Below, in pieces: positions 1 through 64,000 of a DNA stretch of 64,000 nucleotides (the first letter of the stretch is position 1; every line of letters begins with the position of its first letter). The stretch comes from Spirogloea muscicola (lineage: Eukaryota): positions 994,019 through 1,058,018 of the forward strand of contig WELB01000011.1 in NCBI GenBank assembly GCA_009602725.1, read 5' to 3'. Position numbers and translations under genes: made by a program. The notes under the pieces are model-generated. The model was not told the DNA's origin. It saw nothing but the letters and a program-made list of their open reading frames with translations, and ran no database searches.

Positions 1-253
1 CGCGCCGCAACGCCCGACCGTGCCGCCGCGCCCGCCGCCTGCGGGCCCGGCTGGCCAGGTGACCGGGGCCTCGCCTCGCCTGACCGGGGCCTCGCGCAGG
101 CACTTGAGCTGCAGCAGCAGCGAGCAGCCGCCACCGTGGTGGCCGCAGGTGAGCCATTGCTAGGCTCGCCGCGCGCTCGCGGCGCGGAGAATGCTCGTCC
201 AGCCTTGCCCTGACGCACACACTTGCCTCGCAGGCGGAGCCCACGGCCCACCC

Positions 254-1917
254 ATGTCGCCCAGCAGCGCCTTGCGGCGTCCGCGGCTGCTGCAGGTGCC
301 GGCCAGGCGGCCGCCGGTGGCCGCGCCGCGGCACAGCACCAGTGAGTGCCACCTATTAATGACGTCCTGCAGGCTTACGGAACGAAGCCCAATGTCGCCG
401 TCGCCGCTGAGTCTGGCAACTGAGCTCGGGCCATGCCGTCAATGGACGTGCCGCAGGAGTGCGTGCAGGGGCCGCACCAGAGGGCGAGGGCAGCTCGAGG
501 GACGCCAGGCCCGGCGTCGGCCTGTCGCAGGAGGAGGTCGCCACGCCCAGCGGCAGCGGCTCGACCACGGCCACCGTGAAGCCGACTAGCACCGACCCAG
601 AGGTGGACAGGCTTATGGACTCGGTGTCATTCGGCCAGCTCTGCGACGAGTTCGAGTGCATCAGCAGCCCTTCCGTGGAGCGCACGGCCCGGCAGCTAGC
701 GCGAGACATCCTCGACATCCGAGAGGATTGCCGGCTTCTCAGCTCCTTTGGTGTTTTTGTCAAGTACAAGGTGTGCGGCTCGGAATGGCTGCCTAGCTCT
801 GGGCTTTGCAGGGCTTTCTCGGGGCTCTGAAAACCAGTGGATTGCCAGTGGCGAGAAGTACTCGCTGGTTGATGTCAATGTATGCTGCTATGGGACGAGG
901 GACAGAAGTTAGCCCGCAAGCTGCTGGTTAGGCATCCTGTACACTCGCTGTCGCACAACGCTCCCATGCTCAAGCCAGTAAGTTCCTGCGGCTCCTGTGT
1001 CATGCCAGGACCCTCTGCGCTCGTTCACAGGCCGAGAGAAGTACAAGCGCCCGTCCTGGATCAAGAACGCCCTGGACGATCCGCAAGTGGTAAGTTCCTG
1101 TGAACTGAATGCAGGCAGAGTGGTTCACATTCAAGAGCTACAGGCTCAGCATTTGTATGTTGGTAAGACCAAGCGCGACGCTCTTCTCTGTCTCCTTTCA
1201 TGCTTTCTGGATTCATTCTCGAGTTCTGAGAGTTGCTGGGCGCTGGCGGTTGTTTCACAGGTGGTGCTGCAGATGGTGATGCGGACCACCAGCGAGCTAA
1301 CAATACGGTGGCGCGTTCAGGGGAAGCCAAGGCTCCCGCCGGCGTCCCTTGTGGCCGGCCCGCTCTTGTTGACGATCACCTCCACATTTGTGCTAAATCA
1401 GATCAGCGGGCAGGTTGTCGAGCACCGCGATGAGTGGGACCTCAGCGGGTCCAGCGTCCCTGGCGCCGCGTACTTCTGGTCCTCGCGCCTCGCGTGGACA
1501 GTCGCAGAGCAGGGCCGAGATGCGTCCGAGGCCATGAAGGGTGCAGCGAGACTCCTGGATCAGGGCCGCGATGAGGGTGCCAACATTTACCCCGACCCTT
1601 CTGGCGACCCCCGTAAGGTGCAGTCATGACTGTCTGTGAGGTTATTTAAGTCTTGAGGTTGAAGCTGTGTCCTGGCGCTCATACAGAGCTCGTCAGTAGA
1701 GCTCTCAGTCCTTCTGTCCCTTACTCCTGCGCCTGCAACTCAATGATGATGCCAAGCTGCATCCCTCACAACCGCTGGCCAGACCTGTGAGAGTGCTAAC
1801 CACGGATGTTTTGTGCAGTTCTTCCAGCAGGATAACCCCAACAGCGAGCTGTACCAGATTGGCCTGGTCATTGCTCTGCTTTACCTCCTAGTGCAATTCC
1901 TCCGCTTCACGCTCTGA
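254..1917 (+). CDS. DUF2358 (SnoaL/NTF2-like) family protein with plastid transit peptide and C-terminal TM helix
   Basis: GT-AG exons ~254-341, 457-770, 1009-1089, 1261-1617, 1819-1917 join in frame: MSPSSALRRPR...SFGQLCDEFECISSPSVERTARQLARDIL...YKDPLRSFTGREKYKRP...VVEHRDEWDLS...DPRKFFQ...LYLLVQFLRFTL*. This resembles the plant DUF2358 proteins. Confidence 0.75.
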
Positions 1918-2423
1918 AGTGCGGCATCTCAAAGATTGCTGCTCCTCCTTCTAGCTTCACCTCTGCGTCGCTGTGTTCATCAGCAGTATGCAGGAGGACT
2001 AGATACGCTATCACAGCAGCCAATGCTACTGCGAGTAGGCAGCTTGTATGGTTTTGCTTGCGCCTGCCTTCTCACCAGACATCAAAATCTGTCGACCACT
2101 TCATGGGGCTCATTGGCCAACTTTGTAAGTGTTTGTACAAGCTGCACTCTTTAGCTGTCCCTGTTGGCGGCTCTCGAGGTTGTCTGCAGACTTAAAGCAC
2201 AATTTGCTAGAGATTCACTAGTGAATTGCCAACATGACACAATGTCCGCAGTCAGGTGAAATTTAGCCACCAAAGAATCAGGGCAATGAGTCGTGTACCA
2301 AGCCACTAAGAGCAGATGCACAGGTATAAGCGCGTTGCGGTGTGCATTCAAAGCGTGCTTTTACCCTGCAACAAGGACTCACAGACAAAATTTGCATCTA
2401 TCTATACATGACCTTTTCAGGTC

Positions 2424-5400
2424 TTATACAGTAATACTGTCCCCGTCCAAAGCAGCAGGCCGCCACAGCATTCCATCGCCTCCATCCATAAGCATCACCC
2501 CCAGGGCCGCCAGCTCCATTCGTATCGCATCTGCCTTTTTGTAATCCTTATTGGCGCGTGCAGCAGCTCGCTTGGCCATGTGGGCAGCCAGGACCTCCCT
2601 TGTGAGGCCTCGCCGTTTCAGAGCTAGCTCCTTCAGCTCCTCAACAACCTGCAGGGTTAGTACACTTGAGTGCTACTTAGTGATGATGCTCCAGCTGCTT
2701 TTAGATATGGAGAAAGCATGTCAGGCAAATTATCAGCTCGGCAGAGGTGCATGCAGGAGCAAAGCCTTTGCAGGAGCAAAGACTTCATAAGGCAATCTCA
2801 CAATCAGAAGATACAGAAGGTATTTACGAGGAGCAGCGAAGGAGTTTAGAGTGCAAACAGCGCACATTCACATAACTTGCCACTGAGAGACCAAGAATAT
2901 CCAGTGCTGTCTCAACCGACTGCTGCAATAAAATCAGGGATGCTCGTCTTGTTTTGTCTTTCCTCCCCTACAAGGGCCAATGTCAACAGATAAGTGAATG
3001 AGGGATACTTCTCAAGTCAACCAGGTGTTACTTGGTCATGATATGAGGGTGCTATTCTGAATTGTCATCTTCGTGTCCACCATCATTTACAGCTCAAAAC
3101 GGTGAACAATCACTGCCTGCCCAGGTGATTAACATGGTTTGGTAGCTACATCTGTACAATGTTCTCTCTCACCTGCTTGGTATGCATGAGGTCGTTCATG
3201 AGCTTCAAAGGCTCGACTGTTGCAGCTATTGCTAAAGGTGTGTGCAGATCATCTGTCATTGCAGCAGCAAAACTGTCGGTCAATTTGAGGGCCTCGTCTT
3301 CTGCCAGCTTTGACGCCGCCAAGCTGCCATCTTGTGCAACTTCTGAGATGGCGTTGCAATCTGCTAGGGTCTGCAAAGTGGACAGGCTCCAGCATCAGTC
3401 TTGAGAGAGTTGCACGGGTTGGGACATTCTCCAGAGCTTTTAGTTACCATCTATAGAAGAGCTTACGTCATCAAAAGTGGTAATGCGTGTCAGCTACAAG
3501 GAATTTGGGCTTGTATAAATACTCGGCTAGCGAGTGAATCCTAGCTCTGAACAGGCGAGTAGATCATGACATACAATGACCCGTTCTGCAACCTGCAAGT
3601 TCAAGCTACAGACCTGGTAGAGGTAGAAGCACCTGTCAGAAGCAGCCTCCAGTGACTGCTGAGAGTAATTCATGGGCGACCTGTACTGTGTACCAAGAAG
3701 GAACAATCGCAAAGCAAGAGGGTGATACTCTTCAAGCACCTGCCAGCGACAACAACAAACGACCCCATGCAACATCAGTCCAATGCAGGAATGGCATGAG
3801 CGAGGAAGCTGGAAGACAAAGCCTCTGGCACATGCACACACTTAGCAACGTGTACCTTGCGAATGGTAAAGAAATTGCCTAGGGACTTGGACATCTTCAC
3901 AGCATCCACGGTGACGAAGCCATTGTGGAGCCAGTAGCCAATATGAGACTCGCAGCACACAGCCTTGTTCTGAGCAAGCTCGTTCTCATGGTGAGGAAAG
4001 ATGAGATCGCTGCCGCCACCATGGATGTCCATCTGAGGCCCCAGATACTCCGCGCTCATGGCGCTGCATTCGATGTGCCAGCCTGGCCTTCCAGGCCCCC
4101 ACGGGCTCTGCCATGAAAGTTCGCCGTGCTTGGCAATCTGCAACGCAAGCAGCTCGACCTTTGAATAAACTGGACTACCTCTCAAACCTCAGTTATACTG
4201 AGGTTTGACATACTCATTGTCTGCTCAAGTCACTCAAATAAGGTACGTGTCCAAGCAATGTGGTTGGCACTCGACATCTAACTGTTGAGCTCATTCCATC
4301 TCTCTTCATGATTTCAAGACTATGCTTTTAACAGGCTCTTGGCATGACCAGGAGATAAGTCTAGCTAAATTCGGCCAAGCTCTGTGGAGCTTTGTTTACA
4401 CAATCAGAACCAAATGACTGACTTCTTGATATGATTAACCCACGTAAGACATCCTCACCTTCCATAGGGCAAAATCTGCTGGATTATGCTTCCTCTCATC
4501 AACAGCGACTCGTGTACCGGCCCTGTTCTCTTCAGGGCGCCTACCAGATAGGGCTCCATAATCAGGCAGGCTATCCACACTAAAGAAGACATCTCCTCCC
4601 ACGGCATATCCATGCCCCTTTTCCACAATCTGCAAGGCGTGCAGGCCTGGATGAGCTTGCCCGCATGGACAAGATGCCTGCAGTGAGTGGATTCTGTTGC
4701 AAAGAAAGACCTGCAAAAGTACTTGGACCCCTCCAGCAATTGGACACTTGATTACCTGCTGGATCATACTAATGATCGGGCCGATATGAGTGGTAACACA
4801 TGGCTCCACGGTAGGCGACAAGCAGCCCAGGGCCTCCATGTCTGCCTTGAACTCGTGGAAGAAACGGTCGCTCAGCTCTGTAGGACTTTCTCCGAGCTCA
4901 GAGGCTCTCTTAAGTATCTGCATGCAAGAAGACCGGCTGATACACATTGGCCTCACCCCAGACCCTTGCAGCTGGGCTGATGTCGAACAACAGTTTGAGG
5001 CTCTGAAGAAGTTACTCTTGCACTTGGTATACCCATATTGATGATCCATATTGCATCTGACACGTGAATCCCCAGCCAATACTTGCATCGAGAATGCTGC
5101 CTTTTGGAAGTTAATGTGAAAACCTTGGACGCCTGAGTGCAATTTTAAGTAAAGTGTGAGGTTCCAAATCAGCTCAGACATGTACCTTGGGCTACGCCAG
5201 CATGTATAAGGGCGTTCACCTTGTCGTCAACGTCAGTGACATTCCGGACATAATTGACGTTGTATTTCAGGTGACGGAGGTACCTGCGCACAGAGGCGGG
5301 GGTTATAGCCCGTCGCAAGCTCATGCAGAATCCAGGCAATCTCCATAAAAGCAGATGGACAGAGGCCAGGATTGCGTCGGGAGCAGCAGTTCAGCGTCAT

Positions 5401-5830
5401 ATGGTAGACAAACACCAGAGAGCGCACCGATAGAGCACGTCGAAGGTGACGTAGACTCTGGCGTGGCCAATGTGGCTGTAGTCGTACACGGTGACGCCGC
5501 AGACGTACATTGAGACCTGGCCCGCCACCCTGGGAGCGAACGCCTCCTTCTGCCTCGTCATCGTGTTGAACAGCCGCAGCGGCGGGGGTTGGCCGGTAGT
5601 TGCCGTCATCGCCTCTACAGCGCCCTCCTGCTCCGCCTGCGCTTGCCGCTGGCCTCGCTGTCGCTCGCGCGAGCTCGGCGGAGCCTGCTCGGCTGAACTG
5701 GATCGTGCACCGCAGCCGCCGGATGCGGCCACGCCGAGGCGCCACAACGCCACCGCAGCCCCCGGAGCGCCCAGGGCGAGCCGGCCTCCTGCCCGGAGCC
5801 CGGCGGGCAGGCCGAGCCGGGGCCGGCGCG
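2424..5830 (-). CDS. cysS: Cysteinyl-tRNA synthetase, probably organellar; 5' end lies in the N-gap
   Basis: Motifs [28 protein letters not shown] (HIGH), [81 protein letters not shown]. Stop at 2424-2426. Confidence 0.95.
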
Positions 5831-6286
5831 NNNNNNNNNNNNNNNNNNNNNNNNNNNNNNNNNNNNNNNNNNNNNNNNNNNNNNNNNNNNNNNNNNNNNN
5901 NNNNNNNNNNNNNNNNNNNNNNNNNNNNNNNNNNNNNNNNNNNNNNNNNNNNNNNNNNNNNNNNNNNNNNNNNNNNNNNNNNNNNNNNNNNNNNNNNNNN
6001 NNNNNNNNNNNNNNNNNNNNNNNNNNNNNNNNNNNNNNNNNNNNNNNNNNNNNNNNNNNNNNNNNNNNNNNNNNNNNNNNNNNNNNNNNNNNNNNNNNNN
6101 NNNNNNNNNNNNNNNNNNNNNNNNNNNNNNNNNNNNNNNNNNNNNNNNNNNNNNNNNNNNNNNNNNNNNNNNNNNNNNNNNNNNNNNNNNNNNNNNNNNN
6201 NNNNNNNNNNNNNNNNNNNNNNNNNNNNNNNNNNNNNNNNNNNNNNNNNNNNNNNNNNNNNNNNNNNNNNNNNNNNNNNNNNNNNN

Positions 6287-8830
6287 GCCGCAGCCTTCCG
6301 CCACGCCGCGACGGCGTCCGCGACCGCGGAGGCGGCCTCCCCACCGGCGCCCGACGCGCTCTCGCGGGGCCCCACGGCCGCGCTGAAGTCCCCGTGGAGC
6401 GACGCCCTCGCCATCGGCAAGTCCCTCGTCGCCGGCGGCGTCGCCGGCGGCGTGTGAGCTCTCCCGGCCCTCCTCGTCTGCTCGCTCCGCTTGTCGTCGC
6501 AGCACTTGGGGCGAGCTGGTCGACCCCACACCGCCACGATGTGGGTTGCGGCGCGGGAGCCGCCTTCGCTTCTCGGCGCCCGCTCGTGTCTGCCGCCAAG
6601 CTCGCACGTTGCTTACGTCTCTCCGTTGATGGGAGATTTGTCGCCAGGTCCCGCTCTGCCGTCGCGCCGCTGGAGCGCCTCAAGATTCTCCTCCAGGTAC
6701 TCCTTATGAGGGCGCCGCTACTCGACCGCAATCACTCGATGCACCCTGCACATACTTGTCATTTGTGGCATCGTGGCATCACAATTAGAGTGCCAACGAT
6801 TTGTTCTATCGGGCATAGGCTGGCCTCGCATGCAACAGCGTGGGGTTAGCACAGGAGCTGACCTGCGAGTCTGTCTTGTCAGCCACAAGCAAGTGCGCTA
6901 TATGAGTTTGCAGGCGCTGCATTCGCGCAGGTGCAAAATGCGCACAACCGGAAGTACACGGGCACGTGGCAGGGCTTGCGCTACATTTGGAGGACCGAGG
7001 GCCTGCCCGGCTTCTTCAAGGGCAACGGCACTAATTGTGCCCGCATCGTGCCCAACTCGGCCGTCAAGTTCCTCGCTTACGAGCAAGCATCCAGGTGCGC
7101 CTGTCCTACAAGTACACCATATGCAAGTAATGCTGCCACAAGAGTATGTGATTTTAAGCAGTGGGGAGTCAAAAAGATTTATTGTTGCCTGCTGTTAGAT
7201 AAAGAGCGAGGTTGTTGCTTCCGGGAGAGGCTGGGTTTGTGTGACCACGATGCCTGCTACTATGAACAATTCATTCGATTGAAAGCTCTTGTCCTGTGAA
7301 TGCAGCGGGATACTGTACTTCCTAAGGCAGCAAGACGGTGGAAAGGGTATGATACAGCCCTCTGAGAGCAAGTTTGAGCTTCTCGCAGTCAGGCTCCTGC
7401 AAGGGAATGCCAGCTCACTGTAGTCTCTTCATCCGGGGCCCCATATGCGTCTACCAGACACATCGGCCTGAAGACTAGCGTCTCTTGCTCGCTATGCTAT
7501 CTGTGCTATCTGGGGTAGCTCGATGTGCAAGGCTAGTGGCATAGTCTTTGAGACAAGAAATCATTTTCTTTGCGACTCTACATATTGTTGTAGGCAGCGA
7601 CGGATACAGAAAGGTCTCAGAGGTCTTCATTCGAACCTTGACATTGCACCTGACCTTGGCTGGCCAGATGCGGAGCTCACGCCTCTGCTGCGGCTGGGGG
7701 CTGGTGCTGCTGCTGGCATTGTAGCAATGTCTGCAACGTACCCACTAGACATGGTCCGGGGCAGGCTTACTGTACAGGTACAGCCTGCTCGCATGGACAT
7801 TTAGCAGTTTCCTGGGTCTCACAAGCGCGAACGTTGACAGTAGCCCCAGATGGCTTGTGTGGCAATCAGGCATACACAACTTTTGTACAATATTTTGCAT
7901 CATGGTCAAGCTTTTTACAGACCTGCAAGATGCTCGGGTTTTTGCACACAGGAGGCTGGTGCTCACCAGTACAAAGGAATGACGCACGCTATGAGCACCA
8001 TCGTGCGGGATGAGGGCTTCTTCGCCCTGTACAAGGGCTGGTTGCCGTCGGTGATAGGAGTGGTATCGACCTCGTCACCCTATACCTGCTCTGAGTTGCC
8101 TTAGCTTATGCTAAGGTTCTGCCAAACATTCTTCTCAATAGCCTGTGAGGTTGTCATGGCCTGTGATGAAGCAGCCGACTGCTGCTGTTTCCATTGCGTG
8201 TCTGACTGGGGCCCTGCATTTCTCTGATGCGGCGTGTAGATTCCGTACGTTGGTCTCAACTTCTGTGTGTACGAAACTCTGAAGGACTGGGTGCTGAAGG
8301 CGCAGCTGATAGAGAGTGGTCCACAGGAGCTTAGCGTCGTCACCAAGCTCGCATGCGGGGCAGCCGCTGGGACGGTAGGGCAGACTGTGGCCTACCCACT
8401 GGACGTCGTGCGCCGGAGGATGCAGATGGTGGGCTGGAAGCAGGCAACCGTTGGCCCCGATGGCAGAGTTATCCCCCCCCTCCACTACACCGGCATGGTG
8501 GACGCATTCGTCAAGACCATCCGGTACGAGGGATTTGCAGCACTGTACAAAGGACTCGTGCCCAACTTTGTCAAGGTGCGCAACTCTTTGCCCAGGATGC
8601 GAGAATGTCAGCTTGCCCCTGCTTGGACCGCTTGTAATATTATCAAATTTCGCAAGGCTGCCAGCAACAAGCTTGTTATCTTACTCCCCAGTTTTGACGT
8701 TCGCATCTGCCGGTTTGTTAAGCTCCATCGCAATCGGGCTTTGCAGGTTGTACCTTCCATTGCCATCGCCTTCGTAACGTATGAGGTCATGCGGGACCTG
8801 CTGGGGGTCGAGTTTCGGATATCCGAATGA
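6287..8830 (+). CDS. ADNT1: Mitochondrial carrier, adenine nucleotide transporter ADNT1-like; 5' end lies in the gap
   Basis: KSLVAGGVAGGV/SRSAVAPLERLKILLQ, GFFKGNGTNCARIVPNSAVKF, LTPLLRLGAGAAAGIVAMSATYPLDMVRGRLTVQ, GQTVAYPLDVVRRRMQMVGW, VVPSIAIAFVTYE...LGVEFRISE*. Three carrier repeats are present. Confidence 0.92.
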
Positions 8831-9639
8831 CCAGCTGATGATGTGATGAGCGTCTAAGCTTCGTGGCGCCACTGAGGCAGATGTGCTACGTGGCAGCAGC
8901 CATGTGAATGCAAATTGAGTATCAGCTTGCTCCGTGTCAGATGCGAACCACGTCTGTTTGACCTCGCTTTTGTAGGACACAAAGTAGATGTAACATTGCC
9001 TAGTATTTCCAAGTGGCAGGTGCTGCTTCTGTTTGAGCCAGATTGGTCAACTTCCCAATTGAGATGGCCTGCCTAATGCCTCAACATTAGGAGCAGACCT
9101 TGCGGCTGACAGGCAACTGATGCTCCCATGGAGCACAAGCTTGGCTGCTCCAACTTCTTGGTTGAAGGATCATATACAATGAGCATATCTAGTGTCTCAG
9201 AGCTGAAGCTGGTCTCGCTGTCAGGTAAGTATCCAAGCTAAGAGCACACTTTCTGGCCTGATCAGCAGTAATAAGACCAGCAACATGGCAAGAGCAGCAG
9301 CAGTAATACCAGCTACAGAAACCACCGAGGAGCTCACAAGGGCTTGTCCAGTCTGCTGCTCTGCCTGAGAAGCCTGAGTTTGTCTCGTGTCAGCATTTAC
9401 AGTCGTTTTTGACACTGGCACTGAGATCTGCCAGATACATGCCAAAAGAGAGAACCAAGAGAGGACAAAGTCACTAAAGCACATGCATCGTAACTTGTCT
9501 ATGTGCTAAGTCTTCAAATTTGAAAGAGTGGACAGCCAAGATGCCAATATCTGCTCTTGCTTGTTGAATGTGCGCTTACTTGCTCCACCCAACTTTGCAA
9601 TGCTGTATCTTCGGCTATGTGCAGCATCAGCAGAAAGGC

Positions 9640-12600
9640 TTAGTCTCCGACTCTCCAGCCTTGCAACCGGCGATCAAACTCTTCATCACTGCAGCTATAT
9701 ACACGTGTTAAGGACCTCCTAATGCCAAGGCTGCCGATTTGCACCTGCCGAGGCTTGATTCTACAAGAGAGACTATAGCTGAAAATCTGTGGAAATTTCA
9801 CTATCTCTTCTAGACTCCGTTCCATTATTCTAGTGATATATTCGTACTTGGGCTCCAGGACTGTGGACACCTTGTAACCAAGCAGGCCTGGGAGCCTGAT
9901 CAGCATGGTGGCCAGGTCGTCTCTGTGCAAAAGCACACAAACTATCATAAGTTTCGCATATTAGGTGCTGAAGGCGAGCGAGCCTGCAACCCAAAGGCAA
10001 GACAACGTATACATATCTGCAGTGCATGGCAGATCTCAATGGTTGGATAGAAGCCAACATCAACATGACATTTTCAGCATGCAAATGTACCGAGCCATCA
10101 CATTGACGTGCTGAAGCCCTACCTACTGAAGCCCTTAGAGTAGAAAAAGTTGCGAGTAGGGATGAGATTGTTGTCTAGGCTGAGCGTCAGCAGCACTGGA
10201 CCCTTGTTCACCAATCTGCACTTGCCAAGCAACAAAAAGATTGTCATTTGACCTTCTACACTCTCAGCAATTTCATCTTAACAACATCCATACCTATGTC
10301 ACAAGCTTATGGACCGCGATGCTTTCATAATATACAGCTGAAAGTTTCAACAGTCAGACTTGAGTCTGACAACAAACTGACACTTCCATGAACAATAAAG
10401 TCGAGGCATGGCAAGAGTAATGCTCTTAAGGTGACATTTTACAATGAAATCACTCAGCATATCTGGCATCTGCAAACCCTGTGGAGAAGCTGCATATTTG
10501 AGGCAACAGAAGATTGTCTCCCTTACAGCAGCAAACACCTGCCAATCAGCAAGTGTCTTGCACCTGCCCATCAGCAAGTATTCTGCACAGGCATACTATA
10601 GACTACAGGTTCAACTCACTTTCTCATTTCGAGGTCGTTAAGACCAAGCTCCTCCAGAAAGGCCAGGTTGGCTCTCAATTTGCGCTCAGTAAACCCCAGA
10701 AGCTGTGGCCTCTTCTGGAGGACCTGAGGTCACGGTGCATCACATGACCAGTGTTATTGCAGCATATGTGACACACAGTAACACGAACCATCTTGCTGAT
10801 ACAGACCAAGTCAAATGTACGAGCCAAGCTGTCGCAGTAGCACCCAACAAGTAAAGTGCATACATACATCAGGAAAGTGCTTAACAATACACCTTCCTGC
10901 CAGATGTGATCTTTGTGCTCGATGTGATCTTTGTGATTTGTAACCTTGCGTGTGCTCATGCAAGCACAACTTACTATATGCACAAGTGACTTTTACCTTG
11001 ACTAGATCAGAGCCTTCCAGTCCAAGGGAGTTGAGAAACTTCACGGCTGGCCTAAGGTTCTCCTCAACACTCAAAGCCAGCAGCTGTGGAGCTCTGCTGA
11101 CTACCTGGAGGCAACTGATTTGACATGCACAAACACATCATTATGCAAGCACTAGAATGCTTACAAGCACAGCTTCCCAAGCATCAGAGCTCCAATCCAG
11201 GAAACCTTTTGCTCTGTAAACTAGACTTTGCTTTGACTACCAACTCCTCTGTATATAAAGGTTGCAAATTTGAGGTTGTAGAGATGCCTCGGTATCTCTA
11301 TCTGAGGACTGAGAGCTGGCTATGCTGGTCTCGTCGGGGAGTCCAAAATAGGAAAAGCACAGTGTTGAGGGTACTGAAAGGCATGTTCAGTCTTTTACCT
11401 TTGCCAATCCTTCTCCATTGAGCCCAAGCTGCATGAGGAAGTCTGCTTTTTGCTCAAAGTTGCCACGATTCCTCATGAGAGAGGGGTGCCTGCGGAACAT
11501 ATAGCCTATACGCCCTGCTGGAACTCCCAAACTCTGCAAATACTTGAAAGTAGGCCTGAAGTCCTGCAATCACGTCAAGCATCCACCATATTAGAATTAG
11601 AAACAGAAAAATCAGATATTATTCACGAAACAAGGTGCAACTGACACTTGCAATCGCCCCTTGGTTATCCACGTATGTCCAAAAGCCACAAGTAGTTCCA
11701 GATACCTTCTGAACGTCATAATTGAAAATCCATGGAAATTGGGTCACCACCTTGGCCACAGTGTCCTTGCTTGCAAATGCAACTTCTAAGTACTCTCCAA
11801 CGGGCCGCAGCTGTTCTGCATCCTTTGCTAGAAGAGACGGTCTCCGCAGTAGAGCTCTTCCGACTTGTTGGTGATTGAGACCAATGTGTACAAGGTACTC
11901 TGTTAGTGGTTCAAGTTTCCTGTGACCTGCCTGACTGAGGAGGCCGGGGAAGCTGGTCACAAGATCTTTGACTTCCGCGTGACACACCCCTAGGCCCTCC
12001 AGCTTCTTGACAGCAATGACCATCTCCTCTCTAGCACTCCTGTCCAAAGACTGAATAGTGCAATTTATCATCTTGGCAATCTGTTTGGAAGTCAAGCCCA
12101 GGCTCTGCAGGAACTGAGGAACAACCACAACTGCAGCAGTTGAGAGCAGAAGAAGCCTTGGTTCCTCAGCCAGCCGAGCTGCTACGTCCTGCTTGCTTAG
12201 ACCATAGCTGCACAAAATCTCCACTTTTGCACGGACATCATCCACTCCCTGTCTTGAAAATTGCAGCAGTTTCGGTATGTCAACTGCTAGAGAGCCTGCA
12301 AAGCAACTATGAGGGAAGCTTAAAGTCATGCACACCAGGGCCGCAAAGCATGCCAAAACCTGCTAGATTGTAATTTCTTGATAACAAGAGGTGAAAAGTG
12401 GTCAGAGCTTGATGTATCCTAGTCTGGTAGCAGTAAAGCGTGCATCTGAAAGGGCTTGTTTAATACCTATTGCTTCATAGTAGGCAATAAGCTCGTCATA
12501 ACCATGATGTCGCACAATGGCTGCAAGTTTTTCTCTTTTCGAAATGTTCTGTCCAGAACTTTGTGGCCTTTGCTGGTGAATGCCTCCTGCTTGTTCTCGT

Positions 12601-13457
12601 GCTTCTTCTGGTAACATGCAGCTAGTGTTAAAGACCGACAAACACAATTGTCTGCCACCTTCGCAGTCTAGCGAATGCTCAAGCATCTAATATAGAATAT
12701 GAGATCGATATGTCAAACACATTGAATCACTTACCAATGATGCAATCAATGAAGTCATGGGACTGGCAGAGAAAATCAAAGGCAAATCCAGACGGGACGC
12801 CCTGCTGTTCAAGTAAGCCCAGAAGCACATCGATGGCTTCACTTCTTTCGAGCCTTGTGAACCTGGTTGGACCAGCTAGAGCCAAAGCTTCTCTGTCAAG
12901 TGGAAGTTCAGACCAGGACGTGACAACATTCGCAGTAGGCAAGCTTGGTGAAGAGACTATTAGTCGCTGGAGCTTGTCAAAATCGCGCCGTGCCTTGCTT
13001 GCAGCGTCGAAGTCTGTCTGCTGCAAACTCACATGGCAAAAGATCTGCAAGTAGGTGAGGGAGCCAAGGAAGAGGATCCTAGGGGCTCAAACTGGAGGTG
13101 ACTGTGCTCCAACACTGCAGCTGTGGTCAGGCTGTCATAGATTCCTAGGTCCAGCTGTTGCATGCATACCTGCGAAGGAGGCAAAGCTCCGCGCTCTGTG
13201 ATCTTCTCGTCCCGCAGGAAGGCGAAAAGCGACTGACTATGGCGCTTGCTTCTGGTCAGCGCTGGCCCAGATTTTGTGAAGCATCTCCTCAAGGCTCCTA
13301 CGCCAGATTCTTCCCAACTCGTGCGATAGAGCCGCCGAGAGAGGTCAACCAGGCGCGCAGTAGACCTTGGCTTCGAGTCCGGCAGCGATGCGGCGCGCGA
13401 GAGCGGGGACGCATACGGTGGTTGTTGATGCAGCACAGCCGCAGCGTCGCCGCGCAT
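9640..13457 (-). CDS. mTERF family protein (organellar), multi-exon
   Basis: Repeated mTERF motifs (EPRLLLLS, FPGLLS, RPSLL, FPWIFNYDVQK, LSVEENLRPAVKFLNSLGL, VKFPQIFSYSLSCRIKPR). ATG at 13457 is followed by an Arg/Ser-rich leader; stop at 9640. Confidence 0.85.
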
Positions 13458-13779
13458 GAGCTGCAACCGTAAGCGCCTTTGGACAATAGCTATGATCGTT
13501 CTGCCGGCGGCTCAAGTCTAGCGCGTGTATCGGCGGCGGCAGCTGCAGTGGCGGCGGCAGCGACGGCTGAGAGACCCTGCGCATGCAAGCTCGTGTTCCT
13601 GGCTGTGTTTGGAGAGCAGCTCTTCGGAGGGGGGGTTCGTGCGCCTCGGTGGCCCACTTCCCAGGGTGTCGGAAAGGTGTCCACCCGTCTGACTTCGCCC
13701 AACGGCAACCGCTCTCACGCATACTCGCAGATATTAGTTGCAGTCTACATAAGGCTGCTCTTGCGTACTTGGCTGCGCT

Positions 13780-14370
13780 ACCAAGCTATTCATCACCATG
13801 CTGGGCGGCCTCTGCCAGCCCTTCTTCTCCATTCCTTTGGGCTGGCCTTTCCCAGTCAATCTGGCCCGCGCTTCTTTTTCTTCTCTATGGGCGCGCAATT
13901 TCGTCTTTAAGGCAAGGCCACCAGCTTCCAGGGCGGCGCTCCGGCTCCCCAAGTTAGCCTGTCGGACGTGGTTTGTGCTTCACCCGTGGGTACTAATGTC
14001 ACACTGTTACCTTCGTCACCTAGAATACAGCTTCGATTCATATAGCCCCGCTTCTTGCACTAGCTTTTGCCTGGACAATGTATTGGCTCAGATTGGCCAC
14101 CCTTCCAAGTCATGCGCACCGCGCGCCTTTTCTCGCACTACTAAGCACCCATGCGTGGTAGCCACATGCGCAATGTGGAGCGCTTTTTCCTTGGTAAATG
14201 CTGCTTCTTGGCCCCTCTGGACCTTGTCGATTCTTCAATGGGCTGGCCTCTCACAGCCATCGCCCGCATGCCACTTGGGCAGCACTGTGTGTAGCGCTTT
14301 TTTCTTGGAATAGCTGCTTCTTTTCCGGCCCCTTCGGACCTTGTCGCTTCTTTACTGGCCTCTTGAAGCC
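13780..14370 (+). mobile_element. Cluster of short 3'-end fragments of CRE-like non-LTR retrotransposons (families A and B)
   Basis: Contains several CATTC(T)nGGGCTGGC..CAGCC motifs, the ORF terminus CACCCGTGGGTACTAA (TRGY*, ~13981) and the family-B end CATGCGCACCGCGCGCCTT (~14111). All are shared with other clusters in the window. Confidence 0.7.
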
Positions 14371-15964
14371 ATCCCCACTGGCAGCACCTCGCTTACAAGG
14401 AACGGCCGCCAATGGGAGCCAGCCAAATACTCAATCAGCTCCACAGGAAGGAGGCAGTGGCCGTGAGTGCCCCAACCCAAATCAGATGTTGCGGCCAGCT
14501 TATGCAGTAGCAAAGCTAAAGCTGAATTGACAGGTGTGTATAAATCGTGGGCTCTTCTAGTAGAGGAATGACTGGAAATGGCCAGCCTGACTGGACAAGC
14601 TAGAACAATACAGAAGAGCACCAATAAATGCGACTCAACAATGCAGGAGGCCTCAGTAACCAGTCAGAAGCCGAGTCGGACAGTAGCAGCAGGGAGGGCT
14701 TGTGAAGTGTAAGCCAGGACAACGATCAAACCCCCTTTTGTACTTCGCCTTTCAGGCCCTACATCACTCAGTACAGACTTATGCCTTGACCACCACCCCC
14801 GCCCTCAACCCCCAGATGATTACCCCGGGCTTGTTAGCACGTTAGCACTGGCACTGCTCAAGCTTTCGGCAGGCTCTCTCTTTCATACTCCTGTGCTGGT
14901 GAGACGGTTGCGGCTGCTAAAAGTAAGTTTGCTGTTGGAGGGATCCCCTCCGCCACCCCCCCCATTCACCTCCTTCGCTTCCTCCCCTGGTCTGACAGTC
15001 CAGCACTCCTTGGCCATGCTTGCAAGACTCCAGATCCTCGGCGCCACCAGCGGCCCACTGTGCTACTTTAGAGCTGCGCATCATAAGTATGGTGAAATAC
15101 AGGGGTCACAATTTGTGGGCAAGCATGGTGCCGCTTCTACTTCCAGCACTGCTAGCGATCTTGTCCCTGGGCGTGAGTGGCAGCCAGGGTTAATGGTTGC
15201 TCATCAAAACATTCTGTTGGCGTCCTCCAAGACACCATGGCTTACATACAATGCAATAGCAGATCTACTAGTAGCCGTGCATGACCACGTGTTGGCAGCC
15301 GACTCAGGACGAGTAAGACGAAGTGATCGTGCAGCTGACTGTGACCTTGGGGATAGCATTGACACAATCCATTAGGCTTGGGCGATTTCTCACCTAACAC
15401 GGCCACAAGCAGACGTCAACAGATTCCTGCCATCTCCAACTCAGGCTTTTAAACGTGTAATAATGCCAACACCCTGGTAGGACAACATTACCTCAAGTCA
15501 TTCAAGATATGAGAGCGTGAGGTCCTCTCACTTTGCACATTGAGCCCCCACCCTTAGCAATGCCTCTTCTAGCACCAGCTTTTGGCTTGAGTTTGTTTAC
15601 TGAAGATGGGTGTTCTTAACAGCGTCAAGCATGCGGGTTGCAGCCTATGGCACCCAACATTGTGAGCAAGCTGCTATCTTGTTGTCAAGCACTCCCTGAC
15701 ATTGTCGCAGCAAGACCTCATCATCCCTTTCCATAGCAAGAGCAGAACTGTATGACAGGGAGCAAAACACTACAAATGCGGAGGAGGCTACCTTACGGAA
15801 AATAATTACTTAGACCTGCAGCCATTCAGATCGATGCCTGGTTAGGCGGCAAGTCTGCAATTCAAAGCAACAACTGATTGGTTGACAAATACAAGTTCGC
15901 TTCCACCACGTTGGTAAGCTTACAACCCACACAGCTACCAGGGTTTTGATGTCAGCTGTTGGGC

Positions 15965-17025
15965 CTATTTGTACTTGTCCATGATGCGACGAGCATCGTC
16001 AAGAGCATTGCCTGAGCCTGAGCCACCATCTCCACTTGAGCTATCACTGTCTTCAGTACTGTTCCCACTACCTTGTGTGAAGTAGAGGAAACCAAGGTAT
16101 CCAGCACCTCCAAGCAACTGATTGAAAAGCCAATCCAGGGCTCAGTGACGACGCAAAAATTAGTGCGATGACATTGCACTGAATTTGTTATAGCTTGCAT
16201 CTAAGGCCCATGGTTGAAGCTGTCAGGCACTCTGGTTGTTTGACAGTGCATTGTAATATACATTGATCATGATGCACACTGCCACTGCGGTAAAGTTGCC
16301 CTCCCCTGCACAAGAGGGTAGTGATTCTTACAGCAATAAAGAAGAACGTCGAGAAGACTGTCCTCAGAATGGACGATACCAGGAAGAGACCAACGACCGC
16401 AACCCCTGCCGTAGCAATGGGTCGTGGGATTGAAGCCTGCAATAATCGTCAAGACAAGCCTTCAGCATCCCACAATGGCGTCAAATGTGGGGCTCTGCGT
16501 CTAGGTGCCTCAGGTCACCATACAAGATTAAACTGCGGTTTCAAGCAGCTAGAAGGGCTATTCATGGTGCCACTTTCATGCACTGCCTGCCCGGGACTGC
16601 TAGCGTGGCCTTAGAGCTGCCTTACGCACTGGAACAAGCTTGGTTGCTCCATTGAGGCCCTCCTTGCCAACTCGAATGGCCAAGTCCAGGACTGCAATGA
16701 CGTCAATAGCAGCAGAGCGTCAGCTGCGCTCATGGCGCAAATGAAACATGGCGCATTCGGGGACGTCGAGTGGTGTGCAATTTGCTTGAGAGTCGGAGCC
16801 ACATTGGAGCGTACCCCTCTCATTGTTGGACTTGGCGACGACATTGAGAGGCCTCCACCTCGGCGGAGCTCGGCTGCGAGAGCCAGACAGACGCGCCGCG
16901 CTGTAGGGCAACCCGCGGCGGCAAGACAGGCCCGCAGCCGGCGAGGCAAGGCGGCGGGACGAGGCCGCGAGCTGCCGGGCGGGCGCGGGCGCCGGAGCGG
17001 CGGCGAGGCCCGCGAGGGCCGACAT
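15965..17025 (-). CDS. Small plastid-targeted membrane protein of unknown function (3 exons)
   Basis: Exon 1 is a transit-like MSALAGLAAAPAP...LNVVAKSNNER. Exon 2 (~16332-16437) is hydrophobic ASIPRPIATAGVAVVGLFLVSSILRTVFSTFFFIA. Exon 3 (15965-16117) is LLGGAGYLGFLYF...NALDDARRIMDKYK*. Introns are GT-AG. Confidence 0.7.
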
Positions 17026-17274
17026 TGCGCGCGGGCGGGGTGGAGGAAGGTCGATTTGCTCGCCGCAACGGCGAGTGCGCGGGGGCAAGCCCGATGCGGG
17101 GGGGAGGGTGAGCCGGCGAGCCACTTGGCCGACACCACGTGGCGCCACACGTTCGCCCGCTCCGACCGCCCACTCAGGCCACACCGGTCGAGACGGCGGG
17201 TCCCCGGTCGCGGAAGCGAGCCGCTGGCTGCTTCGACGGGGGCCGGCGCCTTTCCCCACGTCCACCCCCTTTCG

Positions 17275-18470
17275 CTCGCTTTTGTGCTCACCCGTGGGTA
17301 CTAATGTCATCTTAGGTACCTTAGATTAGGTCTCCGTATTATGTAGCATTGTTTAGTCTGCACTCGACTCTGCCTGAACAATGTATTGGCTTGAATTGGC
17401 CTCCCTTTCAATTCATGCGCCCCGCGCGCCTTCTCTCTTTCGCTTGAACTGGCCACCCTTCCATTTCATGCGCACCGCGCGCCTTCGCTCGCAAAGGAGC
17501 ATCTCTTCCAATTCTGAACCCTACACCCTAAAACCTGAACCCTGAAGGCAGTGGCTCTGTGGAGTCTCTGTGTGATGTGGAGTCTGGACATGGTCGCCAT
17601 TCCCCGGAGCGCATGGGCCTGGCCTGCTCCAGAATTGCTCGCCCATAAGGAAGAGGGGCTGGGAAAGGCCAGCCAAAAAGAATGGACAAGGTCCAAAGAG
17701 CCAAACGGTGCCGAAAGAAAAACTACACAGCAAGACACGAGATGACGCAGATGGAAGCTTAGTTCCCACGAGTGGGCAGCAGCAAAGTCCGAGTACGCCA
17801 GGACGCAGTACTTATAGGCGCATACAAAGCTGGAGCACCCACGACAACTGTGCCTGGCTGGGCAACGTCCAGCGCGGAGCGCAGAAAGGAGAGGCATAAT
17901 AAGGACCACCCCCCGAGGAGACCACTTCTATCCGTCTGCCATGGGTGTTCACGGTGGCTACAGTCTGACATGGTCCTCCCTCATCCAGTCTGGCTCCGAC
18001 TGGTTGACGCGCGTTCTCGCAGTTGGGGGGGCAGATTGGGGAACACTAGCTTTCCGCAGGCATGTCACAGGATGAGGCTCTTCCGGCTCCCCAAGTTAGC
18101 TTGTCAAATTCGTATGTGCTCACCCGTTGGTCACACTGTTACTTCAGCCACCTTGGCATAAGAAGAAAGTGCTCGCCCTTTGAGGATGCTCACCCACTTT
18201 GGCATAAGGCTTCGTTTCAAGTAGCCCCCCTTTGTGCACTAGCTGTAGCCTTAGAACTTATCGGCTTGATTTGGCCTCCCTGTCGTGATTATGCGCACCG
18301 CGCGCCTTCTCCTTATTGCTGAAACACGGGGGTAGTGAGAGCGCGCTGTTTGCCTGGCCTGGGGCTCCGCTGATACAGTCTGTATCTGCTGATACAGTCT
18401 CGAGCACCCACTCGATACGCACCCGGCTGACTTCTACAGCCGCTTTGTATATAACAGCAGCCGCTTTCGC
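17275..18470. mobile_element. Cluster of truncated CRE-like retrotransposon 3' ends (families A, B, D) in a divergent promoter
   Basis: TTTGTGCTCACCCGTGGGTACTAA at 17281. Family-B ends at ~17415, 17467 and 18291. Reverse family-A hairpin at 17635-17700. 18315-18470 resembles the reverse complement of 55480-55645. Confidence 0.7.
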
Positions 18471-18795
18471 GGACGCAGCCCCCACGCTGCCGCCGCCACG
18501 CGTGCCGACGCCGGCGCTCCCTCGCGCTCGCGCGCTGCGGGCGGCCCCGGCGTCGGTGGCGCCCACGGTGCTGGTTGCGGCAGCGGCGGCGGCGGCGGCG
18601 GCGGCGGCTGCGGCGGCGGCGATGAGGCCGGAGGGAGCGTTGTTGCGGTGGGCCGCCGAGGGCGCCGTCTAGGGCGGGGGCAACAGCAGCTGCGGCGCTC
18701 CAGTGGGAAGCGCGCTTGGCTGCGAGCGTGCTCGCAGCCGTCTCGAGCGGCTGAGCCCCGCGGCGCCGGGGCCGCCGGGGGCAGTGCCAGAGGCC

Positions 18796-19410
18796 ATGGG
18801 GAACCAGGAGAAGCTGCTGGAGCAGATCTTCCAGCTGCGCTTCACGTCCAAGTCGCTGGTGCGGCAGTCCAAGAAGTGCGAGAAGGAGGAGAAGGAGGAG
18901 AAGCTCAAGGTGAAGCGGGCGATCGAGAAGGGCAACATGGACGGCGCGCGCATCTACGCCCAGAACGCCATCCGCAAGCGCACGGAGCAGCTTAACTACC
19001 TGCGCCTTGCCTCGCGCCTGGACGCCGTCGTCGCGCGCCTCGACTCGCAGGCCAAGATGAACGTCGTCACCAAGTCCATGGGCAACATCGTCAAGGCCCT
19101 CGACTCCGCGCTCGCCTCCAACAACCTCCAGAAGATCTCCGAGACCATGGACCAGTTCGAGAAGCAGTCGGACAACATGGAGGTGCAGTCGCAGTTCGTC
19201 CAGGCCGCCATGCAGGGCAGCACGTCGCTGTCCACGCCCGAGGACGACGTCAACTCCCTCATGCAGCAGGTGGCGGACGACCACGGCCTCGAGGTCTCCG
19301 TGGGCCTCCCACAGGCCGCGCGGCACTCGATCCCAGTCAAGGAGGAGCCGGAAATGTCTGCAGAGGACGACCTGACGAGACGGCTGGCGGAGCTGAAGAA
19401 CCGGGGTTGA
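18796..19410 (+). CDS. CHMP1: ESCRT-III associated protein CHMP1/VPS46/DID2 (Snf7 family), intronless, 204 aa
   Basis: [33 protein letters not shown]...[17 protein letters not shown]...[22 protein letters not shown]...[12 protein letters not shown] (MIM1 motif). Confidence 0.96.
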
Positions 19411-20062
19411 GCTGAGACACTCACTGGCGACTCCTCAGAGCAGCCACCAGCAATTAAATTTCTGAAGGCGCGCCCTGGCCAGCTCCCTCCCCTTCAGATG
19501 GACAACTGTTGTTGTCGTACTGCAACAGCTTTGATACTTATCTGCCGCGCACAGCAGGCTTGTGGTTGCAGCACTGCTTTCATTACTCTGACACCCTCCT
19601 CACTACGTCAACTTGCACTTGCTTGTCAGTGACTCCACTCTTGTGCAATCGCCATGCTTTTGATCACTCACAATACCCGGATAGAGCATGTAGGGCTCAA
19701 GTACACACTCAAGTTCCAGTGTGCATGCAGCTGCAGCATTGCCCTCCTTGACGTGGTAGGGTGCTGCAAAGATCCATGGTTGTACCTCAATAATAGTACT
19801 GGCGGCATTTGCCTACTTACTGGGCCCCCTCGAACACTCGGGCAAAACACGAGAAGGGCTTGGCATGCAACTTCAGGCCCCAATGTGTGATTCTCATGGT
19901 TGCCGCTCTTACTTAAGCTGCAGTGCCTCATTTTATTCAGCCATAGCCGGAGCTGTTGTTTGTGAATTGCGGTCTCATGAGAGAGCAAAGCAAGCTGAAG
20001 TGGAAACGTGAGCACCTTAAATTTGCACGCAGCTGAACAGTAGCTGCCACCCTTGGGAAACA

Positions 20063-22703
20063 TCAGTGTCTTCTATCAACAGTCACAGGGCTCAGGACTA
20101 CCGGGCCTTCCACAAAATCCACGAATGCAGGACCTTCAACGACCTCCTCCTGGGCAACGAGCTCCAGAAAGGCCTCTTCACTGCAGCCCAGCATCCAAGG
20201 CAAGCTGCACTTGAGGCCAGCTGCCTGGACCTTTTCGTAACGTGGCCGTAGCCGTTCAACACTGAACATGAAGTAGGCCGGATACTCGGCAGCCTCGACC
20301 AGCGGCCGCCGCATGATGTCCACAAGGAAGTCCAGACGCGGAGCTAGCGAGGCAGTGATGCTCAGGCCTAGGATCTGAGGACATGCCGCGACCATACCCG
20401 CCACTTGCGCTGCTGTAAAGCCCCGCTCTACTAGGAAGGATAACTTGGTCCTTGCATGCTCCTCATCAATCGCCAAAATCTGCGGTAGCCTTGTAACGAC
20501 CTGTGCAACCTGGTTCTTATGGACGCCCACTTCATCGACCAGCCAGGCGGCCTTACGGGCCAGCACCTGGCTCATGGCCAGACCCAAGAAGTCAGGAAAT
20601 TTGGCGACGACTGCACCAACCGCGTCTGCTTGTACGCCAGCCTGCCATTGCACACAGCAGAACCCACTGCCCCAATCACTGGGATTGCCACGGAAGAATA
20701 GATGTGAACAAGGAGTGTGGAGCAAAGACAGCTATAGCGATGACAAATCCTATACTTTGTACAGCGCATAGCTTCACAGCATCAAGCCACTACCCAAAGA
20801 AGAGGCCCCGTTGACCTACAGCCTATCACAGCTTGGTGCACCTGTTACGTTTAGGGTTACACCATGATGGCTTATTTGCATCGCTCAGGTCTACTTAAAG
20901 GGCTGTTGGACGCAAAAGATCCTGATTTATCACCTCCAGCAGCGCTTGCACAGTTGGCCGGAGTTGCGTTTCCAAAGGGAGCATGAGTATTTGAGGTTGT
21001 CGCTCTATAATTTGGGCAACCTTTTCCTTGGTGATCCCAAGCCCAACAAGAAAGCCCACCTTGGGCAGCAGGTCCTCACCGACTGGCATGCCCAGGATCT
21101 CTGCATGCAACACTCTAAATTCATTCTCCTAAGCACAAACTCCACTGTCTTATGCATAAACCCACAATGCAAGGAGGTCAGCACAACTGCTGGGCTCTGG
21201 CACCTGGGCACTCAGTGACAATGCCGCCAACTGAGCGCAGCGCCACGCCAACACTCACGAGGTAGGCAACCGCCGTGCTCATATTCCCCTCCAGCTTTGA
21301 ACCTGCAGTACAGCAATGAAGAAGGCGGTAAGAGGGTAAGAAAGTAGAAATACAGAACTCCACTTCAGCACTGACCTCAGCTGTTCGAAGACGGAAAGAC
21401 ACAACTAGAAAGAGAGACAAGATAAGTCATCAGACTCCCATGGTTGTGCAAGGAGCCATGCAGCCTTGCGCACTCCAACCCATGATTCTCTGCAGCTACT
21501 CGCTTCAACGAAGGTGCTTATAGTGCGCAAAGACTACCTAAGATCTGGGGGTAGCAGGCCAGGACTCTTTCCAGGTTGGGCTTCTGGACGCCGAGGCCAA
21601 GGAGGAAGTTGACAACGGGCATCAGGTCCACAACCACACTCGAGTAAAGGATGCGGGGGTACTTCTGCACAATCAAAGGCAGGCTCGCCCGGCTGACGGG
21701 GATTGAATCGAGGTAGTCAAGAACAGGGATGAAATTTCTGCACGCCTGACAGTGCGCATGGTCGGTCAGAGGTTGCCTTCAGACACAGCCTGCGAGCTCT
21801 GTGACGCTATGGTGGAAATCACATTGCCAGGCACGATGCAGGGACAGTGTGTACCGCGAGATGCTGCAGCCGAGGAGCGGCGGGAAGTCCTGGGCAGCCT
21901 TGATGACGTCCACGCCAAGCTCCCGGAGGAACTCCAGCCGCTCCTCCATGATGGCCACGTCCGAAGGCAGCGCCAGGTCCTCAAAGAGCCCCACTGGCAG
22001 CCCCTGCCAAGCCCAACAGCCGCCATAGGAGCTCAGCGCCCCCGCTGCCAAAAGGCACGCCATTGGCCGCAAACGTGAAGGGCATCCAGACAGCTGCCCA
22101 TTGGGGCTAGGGACGTCGAGAGCGTCCCATCAGAGGGCGTGCTAATGTCGTCCGAACCCACGCCGGATTACATAAGACCAGGTGGTATTATATCAATGAT
22201 GGATATGTATATATGATGTATATATGTGTGAAATCAACCAAAACCAGTACAGCCGAGCTCTCAAGTGAAAGACAGGGCACGTGGACGGCCAGAGAGGTGA
22301 CGAGGGGGGCTGCTCAGGGTGAGGGCTTGCCTGGCGCTCCAGGAAGTCCAGCACGTCGGCGCGCCCCGTCTCCTCGCCCGCGGCTCCCCTGCCGGACGGC
22401 GGCGGCGGCGGCAGGACTGCTCAGGCCGCCGCGCAGATCATGCAGCGGCATTAGGCGCGGCTGGCAGGCCCGGCACTGAGCGACGGTACAAGCGCGGCGC
22501 AGGCGCTCGCGGCGGCGCACCTGAGGACGCCGGGCGCGGCGGCAAGGCCCGCACGCCCGTGGCTAGCCGGAACTTGGCGCGGGTCCGGCGCGTCCTTGCC
22601 GGAGCTGCCACGGTGTCGGCCGCCACGAACAAGAGGCGCCGCCACGCTGCCGCGGCGGGCAAGCCCGCCCAAAGCCGCTGCGCCGCCGCCGTGGCCGTCG
22701 CCG
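20063..22703 (-). CDS. mTERF4: mTERF4/BSM-like plastid mTERF protein; 5' end uncertain (near the gap)
   Basis: LPSDVAIMEERLEFLRELG...FPPLLGCS...FIPVLDYL...YPRILYSSVVVDLMPVVNFLLGL...KLEGNMSTAVAYLVSVGV...RLRPRY...CSLPWMLGCSEEAF matches the plant mTERF4 pattern. Confidence 0.85.
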
Positions 22704-23051
22704 NNNNNNNNNNNNNNNNNNNNNNNNNNNNNNNNNNNNNNNNNNNNNNNNNNNNNNNNNNNNNNNNNNNNNNNNNNNNNNNNNNNNNNNNNNNNNNNNN
22801 NNNNNNNNNNNNNNNNNNNNNNNNNNNNNNNNNNNNNNNNNNNNNNNNNNNNNNNNNNNNNNNNNNNNNNNNNNNNNNNNNNNNNNNNNNNNNNNNNNNN
22901 NNNNNNNNNNNNNNNNNNNNNNNNNNNNNNNNNNNNNNNNNNNNNNNNNNNNNNNNNNNNNNNNNNNNNNNNNNNNNNNNCGCTCGCCTTGCCCGGGCGG
23001 CGGCGGCGGCGGCTTCGCCGGGCCTGCTGCTGCGGCGCTCCGGCCGGCGCC

Positions 23052-24415
23052 ATGGGCTGCGTCGGCTCCAAGACCAACGACGACGACGACGGCAACGTCG
23101 GCGGCGGCGGCCGAGCCAACGGCGGCGCCGCCGGGGGCAAGGCTCGAGGTCCGTCTCCCGTCTCCCGGGCGGGCGTCACAGAGCGCAGCCCGCGTGGCTC
23201 AATTTTCCGGTCGCCGATGCGGCAGGCGCTGCCATCGTCTGTGACACCTTTCGCACTTTGCAATGCTACGGTGGCTCTCATACCGGAGGCTGGACGCGCC
23301 TCGGTCTCGCCCGCAGCCGGAGCCTGTGACGGCTCCGGCGGTGGCGGCGGCGTCGGCGGCGGCTGCGGCGGCGGCGTCCCTTGCTGCTCTGGCGCTGAGC
23401 TCAGCACGCCTCCGCCAAGGGCTACAATGACTGCGGGCAGCGGCGGCGGCGGCGTGGCCTGCAGACGGGCCGCGCAAAAAGCTGAAGCGGCCCAAGCCGT
23501 GGAAGAGCCCTGAGCCGCTGACGCCTGCCCAGCTCCACCGCATGCGCGACGAGTTCTGGGACACGGCGCCTGCATACGGCGGCCAGAGAGGTCAGCGCTG
23601 CAGACTCGCGCGCCACTTCTGCTGTTGTCGGTGTCAGCCATGCAGTCCTCGCTGAGTGTCGAGACAGACCGCACCGTCTGCATGCTGCGCTCCCCAGCAA
23701 GCGCCTCCGAGGCCCACCTTGCTCACGCACAACACCGTCGTGATGCTTGCGTCATGTCAAGTCAAGTCGGCGAGCTTCAGACTATAGCAGCCCTTCTTGG
23801 GCAGCAGGCTAGTGTTCGTTTCTGCAAGAAATTTCTGTTCATCTTGGCATTAGAAGCTGTTCTCCTTGCACGCGGCTTGCTTGCGTCCCGTGCATTGTGG
23901 TCAACATTTGACTGTCCATCTGCCCTGCAGAGATATGGGACGCGCTCCGCGCAGCGGCCGAAGCCGACCTCCAACTCGCGCAGGTCATTGTTGACAGCGC
24001 AGGCATCATCGTGGCATATGATGACCTCTCCACATGCTACGACGAGCGGGGTACGCCATTGGCACCATCTCACCTTGGCTATCAGTATTCACTGCCAGCA
24101 TGCACTCGTCAGCTCTTCCGCTTCAGACTGTGCTGCCCATAATATCATTACTCTGTCTCTGTCAAAGAGGGTCGCCAGTCAGCACCACACTTGTGCCACA
24201 AGACGTTCAGAAGTGGAGGGCATGGGGCATTGCCAGCGGACTGCTTGCATGAGTGCAATGGTTAATTAGCAGGTAGGTGAAGTTGTCAGTCCTGTATGTT
24301 GTGTTGATCGCTCTGATGTAGCCTCTGTTGGTGGTCCCCAGGAGCCAAATATGACCTGCCGAATTACGTCCTAAGTGAGCCAACCAACATGGTGTCTGAG
24401 CCGGAGCAGTCCTGA
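23052..24415 (+). CDS. Ubiquitin domain-containing protein (UBTD/DC-UbP N-terminal ubiquitin-binding domain) with N-myristoylation motif
   Basis: Exons: MGCVGSK...; [58 protein letters not shown]...[22 protein letters not shown]...*. Stop at 24413-24415. Confidence 0.9.
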
Positions 24416-25160
24416 CCCCTATGGCTGATCAGGAGGTGCTCATGCCAGCAGCCGTGTGACAATGCATGCGGCAGCATGACCTGTCAGTGGGCTCCATCAC
24501 CTTGAGCACTTCATGATCGGGACGTAGCCGCTCTCTCCTAGCTTGCTTGCTTGTGGCCTGAAAGGGCAGCCAGCTGGTGCTAGTGGAAGACTGTGTGATA
24601 CTGACGTTTCTGAGGCTTTATGTCCGGCACCAGATACTTACACCGTTATTCATTATTGTCTTCAGTGCAGTCGTGGCTTCTTTTCAAAGTTGCACGCTGT
24701 CATCCGCTTTATTGACATGCAAGTGCGTTGTTTTGCTCAGGCTGTTAGCCAGCGTCTCTGCTACCGACCCTTTGTTGCAGGAGCAATTGCCACAGCCAAG
24801 CACTGTCTTCACTCACCACCCAATGTAGCAGAGAGCACCTGCAGGCTTTGTGCAGAGCATGCACTACTGATGACAGCTACAGCTGGTGACAGCTGCAGCA
24901 CTGCACAGCAGCCAGTCGACCACCGAGCCCTTCATTGCAGTCCTGATCACTTGCACATGGGGGCGGACGTAGAGGATTGGACTCCCTAACACTAGGAGCG
25001 CGGCTGCTATTAAACTGACTTCAGAGATGGCGAGCTTCGATTGCCCCTACACCAGTGGCTCGCACTGGGCACTCAGAAATCGGTAGGGTGTTGCAGGAGC
25101 CAAGGATTCACGTGAAAATGTGAGGACCACATCTGCTGTGGGGTGAGTAAGCGCCACAGG

Positions 25161-26908
25161 TCAGGACTGTGGTATTGAGTTGCAGTTCCGTGCGAGCTCT
25201 TCACGGAAGAACTTCACAAACCTGCTCTGCTGGCCCGCTGTATTGACTTGCACATTGCGATCTCGTGAGACCAACCGCAGCAGAATGTCGCCTGTCTGCC
25301 TGCTATGTCGCAGCAGCAGCTCAGCTGTCAGAATTTCCCGCTGCTCCTCTGTCAGGTCGCCATGAAATCCCTGGCAGGAAGGCCGCTGTAACAAATCAAA
25401 TCCTGCAAAGTCGTGGGCTTCCCCTTCGTATATCCATGAGCATGAGCACTTTCTCAAACTGCTGTGAAAGGACAGCTTCTAGGTTTGGCGGCATACCTGC
25501 TGGAGAATTCGGCTGCGAGCTGCATGATGCAGAATGATCCCAGCAGCAACGGAGATATTGAATGAGTCCACCATGCCGCCGATGGGGATGCTGCACCGCA
25601 CGTCCGACAGCTGCACAGCTTTGTCACTCACGCCCCTGCAAAAGCCAAGACTGAGGAAACCTGATGTAAACTTCAAAGACCATGACCAACAGCACTGAGA
25701 TTGAGAGGGTCTGCTCCTAGCTGAAGGCAGAAACCTTACACGCGACACAGCATGAAAATATGCATCTTCCACATGCTACTACTCGAGCTATTGTGAGTAG
25801 ACTGGACAACAAGGGCCACAAGCTTGCAAGCTTCCCCAACCAAGGTGCGTAGCTATTACACTAATGTGCTTGCATTCACCGTAGCTGCAGTTGAGGACTG
25901 GCAAGATGCAGAGACTTGTGCAGTGACGCAGCAAGGCATAGGGAGCTGCAAGCGCACTCCTTCTCATTCCCGAGTATGACGGCGGTGGGAATGGTCCAGT
26001 CCATGTCGTAGATGGGAACCTGCAGCGCAGTCTCCAGCGAAGGCCTTTAAGATGCCGCAAGTGCCAGGAGCGCAAAGCAGCGCAATCGTACCTCAGCGAA
26101 AATCCCACATCTGCTGATTCCAACTCAAAGAGAATGGCTATCCCACAGAGACCAGCGGGGCTGTGGATCCCTCAGCAGCACTCCAGTCGCGGCAAACCGC
26201 GTGCTATACAAGGGCCGCCTTTGCAGCGATGAAGATGTGGACTCCCAGGCGGCCAGCAGGGCAGGAGCTGCCAGCCTACCGAGTCGGGGGCGATGACGGT
26301 GACAGCGATCCGGTAGCCACGGGCCCGCAGGCTGCGGATGCAGCTCTCGGTGCCCTCCCACAGCTCCACGTCCAGCCACTTGTCCGAGCCCATGCTCACG
26401 CTGCGGTTCTTCTTGAACCTGGGAGCCAGTGGCACACGCTCTCTCCCTCAACGTCAATGGCAGGGCGCAGGCTGACGACCGTACGCTTTGGCACAAGCGT
26501 ACGAGGCCCTAATCAGTATAGCCAGTACTGCATATGTTGGTAAACATGAAATCCCAATTACAACATGCAGTCTACCAGACCGTGGACTGAGAATTGGGCA
26601 CTGCAGCCTCGAGGCGGACGGCCAACTGCCGGTCCCAGCAAGCGAGGGACGGCGGCGGCAGTCGCTGGCCGCACCGCTGGTTGCGGGCGGTGTCGATGAC
26701 GTGGAGGCCCTGGCAGCCCAGCGCCTCGGCGGTGCGGCAGACGGCGCCGATGTTGCCCAGGTCCACCAGGCCCTCCACGACCGGCAGCACCGAGTACGTG
26801 CGGCCCGCCGCAACGCCCGCGATGCGCGCCCGCCGCTCGTCGCCCACGAACGGCGCCAGCATCGCCACCACCTGCGCCGCCGTCAGCGGCGCCCCCGCGC
26901 CGCCGACG
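25161..26908 (-). CDS. trmH: SpoU/TrmH family tRNA (Gm18) 2'-O-methyltransferase; 5' end abuts poly(A) and a gap
   Basis: RTYSVLPVVEGLVDLGNIGAVCRTAEALG, SMGSDKWLDVE, IVILGNEK-like segment, CSIPIGGMVDSFNISVAAGIILHHA (SPOUT motifs), GDLTEEQREIL. Confidence 0.88.
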
Positions 26909-27025
<117 letters not shown>

Positions 27026-27261
27026 NNNNNNNNNNNNNNNNNNNNNNNNNNNNNNNNNNNNNNNNNNNNNNNNNNNNNNNNNNNNNNNNNNNNNNNNNNN
27101 NNNNNNNNNNNNNNNNNNNNNNNNNNNNNNNNNNNNNNNNNNNNNNNNNNNNNNNNNNNNNNNNNNNNNNNNNNNNNNNNNNNNNNNNNNNNNNNNNNNN
27201 NNNNNNNNNNNNNNNNNNNNNNNNNNNNNNNNNNNNNNNNNNNNNNNNNNNNNNNNNNNNN

Positions 27262-27812
27262 GACAAATGTACGTCACCTGCTGCTAAGCTGACCCGCTCA
27301 GTAACCACGAGTCAGCACTTAGAGGTCGCTAGCTGACGCTCGAATACCGGACGGCAATTGACTAGCTCTTGTGCCAGCAGCTAAGGCTCGACCAGCTTTC
27401 TGATGCAGAGCATACGCCTGAGCTCGTTGTAGACAGGTTGACACTCGACGTCGCAGAAATGACAGATAGGCTGCCGGCATACCCATCTGGGCTGGGAGCA
27501 TATCCTCGCGTCGTGCATATCCCAGACTCGCTATGTTCTCGAGTAGGGTATGGAAGCGAGGACCCGAGCAGCCGAAAATGTCGATTGCGGCCGGGAGAAG
27601 GTGGTCGCTGCGGGGGTAGTCAGAGTAGTGTCGGAGCTTTCTCTGCTCAGCACCTCCCACTCCGTGGCCAGCAATGTGTGTAAGCGGAACTTTTATATGC
27701 CTCGGTCACCACCACATCCGCCAAGGCTCGTGGGCCTCCGCCAGGTTGTACACCCATAATGTCCAGGGTGCGACGGTGATGGCGACCCTGGGAATCCGTG
27801 GTGATGGGCATT
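27262..27812 (-). mobile_element. 5'-truncated CRE-like non-LTR retrotransposon, family C (RLE endonuclease C-terminus and 3' UTR)
   Basis: MPITTDSQGRHHRRTLDIMGVQPGGGPRALADVVVTE...EQRKLRHY...LRRRVSTCLQRAQAYALHQK...SDL*VLTRGY* is similar to the copies at 60298-60930 and 62900-63403. Confidence 0.85.
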
Positions 27813-27949
27813 AAGGCGCGAGAGAAGGCGCGCGCGGTGCGTTATCAAATAAGGGGGTGGCCAACGGTTCAAGCCAATGCATGGTTCGGGCAAAAGCGAG
27901 TGGACAACTTGGGAAGGTGGGCTCATGAATATTTAGAGGGAGCCACAGA

Positions 27950-28378
27950 TGAGCGAGAGCTGATGTTCACGGGGGCTTTCGGCAGCCGTTGGCTGGATCT
28001 CCTCCAGCGGCTTGCCCGTCAGGCCACCGGCGGGCCGGGTCAGCCGGGGGCGATGCCCGGCTTCAATGCCGCCGGGTCGCTAGCCCGAGTTGTCCGAATG
28101 CGCCTGGCGGTATCGTTTCAACGCTCCCTTGCCTACGCCGTCCACACGCGAGCTATGGCCGCCTCCTCTGGGTCTCGGCGGAGTGCCTCTTTCCCTGCAG
28201 CGAGCTACTGAGACCTGATTTTGCTCACTCGCGGGTACTGAGCTTCCCTCTGCATTGTCTACGTGTTTTGTAGTGTAGTCCTTTTCCGGCTCTTCTTTCC
28301 TTTGGCTTTGGACATTGTCCATTCTTTTTTGGGCTGGCTTTGCCAGCCCCTCTTCTCTATGGGCGAGCACTTTCTTCT
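27950..28378 (+). mobile_element. 5'-truncated CRE-like retrotransposon, family A
   Basis: GAFGSRWLDLLQRLA...RMRLAVSFQRSLAYAVH...DLILLTRGY*, then a 3' UTR with the GGGCTGGC-TTT-GCCAGCCC hairpin (28331-28349) and a GGGCGAGCACTTTCT end. Confidence 0.8.
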
Positions 28379-29311
28379 TGAGTATGGGCCGTGAGCATGG
28401 GATGAAGAAGGAAGCCCAAATTCGAGCAATGGACAGAGCTTACCTGCTGCTGATCATGCCGCTTGCGCTTCACAAATATCACCATTTTGGTGCTTTGTCC
28501 GCTCTGCTGCTGCAATCTGGAGTAAGTAGACAGCTGAGATGAACTCAGTAGCGCTAAGCATGCCCGCTTGTCCCACGATATGCCAGGATTGAAGCTGATA
28601 CTCTCAACGGATGGGAGGGCTTCAATGCAAGTGCTACTGCCAGCAGCTTCAAAGCCTGCGCAGGAAGCTTGCCCATACATCCTACAGGTTCACGCCTGCC
28701 TGCATCTGGATACCGCAAGCCCGATATCGAGTTTGCCAAATTCAGCTGAGGCACCAGTGCAGATACTCTGCAGAGCACCGCAAGTTAGTCCAACACAGAC
28801 AATCTGTGTACACATAGCTGATTAGAGAAGGTGTATCACAAGTCACAAGACATCACAAGATATCGAGTCCAGCACCAGATAGGTGACAATCAATCAATAA
28901 ATGTGTACTGCAGTGCTTGCAGTACTTGCTTTGGCTGCAGTATTGAGGCACTGTGTATGCGTGCTTGCCTACTGATTGGTACTTCTGATGCGCACAACTT
29001 GTGTGTCAATGTACATCAAACCAAGTCCTCCCGGGTTTTTTGCTGTGCATGCATAAGGCAGCACAACTTCCTAACTTGCACCATGATCATTTGAGATAAA
29101 TTGAACAAGCAGGTTTCGAATGGACGTTGCCAACTATCACTCAAAGGCCTTGCAGCACCCCATGGAGGGGTTTATTTGCAGGGCTGGAGGCCTTGGGGCT
29201 GGAGGCCCGCTGTTTGCTTGATAGATGCTTCCATCGTGCTGTGTTCTTCATTTTGGTGTTTTGGCCAAAAGCAGAAGACGCCTGCAGATGCCAGTGGCAA
29301 GTGTCACATGG

Positions 29312-32032
29312 CTAGTAGAGGACACCTGCAAAAAGATGTACCAAGGATGCTGCACAAGTGACTACAGAAGGAAAGAAGCCTGGAGGTATGTCATTTGTTC
29401 GTTCTTTGAGTGTCACCTGTGCCCGTGGTCGGAACAGGCGGCTACGGTGCTCGTTGATAAGCTGATCTGCAAACCATGACAAGCGCTCCTCGTTGGTATG
29501 GTCAAGCTCTTCATATCTTCCTGTCCTGGGTAGTGAACAAAGCAGTGTCATCTGTCAGATCATGTCACCAGGACCAGCTGACCTTGCAAAAGCAGCAGAT
29601 GATGAGCGCGCTGTCAAATTCTTGAGCTGTGCTGCACAGAGGTGAGACGACTAGGCCCAAAGCTGCATGAAGGTTTACATAGAGTGTCCCCATCTTGCCA
29701 GTGAGTGTACCTCGTCATCTGTGTGGCCTTCTCCTTCAGGACCTCGTCCGCAAGGTCAAAGAGGAGCTTCACATTCTTGGGCGTCGGATTGTCCATTGCC
29801 TTGGTGGTGCCGGGCAGCTTCTTGACCTGCTTGCGGAGTGCTTAAATGAGAGCATAGCAACTTCGTTCGCATGTGTGCCAACAGCAGCTTGTGAAAGTTG
29901 TAAGGGTACAACTTCGTTCGCATGTGTGCCAACAGCAGCTTGTAGAAATTGTAAGGGTACAAAGAGAAACGCATCTGTGAGATGGAGAGATGCGCTGGAC
30001 CTGAATCCGGAAGTAGTCCAAAGGAGTATCGAGCAGGCGCATAATAGCTGCTACTATGTACTCCGTGATGTGGCTGGAGCTGTTAAACATGATCTCTATC
30101 AACGGCTGCACCCAAGCCAGCTGCCCCCAGTTCCGCACATCCTGCTTACATGCACACAAGGGCCAGTCAGAAGTCCAGTACTTGGAATACTGTTTCCAGG
30201 GTCTGCTATGAAGAAGAAAATTACTGACACAAGTAGCAAGGTAGTGAAGGTTCGGTGCTCTGGCAAAGTGCATATTCACACAACTTGTAATCATTTAGTG
30301 TGGCAGTCGTATACCGTGTACGTGTACCGCGGGGACTCCTCGCCGGTCCCAATCGAGAGGACCAGCTTGCTCTGGAGCTGGGCGTGTCGCCCCTTGTCGT
30401 GGCCCCTGACGTCTGGAAAGACTTCAGGATTTATGTCCACCCACTCAACTGCAACCTGTTCTCAAGCCGCGAACAGCGGATGTAGCATTGGACAAGCTGG
30501 CCAAAAACAGCACATGTGTATGACGTGCAGGCTACCTCGTGGCTTGCTCACATCCAGATTAGCAGCTTGAAGCCAAGCCTCGCAACTTGCAGCCCAATAG
30601 TGGTGCAAGCCCCAGTGCTCTTACTTGCGCACTAAGACAATCTGGACCTCATCCCTTTACTAGCATGGGTGCCCTTTGAGCGAGGCGTACTTGACTAGCA
30701 ATGACTAGACTAGCTGCCAAGCAGATGAGAAGTATGCATGGCCAGCTCGCCTCCAAGGCGTGTGGAAAACTTCAACCAGCACCTCATTCTAGCAGACACA
30801 AGTGGCACAAGGGGTGCTTGCCAGTGTGGGGTTGTTGACCACCAAGCCACCGTCGATGCACACATTCTGGGTGACGCCGTCACACGCGGTGATGGGGGCG
30901 GGCCTGAAGTAGGTGGGTGCTGCCGAGGTAGATCTGAAGGAAATACTGACATTTGTGAGCTGACTGGTCTTATGAATAGAGTGATGACGATTGATGACTG
31001 ACAAGAATACCAACCGCTGACAGTAAGGCTCGAGGATGGAGCTTCTGCAGAGATTTACATTGTCCAATTGGAGATTGAAATTTACCTGCAGACATCAACA
31101 AGGCGGTAGTTGCACCGCTCCAACCTCTTGGCAATGTCCTGGATGAAGAACTGGGGGCTGGCGGAGGCGCAATCCCATGCAGGAATCATGCAAGGCTGCC
31201 AGAGAGCAATTACTGCAGGCTGTGTCAGTGTCCTATATCCTGCCAGCCGTCACGCCACTGGAGCAATGCAGGCCCAATACGAAGGTGCCGGGTCGGCTGC
31301 ACTTTGGGCAGGTAGGCAAGGCCTGTGGAAGTGTGAAGAGGCAACCTTGAGCAGCTCCTTGAGGGTGATGTAATTGCCGTCAGGGTGGCGCAGGTGGGCC
31401 TCAAGGAGCGTCTCGTACTTGCGCGCGCTGTACTTGGGCCGCATTATGTTCTTGATCGCCTGCAGCGGGCTGCAGAGCTTCTGGGGAAAGATGAGCGCGC
31501 CGTGGTGCTCGATGAACTGGCACGCCTCCTCCGCGGTGTACTTGGGGCGCCCGTCCTCCCCGGGCGTCAGGAGCATGACGGTCAGCAGGCCGCCGACTGA
31601 CGTGCCGGCAAAGAGGTCGAAGTAGTCTGCGGGCATTGGAGTGGACGCAGTCAGCGGCAGCGCACCATGTACCGGAGCTGCAAGCCTCAGCCACCTAGCG
31701 TAGCCTTGCAAAGGCTATCCCGTGACGAGGCTACCGTCGCAACGACCGTCGGCTCTGACGGTAGCGGGAGCTCTGAAGCCCTGGCCATGGACGGCAGAGG
31801 CAGCAGCGGGGGTCCGGACCAGCGATGCGCGTGGACGAGTGGCCCGACTTCTGCTGCAGCAGCGCCTCGAGGCGCGCCAGGATGCGCGCGGGGATACAGC
31901 CGCGGATGCCGCCGCCGTCGATGGACAGCACGCACACGCGCCCGTAGGTGCGCCGCTCCTCCGCGTCCGCGGCGGCCTCCGACGCCGCCGGTGCCAGCGG
32001 CGGCTGCAGCGGCGGCGGCTTCTCGCGGGCCG
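29312..32032 (-). CDS. Patatin-like phospholipase (pPLA); 5' end lies in the gap
   Basis: VLSIDGGGIRG, DYFDLFAGTSVGG (GxSxG nucleophile), STSAAPTYF, IDGGLVVNNP (DGG), LVLSIGTG, MDNPTPKN. Confidence 0.93.
29858..29960 (+). repeat. Intronic tandem duplication, 51-bp unit x2
   Basis: CAACTTCGTTCGCATGTGTGCCAACAGCAGCTTGT..AA.TTGTAAGGGTA occurs twice. Confidence 0.85.
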
Positions 32033-32199
32033 NNNNNNNNNNNNNNNNNNNNNNNNNNNNNNNNNNNNNNNNNNNNNNNNNNNNNNNNNNNNNNNNNNNN
32101 NNNNNNNNNNNNNNNNNNNNNNNNNNNNNNNNNNNNNNNNNNNNNNNNNNNNNNNNNNNNNNNNNNNNNNNNNNNNNNNNNNNNNNNNNNNNNNNNNNN

Positions 32200-35100
32200 G
32201 CGGCGCGCTGCTGGCCCTGGCCGCCGCCGCCGCCGGCACCTGCTCGGGTCAGAGCGCTCGCCCGGGCCGCCAGCGCCGCCGTCCTCGCTGCCCGTCGCCG
32301 GCGATGCGCTTCCTGAAGCTGCGCAGCGAGTGGGGGAGAGCCTGTGCGCAGACGCGGAGGAGCTGGAGCTCGAGCTGCAGGCCGCCATGGCTCTGCTGAT
32401 GGAGCCGCGCGGCGGTGCCTCTGCGGAGGCCCATGGCGGTGGTGCATCCCCGCTCGGGTCGTCGCTGCGTGCGGCACTTCTCCACGCCCAGCGCGTCCAG
32501 ATGGAGCTCCAAGAGCGCCGCGCGGCTGTCGCTGCGGTGGACGCCTTGGTGCAGCTCAGCAACGAGCTTCAGGTCCGCTGACCGGCCTGTCTGGCCCTTC
32601 TGCTCGACTGGAGGCAGTTTGCAGGTTGCGTCCACCTTGCATAGGCAGCCTGGCTCTGCAGCTGGCAGCTCGTTGCTTGCACGGCCGCCTTATCTCGGCT
32701 TCGCATCGACGTGACTTGCGCAAGCAACGGTGTAAGTGGGCTTGGCAGGCACGCAGTCCTCTGTCAGTGCAATTCAGCCAGTCACTTTTTAGCTATTGTC
32801 CTCAAATCATCTCCCTGGTTGCGGACCTCTCTTTCTGAGCAAAATCCAGGAGCTACTTGTATACTTGCGCTTGCATCGTGCTTGATTCGGATTTGAGCAT
32901 ATAATGCAGGTGATAGAAGAGTGCATCAAAGCTGGCAAGCTGGTGCAGGCTGCGCATGCTCTCCGCAGCCTTCAGGCGCCGCTCGGCCTGCAGGCTGTAG
33001 AGGGCAAGCTTGCAACAGATCAAGCTGCCAAGGAGCCTCCTTATTTCATTCTTGAAACATTTCAGCAGGACTGGGTCGCTCGGCATACACAGGTAAGCTC
33101 ACACAAAATTAGCAGCTAGGCTTAACAATTTGGAACTCTAGGACTGGGTTCAGGGTGTAGGGCTCGCCTTAAGTACTTATAGTAGTTGACACAGAGAGAA
33201 AGCGTAAGACTTGCCTGGCAACGTTTCTAGTGATTGCTGCTCGGAGTGTACGCTGGAGAGCAAGATTACTCCTATGTAGAGTAGCCTTGGAGCACTTCAG
33301 AGGCTCCAAAGGCATTATACTCTCGCTTCGAGGCATCGTGGTCTTGGACAATGTGACGACTTTTCTTGGGCACTTTCTACCCTTCATACAGTCAGCTGTT
33401 TGATTGCATCTACTGAGCGGCTGCTTGCAGTTGTGCAGCTCAAGTGTAGGCTGGGCGAAGTAGTCTCCCAGAATGTAGTCCTGGACCAGAGGAAATGTGA
33501 GCTTCGGGTCACTTGTCGTCAACCCACAGCCCAAGCATCGCCGACGTACGGGAAAGCACTGGAGAGCTTGCAGGTCATCCTTCTGCATTGAACTTGGCAA
33601 TACTTAGTGATGCATTGGAAGGTCAAAGCACCAGAGCACGTGGAATGCTGCATCAATTTGTCCATCTAGTCAAGGGCTTCATAGGTCATTCAAGCTGGCC
33701 CAAATTCAGACTCTGGGTGCGGCTTGCTGTCTTATTTGAGGCCTCAGGCTCTTGATTTACTGGAAGAGTACTTTGCCAGCCTATCTGAAGATCTCTTTCA
33801 AGCGGTGCTGGTTGCTCTTACCTGTCAAGCTGATGTGGGCTTGGAGGAAGTTCAGCGGTCATCCCCCACCTCTGATGCCATACTTACTTGGCACATCACT
33901 GATCAAGCAGCGACGGTGAGCTGATCGTATCCACAGCCAGATAGTGGTGCACGTTTCATAATCCTGTGCACTTGTTCCTGCATGTGTGCATAAGCTGACC
34001 CTCATCAACTGCCCGACACCTTGCAAACAGGCCCATCCAAAACCAACAGAACTCTACTCAAAGTTGCTTGTCTTCATGGGCTTCTTGCTACGTGAGGTGC
34101 TTCAAGGAGATCAGCAACGACTGTGCCAGCTTGGCTGGGCCTTGTGGCCAAGGCTAGCGGATGCTGTCATTGCTGGCTGCTTGAGTAAGGTGCTCATCCC
34201 TGTCCCATGTGTAGGCAGGCTCGTGTTCGTGCAAGGCGTTAATAATATGCTACTTGCTGGAACTAAACGTCTTGTCTGGATGTAGTAGGGGGACAAATTT
34301 CCAGCATGGAAGATGTTGTGAGAGTCCACCTCCTGTCCTGCCCATTGACCTGCAGTTGCTAATAAGGTGATTGGCAGATTGCACAGGCAATCTATGATAT
34401 GAGCTTATAAGATCAAACAGATGGCCTACAGCAACATCTGAAGGCAAGCTTTTGACGTTGAGCTGACAAGCTGACTGCTTGTACTTATGTTGTGGCAGGC
34501 AGTACCAAACGAGACCGCTGAGCTTGTGCAATTCCAGCAGGTGGCAAGTGAGACAAGGAGACTGGAGTCCTCACTAGCCGATATGGGCCTCTTTGATCTG
34601 CTCAAGAGAGACAGTGACAAGGAGCACTTCTCCTGCCGGTTGAGCAATTACGCAGCGGATGTGGACATGCATTTTGCCAGCAAGAGAAGAAGGAAGGTGC
34701 AAGCGAGGGCACAAGCGCTGATCAAGACTCCAGGATTGTACTCGTGCAAGGTACACAAGATGGATGAGGAGATTGAGCAATCTGTGCAGAATGAAGTTTT
34801 ATGAGACCTATCACCTGGGCAGTGTCTCATGCACAGATGCTTGTTGAGGTGCGGAATGCAGGACTTGCAAAACTGTGGAGGTATGAAGTGGACAGATGGC
34901 AAGAAAGAATTGCGTGCAGGGCTTCCTCCATTTTTCCAATGGGAAGCATGCGCAGTGTCCATTCCAATCCACGAGCTGGCAGATCTTGTGCGAGAGTCCC
35001 TGGACGAGGCTGTAAAGTCAACCCCCAGGACAGCCATGGAGCTCTACAGAGCTTCGAGGGATGCACTGCTTCTCTTCCAAGCAGTGGCTCCAGCCAAGGT

Positions 35101-37252
35101 GGTCACAACTGCCGTGAAGAGAAGCTGTAGCATCATCTGTAGCGCAGATGTCCTGCATTCTTGCTTTCTGGGGCACATGCTTTCATCAAGGAGCCAGTGA
35201 CCAATAAATAGAGGCTAATGTACACTGTGCTTGGACCAGTTCGACGCAGTCCTGACTTCGGATACCCGGCAAGCAATGGTTTTCCACAATGACTGCCTCT
35301 TCTTGAAGCACTTGACTCTGACTCTTGCTTTTCAGGTGAGCCCAATCATGCAGTCTAACTCTGATAGTCTTGACTAATGGCAAGCAGACAATGATGCTGA
35401 TGTTTGTACACTGTGTAAAAGCTTGCCCAGCATTGAGAGGTAGCTGCTCAGCTTGTCTGTCGTGAAGGTATGAAATGATGGGGTTGACGAACGACGTCAA
35501 TGTGTTGCACCAAGACTCTAGGTCTTACACAAAGACCTACCTACTAAACTAGTGATTGTCCTTGGCTGGCGAGCGAGCAGTATCAGAGATTCTTGCCACA
35601 GCCGTTACCAGATATTGTGACGTACCTCGACATGGTCCCTCAGTTGAGGCAACTTGCTGAAGAGACACGACTGTCACAAATGGAGCGGCAGAAGCAAAAA
35701 TTAGATCAGGTGCTTTCAGTGATCTGCACTCATAAAGGAATATCTTGAAAGGACTGACAAGTAAGCTCATCTGTCTCAGCATATGCTAAGTCTGTCCTTG
35801 ATTCTATGCCCTTATGTGACGAATAAAAGCACTGGTTCTATTCAGGCACTGGAAGGAGCAGATGGCTTTCGATCCACAGACAATGAACGGCATCTAGGCA
35901 ATGCCAAGGGGGCCCTGAGGAAGGTACATATGCCAACACGTGCAGCTTGTTCGGACTTGGGAGTCATCGATTGACTGGTTTAAGGTTTTAGTTGAAATCG
36001 TAAACTAGTTTCGCTTGGAGACTTGAATGTTTGAATGGTTGAGCGGTTAACACGACACACCTATGGCTTGGCACTGTCTGCTGGACACTTACCTCCACAT
36101 GTGTGTATGCATTGACGTGGCTTTGCACCAGGCTATCAGCGAGCTTAAAGCCGTTGGAGATGCTTGGAGGCCCGTGCTGGCATGGTCCGTGTACGTGGAG
36201 TCGATGACTGAGCTGATTGACAAGCTTTTTACGCTCTTCATTTTCAATGTACTTAACTTGAGGGACATGGCTGTTGAAGAAACAGTGCAGGTGAGAAAAC
36301 TTTGTTTGAGGTTACCAGCTTTGCAAGAAGGAGAACACACATGTCCATGGTAAGTATGCGCCCTGTTTGATTGATATCATAGAGTGAAGAGACCATAGAC
36401 TTGTTGCTTATTGACATTTGTGGTGCAGTTGAAACGCCTTGCAGATTTGCTGCTGTCAGACTTGGTGCCGCTTTTGTTTCCAAAGGGGGTCAAGCACTCC
36501 ACCACTTTGAGGGAGGAGGCTGAGTCCTTGAGTACGAGCCACCCAGGTGCCGCTGATGTATTGGAGGGTTTGCTCTCCTACAGAAAGCTTCGCAGATTGG
36601 CAGGTCTGTGGATATCACTCTTGCTGCCTGAACTCTGTACACATAATGAGCTGAAGAAGCAGTGTTTCGAACTTTCCGTGATTAGCAAGTGTAAACTGTG
36701 CGTCATAGATAGGAGCTTGCTGCACAGGTGTTGTCTTGGATCTGTGAATCCCACAACCCAAGGGTCTATTGCTTTGCCGCCTGCTTTTCCAGATCTGCTT
36801 GATATGTCCCTCTTGTTCATAAGACAAGCTTGGGAGAGTCGGGACCTTCTTGAATGTGGTTTCAGCAGCCAGGAGGTGAGTTAAGTGCTTACTCTTTAGT
36901 ATGTGATTTGAAGGTCTTGCATCTCCTCAATGTGCTGCTTGGCACCCTATTCAGGATTGACTGTGTCATCTGTCAGAGATGCTCAGGAGGCTGATACAAT
37001 TGCGAATAAGAGAAGGGAGCCCAAAATGCTTGGTCGTTCAGGCCAGGGATGTGCATTGACAAGACTAGAATTTCTCTCTCTGGTGGCCAAAAGGAGCACC
37101 AGCAAAGCCAGTTTGAAGGTGGCTTGCTCATGTCGTGCTGTGCACCTCGGATTTTCTCTGATGCTGGACAGGTGCGGAAGTTGATAGAGGCCATATTCTC
37201 TGACACCCCCCTTCGGAAGGATTGCATCATCTATGTGTCAAGACAACCATAG
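32200..37252 (+). CDS. ZW10: Centromere/kinetochore protein ZW10 homolog (Dsl1/NRZ complex)
   Basis: LWPRLADAVIAGCLSKAVP, RLSNYAADVDMHFASKRR, LYRASRDALLLFQAVAP, AMVFHNDCLFL, ALEGADGF, IFNVLNLRDMAVEETVQL, LLDMSL..I...WES..L..CGFS..EVRKLIEAIFSDTPLRKDC. Confidence 0.9.
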
Positions 37253-37718
37253 TCAATGCAGCTACCACTGTGGCAAAGAGGGCATGTCTGCAAGTTGCTG
37301 GAAGAGCGACATCAAGGAGAGACTGTGTTTGACCCCAGGCTCATCACTGCTACAGCCTTATTCTTGGCGCCTTTGCCTTTGATGTTTCCCAACACAAGCA
37401 GTGGTGGTGACAGGCGAATGACAAGCCACTTCTGCCTCAAAGATTTGAAGACTTTCCTGTGAGTATGCCAGAGTGCCAAGCTAGCACTTGCGCGATCTCT
37501 ATGTTGTCCTCTAGATGTGAGAATAGGCTGGATGTTGTATCGTCTTCTCCATTGTTGCAAGTGCTACTGCTTTTACTATACTGCAGTGTGCAGCATAATC
37601 AAAGCAGTATAGTAAATTCCAGATTTTCAGTTTTGTATCCTTTGAATAGGCAGTAATTTTGGCCACTAAGGTGAGCATATAATGAGTATCACAATGGACG
37701 TTCACTCGTGCTGACCAT

Positions 37719-40192
37719 TCATGCTATTTGAACAGGGCCTGGTCTTGTCAAGAATACAGGAGTGCTGAGAGGCTCCTGTACACTCGGCACATGGTATTGT
37801 GGGGCGACTTGGGGTGGAACATTTAGCCTGAAGAATTGGGCATAATCGAGATAATGCGCCACTGCCTTGGTGCTGACGCCCTTGCCTAACACTCGCTGGC
37901 CATGCCCAGCACCCTGCATGCCGCATAGTGGTCCAAGATATTAAAATGTCTTTCATCATCCTGTACACGAGACCGCAGAACAGCTGCAAGTTGCAGAAGT
38001 ACACACATCAGAGTGATACAGTATGGAACGTGGTAGCTTGCCTGGTCTAACACTCATGGTGACCATTCTTGTGCGCCATGCTCACCTGCATTGAGCCAGG
38101 CCCAAAGCAATTGCCATCTTCCCAAAAAGTTGGCCGCGTGGGGTCCGTGTTGGTGTTCCACGGCGACCAGCCAGCAGCAGGCACACAGCTATCAATGAAG
38201 CAGCTCGCCAGTATGACACGAGCGTCCTGGCCCCAAGGCCTGCCCAAGAACACCTGCCGGCCTAGGCCGGCCGAATGTGTGCATGTAAACTTGCACTTAT
38301 CAAAAACAAAGCCGCCTTCATCCGTTGGGTCAGCTTCCACATCCCGTCGGTGCGCTGCAAAGCGCGCAAGCTGATTCTGTCAGGCTGATGCCCAAGCCTC
38401 TGTCAGCATGATTTTCTTAACCGAAAACCACATGCAGATACTGTGAGGATCAGAATTCAACTGGATCACAGCTACCTGTGTAGAAGCCTGGTGAGTTGTT
38501 GGCTGTGATGCAGCAGGATACAAAGACAGCATATGCCTGCGGCCCTCCAAATATGAAGTCCACACTGCCTACAATCTCGCATCGTTCATAGTACTGCAAG
38601 GGCAGGAACAGGACACACCAGATGAGGATGGTACTCCTCAAGGTCAAGGAGGTTCTCAATTATTTAAATAGATGCAATTTTGTTGTCTCTTGTATAGTAT
38701 CAAAGAGTGTAATCAATCAACCCCTGAGAATCTCTGAACAGCAAACTGGAGCATTTGCAAGATCAACTGAGCACAAAGTTCAATGTCTTTGTGCCACAGC
38801 AAAGTTGTGGCCAAGACTTTAGTACCACACAAAGCACAAAGCAGCTTGGTCAACATGGTGAGCGCTCACCTGCCTGCCCTGCTTTGCATAGAGTGTGTCC
38901 TGGTATCCCATAAACCTGCAGCCATAGAAGGCTGCTGAGTTGCTCTGCACCCTCACTGCCACAGCCTGCACGCAGGAGGTCGCTAACAAAAAGGCTTAAA
39001 CCCAGCAAGCTATTGGGGGCCAACAGCAGGTCACGAGGCTGCTAGTCTGACCTTGCAGCAGACTGGCAGCAGAGGGCGCTTTGCGGCAGACCTGATTTAG
39101 GCCAGATGCGCCGCCGCAGCGGGGCCCCGCGGAGTTTTCGATTGAGATGTTGACGGCCTCAAACTTCTGCGCATCAATCTGCGCCACGTGAAGCACGCCC
39201 CCATGAACTCGCGCAGCGGTCAGCCAGCTTGGCTCAGCGCGTCCCGCTCATCACCTCAAGGTTGTTCCAGCTTAGGAGCGGGCTGACAAAGGGGCTCAGC
39301 GAGCAGCTCACCAGGAGCGTGCCACAAGTGTACGTGCTGTAGGGCTTCCCGTCCGGCCCGCCGGGCTTGCCATTGAAGGCGTCAAAGGTGATGAGCGTGT
39401 TCTCCGCGCTCTCCCCCTGAAGCAGGACGCGGCCGCCGCTCCCTGGACAGGACAGTCAGGAGGGCGACCGCCAGAGCCCACGAGCCGCCGTCTGGCTGGC
39501 CGAGCGACGGCGGCGGCGGAGCCTTGGCCCCAGTGTAGCAAAGGCAACGTGGGCGCCGCTCGACATGAAGCGGAGGCGCGCCCAAAGGCAAGGCTTTTGG
39601 AGCCGTCGAGCCTACGGCGCTCCGTCGCGCTCACCACGATCACGACGTCCGCCTTGTGAGAGGGTATGAGGACCTGGGCGCCATTGGGCAGCCGCGCCAC
39701 CGAGGGCCGCCGGGCGTCAGCGCAGGGCGCACCCGAAACCCTACCACAAACTTGTAAACCCTAATTTTTAGACACTGAGTCCTGAACTCGAGACCCTGTG
39801 CCGGGCTGTCACCTGCCCGCGGTACACGCTGGGGAGGACGCGGATGACGGCCCGGCCGTGCGGCGGCGCCGCGTCCACAGCGGCCTGGACGGTCCCGAAG
39901 TGCCCGCCGCCGCCCACGACCAGCGTTGCCGCGCCGGGGCCCCACGCATGACTCGACCCAAAAATCGCCGGGACCGGCACCGCCGCCGGCTTTGGCCTCC
40001 GCCGCGACGCGGCTGGCGCGGTGGCGAGGCGGTCAACGTCAAGGAAGCCGCCGCCACCGCCGCCGCCTGCCTCGACCGCCGCCGCCGTCGGCCGTGCAGC
40101 CGGCGGCCAANGCCGTCCGCCGGGCGGCCCGGCGGGGGCTCCTCCGTCCCGCTGCCGGGGAAGCGGGCGCAGCAGGCGAAGAGGCTGGCCAT
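37719..40192 (-). CDS. Pectin methylesterase (CE8) without PRO/PMEI domain or obvious signal peptide
   Basis: GHFGTVQAAVDA, IENSAG, QAVAVRV, FYGCRFMGYQDTLY, YYERCEIVGSVDFIFG, GFVFDKC, FLGRPW, GWSPW. A single 'n' at 40111 leaves the N-terminal frame ambiguous. Confidence 0.9.
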
Positions 40193-40448
40193 GGCGGCGG
40201 CGGCGGCGGCGCCGGGGGCGGCGGAATTCGCTCCGCACTTTGCGCCGCTTTGTCGTACGAGCTGCACGTGCCGGGGGCATCCCGCCGCGCGGCCGGCAAA
40301 TGTCATGCCACGTGTAATGCACGAGCGCCACCTCACCAGCGGCACGCGCCCGGGCGGAAGCGAGATCTTATCAAGTTGACGGCAGCCCGACGGCGCCGTC
40401 TTCGCAAACGGCGTCTCGGAGCTCCCTCTGCCTTCACCCCGGGCCACT

Positions 40449-40849
40449 GAAGGCCGGGTTACACCGGGTCGGTCGGCCGCGCGGAGGGGTACGTGTCGCG
40501 CGCTGTATGGAAAGACCGCGTCACGCTGGCGCGGGGCCCGGTCGCACGCCACGGGGGCGCCACATCGGACGCTGACCAGGACGCCTTTCGGGCGCGTTAA
40601 AGGAAGAAACGCGCGCGTTTGCCAAGCTGGCGGCCGGCATCGAGACCTCCTCCCGAGGTGGTCTGACCGCGGCCCCCACCCCACCCGGCCCCGGCACGAA
40701 AAGGACAGCTGGCACCAATTTCTCCGAAAACGCGAGATTCCAAATTCGCATCCGCACGTGCAGGCGGCCTCGGCCTCCGTGGCAGCGACAACCCCTTGAC
40801 CCGGCGGTCAAATCGATAGGGCCGACCGACCCGGTGTAACCCGGCCTTC
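40449..40849. mobile_element. MITE (~400 bp) with perfect ~30-bp TIRs, PIF/Harbinger-like
   Basis: GAAGGCCGGGTTACACCGGGTCGGTCGGCC at 40449-40478 and its exact reverse complement at 40820-40849, flanked by a 3-bp direct repeat ACT (40446-48, 40850-52). Confidence 0.8.
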
Positions 40850-40875
40850 ACTCACCGCTATTGCACTCAAGCTCC

Positions 40876-41690
40876 CTCAGACCTTGTCCATTCTTTTGGG
40901 CTGGCCTTTCCCAGCCACCAGTCAATCTGGCCGCGCTTTCTTCTTTATTGCTCAGACCTTGTCCATTCTTTTGGGCTGGCCTTTCCCAGCCACCAGTCAA
41001 TCTGGCCGCGCTTTCTCTATTGCCGCCATTGCATAGCTGCTTTGTTTCTTTGTGTGCTTGTTTTTCTTAGCGCTTCCCCTGGCCCCCTTCCCGTCCTTTG
41101 TTGATTTCTTTTGGGCTGGCTTTTCCAGCCCCTGTTCTCAATGGGTGAGCACTATCTTCTTACTGCCGCCATTGCGAAGTGGTCTTCCCTCCATTGCCTG
41201 GCACTGCATGTTGATGCCCGTCGACATAGTCGGGCGGATAGCTTAGGCAATTCCAGCGTCCCGCAAGCCATCATTGCATGCTATAGAGTGCGACTATCGT
41301 TGAGTCTGCAGCGACTCAGCCACTCGCGAGTCACCAGCGTGCTGGTCGTGCATTAGCCCAGGCTAGTGGCTTCCGTGGTGGTGGTTTGGCTCCTCAGTAT
41401 AGCTTGTCAGATATGCATGTGCTCACTCGGGGATATCAGTGTCCCCCTTAGCAGCGCATTACCCAGTTAACAGGACACTTGTAAGGCTAGTATTGGCCTC
41501 CCTTTTCAATACCATGCGCACGGCGCGCCTTCTATCTATTGCCCCCAATTCAGTCCTCCTGCAGCTCCTACTCAGAAGTTACCAAGTGTTTATCCTATCG
41601 GGAAAGCATTGCAATGCGCTTTTATGTCCCTTCGGACCTTGTCATCCTTTTCGGGCTGGCTGTTCACAGTCTTCGCCCCCCTTGAGAGAG
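40876..41690 (+). mobile_element. Cluster of CRE-like 3'-end fragments, including a 75-bp tandem duplication
   Basis: CTCAGACCTTGTCCATTCTTTTGGGCTGGCCTTTCCCAGCC... occurs at 40876 and 40951. 41033-41160 is near-identical to 47439-47565. Family-B end at ~41514. Confidence 0.75.
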
Positions 41691-41902
41691 CCACTTCCTT
41701 GCTTGTTGTCCACCTCAGCTCTCGGTGGGGCGACCAGTCAGTCGCTTCGCAGAAGCAGAAGCTGAAGCAGGGGCAGAAGGGCCTGCAGAAGCAGGTGCGG
41801 AAATACCTCGCCGGCTGCCCACCACACGCGGGCTGCGTGTGGGTTGCAGTGTGCGGGAGGAGGAGGCTTGCTCGCAATCTCTAGCTCCCGGTTGGCGCAG
41901 CC

Positions 41903-43746
41903 CTAGATCCCGTCCCCAGCACTCTGCTCCCTAAATTTCTGGCTGGTCTCTGCGTACTTGCCGCCCATGAGGTCGAGAACCCTCAGCCAGAGGTCCGCAA
42001 CAGAGGCCTCCAGAAGCAGGTCGGTGCTGCAGGCTGCGACGTGCCACCAGCCCAATGCAACCTCCTTCCTCAGCTGGACAACATCCCACCCGGAGTAGCC
42101 AAAAAAGAACCTGTCACAGCACAGCACAAGCAGAGCTTCAGCTTCTTTTCTCCATAAGCATAACATGATGTTGCAGATGTCGACCTACTGAATTAAAGCA
42201 TATGAGGGGGACCTGCCCGACTCGTAGCTGAAGAGATTCAATAATGCCAGGACGTATTGGCCATTATGCCAGGTACCTGAAAGAAGCAGACTTCGCAAGG
42301 CCATTGTTGATGAGTGACGTGGCGGCACCTAGGCCTGCTCCTCCACCGTGGTAGATTCCGGGCAGCAGTTGCTCATATCCTTGTATGCCCTCCTCTCCAT
42401 GGAGCACTAAGAACCTGACAGGAATGTCAGCAAGCTGATGTACACTCAGCACTTAGCATGTGATGGGAGTCAATCTGCAGCCGAAGTTAAGCTCTTTAAC
42501 TATACTTTACTTAATTTTATGAGCATAGAGGAATCGCAGGACCTGTCCGACTGGAGTGGCCCTCCCACATTAACGTGGCAGGAGCCGAAGGTTCGGACGA
42601 TCATGGGATCCATGCCGTCGATGTCGCGGATGTGGAAGGGCAGCTGCTTGTTCAGGATGACTCCGTAGGGCGTGTCGTCGACATCACCGTGGAGCATCAG
42701 CACCACAGTCTGCTCGAAGAAGGGGTACCCGTGGAGTTTTTCTGAAGCCACGAGGATGCAGCCTGGCTCGGGCTGCAGGATGGGGTGCGCCCAGGGCCCC
42801 TCAGAAGAAGGTTGGTGCCTGAAGATTCGGAGCTTAGGCGTCAGCGAGCAGCTCTTCCATGAGGAGTAACGCAAGGCCAAAGTGCAGCTATGCAAGGACG
42901 AGGTGCAGCAGGCTACAGGTTAAGAGGAGTCTGCTTCCTCGAGTTGCCGGGACCAGCAGCCATCTTCAGATTTGCCAGTAGCCTCGAAATCAGAACCTCT
43001 ATGAGGCGAGCTCATGTCGCCCATGTCTGCATAGGGAGCAGTGACAGCAGTAAGCAGACCTCCGGTCGGCACTACCGGAGCTGGATGCAGTTGGCGTCCT
43101 CTCGCCTCCCCCCTGCTCGCGTGCCACCAGCCGTGCCCGGAAAGCTCGCCAGTCTGCCTGCGGCAGCTCGTCACCCTCGGCCGCGCCCGCCGCCTCCCCC
43201 TGCCGGCTGTCTACGTCGCCCCCCTCGGGTGGTGGCGTCTGACCCCAGCCGCCGTCGGAGGCAGCCCTGCAGGCCCTGCGCCCTTGGCCGATGCCTGCAG
43301 GCAGTTGTGGTGTACCAATTGTGAGGCCACCGCTATGGTCTGAAGTATGAGACCGCGACCGCAGACCGGTACTTGGCAACCCCATCAAGCAGGCCAGCAA
43401 TGGCCGGTCTGCCGTGAGTTCTGCGGACGCAGCAAGACGTGGGGTGCGGCGCTCTCAGCCCCGGGCTCCAAGATTGACGAGCTCCAAGAAGAGGGTTCAC
43501 TGCCGGCGAGCAGCCATGCAGCGGGAATTGTAAGAGCCGCGGCACAGGTACCAGAACTCTCGCGCCGCCGAGAGCCCCGAGTCGCGCCGGAGGAGCAGAG
43601 GTCCCTTCGCTGGAGCTGGCCACGGCCGACGCGGCCGATGGGCACTACGGCAGAGGGGGCGCGCCGGGCACCTGCGGCCGGCGCCGGCGGCAGCGCGCCG
43701 GCTNTGCCGGCCGGCGCGGCGCTCACCCGGGCGAGGCGGCCATCAT
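41903..43746 (-). CDS. DUF179 / UPF0301 (YqgE/AlgH-like) protein; start uncertain
   Basis: ADWRAFRARLVARE, WAHPILQPEPGCILVASEKL, FEQTVVLML, PYGVILNK, VGGPL, FLVLHG, FFFGYSGWDVVQLRKEVALGWWHVAACS, LWLRVLDLMGGKYA. Confidence 0.88.
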
Positions 43747-43921
43747 GGCGGCGGCTGCGGCGCCCGCCGGAGGCGGCGGAGCTTGCTGGCGGCGGTCGGC
43801 GGTTGGAGGAACAGATGACGAGATGTTGGGGAGATGGCATAAGTCTTGCCGCTAGCCGCTTTCCGCCACGCGCTCCGGCTGCGTCGGCGGCTGCGGCGGC
43901 GGCGGCGGCTGCGGTGGCGGC

Positions 43922-45392
43922 ATGGACGCCTTGCTTGCCAGCTACGGCGCGGACGACGACGACGACGATGTTGGGGCGGAGGAGCCGCGGCAGAGCACGG
44001 CGGCGGCGGGAGGCGCCACTGCCGCCACGGCGGCCCCTGCGGCTGGCAACGTCGCGCCTTTGGCGACGCCGCGCCCCCGGCCGTCGCTGTTTGCCTCCCT
44101 GCCGCCGCCGGCCTCCGCGGCCATGGCGGCGGCGAGGTCGTCCGCCCCGCTGGCCGGGCGGCACGGCGCCGAGGCTCTGGAGCAGCCTCAGGCCCGAACG
44201 GCCGTCTCCGGCCCCGCCAGGCCCTCCCTCTTTGGCGTCCTGCCGCCGCCACGGCAGGCTGCGCCGCAGGTCTCGCAGAAGCGCAAGGTGGTACCCTTCC
44301 GGCCGCCTGGCAGCGCGGCTGAACCTCTGGCTGGTAACGACGAGGACGATGGCTGGCGGCCCGGGAAGCACCCTCGAGAGCAGCCTCCAGCACCGGCAGC
44401 GGAAGCGCCTGCCGTCGAGAGAAGCTCGGCGAAGACGGGCCTCGCCGCGCTCCTCCCGGCGCCGAAGCACAGCCTGGGCGTCGGCAGTGCTCTCGGCGGC
44501 GGGGCGGTGCCCGGCAGCCGGCGCACAGTCATGGAGAGCAGCTCGGCTGCCCACCCAGAGGTGCTGCTGGAGGGAAGGCCGCTGCCGCCAGGTCAGGCTG
44601 CCGTGCTCGCGACGGCCCAAGGCCCGGCAGACTTGGCACATACGAGGGTGCTGCCAGGGCACATGTCACCTGCGCAACATTGTGATGGGTCTTCAAGCTA
44701 CCAGGCTGGCGCACCTCGCGAAACCGTGCAGCCGCCTCGAGAAGGCCAGTATGCGGAAGCAGGAGAACAACCTTCCGGCCCAGCACAGAATGAACCCCAA
44801 GCTCACTACCCGCCAGAGGTGTACGCGCAATACCATGGTGGAGCCGTGGGTCAAGCGCAGGACTTTGATCTGGGGCCTTCACCTTCGGATCCTCTTCAGC
44901 AGGCGATGGCGCAGGAGAAGAGGAAAGGCAAGGACGGGCCTGCCCACATAGTGGAGGTCAAGCAGGCGGAGTTGACCAAGGTCACTCCCCGGCAAGAGCT
45001 CCAAGCTCCTGCTTATGGCCCAACATATCAGGTGAACAACTAACCGTTGATGACTTGATCTGATGAAGTTGGACTGTGAATGATGCAAAGCTGATGTGCA
45101 AGTGAAGGCTTATCATCTTTGCAAGGCATGCATGCTTGCATTCCCTTGTACTGCAGCATTGAGTCAATGTCTGTAGCTTAGCACCCTGCCGATGCCGTAT
45201 GACCTCCCACTTTGCATCCTGGTGCAGTCAATTGCCACTTCTGCAAAGGACAAGCCCAGCAAATTGCACCGCAGGAAACATCAGATTACATCACTGTATT
45301 TTGACATGCGTCAGAAGGAAATGGAGGTCGCTGAGCAAAGGGCCAGAGGTCACATGACCAAGGCCCAAACGCATGCCAAATATGGCTGGTGA
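43922..45392 (+). CDS. Proline-rich protein PRCC-like (2 exons)
   Basis: MDALLASYG-acidic N-terminus, SLFASLPPP/SLFGVLPPP/LAALLPAPK repeats, C-terminal KPSKLHRRKHQITSLYFDMRQKEME...TKAQTHAKYGW*. Confidence 0.88.
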
Positions 45393-45502
45393 TTGCAGTA
45401 TTTCTGCTGCACCTTTTTAGTGCATGCATCATCTCAAGCTCAGCCTCCTCTGTCTCCCTTTGCTAGCTTCTGGGGGCACGTGACTGGTCCAGAGATGGGC
45501 TA

Positions 45503-47234
45503 TTAATCAAGACAAGATCTAAATTTTTCTTGCGCTGCATTGAAGACGACCTGAAAAATAGCGAGACAGAAGCTCGTAAAGGCTGTGAACTGAGTTGTGT
45601 AAACATCTTGTGAGAGCAATTTTAAGACAGTGTGTGTAGTAAGAGAGGTCAGCTGCACTAGCTGTCACTAGATGTACTTGGAGATGATTCCATGGACATA
45701 TAAACGACGAAGCAGTTGTGCTGCTAAACAAGTACCTTCAGAGGAACATGATATTTCCTAGCCAATTTTGCACAGTCCTCATACTCGGGATGGGCAGTCA
45801 TCTGCACAGGAGTGATTTCTCTTAGAGACCAGTCATGCTTGCCAAGCACCTGTGCTAGAAGTCATATGGATGGGCCAGTGTCTATCAGGCATTACATAAT
45901 GGATAGGTATTTGGCACCAGCTTGCCACCAAGTGATGCAGCTTTCACGGAAACTGGTCCCCACTCTGTGTTGACAGCTACCATTGACCTTTGCAGGCTCA
46001 CTCGTTCGCACTGATTGATGCGTACACCAAGGCTAGTGGTCTCCTGCTCAAATGCATGCTGCTGAACGTTAGGCTCTGCACAAAAGTCACTGCATCAGCT
46101 AACAGCTGAGGCAAGGCTATTTGGACTTGCCTGCAGGATGATCTGCAGAAGATCATCAACCTGGCCTTTCCTACACAAAACGTTTAGTATCATTCCAGGT
46201 CGTCCTTTCTTCATCAAAGCCTGATTCATGGAAAATCTCAAATTGATCAATGCAACGGAACATGCTAATTAAACTCCTATCGACTTCTCCTCAGCAATGT
46301 GACTCTGTGAGAGTGAGCAGGGCATTTTGCTTGCTGCATTGATTGCTATTGGTCGAGCTGCAGTCACGTCCTCAAGTTGCCGTTGCTTGAAAGTCGGTGT
46401 CATCCACAATTGCATCTCACCTGTACAATCCATGCATCCAAGGCCCCAGCTGCAAGAAGCTGCTCCGTGGTGTATGCCATCTACACCTCCACAGACGAGC
46501 TTTGGTGAGTAGCATCAGAGAGTCATAATTGCTGCACATGATGATGCTCCAGTGCACTGGACGAAGTATGTCACGAAGTATGTCAATTTTAAGTTTGCGC
46601 TCTGCTTGATCAATCTCATCGACAGCAAGTATGACTAACATAATGGCCTACCTACCAGTTGAGGCGACATGTCGTCTACATTTGTCTCCAGGGTCACAAG
46701 GTGCTCCCTCACGACTCCGTCCCCCCGGTGGTCCTCCTGCACGAGCCAATCTGACCCCATGCACAAATGAGACATCAGCATGCGCGCCACGGATGCATGC
46801 AAAGTCGCTTGTGAAGACAAGACGACAAAGCTGTAACCTCTAGGCAAGGTACTAAGCCAGTGCCGCAGAGATGTATCTCACAGTAGACATACCATAGCTT
46901 ATACTCGCCCTTCTGCTTTCGCCGGCAGCCAAGGCTTGATCAAGCTGGGGAGGTGCCCTACCTCGGCTGCATGCTTGGACGCTCTTGCGTTGACCGTGCA
47001 GTCTCCATTTTTAAGGATCCTTGACGTCCGGCAATCCGAAGAGCGATATCCAGAGCCAGAAGCTGACCGCAGTCGCCGCCAGCCAGTTGCAGTCCCTCTC
47101 AAACAGTACCGCCGGCTCAAACGGTACCGCATGGAGCTGGTTTCGGCTGCAGCTCTTAGCGGCCCGACTGGCAGGCGTTTGGCGCAGCCAAGAACGGCGA
47201 GCTCCGCGGGCGATGCGACGGAGGTAGCCGCCAT
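45503..47234 (-). CDS. larC: Stand-alone LarC C-terminal (LarC2/DUF111) nickel-insertase-like domain with a plastid-transit-like leader; 7 exons, 247 aa
   Basis: Exons 47234-46962, 46736-46656, 46480-46421, 46220-46131, 46043-45918, 45801-45736, 45550-45503 (all phase 0, one GC-AG intron). Product: ...LVTLETNVDDMSPQL-MAYTTEQLLAAGALDAWIVQ-ALMKKGRPGMILNVLC...IILQ-ETTSLGVR...ERVSLQRSMVAVNTEWGPVSVK...-HPEYEDCAKLARKYHVPLK-VVF...CLD*. Confidence 0.88.
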
Positions 47235-47332
47235 GATCGGGGCCCAGCCTCTGGAGGCAGCCCTCCGCCTGCTGGCCTGCGGGCTGCGACGAGGTGATGG
47301 AGAGCGGCGTCTCGGCGGGGCTGTCTTGAGTC

Positions 47333-47670
47333 TCTGACCTGAGGCTGCTTAGCAGGAAGAGAAAGTGCTCGCCCATTGAGATTAGGGGCTGGAAAAGCCA
47401 GCCCAAAAAAATCAACAAGGGGGTTACTGAGTGATCCGTAGCTGCTTTGTTTCTTTGTGTGCTTGTTTTTCTTAGCGCTTCCCCTGGCCCCCTTCTCGTC
47501 TTTTGTTGATTCTTATATGGGCTGGCTTTTCCAGCCCCTATTCTCAATGGGCGAGCACTTTCTTTGTCGGGGAGCAGTCTCAGGGACCAGGCCCGCAGAA
47601 GCCACGTAGATTACTTTCGTGCACTTAGCGCCAGTCTTCATACCCCAATCCTCAATGGGCGAGCCCTTCT
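47333..47670. mobile_element. Family-A CRE-like 3' fragments, one inserted antisense within another, in the larC/aldolase divergent promoter
   Basis: TCTGACCTGAGGCTGCTTAGCAGG|insert 47357-~47418|GGTTACTGA, followed by a UTR and hairpin at 47518-47540. Confidence 0.75.
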
Positions 47671-47898
47671 TCTTATACAGTTGTTTGGGGACGAGAACAG
47701 TGACGAGACGAGATGAGAGACGACGAGCGGGGCAACGTCCGGCTTGGTGGCTGCGACGAGAGGAGACGAGACGAGCGGGGGCACGTCCCGCTTGGTGGCT
47801 CTGCCTTACTGTTCGACTGACTGCCCGGCAACGTGCTATTTGGACAACACCGCGGGCCGGCTCGGGTTTCGGCTGGCGGCGCGCCCCTCCCGACCGCC

Positions 47899-50578
47899 AT
47901 GGCTGGCCTCGCCAGTGCGACCAGGCTGCAGGTAAGGCAGCCATCGAGCCACCCCGTCGGCAACAGCGAGAGTCAACTCGGCTCCGCTGCTCGCTATGCA
48001 GCTTGACGATGTGTCAGGCGGAGCTCTCTGCCCTCTGACGGGCCTTCTTAAAAGGCCACGCGCACTGCATTCTGACGAGACCTTGTGTGGCAAAGACCGC
48101 AAGCATGCCATCAAGCCCCACACTCACACTCACGTAAGCTAAGCTGCAGAGCGCAGCTACTGACACTGGGAGGTGGCTTGCCCGGCCGACGCAGGATGTT
48201 GTGTCCAACGCAAGGAGGCTTGCCACCCCCGGCAAAGGCATATTGGCCAGTGACGAAACCACTGGCACGGTTGGCAAGCGGCTCAAGTCTGTAGGGCTGG
48301 AGAACACTGAAGAGAACCGTCGGGCATATCGAGAGGTCAAAGGTCCTCAGCGCCTTAGTAGTTAGCATTCATACTCACTAACTGTGAGTGCAGAGTCAGG
48401 CATTCACCTGCCGCAGCGTGACATCCGTTAATATTTCTGTACTTGCCTATGAGGACTTTCCTTCCTGCTACTGAGGCTCCAGTTTTATTGCTCACTTCAC
48501 ACAGACACTTATGTCCAGGCTAAATAGGGCTCATGCCTACTGCAGGTTCTGTACACTACTCCAGGCATAGGTGCATACCTCAATGGTGTTATTATCTTCA
48601 CAGAGACCTTGCTCCAGTCTACTAAGGCGGGGATCCCCTTTCCAGATGTGCTTCAAGGCCAGGGTATACTTGTCGGCGTCAAGGTGGACTTGGTGAGGCT
48701 CCGGTATGCTCACAAGCTCCCTTGTAATCGTGACGTACTTTGTTCTTTCTGTCCTGACATGCTCTGAGGCAATAGCTGTCTTTTCTCAAGGCGCAGCTCC
48801 ATGCCTTGTCAGGCCTCTGCTGGATAGGAGCTGAACTGTCTCAACGTCGCCAGGGTCTGGTGGCAATTGCAGGTACTGAGGGGGAAACAGTGAGCCAAGG
48901 TCTTGACGGCTTGAGCACGAGGTGCCAGCAATACTACAACAAGGTCCACTATTCCTGAGCTACAGTCCTCTCACATTGGCAAAAGGCGTGCGTCTGAGGA
49001 TAGAGTTCCTTCTGTCCTACAAGGTCATGCTTACATAGTAGCTGCCTCTTCTGACAAAAAGCTAAATCCTGCAAGTGCAGGGTGCAAGATTTGCAAAATG
49101 GAGAGAGGTTATTGCCATCAAAGAGCACTGCCCTTCCAAGCTTGCTCTCAAGCTTGCATCCAGTGCACTTGTCCGCTATGCTTCCATTTGCCAGCAGGAG
49201 GGACTGGTCCCCATTGTGAGTAGCTAATTCTCATGCCTGGAAATGTCCTGCTGCTTGTTGCTGAACGTACACTTGTGGCATTGCCTGCTTGAATGATTCT
49301 AATGTGGAGCCTTGAAACAAACAGGGCACAAGGTTTGCAATGCTGACATTTGCCGTGAAGGTTGTGGTTGGCTTGGATGACACCAATCATGGCCCACACC
49401 TAGGTCGAGGTAAGCCTTCTAGCACTTCTTGTTGCCAGTTGTACTTATGGTGTAGTGGTTTTGAAAGTCTTGACTCATGCAAGATCCTCTTGACCACTTT
49501 GTTGCAGCCGGAGATACTCATCGACGGCACTCATTCAGCTGAAAAGAGCGCGGAGGTTGCAGAACTTGTGCTCGCAGAAGTGTTCTCTGCACTTTCGTGT
49601 CATCATGTCTGCCTTGAAGGCATCCTCTTGAAGGTACTGCAATTAGCTACTGCAGTACACCTTCTAGATTTGCTGGTTGACAAGTCAACAGCAGCAGAAC
49701 TCTCTGGAAGCATTGTGGCACTCTATGACTTGACTCTGACACCACTCCGTACGTGATGAGCAGCCCCAGATGGTGCTACCAGGCTTTGACAGTGACAAGA
49801 AAGCCACACGAGAAGAGTGCGCTCAGCTCACAATAAGGACTTTACAGCGCGGCCTGCCAGTTGCTGTTCCTGGGATCATGTTCTTGTCTGGTGGTCTGTC
49901 TGAGGAGGTCAGTGGAGTGGCTCGTATATCATCTCCCAATTGTGGTACAAGCATCTGCATCCACTCGCGTTTGAGCCTGCATAGTCTCTGTTAAGTCCAT
50001 AGTGGTTGATTTGAAGTGACTCTTTGCCAACTCTGCTTGCCCTTTGCAACAGGAGGCCACGGAGCAGCTGAATGAGCTCAACGTCATCAAGAAATTAATT
50101 AGTGACAAAGTGCCCTGGACTCTATCCTTTTCGTTTGGCAGGGCACTACAGGTTTGTATGCCAACAAGCTGAGACTGGCTTAAGTAGCGCTGGGCTTTTG
50201 AATTGAGACTGGCTTAAGTTGCAGTGGGCTTTTGAATCGAGATAGTTTGCAGAGGTATTTGCTATGCATTACCTGCAAAAGGGCTGCTATTTTATGCTCA
50301 ACTTGATGCATGCACATCCTCTTCTCTTGGCACCCTTCAGAAGTGCTGACAGTGAAATTATTGCAATCCGTCTTGTGTAGGCCAGCATCTTAAGAATCTG
50401 GGCTGGGGATGCGAGCCAGGTGGAAGCAGCCCAAGCCATGGCAGGGGCACTGGCCAGGGTGAATGCAATGGCGACGCTTGGCAATTACGTAGGACCTCAC
50501 CCATCAAAGTTGACGGGAGACCTTCGGGAGAGCTTCCGGGGATGGCGAAGTGTTACAGAAGTGGCAGACAGCAAGTAA
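47899..50578 (+). CDS. FBA: Fructose-bisphosphate aldolase class I, divergent C-terminus, with a 6-nt microexon
   Basis: [81 protein letters not shown]. Start ATG at 47899 is tentative; stop at 50576-50578. Confidence 0.93.
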
Positions 50579-51072
50579 TGTGGAATCTGTCACCATTGCT
50601 TTGCTACTGTTGGGCTCCAAGACAGCAATCTGACACTTTTCATCAGCTGCTTCACGCCATCTTGTGGGTGTCGTCATGAAGAAACCAAAGCCACAGGCTC
50701 TCACATACTCGAAAGCTGCTGCCTCATCATCTGACGGCTGACTAGCAGCATAGATGACCAGCCAAAGCACGAGATACCATACCACATGTGTTGTGCTGGC
50801 AGACAGTTCTGCAGTTCATGCAGCAACTCAAAGGAGCCGATTTTGGGGACAGGGCCTAGTAACCCACTAGCACATATCTGCTTCCCCTGCAATCCCCTTC
50901 CTAAGGACATATTCAATCGTCACCAACAGATTACACAGAGAGCTTGCAAGAAGTCGCTGTGCGTCACCGCACAATCAGGCGATGATACTGCAGACAGCTC
51001 AAGCAGATGCAAGTGGAGGAGTGCTGGTGTGAGCACGCTGCAAAGGTGGAAGAGGGCCCAAGTTTGCCTCCC

Positions 51073-53879
51073 TCAGCTGTCGCTCATGAGGTCGTCAAGG
51101 CTAAACTCCTCTTCTGCAGGTGGCTGCCCGTCCTTGCCGTCCCACGGCTCCGTCTCTTCGACGGGCGGAACAACCTCCACAGACTCGGAGCCGCGCCCTC
51201 CCAGCCCAGCCTGCTGCACAAAGTCGCTGAACACGTGGACACGTGGACACAGAGATGTCTCTGCATCAGCGAAGACTGTCATGACCATGGCCAAAGTTGA
51301 CTATTTGTGTAAGGCAAACAAGAAGACTTGTTATGGAGCCTCCCTCTGCATCCTGACAAAGACATTGCACTTATATCTGAATGAAAAGTCTTGCTGTTAT
51401 TGAGGCTGTCAATCTGGCAAGTGGACCCTTCAGAATTGCAGTAGTCAAAAGCAATGTGGTTGTGTCGGGCGAGGCTTATACTCACATAATCGGCTGCTTG
51501 TCAAAATAACCCTTGAAGGGGACAATAAGCTGCTTCTTGACGCTTAGCGCCACGAGCGCAGGGTACCCGTAACCGCCCACGCCCACGGCCTTCTCAAGTG
51601 CCGCCTGCTTGCTGGCTTCAGCCCACACATAGCTGCTTGGCCGCCCCACCCAGTCTACTGGTCAGGCCAGCTTGATGGAGTGCACAATTTCCAGCATAAA
51701 GATGTGCAAGGTGGTTAAGCTGGACGTTGGCAGAACCATATGAGAAAGTCTAAGACAAGGAGACTGCACCTGTACGCACTCTTCTTGAAGTGCTCACTGA
51801 CTTCCTTGAGGATACCAAGGTATTTGTTGCGCCCCTCAGCTCCAGTGTCCAGGATGTTTGGGAGGAAAGCCAGGAAGCAGATGGTGGACTTTGCACAATA
51901 CTGGTCCAAGACATTCTGAAGGCACATGCCGATAAGCACTGTAAGTCAACCACTGAGACCAACTGGGCTGCCAGCACAACTAGCATAGTCTGTTGAGTGA
52001 CGTCAACCTCTGCTGCACAGATGTAGTGCTTTACTCGTCATTTCAGCTCACCTGATTGCTGAGCTCCAGCACCTCAGGAGCAACTGCGTTCGCTTCTAAG
52101 TGGTCCTGAGCAAAGCTCTCAATTGCTGATGCAGATCTTGGACCTTCATAAGGAACAGGGCTCTCCTTGTCGGCGCCAAAGACCAGGATGGTGGGAAAGC
52201 CCTTGATACCATACTTCCTTGCTAAAGTCTGCAAACATCAATCCAATTTGTGCAACCAAAAACAGTGAGAAACTTGCAGACATGCACTTTGCAGACTGCC
52301 ACCAGCGTGCAGTCTTGACGAGTGTACTGATCGCCATGCGGTCCAACGTCCAAGTCAGCTGATGCTGTCTATCCTGGTCAGATGCAAGTGAGAAGTACTA
52401 GCCGTCTCTGAGGTGCTAATGCCCTGACAGTCATACGGCTGACAAAGAGAAAATGCATCATACTTCTTCCACAGTACAGTCCACCTCCCCCAGCTTGACT
52501 TGCCCCTGCAGGGACTTGGCGGCACGCTTCCATTCTGGCGCAAGTTTCTTGCAGTGCCCACACCTGTCAAACGCCTGCAGTTTTTTGTCACCTTCAACAA
52601 GTTCAATGTGCAGGTGGCCACTCAAAGTAGGCCGAGCTGAGTCCATGGTCGAAGTCAGATAAATGTGGCCCTTAGCGTCTGATTGCATGCGGCTCGAGAT
52701 CAGGGGAGGAGAGCGTAAGCAGCCATACCATGGAGCAAAGAACTCCACCAGCCAGAGATCGGTGCTCTTCAATACTTGCTCCTCGAAGTTGCTGCTCGTA
52801 AGAGTCACAGACCCACTCTTCTCACCTGAGCTGCTGCCGCCCTTCCCACTGCCTCCCGTGGCCTTCCCGGACAGTCTTGCCTGTACAAGGCTCTTCACCT
52901 GCACCAGATACCCAAAGAAGCGTAAGAGCAGTGACGTCAAGAGTCACTAAGCCAACACATGTCTCATTAAAGCTCACACTGTGCAATGCAAAGTCATTGT
53001 CCAAAGCTGATGTCAAAAAAGGTTGTCAAACCCCTGTCCTCTCTGACTTGAAAATCGCACCAAAACCTGGGTCAACTGTGATATGACTTTGAGCAGCCTC
53101 TAGCTCCTACCTGGCTGAGCGCAAAGTCAACAATGGCTTTGGCATCTCTGGGCCCCTGGTAGTCGCTCAGGCCCTTCTTGCCCGGGCTGAAATATTTGAT
53201 GGTCGGAAAGCCCTGGATGCCATGGTCCTGCCATGGGCGTACACTCGAAAGCAAAAATCAAAAGTCACATCTGAAATTCACAAGCACAAAATGGTATTGC
53301 TGGTGGAGCTCTCTCTCTGACCAGCAGATTTGATCACAGAAATTGGTCTGAATCTGGGGTTTTGCCGACGCGCAGCAGACACGACGGCGGCGCTCACGAA
53401 GACGCGAGATAGTGCCCAATCACCTGTGCCAGGGACTGGTGGGCGTCGCAATCCGCGGCGGCGACAGTGGCAACGCCCTTGAGGGCCTTGGCGGCCTGCT
53501 CCCAGGCGGGCGCCAGGTTCTTGCAGTGCCCGCACCACGGCGCGAAGAACTCCACCAACACCACCTTATTGCTTTCTAGCACCTATTGGTAAGGCAGCGA
53601 CGGGCGTCTCAGGCGGCTGTGCTGCTCAGGCCATGAGCGTTGCAGCGGCTGGAGCTCGCTGGCAGTGAAGAAGCGGTCAGCTCGCCCGACACCGTTGTCC
53701 AGGCAATGGGGATTGCGCAGGATAGACCGTCGCACCTTGGCGATGAAGTTGGCGGGCGAGAGCTGCAGCACCGCCGAGTCCGGGCCGTAAAGCGCCAGCG
53801 CCGGGCCAGCGAGCGCCGCCAGGAGGACGACCGCAGCCAGCCATCGGCTGGCGGCGACGGCGGCCGCCGCCGCCGCCAT
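51073..53879 (-). CDS. Protein disulfide isomerase, P5/PDIA6 (PDIL2-2/2-3) type
   Basis: Signal peptide (..[14 protein letters not shown]), two [12 protein letters not shown] thioredoxin sites, [42 protein letters not shown], acidic tail. Confidence 0.93.
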
Positions 53880-54399
53880 GTCCGACTATGCGCCCGCACT
53901 AGCTGGCGGGTCGCCGCCTCCGAGGCTGGCACGCAGTCGGCTGGCCCGCAGGTCGCGGCTGACGGCTCGGCGAGCTGATTCGCTCCAGGTCGAGCGCCTT
54001 GGCCCGAATGCGGCGAAGCCGGAGAGCAACCAGCGGCACGGCGGCGGCTTTGGCGGCGGCGGTGGTGGCGGGCGCTCGCAGGCCCCGGGATTGGCGGCGT
54101 GACTGGCGGTGCCGAACGGGGGAAACGGGGTATCTATCCGCGACGCCGAGACGGCGACTCGGTTCAACGGAGAAGCCGCTTTCTGCCCACTCAGCCAACT
54201 GTGGTTGAGAGACGGCGGAGGCCGAACCAACGGCCACTCGCAATGGTGGTGACTGATGGAACAAGGTCCAACAGAAGAGAAAGTGGCTTTCCCCCAACAA
54301 CAAAGCCTCGTTAGCAGCCACAAGCTGCTAACCCAAGAGGAAGAAGGCGCGTCCAATCTTGAGAGGAAGCGCGGCCGGTTTGACTGGTGGCTGGGAGAG

Positions 54400-55645
54400 C
54401 AGTGGCCGTGAGAGGCCCAGCCAAAAGAGAGGAAATGCTTGCATTCCCCACTACAGAGGCGAAAAAGCTCGCCCTTAGAAGATAGGGGCTAGCAGAAGCC
54501 AGCCAAAAAAGAATGGGAAAAAACAGAGCCCCCCACCACGTCACTGGGCGGCCGTGATTGGTCACTGTTCGGAGGCAGCGGCGTTGATCGACCGTAGCCG
54601 TGGCACGATCGCTGCCGTCGGCGAGGCCGTGCCCCCATACCAACATGCAGTCGGAGCGGCTTTACTGTCTGGTGTTCTGATTCACTTGTGGGGACTAGAG
54701 TCTTCTATTGTATTTTCCGATTTGTTACCTTTGCTCCTGTTTCAACTTTGACGTCCTCTTACATACTGTCCTGGCTTACTTTGGCCTCCTCTGCGGCGTC
54801 GTGTTTCAGCCTCTTGCAGCGAGCTCAGGCTCATGCTTTGCACCAGAAAGCTGGTCGAGCTTTAGCTGGTCATGCCACGCCATTTCCCGCCGCTACCATG
54901 GGGAGCCGGTGGATTTCCATATTGCAGGCTCGCTCGCACAGGTGTATCGAATGCGCCTGCCCGTCTGGCTGCCGAGGTCCATGGCTCGCGCGTTGCATCT
55001 GCGTGCCGGTTGTGCCCTCACTGCAGCCTCTGGCTCTGGCCTGGGGACCCGCTACCAGGAGCCCAGTTTCTCCGACCTGCGGCTGCTTAGCAGGGGTTAC
55101 TGAGTTTCGCGTTCCGTCGACTTGTGGCAAGCTATGTAAATTCTCATGTCGGTATCTTTTTGGCTCTTTTTATTCTGTCCATTCTTTTAGGGCTGGCCTC
55201 TGCCAACCCCTCTTCGCCATGGGCGCGCAATTTCTTGTCAATTTAGCTGTGGCACAAGGGCTTGTCAGTCGCCGTCCAGTATTTGGGCATCGATAAGCGA
55301 CCTCTACGTGCTGACTCGTGGTTATTGAGCGGGTCAGCTTAGCAGCAGGTGATAAATATCTGTCGATGTGCTTTGCCTTTGTACTTGGCCACCCAGGCCC
55401 TCATCAATACACACTCGTTTCTATTAATGGCCTTACACTGAAGGAGATGTTTCTCTTCGGGGATCCCGAGGCCCTAAGAAGAATGCGGCTGCTGATATCA
55501 AAAGAGCGGCTGTAAAAGCCAGCCAGTTGCTTACAGAGGGTGTTCATGACTACGTATAACCCGCTACTAATTCCGCTTCTGCTTCTGGTAGCGGAGCCAC
55601 ACGCTAGGCCGAAGCGAGCTTAGTAACCCCGTGTCGGCAGTAGTA
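54400..55645. mobile_element. Nested cluster of CRE-like retrotransposon fragments (families A, C, D) in the PDI/DUS1 divergent promoter
   Basis: A family-C copy (~54770-55412) is interrupted by a family-A copy (54869-55241) with TSD TTTAGCTG. Reverse family-A end at 54465-54525; reverse family-D copy at 55480-55645 (LLPTRGY*). Confidence 0.8.
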
Positions 55646-55788
55646 GAACCAGATGAGCTGGGGTGAGGAAGAGCGGGCCCGCTGCGCAAGCCAGAGGCTG
55701 CTGCAAGAGCGCGACCGGCTCAGCGGAGGCCCTAAACCGCAAACCCTAACCCTAAAGACGGTGCGACTGCACAGCACCTGTCCCCACG

Positions 55789-55819
<31 letters not shown>

Positions 55820-55895
55820 CGGCGCGCTGCCTGCAGCGGCGCAGCCCGCNNNNNNNNNNNNNNNNNNNNNNNNNNNNNNNNNNNNNNNNNNNNNN

Positions 55896-57882
55896 CGGAG
55901 CCGCGGGCGACGGCGGGGCCGTGCGGGAGCGCCGCGCGGCGGCGGCGTGGGAGCACTTTTGGCGGCTGGGGTCGCCGGCGTGGCACGTGGCGCCCATGGT
56001 GGACCAGTCGGAGCTGCCGTTCCGGATGCTGTGCCGCCGCCACGGCGCGCACGCCGCCTACACGCCCATGCTCCACTCCCGCCTCTTTGCCAGCGACGCC
56101 AAGTACCGCCGCGCCGAGTTCTCCACCTGCCCCGTTAGCCCCCTGCCCCATTGCTTGCCTACCCCAGCTGCCGGCCTCGTCGCAGAGGCCTCCAGAGGGG
56201 CTCCTGAGCCGGGCTTTGCTACCAGCGGCCAGCGGCCACAGAGCGGTCTCTGTCTCAGAGTACCATGTTCGTTTGCCAGGCTGCCCATTGAAGCCTTGGT
56301 CAATGGTACACGACACAGTCATGGCTGCTCTCGCGGCAACCGCCTCGGCTGGTCACTGCGGCCAGAGTGACCAAGTCCGAGGTTCCACGCGGTGCTGGTC
56401 CTTGTGCAGGAGGATCGGCCGCTGTTTGTGCAGTTCTGCGCCAACGATCCGCAGACGCTGCTGGCTGCAGCCAAGCACGTCGAGAACGACTGCGACTACA
56501 TTGACATCAATCTTGGGTATATTGATATTCTATAGCCGCTTCCCGAGGGATGTGTGTATTGTGCCAGCAATGGCTACTATAGCAGCAAGAAAAGTACAAG
56601 GTGATTAGATTAGAAGCATAGGAAGAGCCTAAGCAATGGGCAGGGTGAGGCTCGTCACGTGTGACAGACACCTACTTGTAGCGGCCATCCAGGCATGCAG
56701 CTGAAGATCTTCTGTCCTGCATGTCACTCTGAAAGCTCCACGCTTGACAAGGGGTCTTGCACCTTCTGCCGCAGGTGCCCACAGAGAATTGCCAAGCGGG
56801 GCTACTACGGCGCATTCCTGATGGACAACATGCCCCTCGTCAGGTCGCTGGTGGAGACCTTGGCAGCGGGCGTGAGCACGCCCGTCTCCTGCAAGATCCG
56901 CCTCTTCCCCCAGCTCGAGGACACAATCGCCTACGCCAAGATGCTGGAGGACGCTGGGTGCTCACTGCTGGCTGTGCATGGCCGGACGCGGGACCAGAAG
57001 TGCGGGCGGGCCGTGAGGGCCGACTGGCCGGCAATCCACGCTGTGCGGCAGGCCGTGTCCATCCCCGTGCTCGCCAACGGCAATGTGCGGTGGCTGGAGG
57101 ATGCAGTCGAGTGCATGCGCTTCACAGGCGCGCAGGGCGTGATGTCTGCGGAGTCACTCCTGAGCAATCCAGCACTCTTCGCAGGACACCGCATGCCTGC
57201 CGAGAGCGGCAGCAGCATTGAGAGCGTGCTTCTGCAGGAAGGCCGGGATACACGGCCACGGACCCCTTGTGAGGCCTCTGCAACCTTGGCGGCTGCAGCT
57301 GAGACTCGGGTGCTCGACCGTGAGCCCTGCAAAGACCAGAAGGCTGATGTCTCAGCAGCGGTCGAGGTCGTCGCAAGTCAAGTCGAAGGAGGTGAGCACG
57401 AGCTGGATGGCAGTGAAAAGAACGGCAGCGGAGCTGGCGAGGCTGCTCCTGACCAGCTGTCATTGATGGCGGAGTACCTGGACCTGTGCAACGCCTATCC
57501 CGTGCCTATGCGCATGATTCGCGCGCATGTCCACAAGCTCCTAGGTTCATGGTTCCGTGTGCACACGGATCTGCGTGAGCGGCTGAACCGGGAGCATAAG
57601 CCGTCGCTGCCCTGGCTGCACTCGATTGTGGTGGAGATTCGCAAGAGAAACTCCAGAGTTCCATCGTTGAGGCCCTTAAGCGAGAAAATGCTGGGCAACA
57701 GTGCCGCGCCGGGGACTTTGGGCACCGTCGAGCACCCTGGAGCAACTCCCTGCCCCAAGGGGACCCAGACGGACGCCAGACCGCAACAGTCATTTGAGTT
57801 TCCTTCAAAGGAAGGGCTCATCTGTGGGGACGTGCTTGGCAGCAGCAGTGCGTCAGCTGCAGCAGTCACAACAGTTTCTTAG
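55896..57882 (+). CDS. DUS1: tRNA-dihydrouridine synthase DUS1-like; 5' end in or near the gap
   Basis: [106 protein letters not shown]. Confidence 0.95.
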
Positions 57883-60010
57883 CGTATTTATACTCCAAGA
57901 CAAGTTCAAGTTGTTACAATCTCGAATTGGAGAGTCTACAGCACATTCACTTAACATGCAAGTCGTGATACATGCACCTCTCGGTTACTCCTGCTCAGCT
58001 CCTTGCTTTGCACCAGTTCATCTGACTAAACAAGGTATGCAGGTAATACTTATGGCCTGGCAGAGGTGCCATCTCTTGAAGCGCAGCTTAATGATATAAG
58101 TGTAACAAAGATGTCATCAAAATGCTATCGTGCCATTGCTTGTCGCCACATGGAGGTCTAGGCACAACCCTCAAATGCCCCGTGGACGTCTTTAGCTGGC
58201 CAGACATCTCACCTCCTACAGATTGCAGCTTGGGTTTAGTTCATGAGTTGACTCGAGTTCATGGCCACAGGTTGTCGCTGTGCCAATTGTCGTCCTTAGA
58301 CATCAGCAATGTTGTGTGAGCCGCTGCCGGGCCTGATGGCAATAAGATACACAAGCGTGCATGGCGAAGCAGTCCCCGCCACAGTTGGCATTAGAGCGAG
58401 GAATCGTTGCCACTAGGCAACTGTTGTCAACAGCGTCACATGGCTCACTTCCTCCAGTCAACAAGCTGAGCGGGACCACGGGGTCCAGCTACAGCCTTGT
58501 ATATATCCTAGTATAGGCAGCAGGTAGTACAAGAGTGAAGATAGACTTAAACTAGAGAGTTCGCATATGCCCGTGTATGAGTGTTCCACAATGCGCTCTT
58601 CTGCTTTGTCACAACAAGCAGCAGTAAGTAGTGGTCACCGCAAAGGCTCGTCCCATCTCTTACCAAGAAATGGCTGGCCATCTCCGTCTCCCTCGGGCCT
58701 TCGCAGTAATGTGCTCAGAAGCGCGCTCCTGCACTTGTAAAGCCCCGAGGTCGGCTACAGTGACGAGTAGGTCCTCATCGCGGCGCAGCAAGGGCAGCCA
58801 TGGGGGCGAGCCGCCACGCCTGCGGCGCTGGGCAGCAGCCGCCGCTTATGTCAGGCACGCTGCTTCTCCTCTCCGAGCCATGAGCGGGGGTAAGCGGCTC
58901 CATCTTCTAAGCTGCGCGTACTGCCCTGAGCGAATGGCGGGCCACGATGCTTATTTGCGACGCCACTTTGATCACTACAAGTAACTGGCTGCCAAGTCGT
59001 AGGACAGAGCACCATTGCAATACGAGGTGAGGCCGCCAGGCTGGCGTGCGTTGACTTAGTGGGCATCTGTATTTGCAATGCGCATGCATTTCGCAAACCG
59101 GGCAGAGGTGACGATGGACGCCCACGACATTCAAGACCTGGTCGCTGTGATCACTCGCCTTGGCCATAAGGTCGGTGGCCGTCATTGAGCAAAGGCACTG
59201 GTACGTGTAGAACAGCCTGCTCAGGCCTGTGCTTCCGCTTGAACACTGACAAAGACGGACCTTTTTCTTAAGCACTGACTAGAGCTTCTCGAACCCCTCT
59301 GCCCGCCACATTTTTGCCCAGTAGCAGGCATCAATACAGCAGCAGCCGAGCTGTCAAGTTCCCAGCTCTTATGCACATGTCGTTGCACACGGTTGCTTAT
59401 ATTGGTGCAATGCCTGTTAGCCTTTGCCTTGCACCTTCTGGCTTGTCTTGCCTTAGCTGTTGTTTCATCTTTTGCGGTGGGCTTGTTCCGGGCACCATAT
59501 CTGTGTTGATCTCAAATTGCTATCTTGCGCATCTAAGATCACCACAGTCCCTCCCTGCAGCTGCTACATTGCGCTGCGCTTCCCTGCCAGCACCATTCTT
59601 GCCCCGATGTTTCTCGTGCAATCATTCGGCTGGCTGCTCCCAGCATGCGTCTTGGAGGGGCTCTTTTTGGTTACTAGGCCCCTCTGCTTTTGGTCGGTGA
59701 CAGATTCCTCCCTGCCGCTTGTACCTGATAAATACGAGCTGTTAAGCATATTGAGGAAAGACAGAGGGAATTGGGCAAGCACAGTTGGGAAGCACAGCCA
59801 TCCTCTGTTAAAGGCGGCCTTTCACAGCCTGCCACCCTCGGGGCAACATCCGACTTGTCCATCCTTCCAGTGACTCCATCCTTTCAAGTCATGATCAAGC
59901 CGTACGCAGGATCAGTGCTTGCGTCTGAGGGACGCAGACTGAATTCAATAGTGCAGCAGATAAGAATGAGCTGCTTCTCTTCACAGCCACCTTCCCACTG
60001 CCATCAATTT

Positions 60011-60093
60011 TGCCACTGCCACTGCCACTGCTACTGCCGCTGCCACTGCCACTGCCACTGCCACTGCCACTGCCACTGCCACTGCCACTGCCT
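60011..60093 (+). repeat. (TGCCAC)n hexanucleotide microsatellite, ~13 units
   Basis: Directly visible, with two variant units. Confidence 0.95.
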
Positions 60094-60188
60094 CTGCACA
60101 CTCTTCAACAACCACTGCCCCTTGAAGGAGTGCACCTTCTTCTTTGGCGTAACTCTCAGATTGTGACATCTGATAATTATGGCAGCCC

Positions 60189-60939
60189 AAAAAAAAAAAA
60201 AAAAAAATCGTGTATTAGAAAGAAATGTAGGCCAAATGGCCAGGTACAAAGGCAAGCACATTTAAAAATCTACATAACCTACAGCAGATTGACCCGCTCA
60301 ATAACCACGGGTCAAAACATAAAGGTCACTACTCGATGCATGAATTCTAGATGCCAGGAACGGAGCCCTTATGCCACCTACTAGAGCTCGCCCAGCTTTC
60401 TGGTGCAAGGCACTAGCCTGAGCACGCTGCAAACAGGCCGAAACTCGACGTCGCAAGAGCGACAGATATGCAGCTGGCAAGCCCATCTCAGCCGGAAACA
60501 CATCTGCGCGTCGAGTGTAGCCTAGATTGGCAATGTTTTGAAGCAGAGTGTGGAAGCGAGGACCCAGACAGCCAAAGATGTCGATTGCAGCTGGCAGGAG
60601 TTGATCGCATTGGGGGTAATCGGAGTAATGCCGCAGTTTTCTTTGCTCTGCTCCGCCCACTGCGTGCCCAGCAATGTGTGTTGATGCTGGGCCTTTATAT
60701 GCCTCCGTAACAACAACGTCGACCAGGGCCCGTGGTCCTCCACCAGGTTGCACGCCCACAATGTCAAGTGTGCGGCGATGATGACGTCCCTGGGCGTCCG
60801 TGGTGATAGGCATGATATTGTTGACTTCCACGACCGCACGGTAGCCGGCGTCGCCCATCAAGCCCGCCAGGGCATCGCGAAGGAGGTTGTGAATGCCCAC
60901 CACTTCTGGTCCAGTGGGGCATCTCAGCATGTGAGTGGC
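60189..60939 (-). mobile_element. 5'-truncated CRE-like retrotransposon family C with intact C-terminal ORF and a T19 run at its 3' end
   Basis: ORF 60298-60930: HMLRCPTG..IHNLLRDAL...VVE...RRTLDIV...ALVDVVVT...EQRKLRHY...LQRAQA...SDLYVLTRGY*, followed by a UTR and then A19 on the + strand (60189-60207). Confidence 0.88.
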
Positions 60940-61809
60940 AAAAGAAATGAGGAGTAAGGTTTCAAAGGGGCCGGAAAGTGAAATGACGCAGCTATTTAAA
61001 TGGTTACTGCGAGGGTGCTCTATGACCCCTAGTCACCAGCCGCATGTCGGAGCAAGTAGCGGCCGCAAAGAAGCAGCTTCTCGAAGTGGGGGCGATGGTT
61101 GTGAACGGCCAGGTTAAAAAATTGCATAGATATAGAAACTCTTGGAGAATGGGCGGTGGCTGTGGAAGCAGAGAGAAGTGGCGCAACGCGCATGAGTTGA
61201 AAGAGGGGCCAAAACTAGCCAATGGACTTGCAGAAGATACTGTAGAATTTGTGACTGTACGAAACGAAGCCCTCTGCAATGGGGGGCTGAGGTGACTGAA
61301 CGTAAGCCAGCTCAATATCATTGGTGCTTTGGTGTCAAAGTTAAACTGGCAGAGATTTATTGCTCGCTCGAGGGTACTAGGGTCCCCCTTCAGTTGTGCT
61401 TTTTCTATTACACTGCTCGTAAGAAGAACTGAATGTTCTTCCTACTAAGGAGCTAAGGTACGAAAACCCGCCTCCCTCTCATTTCATATGCACCCCGCGC
61501 CTTGTGCTCACTCAGGAAATACAGATCCGACAGGTAGACTTGGAGCTGGAGCACCGACACGGAAGCCAGCGGGCTGGCTTAGTGCGAGATCAGCACGCCA
61601 GTGAATAGCCACAGCTTGGGAGCAGAAAGAAGCAGTTGCGAAAGGGTGCCCATGCCGACACACGGAAGCGGCAGCCAAGGCACGGCCGGCCAGCAAGGTT
61701 CACGACGGCGGCCCAGAGACGAGGGAGAGAAAGCGGCCGCTGACATCAAGGGGCGGCGGCTGTGAAAGCCAGCCGTGTGCATGCAGAAAAAGGGGCTCTC
61801 CGGAAGGGC

Positions 61810-63492
61810 CCCTATCCTCAGTGGGCGAGGCCCTTTCTTTCCCGTCCAAGAGCGTGGCCTGGTCCCCACACGGTCTCCTGCCAACCTTCAGCTCCCCCAC
61901 GGCTGTCAGACCCTGCCAATGGGCTGGCCATCCTCAAGGTCCCCTTCGGTACACCAGCTCACGTGGCGGTGGACTTGCGGGAACGCCTTCAAAAACACCT
62001 CGCCTTTCTCCCTTCCCTTCCCCTCCTTGCGGACACGCAGCTGGCGTTGGCCATCCTCACCCGCTGCATCGGCCAACGGGCTTGCTATCTGCAACGGACA
62101 GTCGCCCCATTGGGCATGGTGGCGGAGCTCTACAAGGAATATGATGACTCCCTTCAGCAGTCCCTGGCATCCCTACTACATTCTTCATCTTTCCCCTCAG
62201 CTTCAGCTTCCCTCCAGGCCTCCCTCCCTACAAGCATAGGCGGCCTTGGCTGCCGGTCGTTGGAGCAGACGGCGCAAGCAGCCTTCCTGGGCTGCTGTCA
62301 CCAGATCGCCTCCCTGCTCCCCATGCGCTTCCCTTGCCTACACGACCCTGTGCGCAATGTGGAGGAAGGCTCCTTCCCCTTCCAAGCGGATCTGAGGAGC
62401 ATCCGCGACTCAGCCATCAGCTCTTCCCCTCTCTCCAAACCCTTCTCACGCCATTCTCCGCCCTCGCCCAAGCTTCTGATAGAGGGGCACAATCCAGACT
62501 GGTTACGGCAGTGGAAGACGAACGCCGCAGAAGGTTGAGGAGGCTGCCAGAGATTCAGAACAATTCAAGGAGCTTGGCAAGACTTACTTCTCTAGCCACA
62601 CCTGGTGCCACTGACTGGATCACCTCTCACCCCGTCGCCAACGCCTTCAGCATCAGCTCCGAGGCTTTTCGGACATCGCTTCAACTCTTCCTCGGCCTCC
62701 CACCTAAGTGCCTGATTGGGGTGCGCCAGTGCGAGTGCGGCTTCCGTGCAGAGGGTGCTGTGCTCGCCACTCACATGCTGAGGTGCCCCACTGGACCAGA
62801 AGTGGTGGGCATTCACAACCTCCTTCGCGATGCCCTGGCGGGCTTGATGCGCGACGCCGTCTACCGAGCGGTCGTGGAAGTCAACAATATCATGCCTATC
62901 ACCACGGACGCCCAGGACGTCATCATCGCCGCACACTTGACATTGTGGGCGTGCAACCTGGTGGAGGACCACGGGCCCTGGTCGACGTTGTTGTTACGGA
63001 GGTATATAAGGGCCCAGCATCGACACACATCGCTGGGCATGCAGTGGGCGGTGCAGAACAATTAAATTGCGGCACTCCTCCAAATACCCCCAATGCGATC
63101 AGCTCCTGCCAGCGGCAATCGACATCAATGGCTGTCTGGGTCCTCGTTTCCACACTGCTTCAAAACATTGCCAATCTAGGCTACACTCGACGTGCAGATG
63201 TGTTCCCGGCTGAGATGGGCTTGCCAGGTGCATATCTGTCGCTCTTGCGACGACGAGTTTCGGCCTGTTTGCAGCGTGCTCAGGCCAGTGCCTTGCACCA
63301 GAAAGCTGGGCGAGCTCTAGTTGGTGGCAGAAGGGCTCCGTTTCTGGCATCTAGTATTCATGCATTGATAAGTGACCTTTATGTTTTGACCCGTAGTTAT
63401 TGAGCGGGTCAATCTGCTGTAGGATATGTAGATCTTTAGATGTGCTTGCCTTTGTACTTTGCCATTTGGCCTACATTTCTTTCTTATACACG
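61810..63492 (+). mobile_element. Longest CRE-like (RT + CCHC + RLE endonuclease) retrotransposon copy, family C; 5'-truncated and frameshifted
   Basis: PSKSVAWSP, GLAILKVPFG, YLQRT, QASLPTSIGGLG (RT thumb region), ARL.S...GA.DW...P, CECG..THMLRC zinc knuckle, R.D / D...T / E..K..Y RLE motifs. Split over three frames (61762, 62334, 62708). Confidence 0.85.
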
Positions 63493-63509
63493 TAATTTAT
63501 ATTTACGAA

Positions 63510-64000
63510 GGGGGCGAGGGCTGCGAAAAGCCAGCCCAGAAAGCATGGACAAGGCTCAAATCGCGGCAAGGCTCCAAAAACAAAAACAAAAGCACACATT
63601 AATGCAAGAGACTACAGCGGATAGGAGCTGACATATCCCGGCCCAGCAGCCGCAAGTCGGAGTAAGATGCAGAGACGGGCGCGGTGCGCATGAAATGAGA
63701 GGGTGGTCAGTTTAAGCCCAGTACACGATTCAGGCCAAACGCTAGTGCAATCAGTGGGGCTAGTGAGTAATACAGAGTGAAAATGCGTGTGTTTGAAACA
63801 GACGAAGGCCAAATGGCAAGTACAAAGGCAAGCACATCTTAAGAGCTACATAAGAGCTGCAGCAGATTGACCCGCTCAGTAACCACGGGTCAAAACATAA
63901 AGGTCGCTAAAAGATGCCTGAATACTAGATTTCAAATACAAAGCCCTTCTGCCACCAACTAGAGCTCGCCCAGCTTTCTGGTGCAAAGAGAGAAGACGCG
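63510..64000 (-). mobile_element. Further CRE-like 3' fragments (families A, B, C) on the minus strand
   Basis: Reverse family-A hairpin at 63518-63555, reverse family-B end at 63676-63710, reverse family-C end at 63805-63986 (LHQKAGRALVGG...DLYVLTRGY*). Confidence 0.78.

Follow-up and report, generated by a model that had tools for sequence, protein, structure and literature searches.

Does a green alga keep, in its nucleus, one half of a bacterial nickel-cofactor enzyme, and what could such a half do by itself? The question is raised by a gene found within 64,000 nucleotides of the Spirogloea muscicola genome (contig WELB01000011.1, positions 994,019 to 1,058,018); this whole stretch of DNA is referred to here as the window. 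The initial annotation described the gene as a nuclear, intron-containing nickel insertase of the LarC2 type with a plastid-type leader. In the available portion of PMC13510736, LarC is described as an enzyme of two parts: the LarC2 hexamer binds CTP and is proposed to CMPylate the cofactor precursor P2TMN, whereas trimers of LarC1 carry a His cluster and an acidic pocket, the proposed site of nickel insertion (PMC13510736).

Encoded on the minus strand, the gene runs from 47234 to 45503. The seven exons proposed for it (273, 81, 60, 90, 126, 66 and 48 nt) are separated by introns of 87-225 nt and amount to 744 nt, and joining them reproduced a protein of 247 aa with no internal stops and all six junctions in phase 0. 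Upstream, an in-frame stop lies 39 codons before the start and closes the reading frame. The splice sites, previously called proper, are GT-AG in five introns, while intron 4 (46130-46044, 87 nt) is GC-AG, which had gone unmentioned. The parts of the gene to which the text refers are the following:

46962-47234, minus strand: exon 1, 91 aa, an Ala/Arg/Ser-rich, acid-poor leader and likely organelle transit peptide, judged by composition; no Pfam or NCBIfam match
46737-46961, minus strand: intron 1, 225 nt, GT-AG, phase 0, predicted only
46656-46736, minus strand: exon 2, 27 aa, where LarC2 begins, containing the ETNxDD motif; Pfam and NCBIfam matches, downstream joint exact in the X1 contigs
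46421-46480, minus strand: exon 3, 20 aa, AGALD helix-strand; gap-free alignment, two joints seen in X1
46131-46220, minus strand: exon 4, 30 aa, MKKGRP motif; Pfam E 7.5e-7, joints in X1
46044-46130, minus strand: intron 4, 87 nt, GC-AG, phase 0, at the position of the intron of the picoalgal loci L085 and L108; X1 joint and sequence
45918-46043, minus strand: exon 5, 42 aa, ETTxxGxR and TxxGxxxVK motifs; Pfam E 1.8e-9, PDB 6bwo E 0.0054
45736-45801, minus strand: exon 6, 22 aa, PEYEDC motif; Pfam E 0.0019, joint exact in X1
45503-45550, minus strand: exon 7, 15 aa and the stop, terminal helix; HMM alignment reaches residue 242

Evidence for splicing comes from the contigs of one public run (X1), presumed rather than recorded to be RNA. 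These contigs skip five of the six introns: introns 2 and 5 exactly, introns 3 and 4 to within the ambiguity given for their joints, and intron 6. At this last joint eight other letters stand alongside, which we read as a diverged copy. The transcript check that had been proposed for six junctions is thereby answered for introns 2-6, and intron 1 stays unconfirmed, as it is not among the X1 joints listed (four further joints lie outside those listed). For this reason the join between leader and domain rests on sequence, namely a start in favorable context, a GT donor and the sole phase-0 acceptor found in 46851-46736; in the bins 46772-47305, which hold exon 1 and intron 1, X1 contig cover is nil and constitutes evidence neither way. 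The 123 contigs aligned to positions 42500-50500 are spread over identity classes of 99% and above (33), 95-99% (35), 90-95% (44) and under 90% (11), which points to several near-copies of the region in X1, be it through polyploidy, recent duplicates or mixed strains. Since only 33 of the 123 are at least 99% alike, the spliced contigs may derive from a sister copy or strain. Both the unconfirmed intron 1 and the many contigs that differ from the window would suit a faulty 5' model, with exon 1 not spliced to the domain, or a decaying relic devoid of function. We consider this very improbable given the open frame, the intact splice sites and the conserved residues that have been kept, as well as comparable leaders encoded in one exon at L085 and L108 and present in the Chlorokybus model introduced below. 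The earlier view that this is no bacterial contamination is borne out: the gene is real, spliced, and part of the algal nuclear genome.

What does the gene encode? Pfam and NCBIfam scans were run on single exon frames, whereas the spliced protein was scored on a purpose-built LarC HMM (82 bacterial LarC sequences, 458 positions). PF01969 matches four of the seven exon frames collinearly over profile positions 226-373 of 375, with E values of 0.0017, 7.5e-7, 1.8e-9 and 0.0019, two of the four being above the cut-off; no PF01969 match was obtained with exon frames 1, 3 and 7. The NCBIfam LarC2 family NF052512 matches three of the seven frames, none of which passes the cut-off singly. On the LarC HMM the spliced protein reaches 175.6 bits, compared with 2.7 for the best shuffle (336 scored of 500), and the match spans residues ~100-243 and HMM positions 302-445 of 458, that is, the entire LarC2 and no part of LarC1. 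The profile check suggested for the gene has in this way turned out in its favor, and the six LarC/DUF111 motifs named beforehand were all found in the order claimed. Among 133 non-algal LarC2 domains 21 columns are at least 85% conserved, and the window protein is identical in 20 of them, including all 11 charged ones; the remaining column has Q in place of P at 138. Exons 2-6 (two of them slightly trimmed) align gap-free to two bacterial LarC2 proteins, and identity to a Lacticaseibacillus plasmid LarC2 is 41% over 132 aa. LarC2 oligomers are solved structures. As a stand-in for the window protein, the model of the Chlorokybus orthologue shows a pLDDT of 96-99 in the domain and low confidence in its ~50-aa leader, and superposes on the LarC2 crystal structures 6BWO/6BWQ with a TM of 0.92-0.94 by target and an rmsd of 1.3-1.6 A; the Atlas model of the Cymbomonas protein gives a TM of 0.83 to LarC clusters. 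The predicted gene product belongs to the LarC2 domain family without being a complete LarC (TIGR00299).

The other half of the enzyme was sought in the same DNA. A LarC1 HMM, which gives 207-312 bits with four full-length LarC controls, found no match in the 247-aa protein or in the six frames of the window, and HMMs for LarB and LarE (14 and 8 sequences) likewise found none within the 64 kb. A weak match between intron 2 and the LarC1 end (E 3.4) was not repeated with better HMMs and was discarded as chance. The leader directly precedes the domain, with neither a LarC1-LarC2 linker nor a frameshift join between them. There is also no room for an upstream set of LarC1 exons, because a head-to-head aldolase gene begins on the other strand, with 664 bp between the two starts. 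As the nickel site of LarC1 and the linker are both missing, the protein cannot insert nickel alone. The name nickel insertase is not supported for a gene missing LarC1, the half in which PMC13510736, in its available portion, proposes nickel insertion. LarC1, LarB and LarE were also not found by HMMs at seven picoalgal loci within the DNA available per locus. Such a lack of partners, in the window and at these loci, is expected in eukaryotes, but the partner genes remain hypothetical.

The neighborhood is that of ordinary eukaryotic genes. Pfam matches were obtained for 17 of the 27 window ORFs, and the neighbors include Cys-tRNA synthetase, a mitochondrial carrier, two mTERFs, Snf7, ZW10, a pectinesterase, a thioredoxin and Dus. 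The aldolase (47899-50100, plus strand) is a class I fructose-bisphosphate aldolase, several introns of which are skipped in X1 contigs; a functional link to the LarC2 gene is not apparent. Between the two genes, at 47306-47674, lies a repeat whose inverted arms of 51 nt occupy 47360-47410 and 47513-47563 (94%) and which includes one further, partial copy; summed X1 contig depth is ~1000 there against 0-100 elsewhere; the repeat is probably a small non-autonomous mobile element in the shared promoter region. On the other side, a tail-to-tail neighbor (43922-45392, plus strand) has an X1-seen intron near 45032-45227, and its last exon ends ~110 bp from the LarC2 stop. Its first exon has no Pfam match, and the gene ends in a motif which we take to be that of PRCC-like proteins. 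The pectinesterase-family exon (38047-38379, minus strand; Pfam E 2.9e-12) also matches pectinesterases in five PDB entries (E 1e-7 to 2e-3); on general grounds a gene of this family would point to a streptophyte. A broken ORF is repeated in related copies at 27319-28211, 54598-55296 and 60298-63403, with no Pfam match in the three pieces scanned; the copies are likely to be a decayed retroelement family.

Is the stand-alone LarC2 peculiar to S. muscicola? A profile search of proteins of up to 251 aa returned two green-algal names among the best 120 of 1099 matches, Chlorokybus atmophyticus Chrsp12S01984 (209 aa) and Cymbomonas tetramitiformis CYMTET_53784 (181 aa). Both were again among the 18 matches of an unindexed search with exon 5, the top five of which are LarC2-only proteins or fragments; a word-indexed search with exon 5 alone (seven candidates) and the Atlas yielded none. 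These two named nearest relatives, likely orthologues of the window gene by sequence, agree with the green-lineage affinity assigned to it at the outset. The search of proteins of 259-2000 aa gave bacterial-type LarC in its best 120 of 7782 matches, a sample that cannot show full-length algal LarC to be absent, and none of 34 pattern matches in viral contigs was confirmed. When 421 LarC2 domains were compared, the 18 closest to the window (itself excluded) were the algal-type stand-alone set, at 49-57% identity, and all eight relatives scanned with NF052512 passed its cut-off. DNA was obtained for one protein cluster at 80 loci, seven of which, the marine picoalgal loci, were analyzed as eukaryotic. 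L085 and L108 are eukaryotic contigs, with MCM, RRP40, TGT and TrmO as neighbors, and encode a basic, acid-poor leader of 86-99 aa followed by LarC2. Each contains one phase-0 intron directly before the ETT/ETS motif, which is the position of window intron 4, and because two relatives share this position the LarC2 split is likely old in green algae. We infer from their similarity that L085, L108 and the proteins P0242, P0243 and P0246 come from green algae. Residues C180 and S184 of the window protein are found in 8/8 algal-type rows as opposed to 2-3% of the others, and the shared intron position and private residues together suggest one old origin in green algae. By these predictions, a stand-alone, leader-bearing LarC2 recurs in distant green algae.

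The descent of this form was followed in two trees, both of which hold no identified oxygenic cyanobacterial LarC: a quick one from the 421 domains thinned to 143 at 70% identity, and a careful one from 44 hand-picked domains. The eight algal-type rows group with L089, L090, L092 and L126 (SH-aLRT 95 in the quick tree; 91/96, not starred, in the careful one), a closeness that is partly selection, because these four were retrieved with a peptide pattern derived from an algal sequence. The algal-type rows do not form one resolved clade, which appears in 6% of 200 bootstrap trees and is neither shown nor rejected by the AU test (p 0.35). A LarC family match is present in the Synechococcus elongatus control genome, while plasmid searches returned no cyanobacterial LarC among 60 of 107 and 60 of 96 records listed. 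At L090 (2597-5026), an AT-rich eukaryotic contig encodes an 809-aa full-length LarC that carries an insert rich in His and ends in a long extension resembling TPR repeats.

To which compartment would the leader direct the protein? Of the 91 aa of exon 1, 15 are Ala, 14 Arg and 12 Ser, with 5 Asp/Glu; the leader is basic, and the Ala/Ser/Arg-rich, acid-poor character noted earlier is confirmed. In the first 60 aa the fractions are 0.18 for Ser and Thr, 0.18 for Arg and Lys and 0.03 for Asp and Glu, figures to be read beside general criteria for transit peptides (rich in Ser/Thr and Arg, poor in acids, uncharged at the start, unstructured). The first 16 residues hold no Arg or Lys, the first of which stands at 19, and the hydrophobic moment is low (0.24). 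An uncharged start and a low hydrophobic moment suit a plastid better than a mitochondrial presequence, and the window leader likely sends the protein to the plastid, as far as composition can tell. The leaders of relatives range from 25 to 99 aa, and those of Chlorokybus, Cymbomonas, P0242 and P0243 have four Arg/Lys in their first 16 residues; with such variation in length and early charge, plastid targeting is not uniform.

That several of these leaders are Arg-rich from the start would fit a role of the split enzyme in the mitochondrion, or in both organelles, with the gene sharing its inheritance with other lar genes of eukaryotes rather than coming from the plastid ancestor. This would also be in line with the grouping of the algal rows with two eukaryotic-looking full-length LarC (L090 and L092) and two bacterial ones, with the CDC5- and L36-like ORFs that, by reading, flank L090, and with the lar genes reported from unicellular eukaryotes, including the plastid-less Phytophthora, in the accessible text of PMC11770544. 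We nevertheless hold it to be improbable, as the window leader is long (about 100 aa) and uncharged at its start, and as it was the algal peptide pattern that brought the four non-green rows into a tree with no identified cyanobacterial LarC to compete with them.

On balance we give even chances to the following reading: the protein is the organellar LarC2 subunit of a split LarC, its leader likely takes it to the plastid, and there it likely pairs with a separate LarC1 to finish the nickel-pincer cofactor. Import and subsequent loss of the leader would leave a LarC2 domain of ~150 aa, which would form a hexamer as in bacteria and bind CTP and Mn at the subunit interfaces. From precursor supplied by LarB and LarE, LarC2 would transfer CMP to P2TMN, and a LarC1 encoded by another gene would then insert nickel. 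Speaking against easy work in trans, every linker change in Moorella thermoacetica LarC reduced activity to below 10% (PMC13510736, available portion). The same source describes the LarC of L. plantarum as two ORFs of an operon that are joined by a programmed frameshift (PMC13510736). Among Chloroflexota, 14 of 31 genomes match, and two, picked for short or odd LarC2 frames, were examined further (G019 and G006; L175-L178). In both, LarC1 and LarC2 lie inside different contigs, LarC1 stops with no linker, and LarE is above the cut-off. Being close relatives, the two count as one case; their seemingly natural split of LarC would be a precedent for working in trans.

The main alternative, conceivable though rather unlikely, is that green algae kept LarC2 alone and lost the remainder of the pathway, and that the hexamer serves as a nickel-free CTP-binding regulator or as a cytidylyltransferase for some other organellar substrate. 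All algal-type homologues seen are LarC2-only and carry the private residues C180 and S184 in all eight rows, the Moorella enzyme needs its covalent linker according to the available portion of PMC13510736, and the fold search with the Chlorokybus model returned, after three LarC matches, the PII-like nucleotide sensors GlnK, SbtB and CPII (E 3e-4 to 3e-3). The PII-like match, however, is restricted to the ferredoxin-like subdomain alone, at 10-19% identity; the conserved LarC2 residues are intact and a remodeled site is not apparent; and bacteria with unlinked LarC1, LarC2 and LarE exist. Moreover, a separate LarC1 could not have surfaced in the search for relatives, because the queries were pieces of LarC2. 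Returning to the split LarC, we speculate, with somewhat less than even confidence, that early green algae, chlorophyte as well as streptophyte, make the cofactor in the plastid with a linker-free two-gene LarC from their common ancestor, and use it for the same non-LarA enzyme that cyanobacteria may have.

The literature provides a setting for this idea. As far as the accessible text of PMC11796402 goes, LarB, LarE and LarC of Synechocystis make the cofactor, LarA is missing in most cyanobacteria, and the cyanobacterial nickel-pincer cofactor has no known user (PMC11796402). Non-LarA users are being found in bacteria by gene neighborhood, with no mention of algae or eukaryotes in the accessible part of that report (PMC13524815), and unicellular eukaryotes carry lar genes, of which LarAH15 of Phytophthora has been characterized (PMC11770544, accessible text). 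The parts available of PMC9283937, PMC7583248 and two bioRxiv preprints hold nothing on algal lar. PMC8170915, in the part accessible, lists a moss protein, PpGlyIII6 (Pp3s30_990V3.1), with DUF111 and DJ-1. It was set aside as a green-lineage orthologue, since its LarC2 and following PfpI parts read like adjacent bacterial genes merged in the model; the fusion may reflect contamination in the moss gene set. The LarC family, eukaryotic lar genes and database entries of algal proteins are already on record. No account of a green-algal or plastid LarC was found in the literature consulted, and subscription reviews or bioRxiv supplements may list algal lar genes; by our predictions, the stand-alone, leader-bearing, intron-sharing form of green-algal LarC2 appears to be new, present so far as unannotated database entries.

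Such a form would matter in several ways. It offers a second, independent set of genomes besides cyanobacteria, so that genes co-occurring with LarC2 in cyanobacteria and in these algae would be candidates for the cofactor user. It also provides nature's own trial of LarC acting as two separate proteins, as against the need for a linker described for the Moorella enzyme in the available portion of PMC13510736. If LarC1 and the partner enzymes are present as well, this would hint at an undescribed nickel-cofactor pathway in the green plastid; if the other lar genes are lacking, a LarC2 that green algae have retained as an orphan must serve some new function.

Several known systems stand close to the S. 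muscicola gene. In L. plantarum the same domain (PDB 6BWO/6BWQ; NF052512) is joined to LarC1 by a frameshift within an operon, whereas here a nuclear gene of seven exons, having a start and a leader of its own, encodes LarC2, and LarC1 is missing upstream. With the full-length LarC of Moorella thermoacetica (PDB 12BI-12BL) and Synechocystis PCC 6803 it has in common the C-terminal CTP-binding, hexamer-forming half, but it lacks three elements that are needed according to PMC13510736, as far as that text is available: the linker, the acidic pocket and the His-rich nickel site. The stand-alone LarC2 of the Chloroflexota G019 and G006 and of Methanopyrus (MK0293, PDB 3C19) is a separate protein like that of the window, LarC1 being unlinked in the two Chloroflexota, which have both LarC1 and LarE; unlike the window gene, these prokaryotic genes have neither introns nor a long basic leader. 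Phytophthora LarAH15/GntE (PMC11770544, accessible text) and the protist LarC of L090 are nuclear lar-family genes as well, although L090 unites LarC1 and LarC2 in one protein and the green-algal form is LarC2 only. Closest are the entries of Chlorokybus (Chrsp12S01984, EukProt) and Cymbomonas (CYMTET_53784, a 'DUF111 family protein' in UniRef), both annotated automatically: their leaders (55 and 33 aa) are shorter than the 91-aa exon 1 of the window gene, and at 55% and 52% identity they are, like the window protein, LarC2-only with an N-terminal extension.
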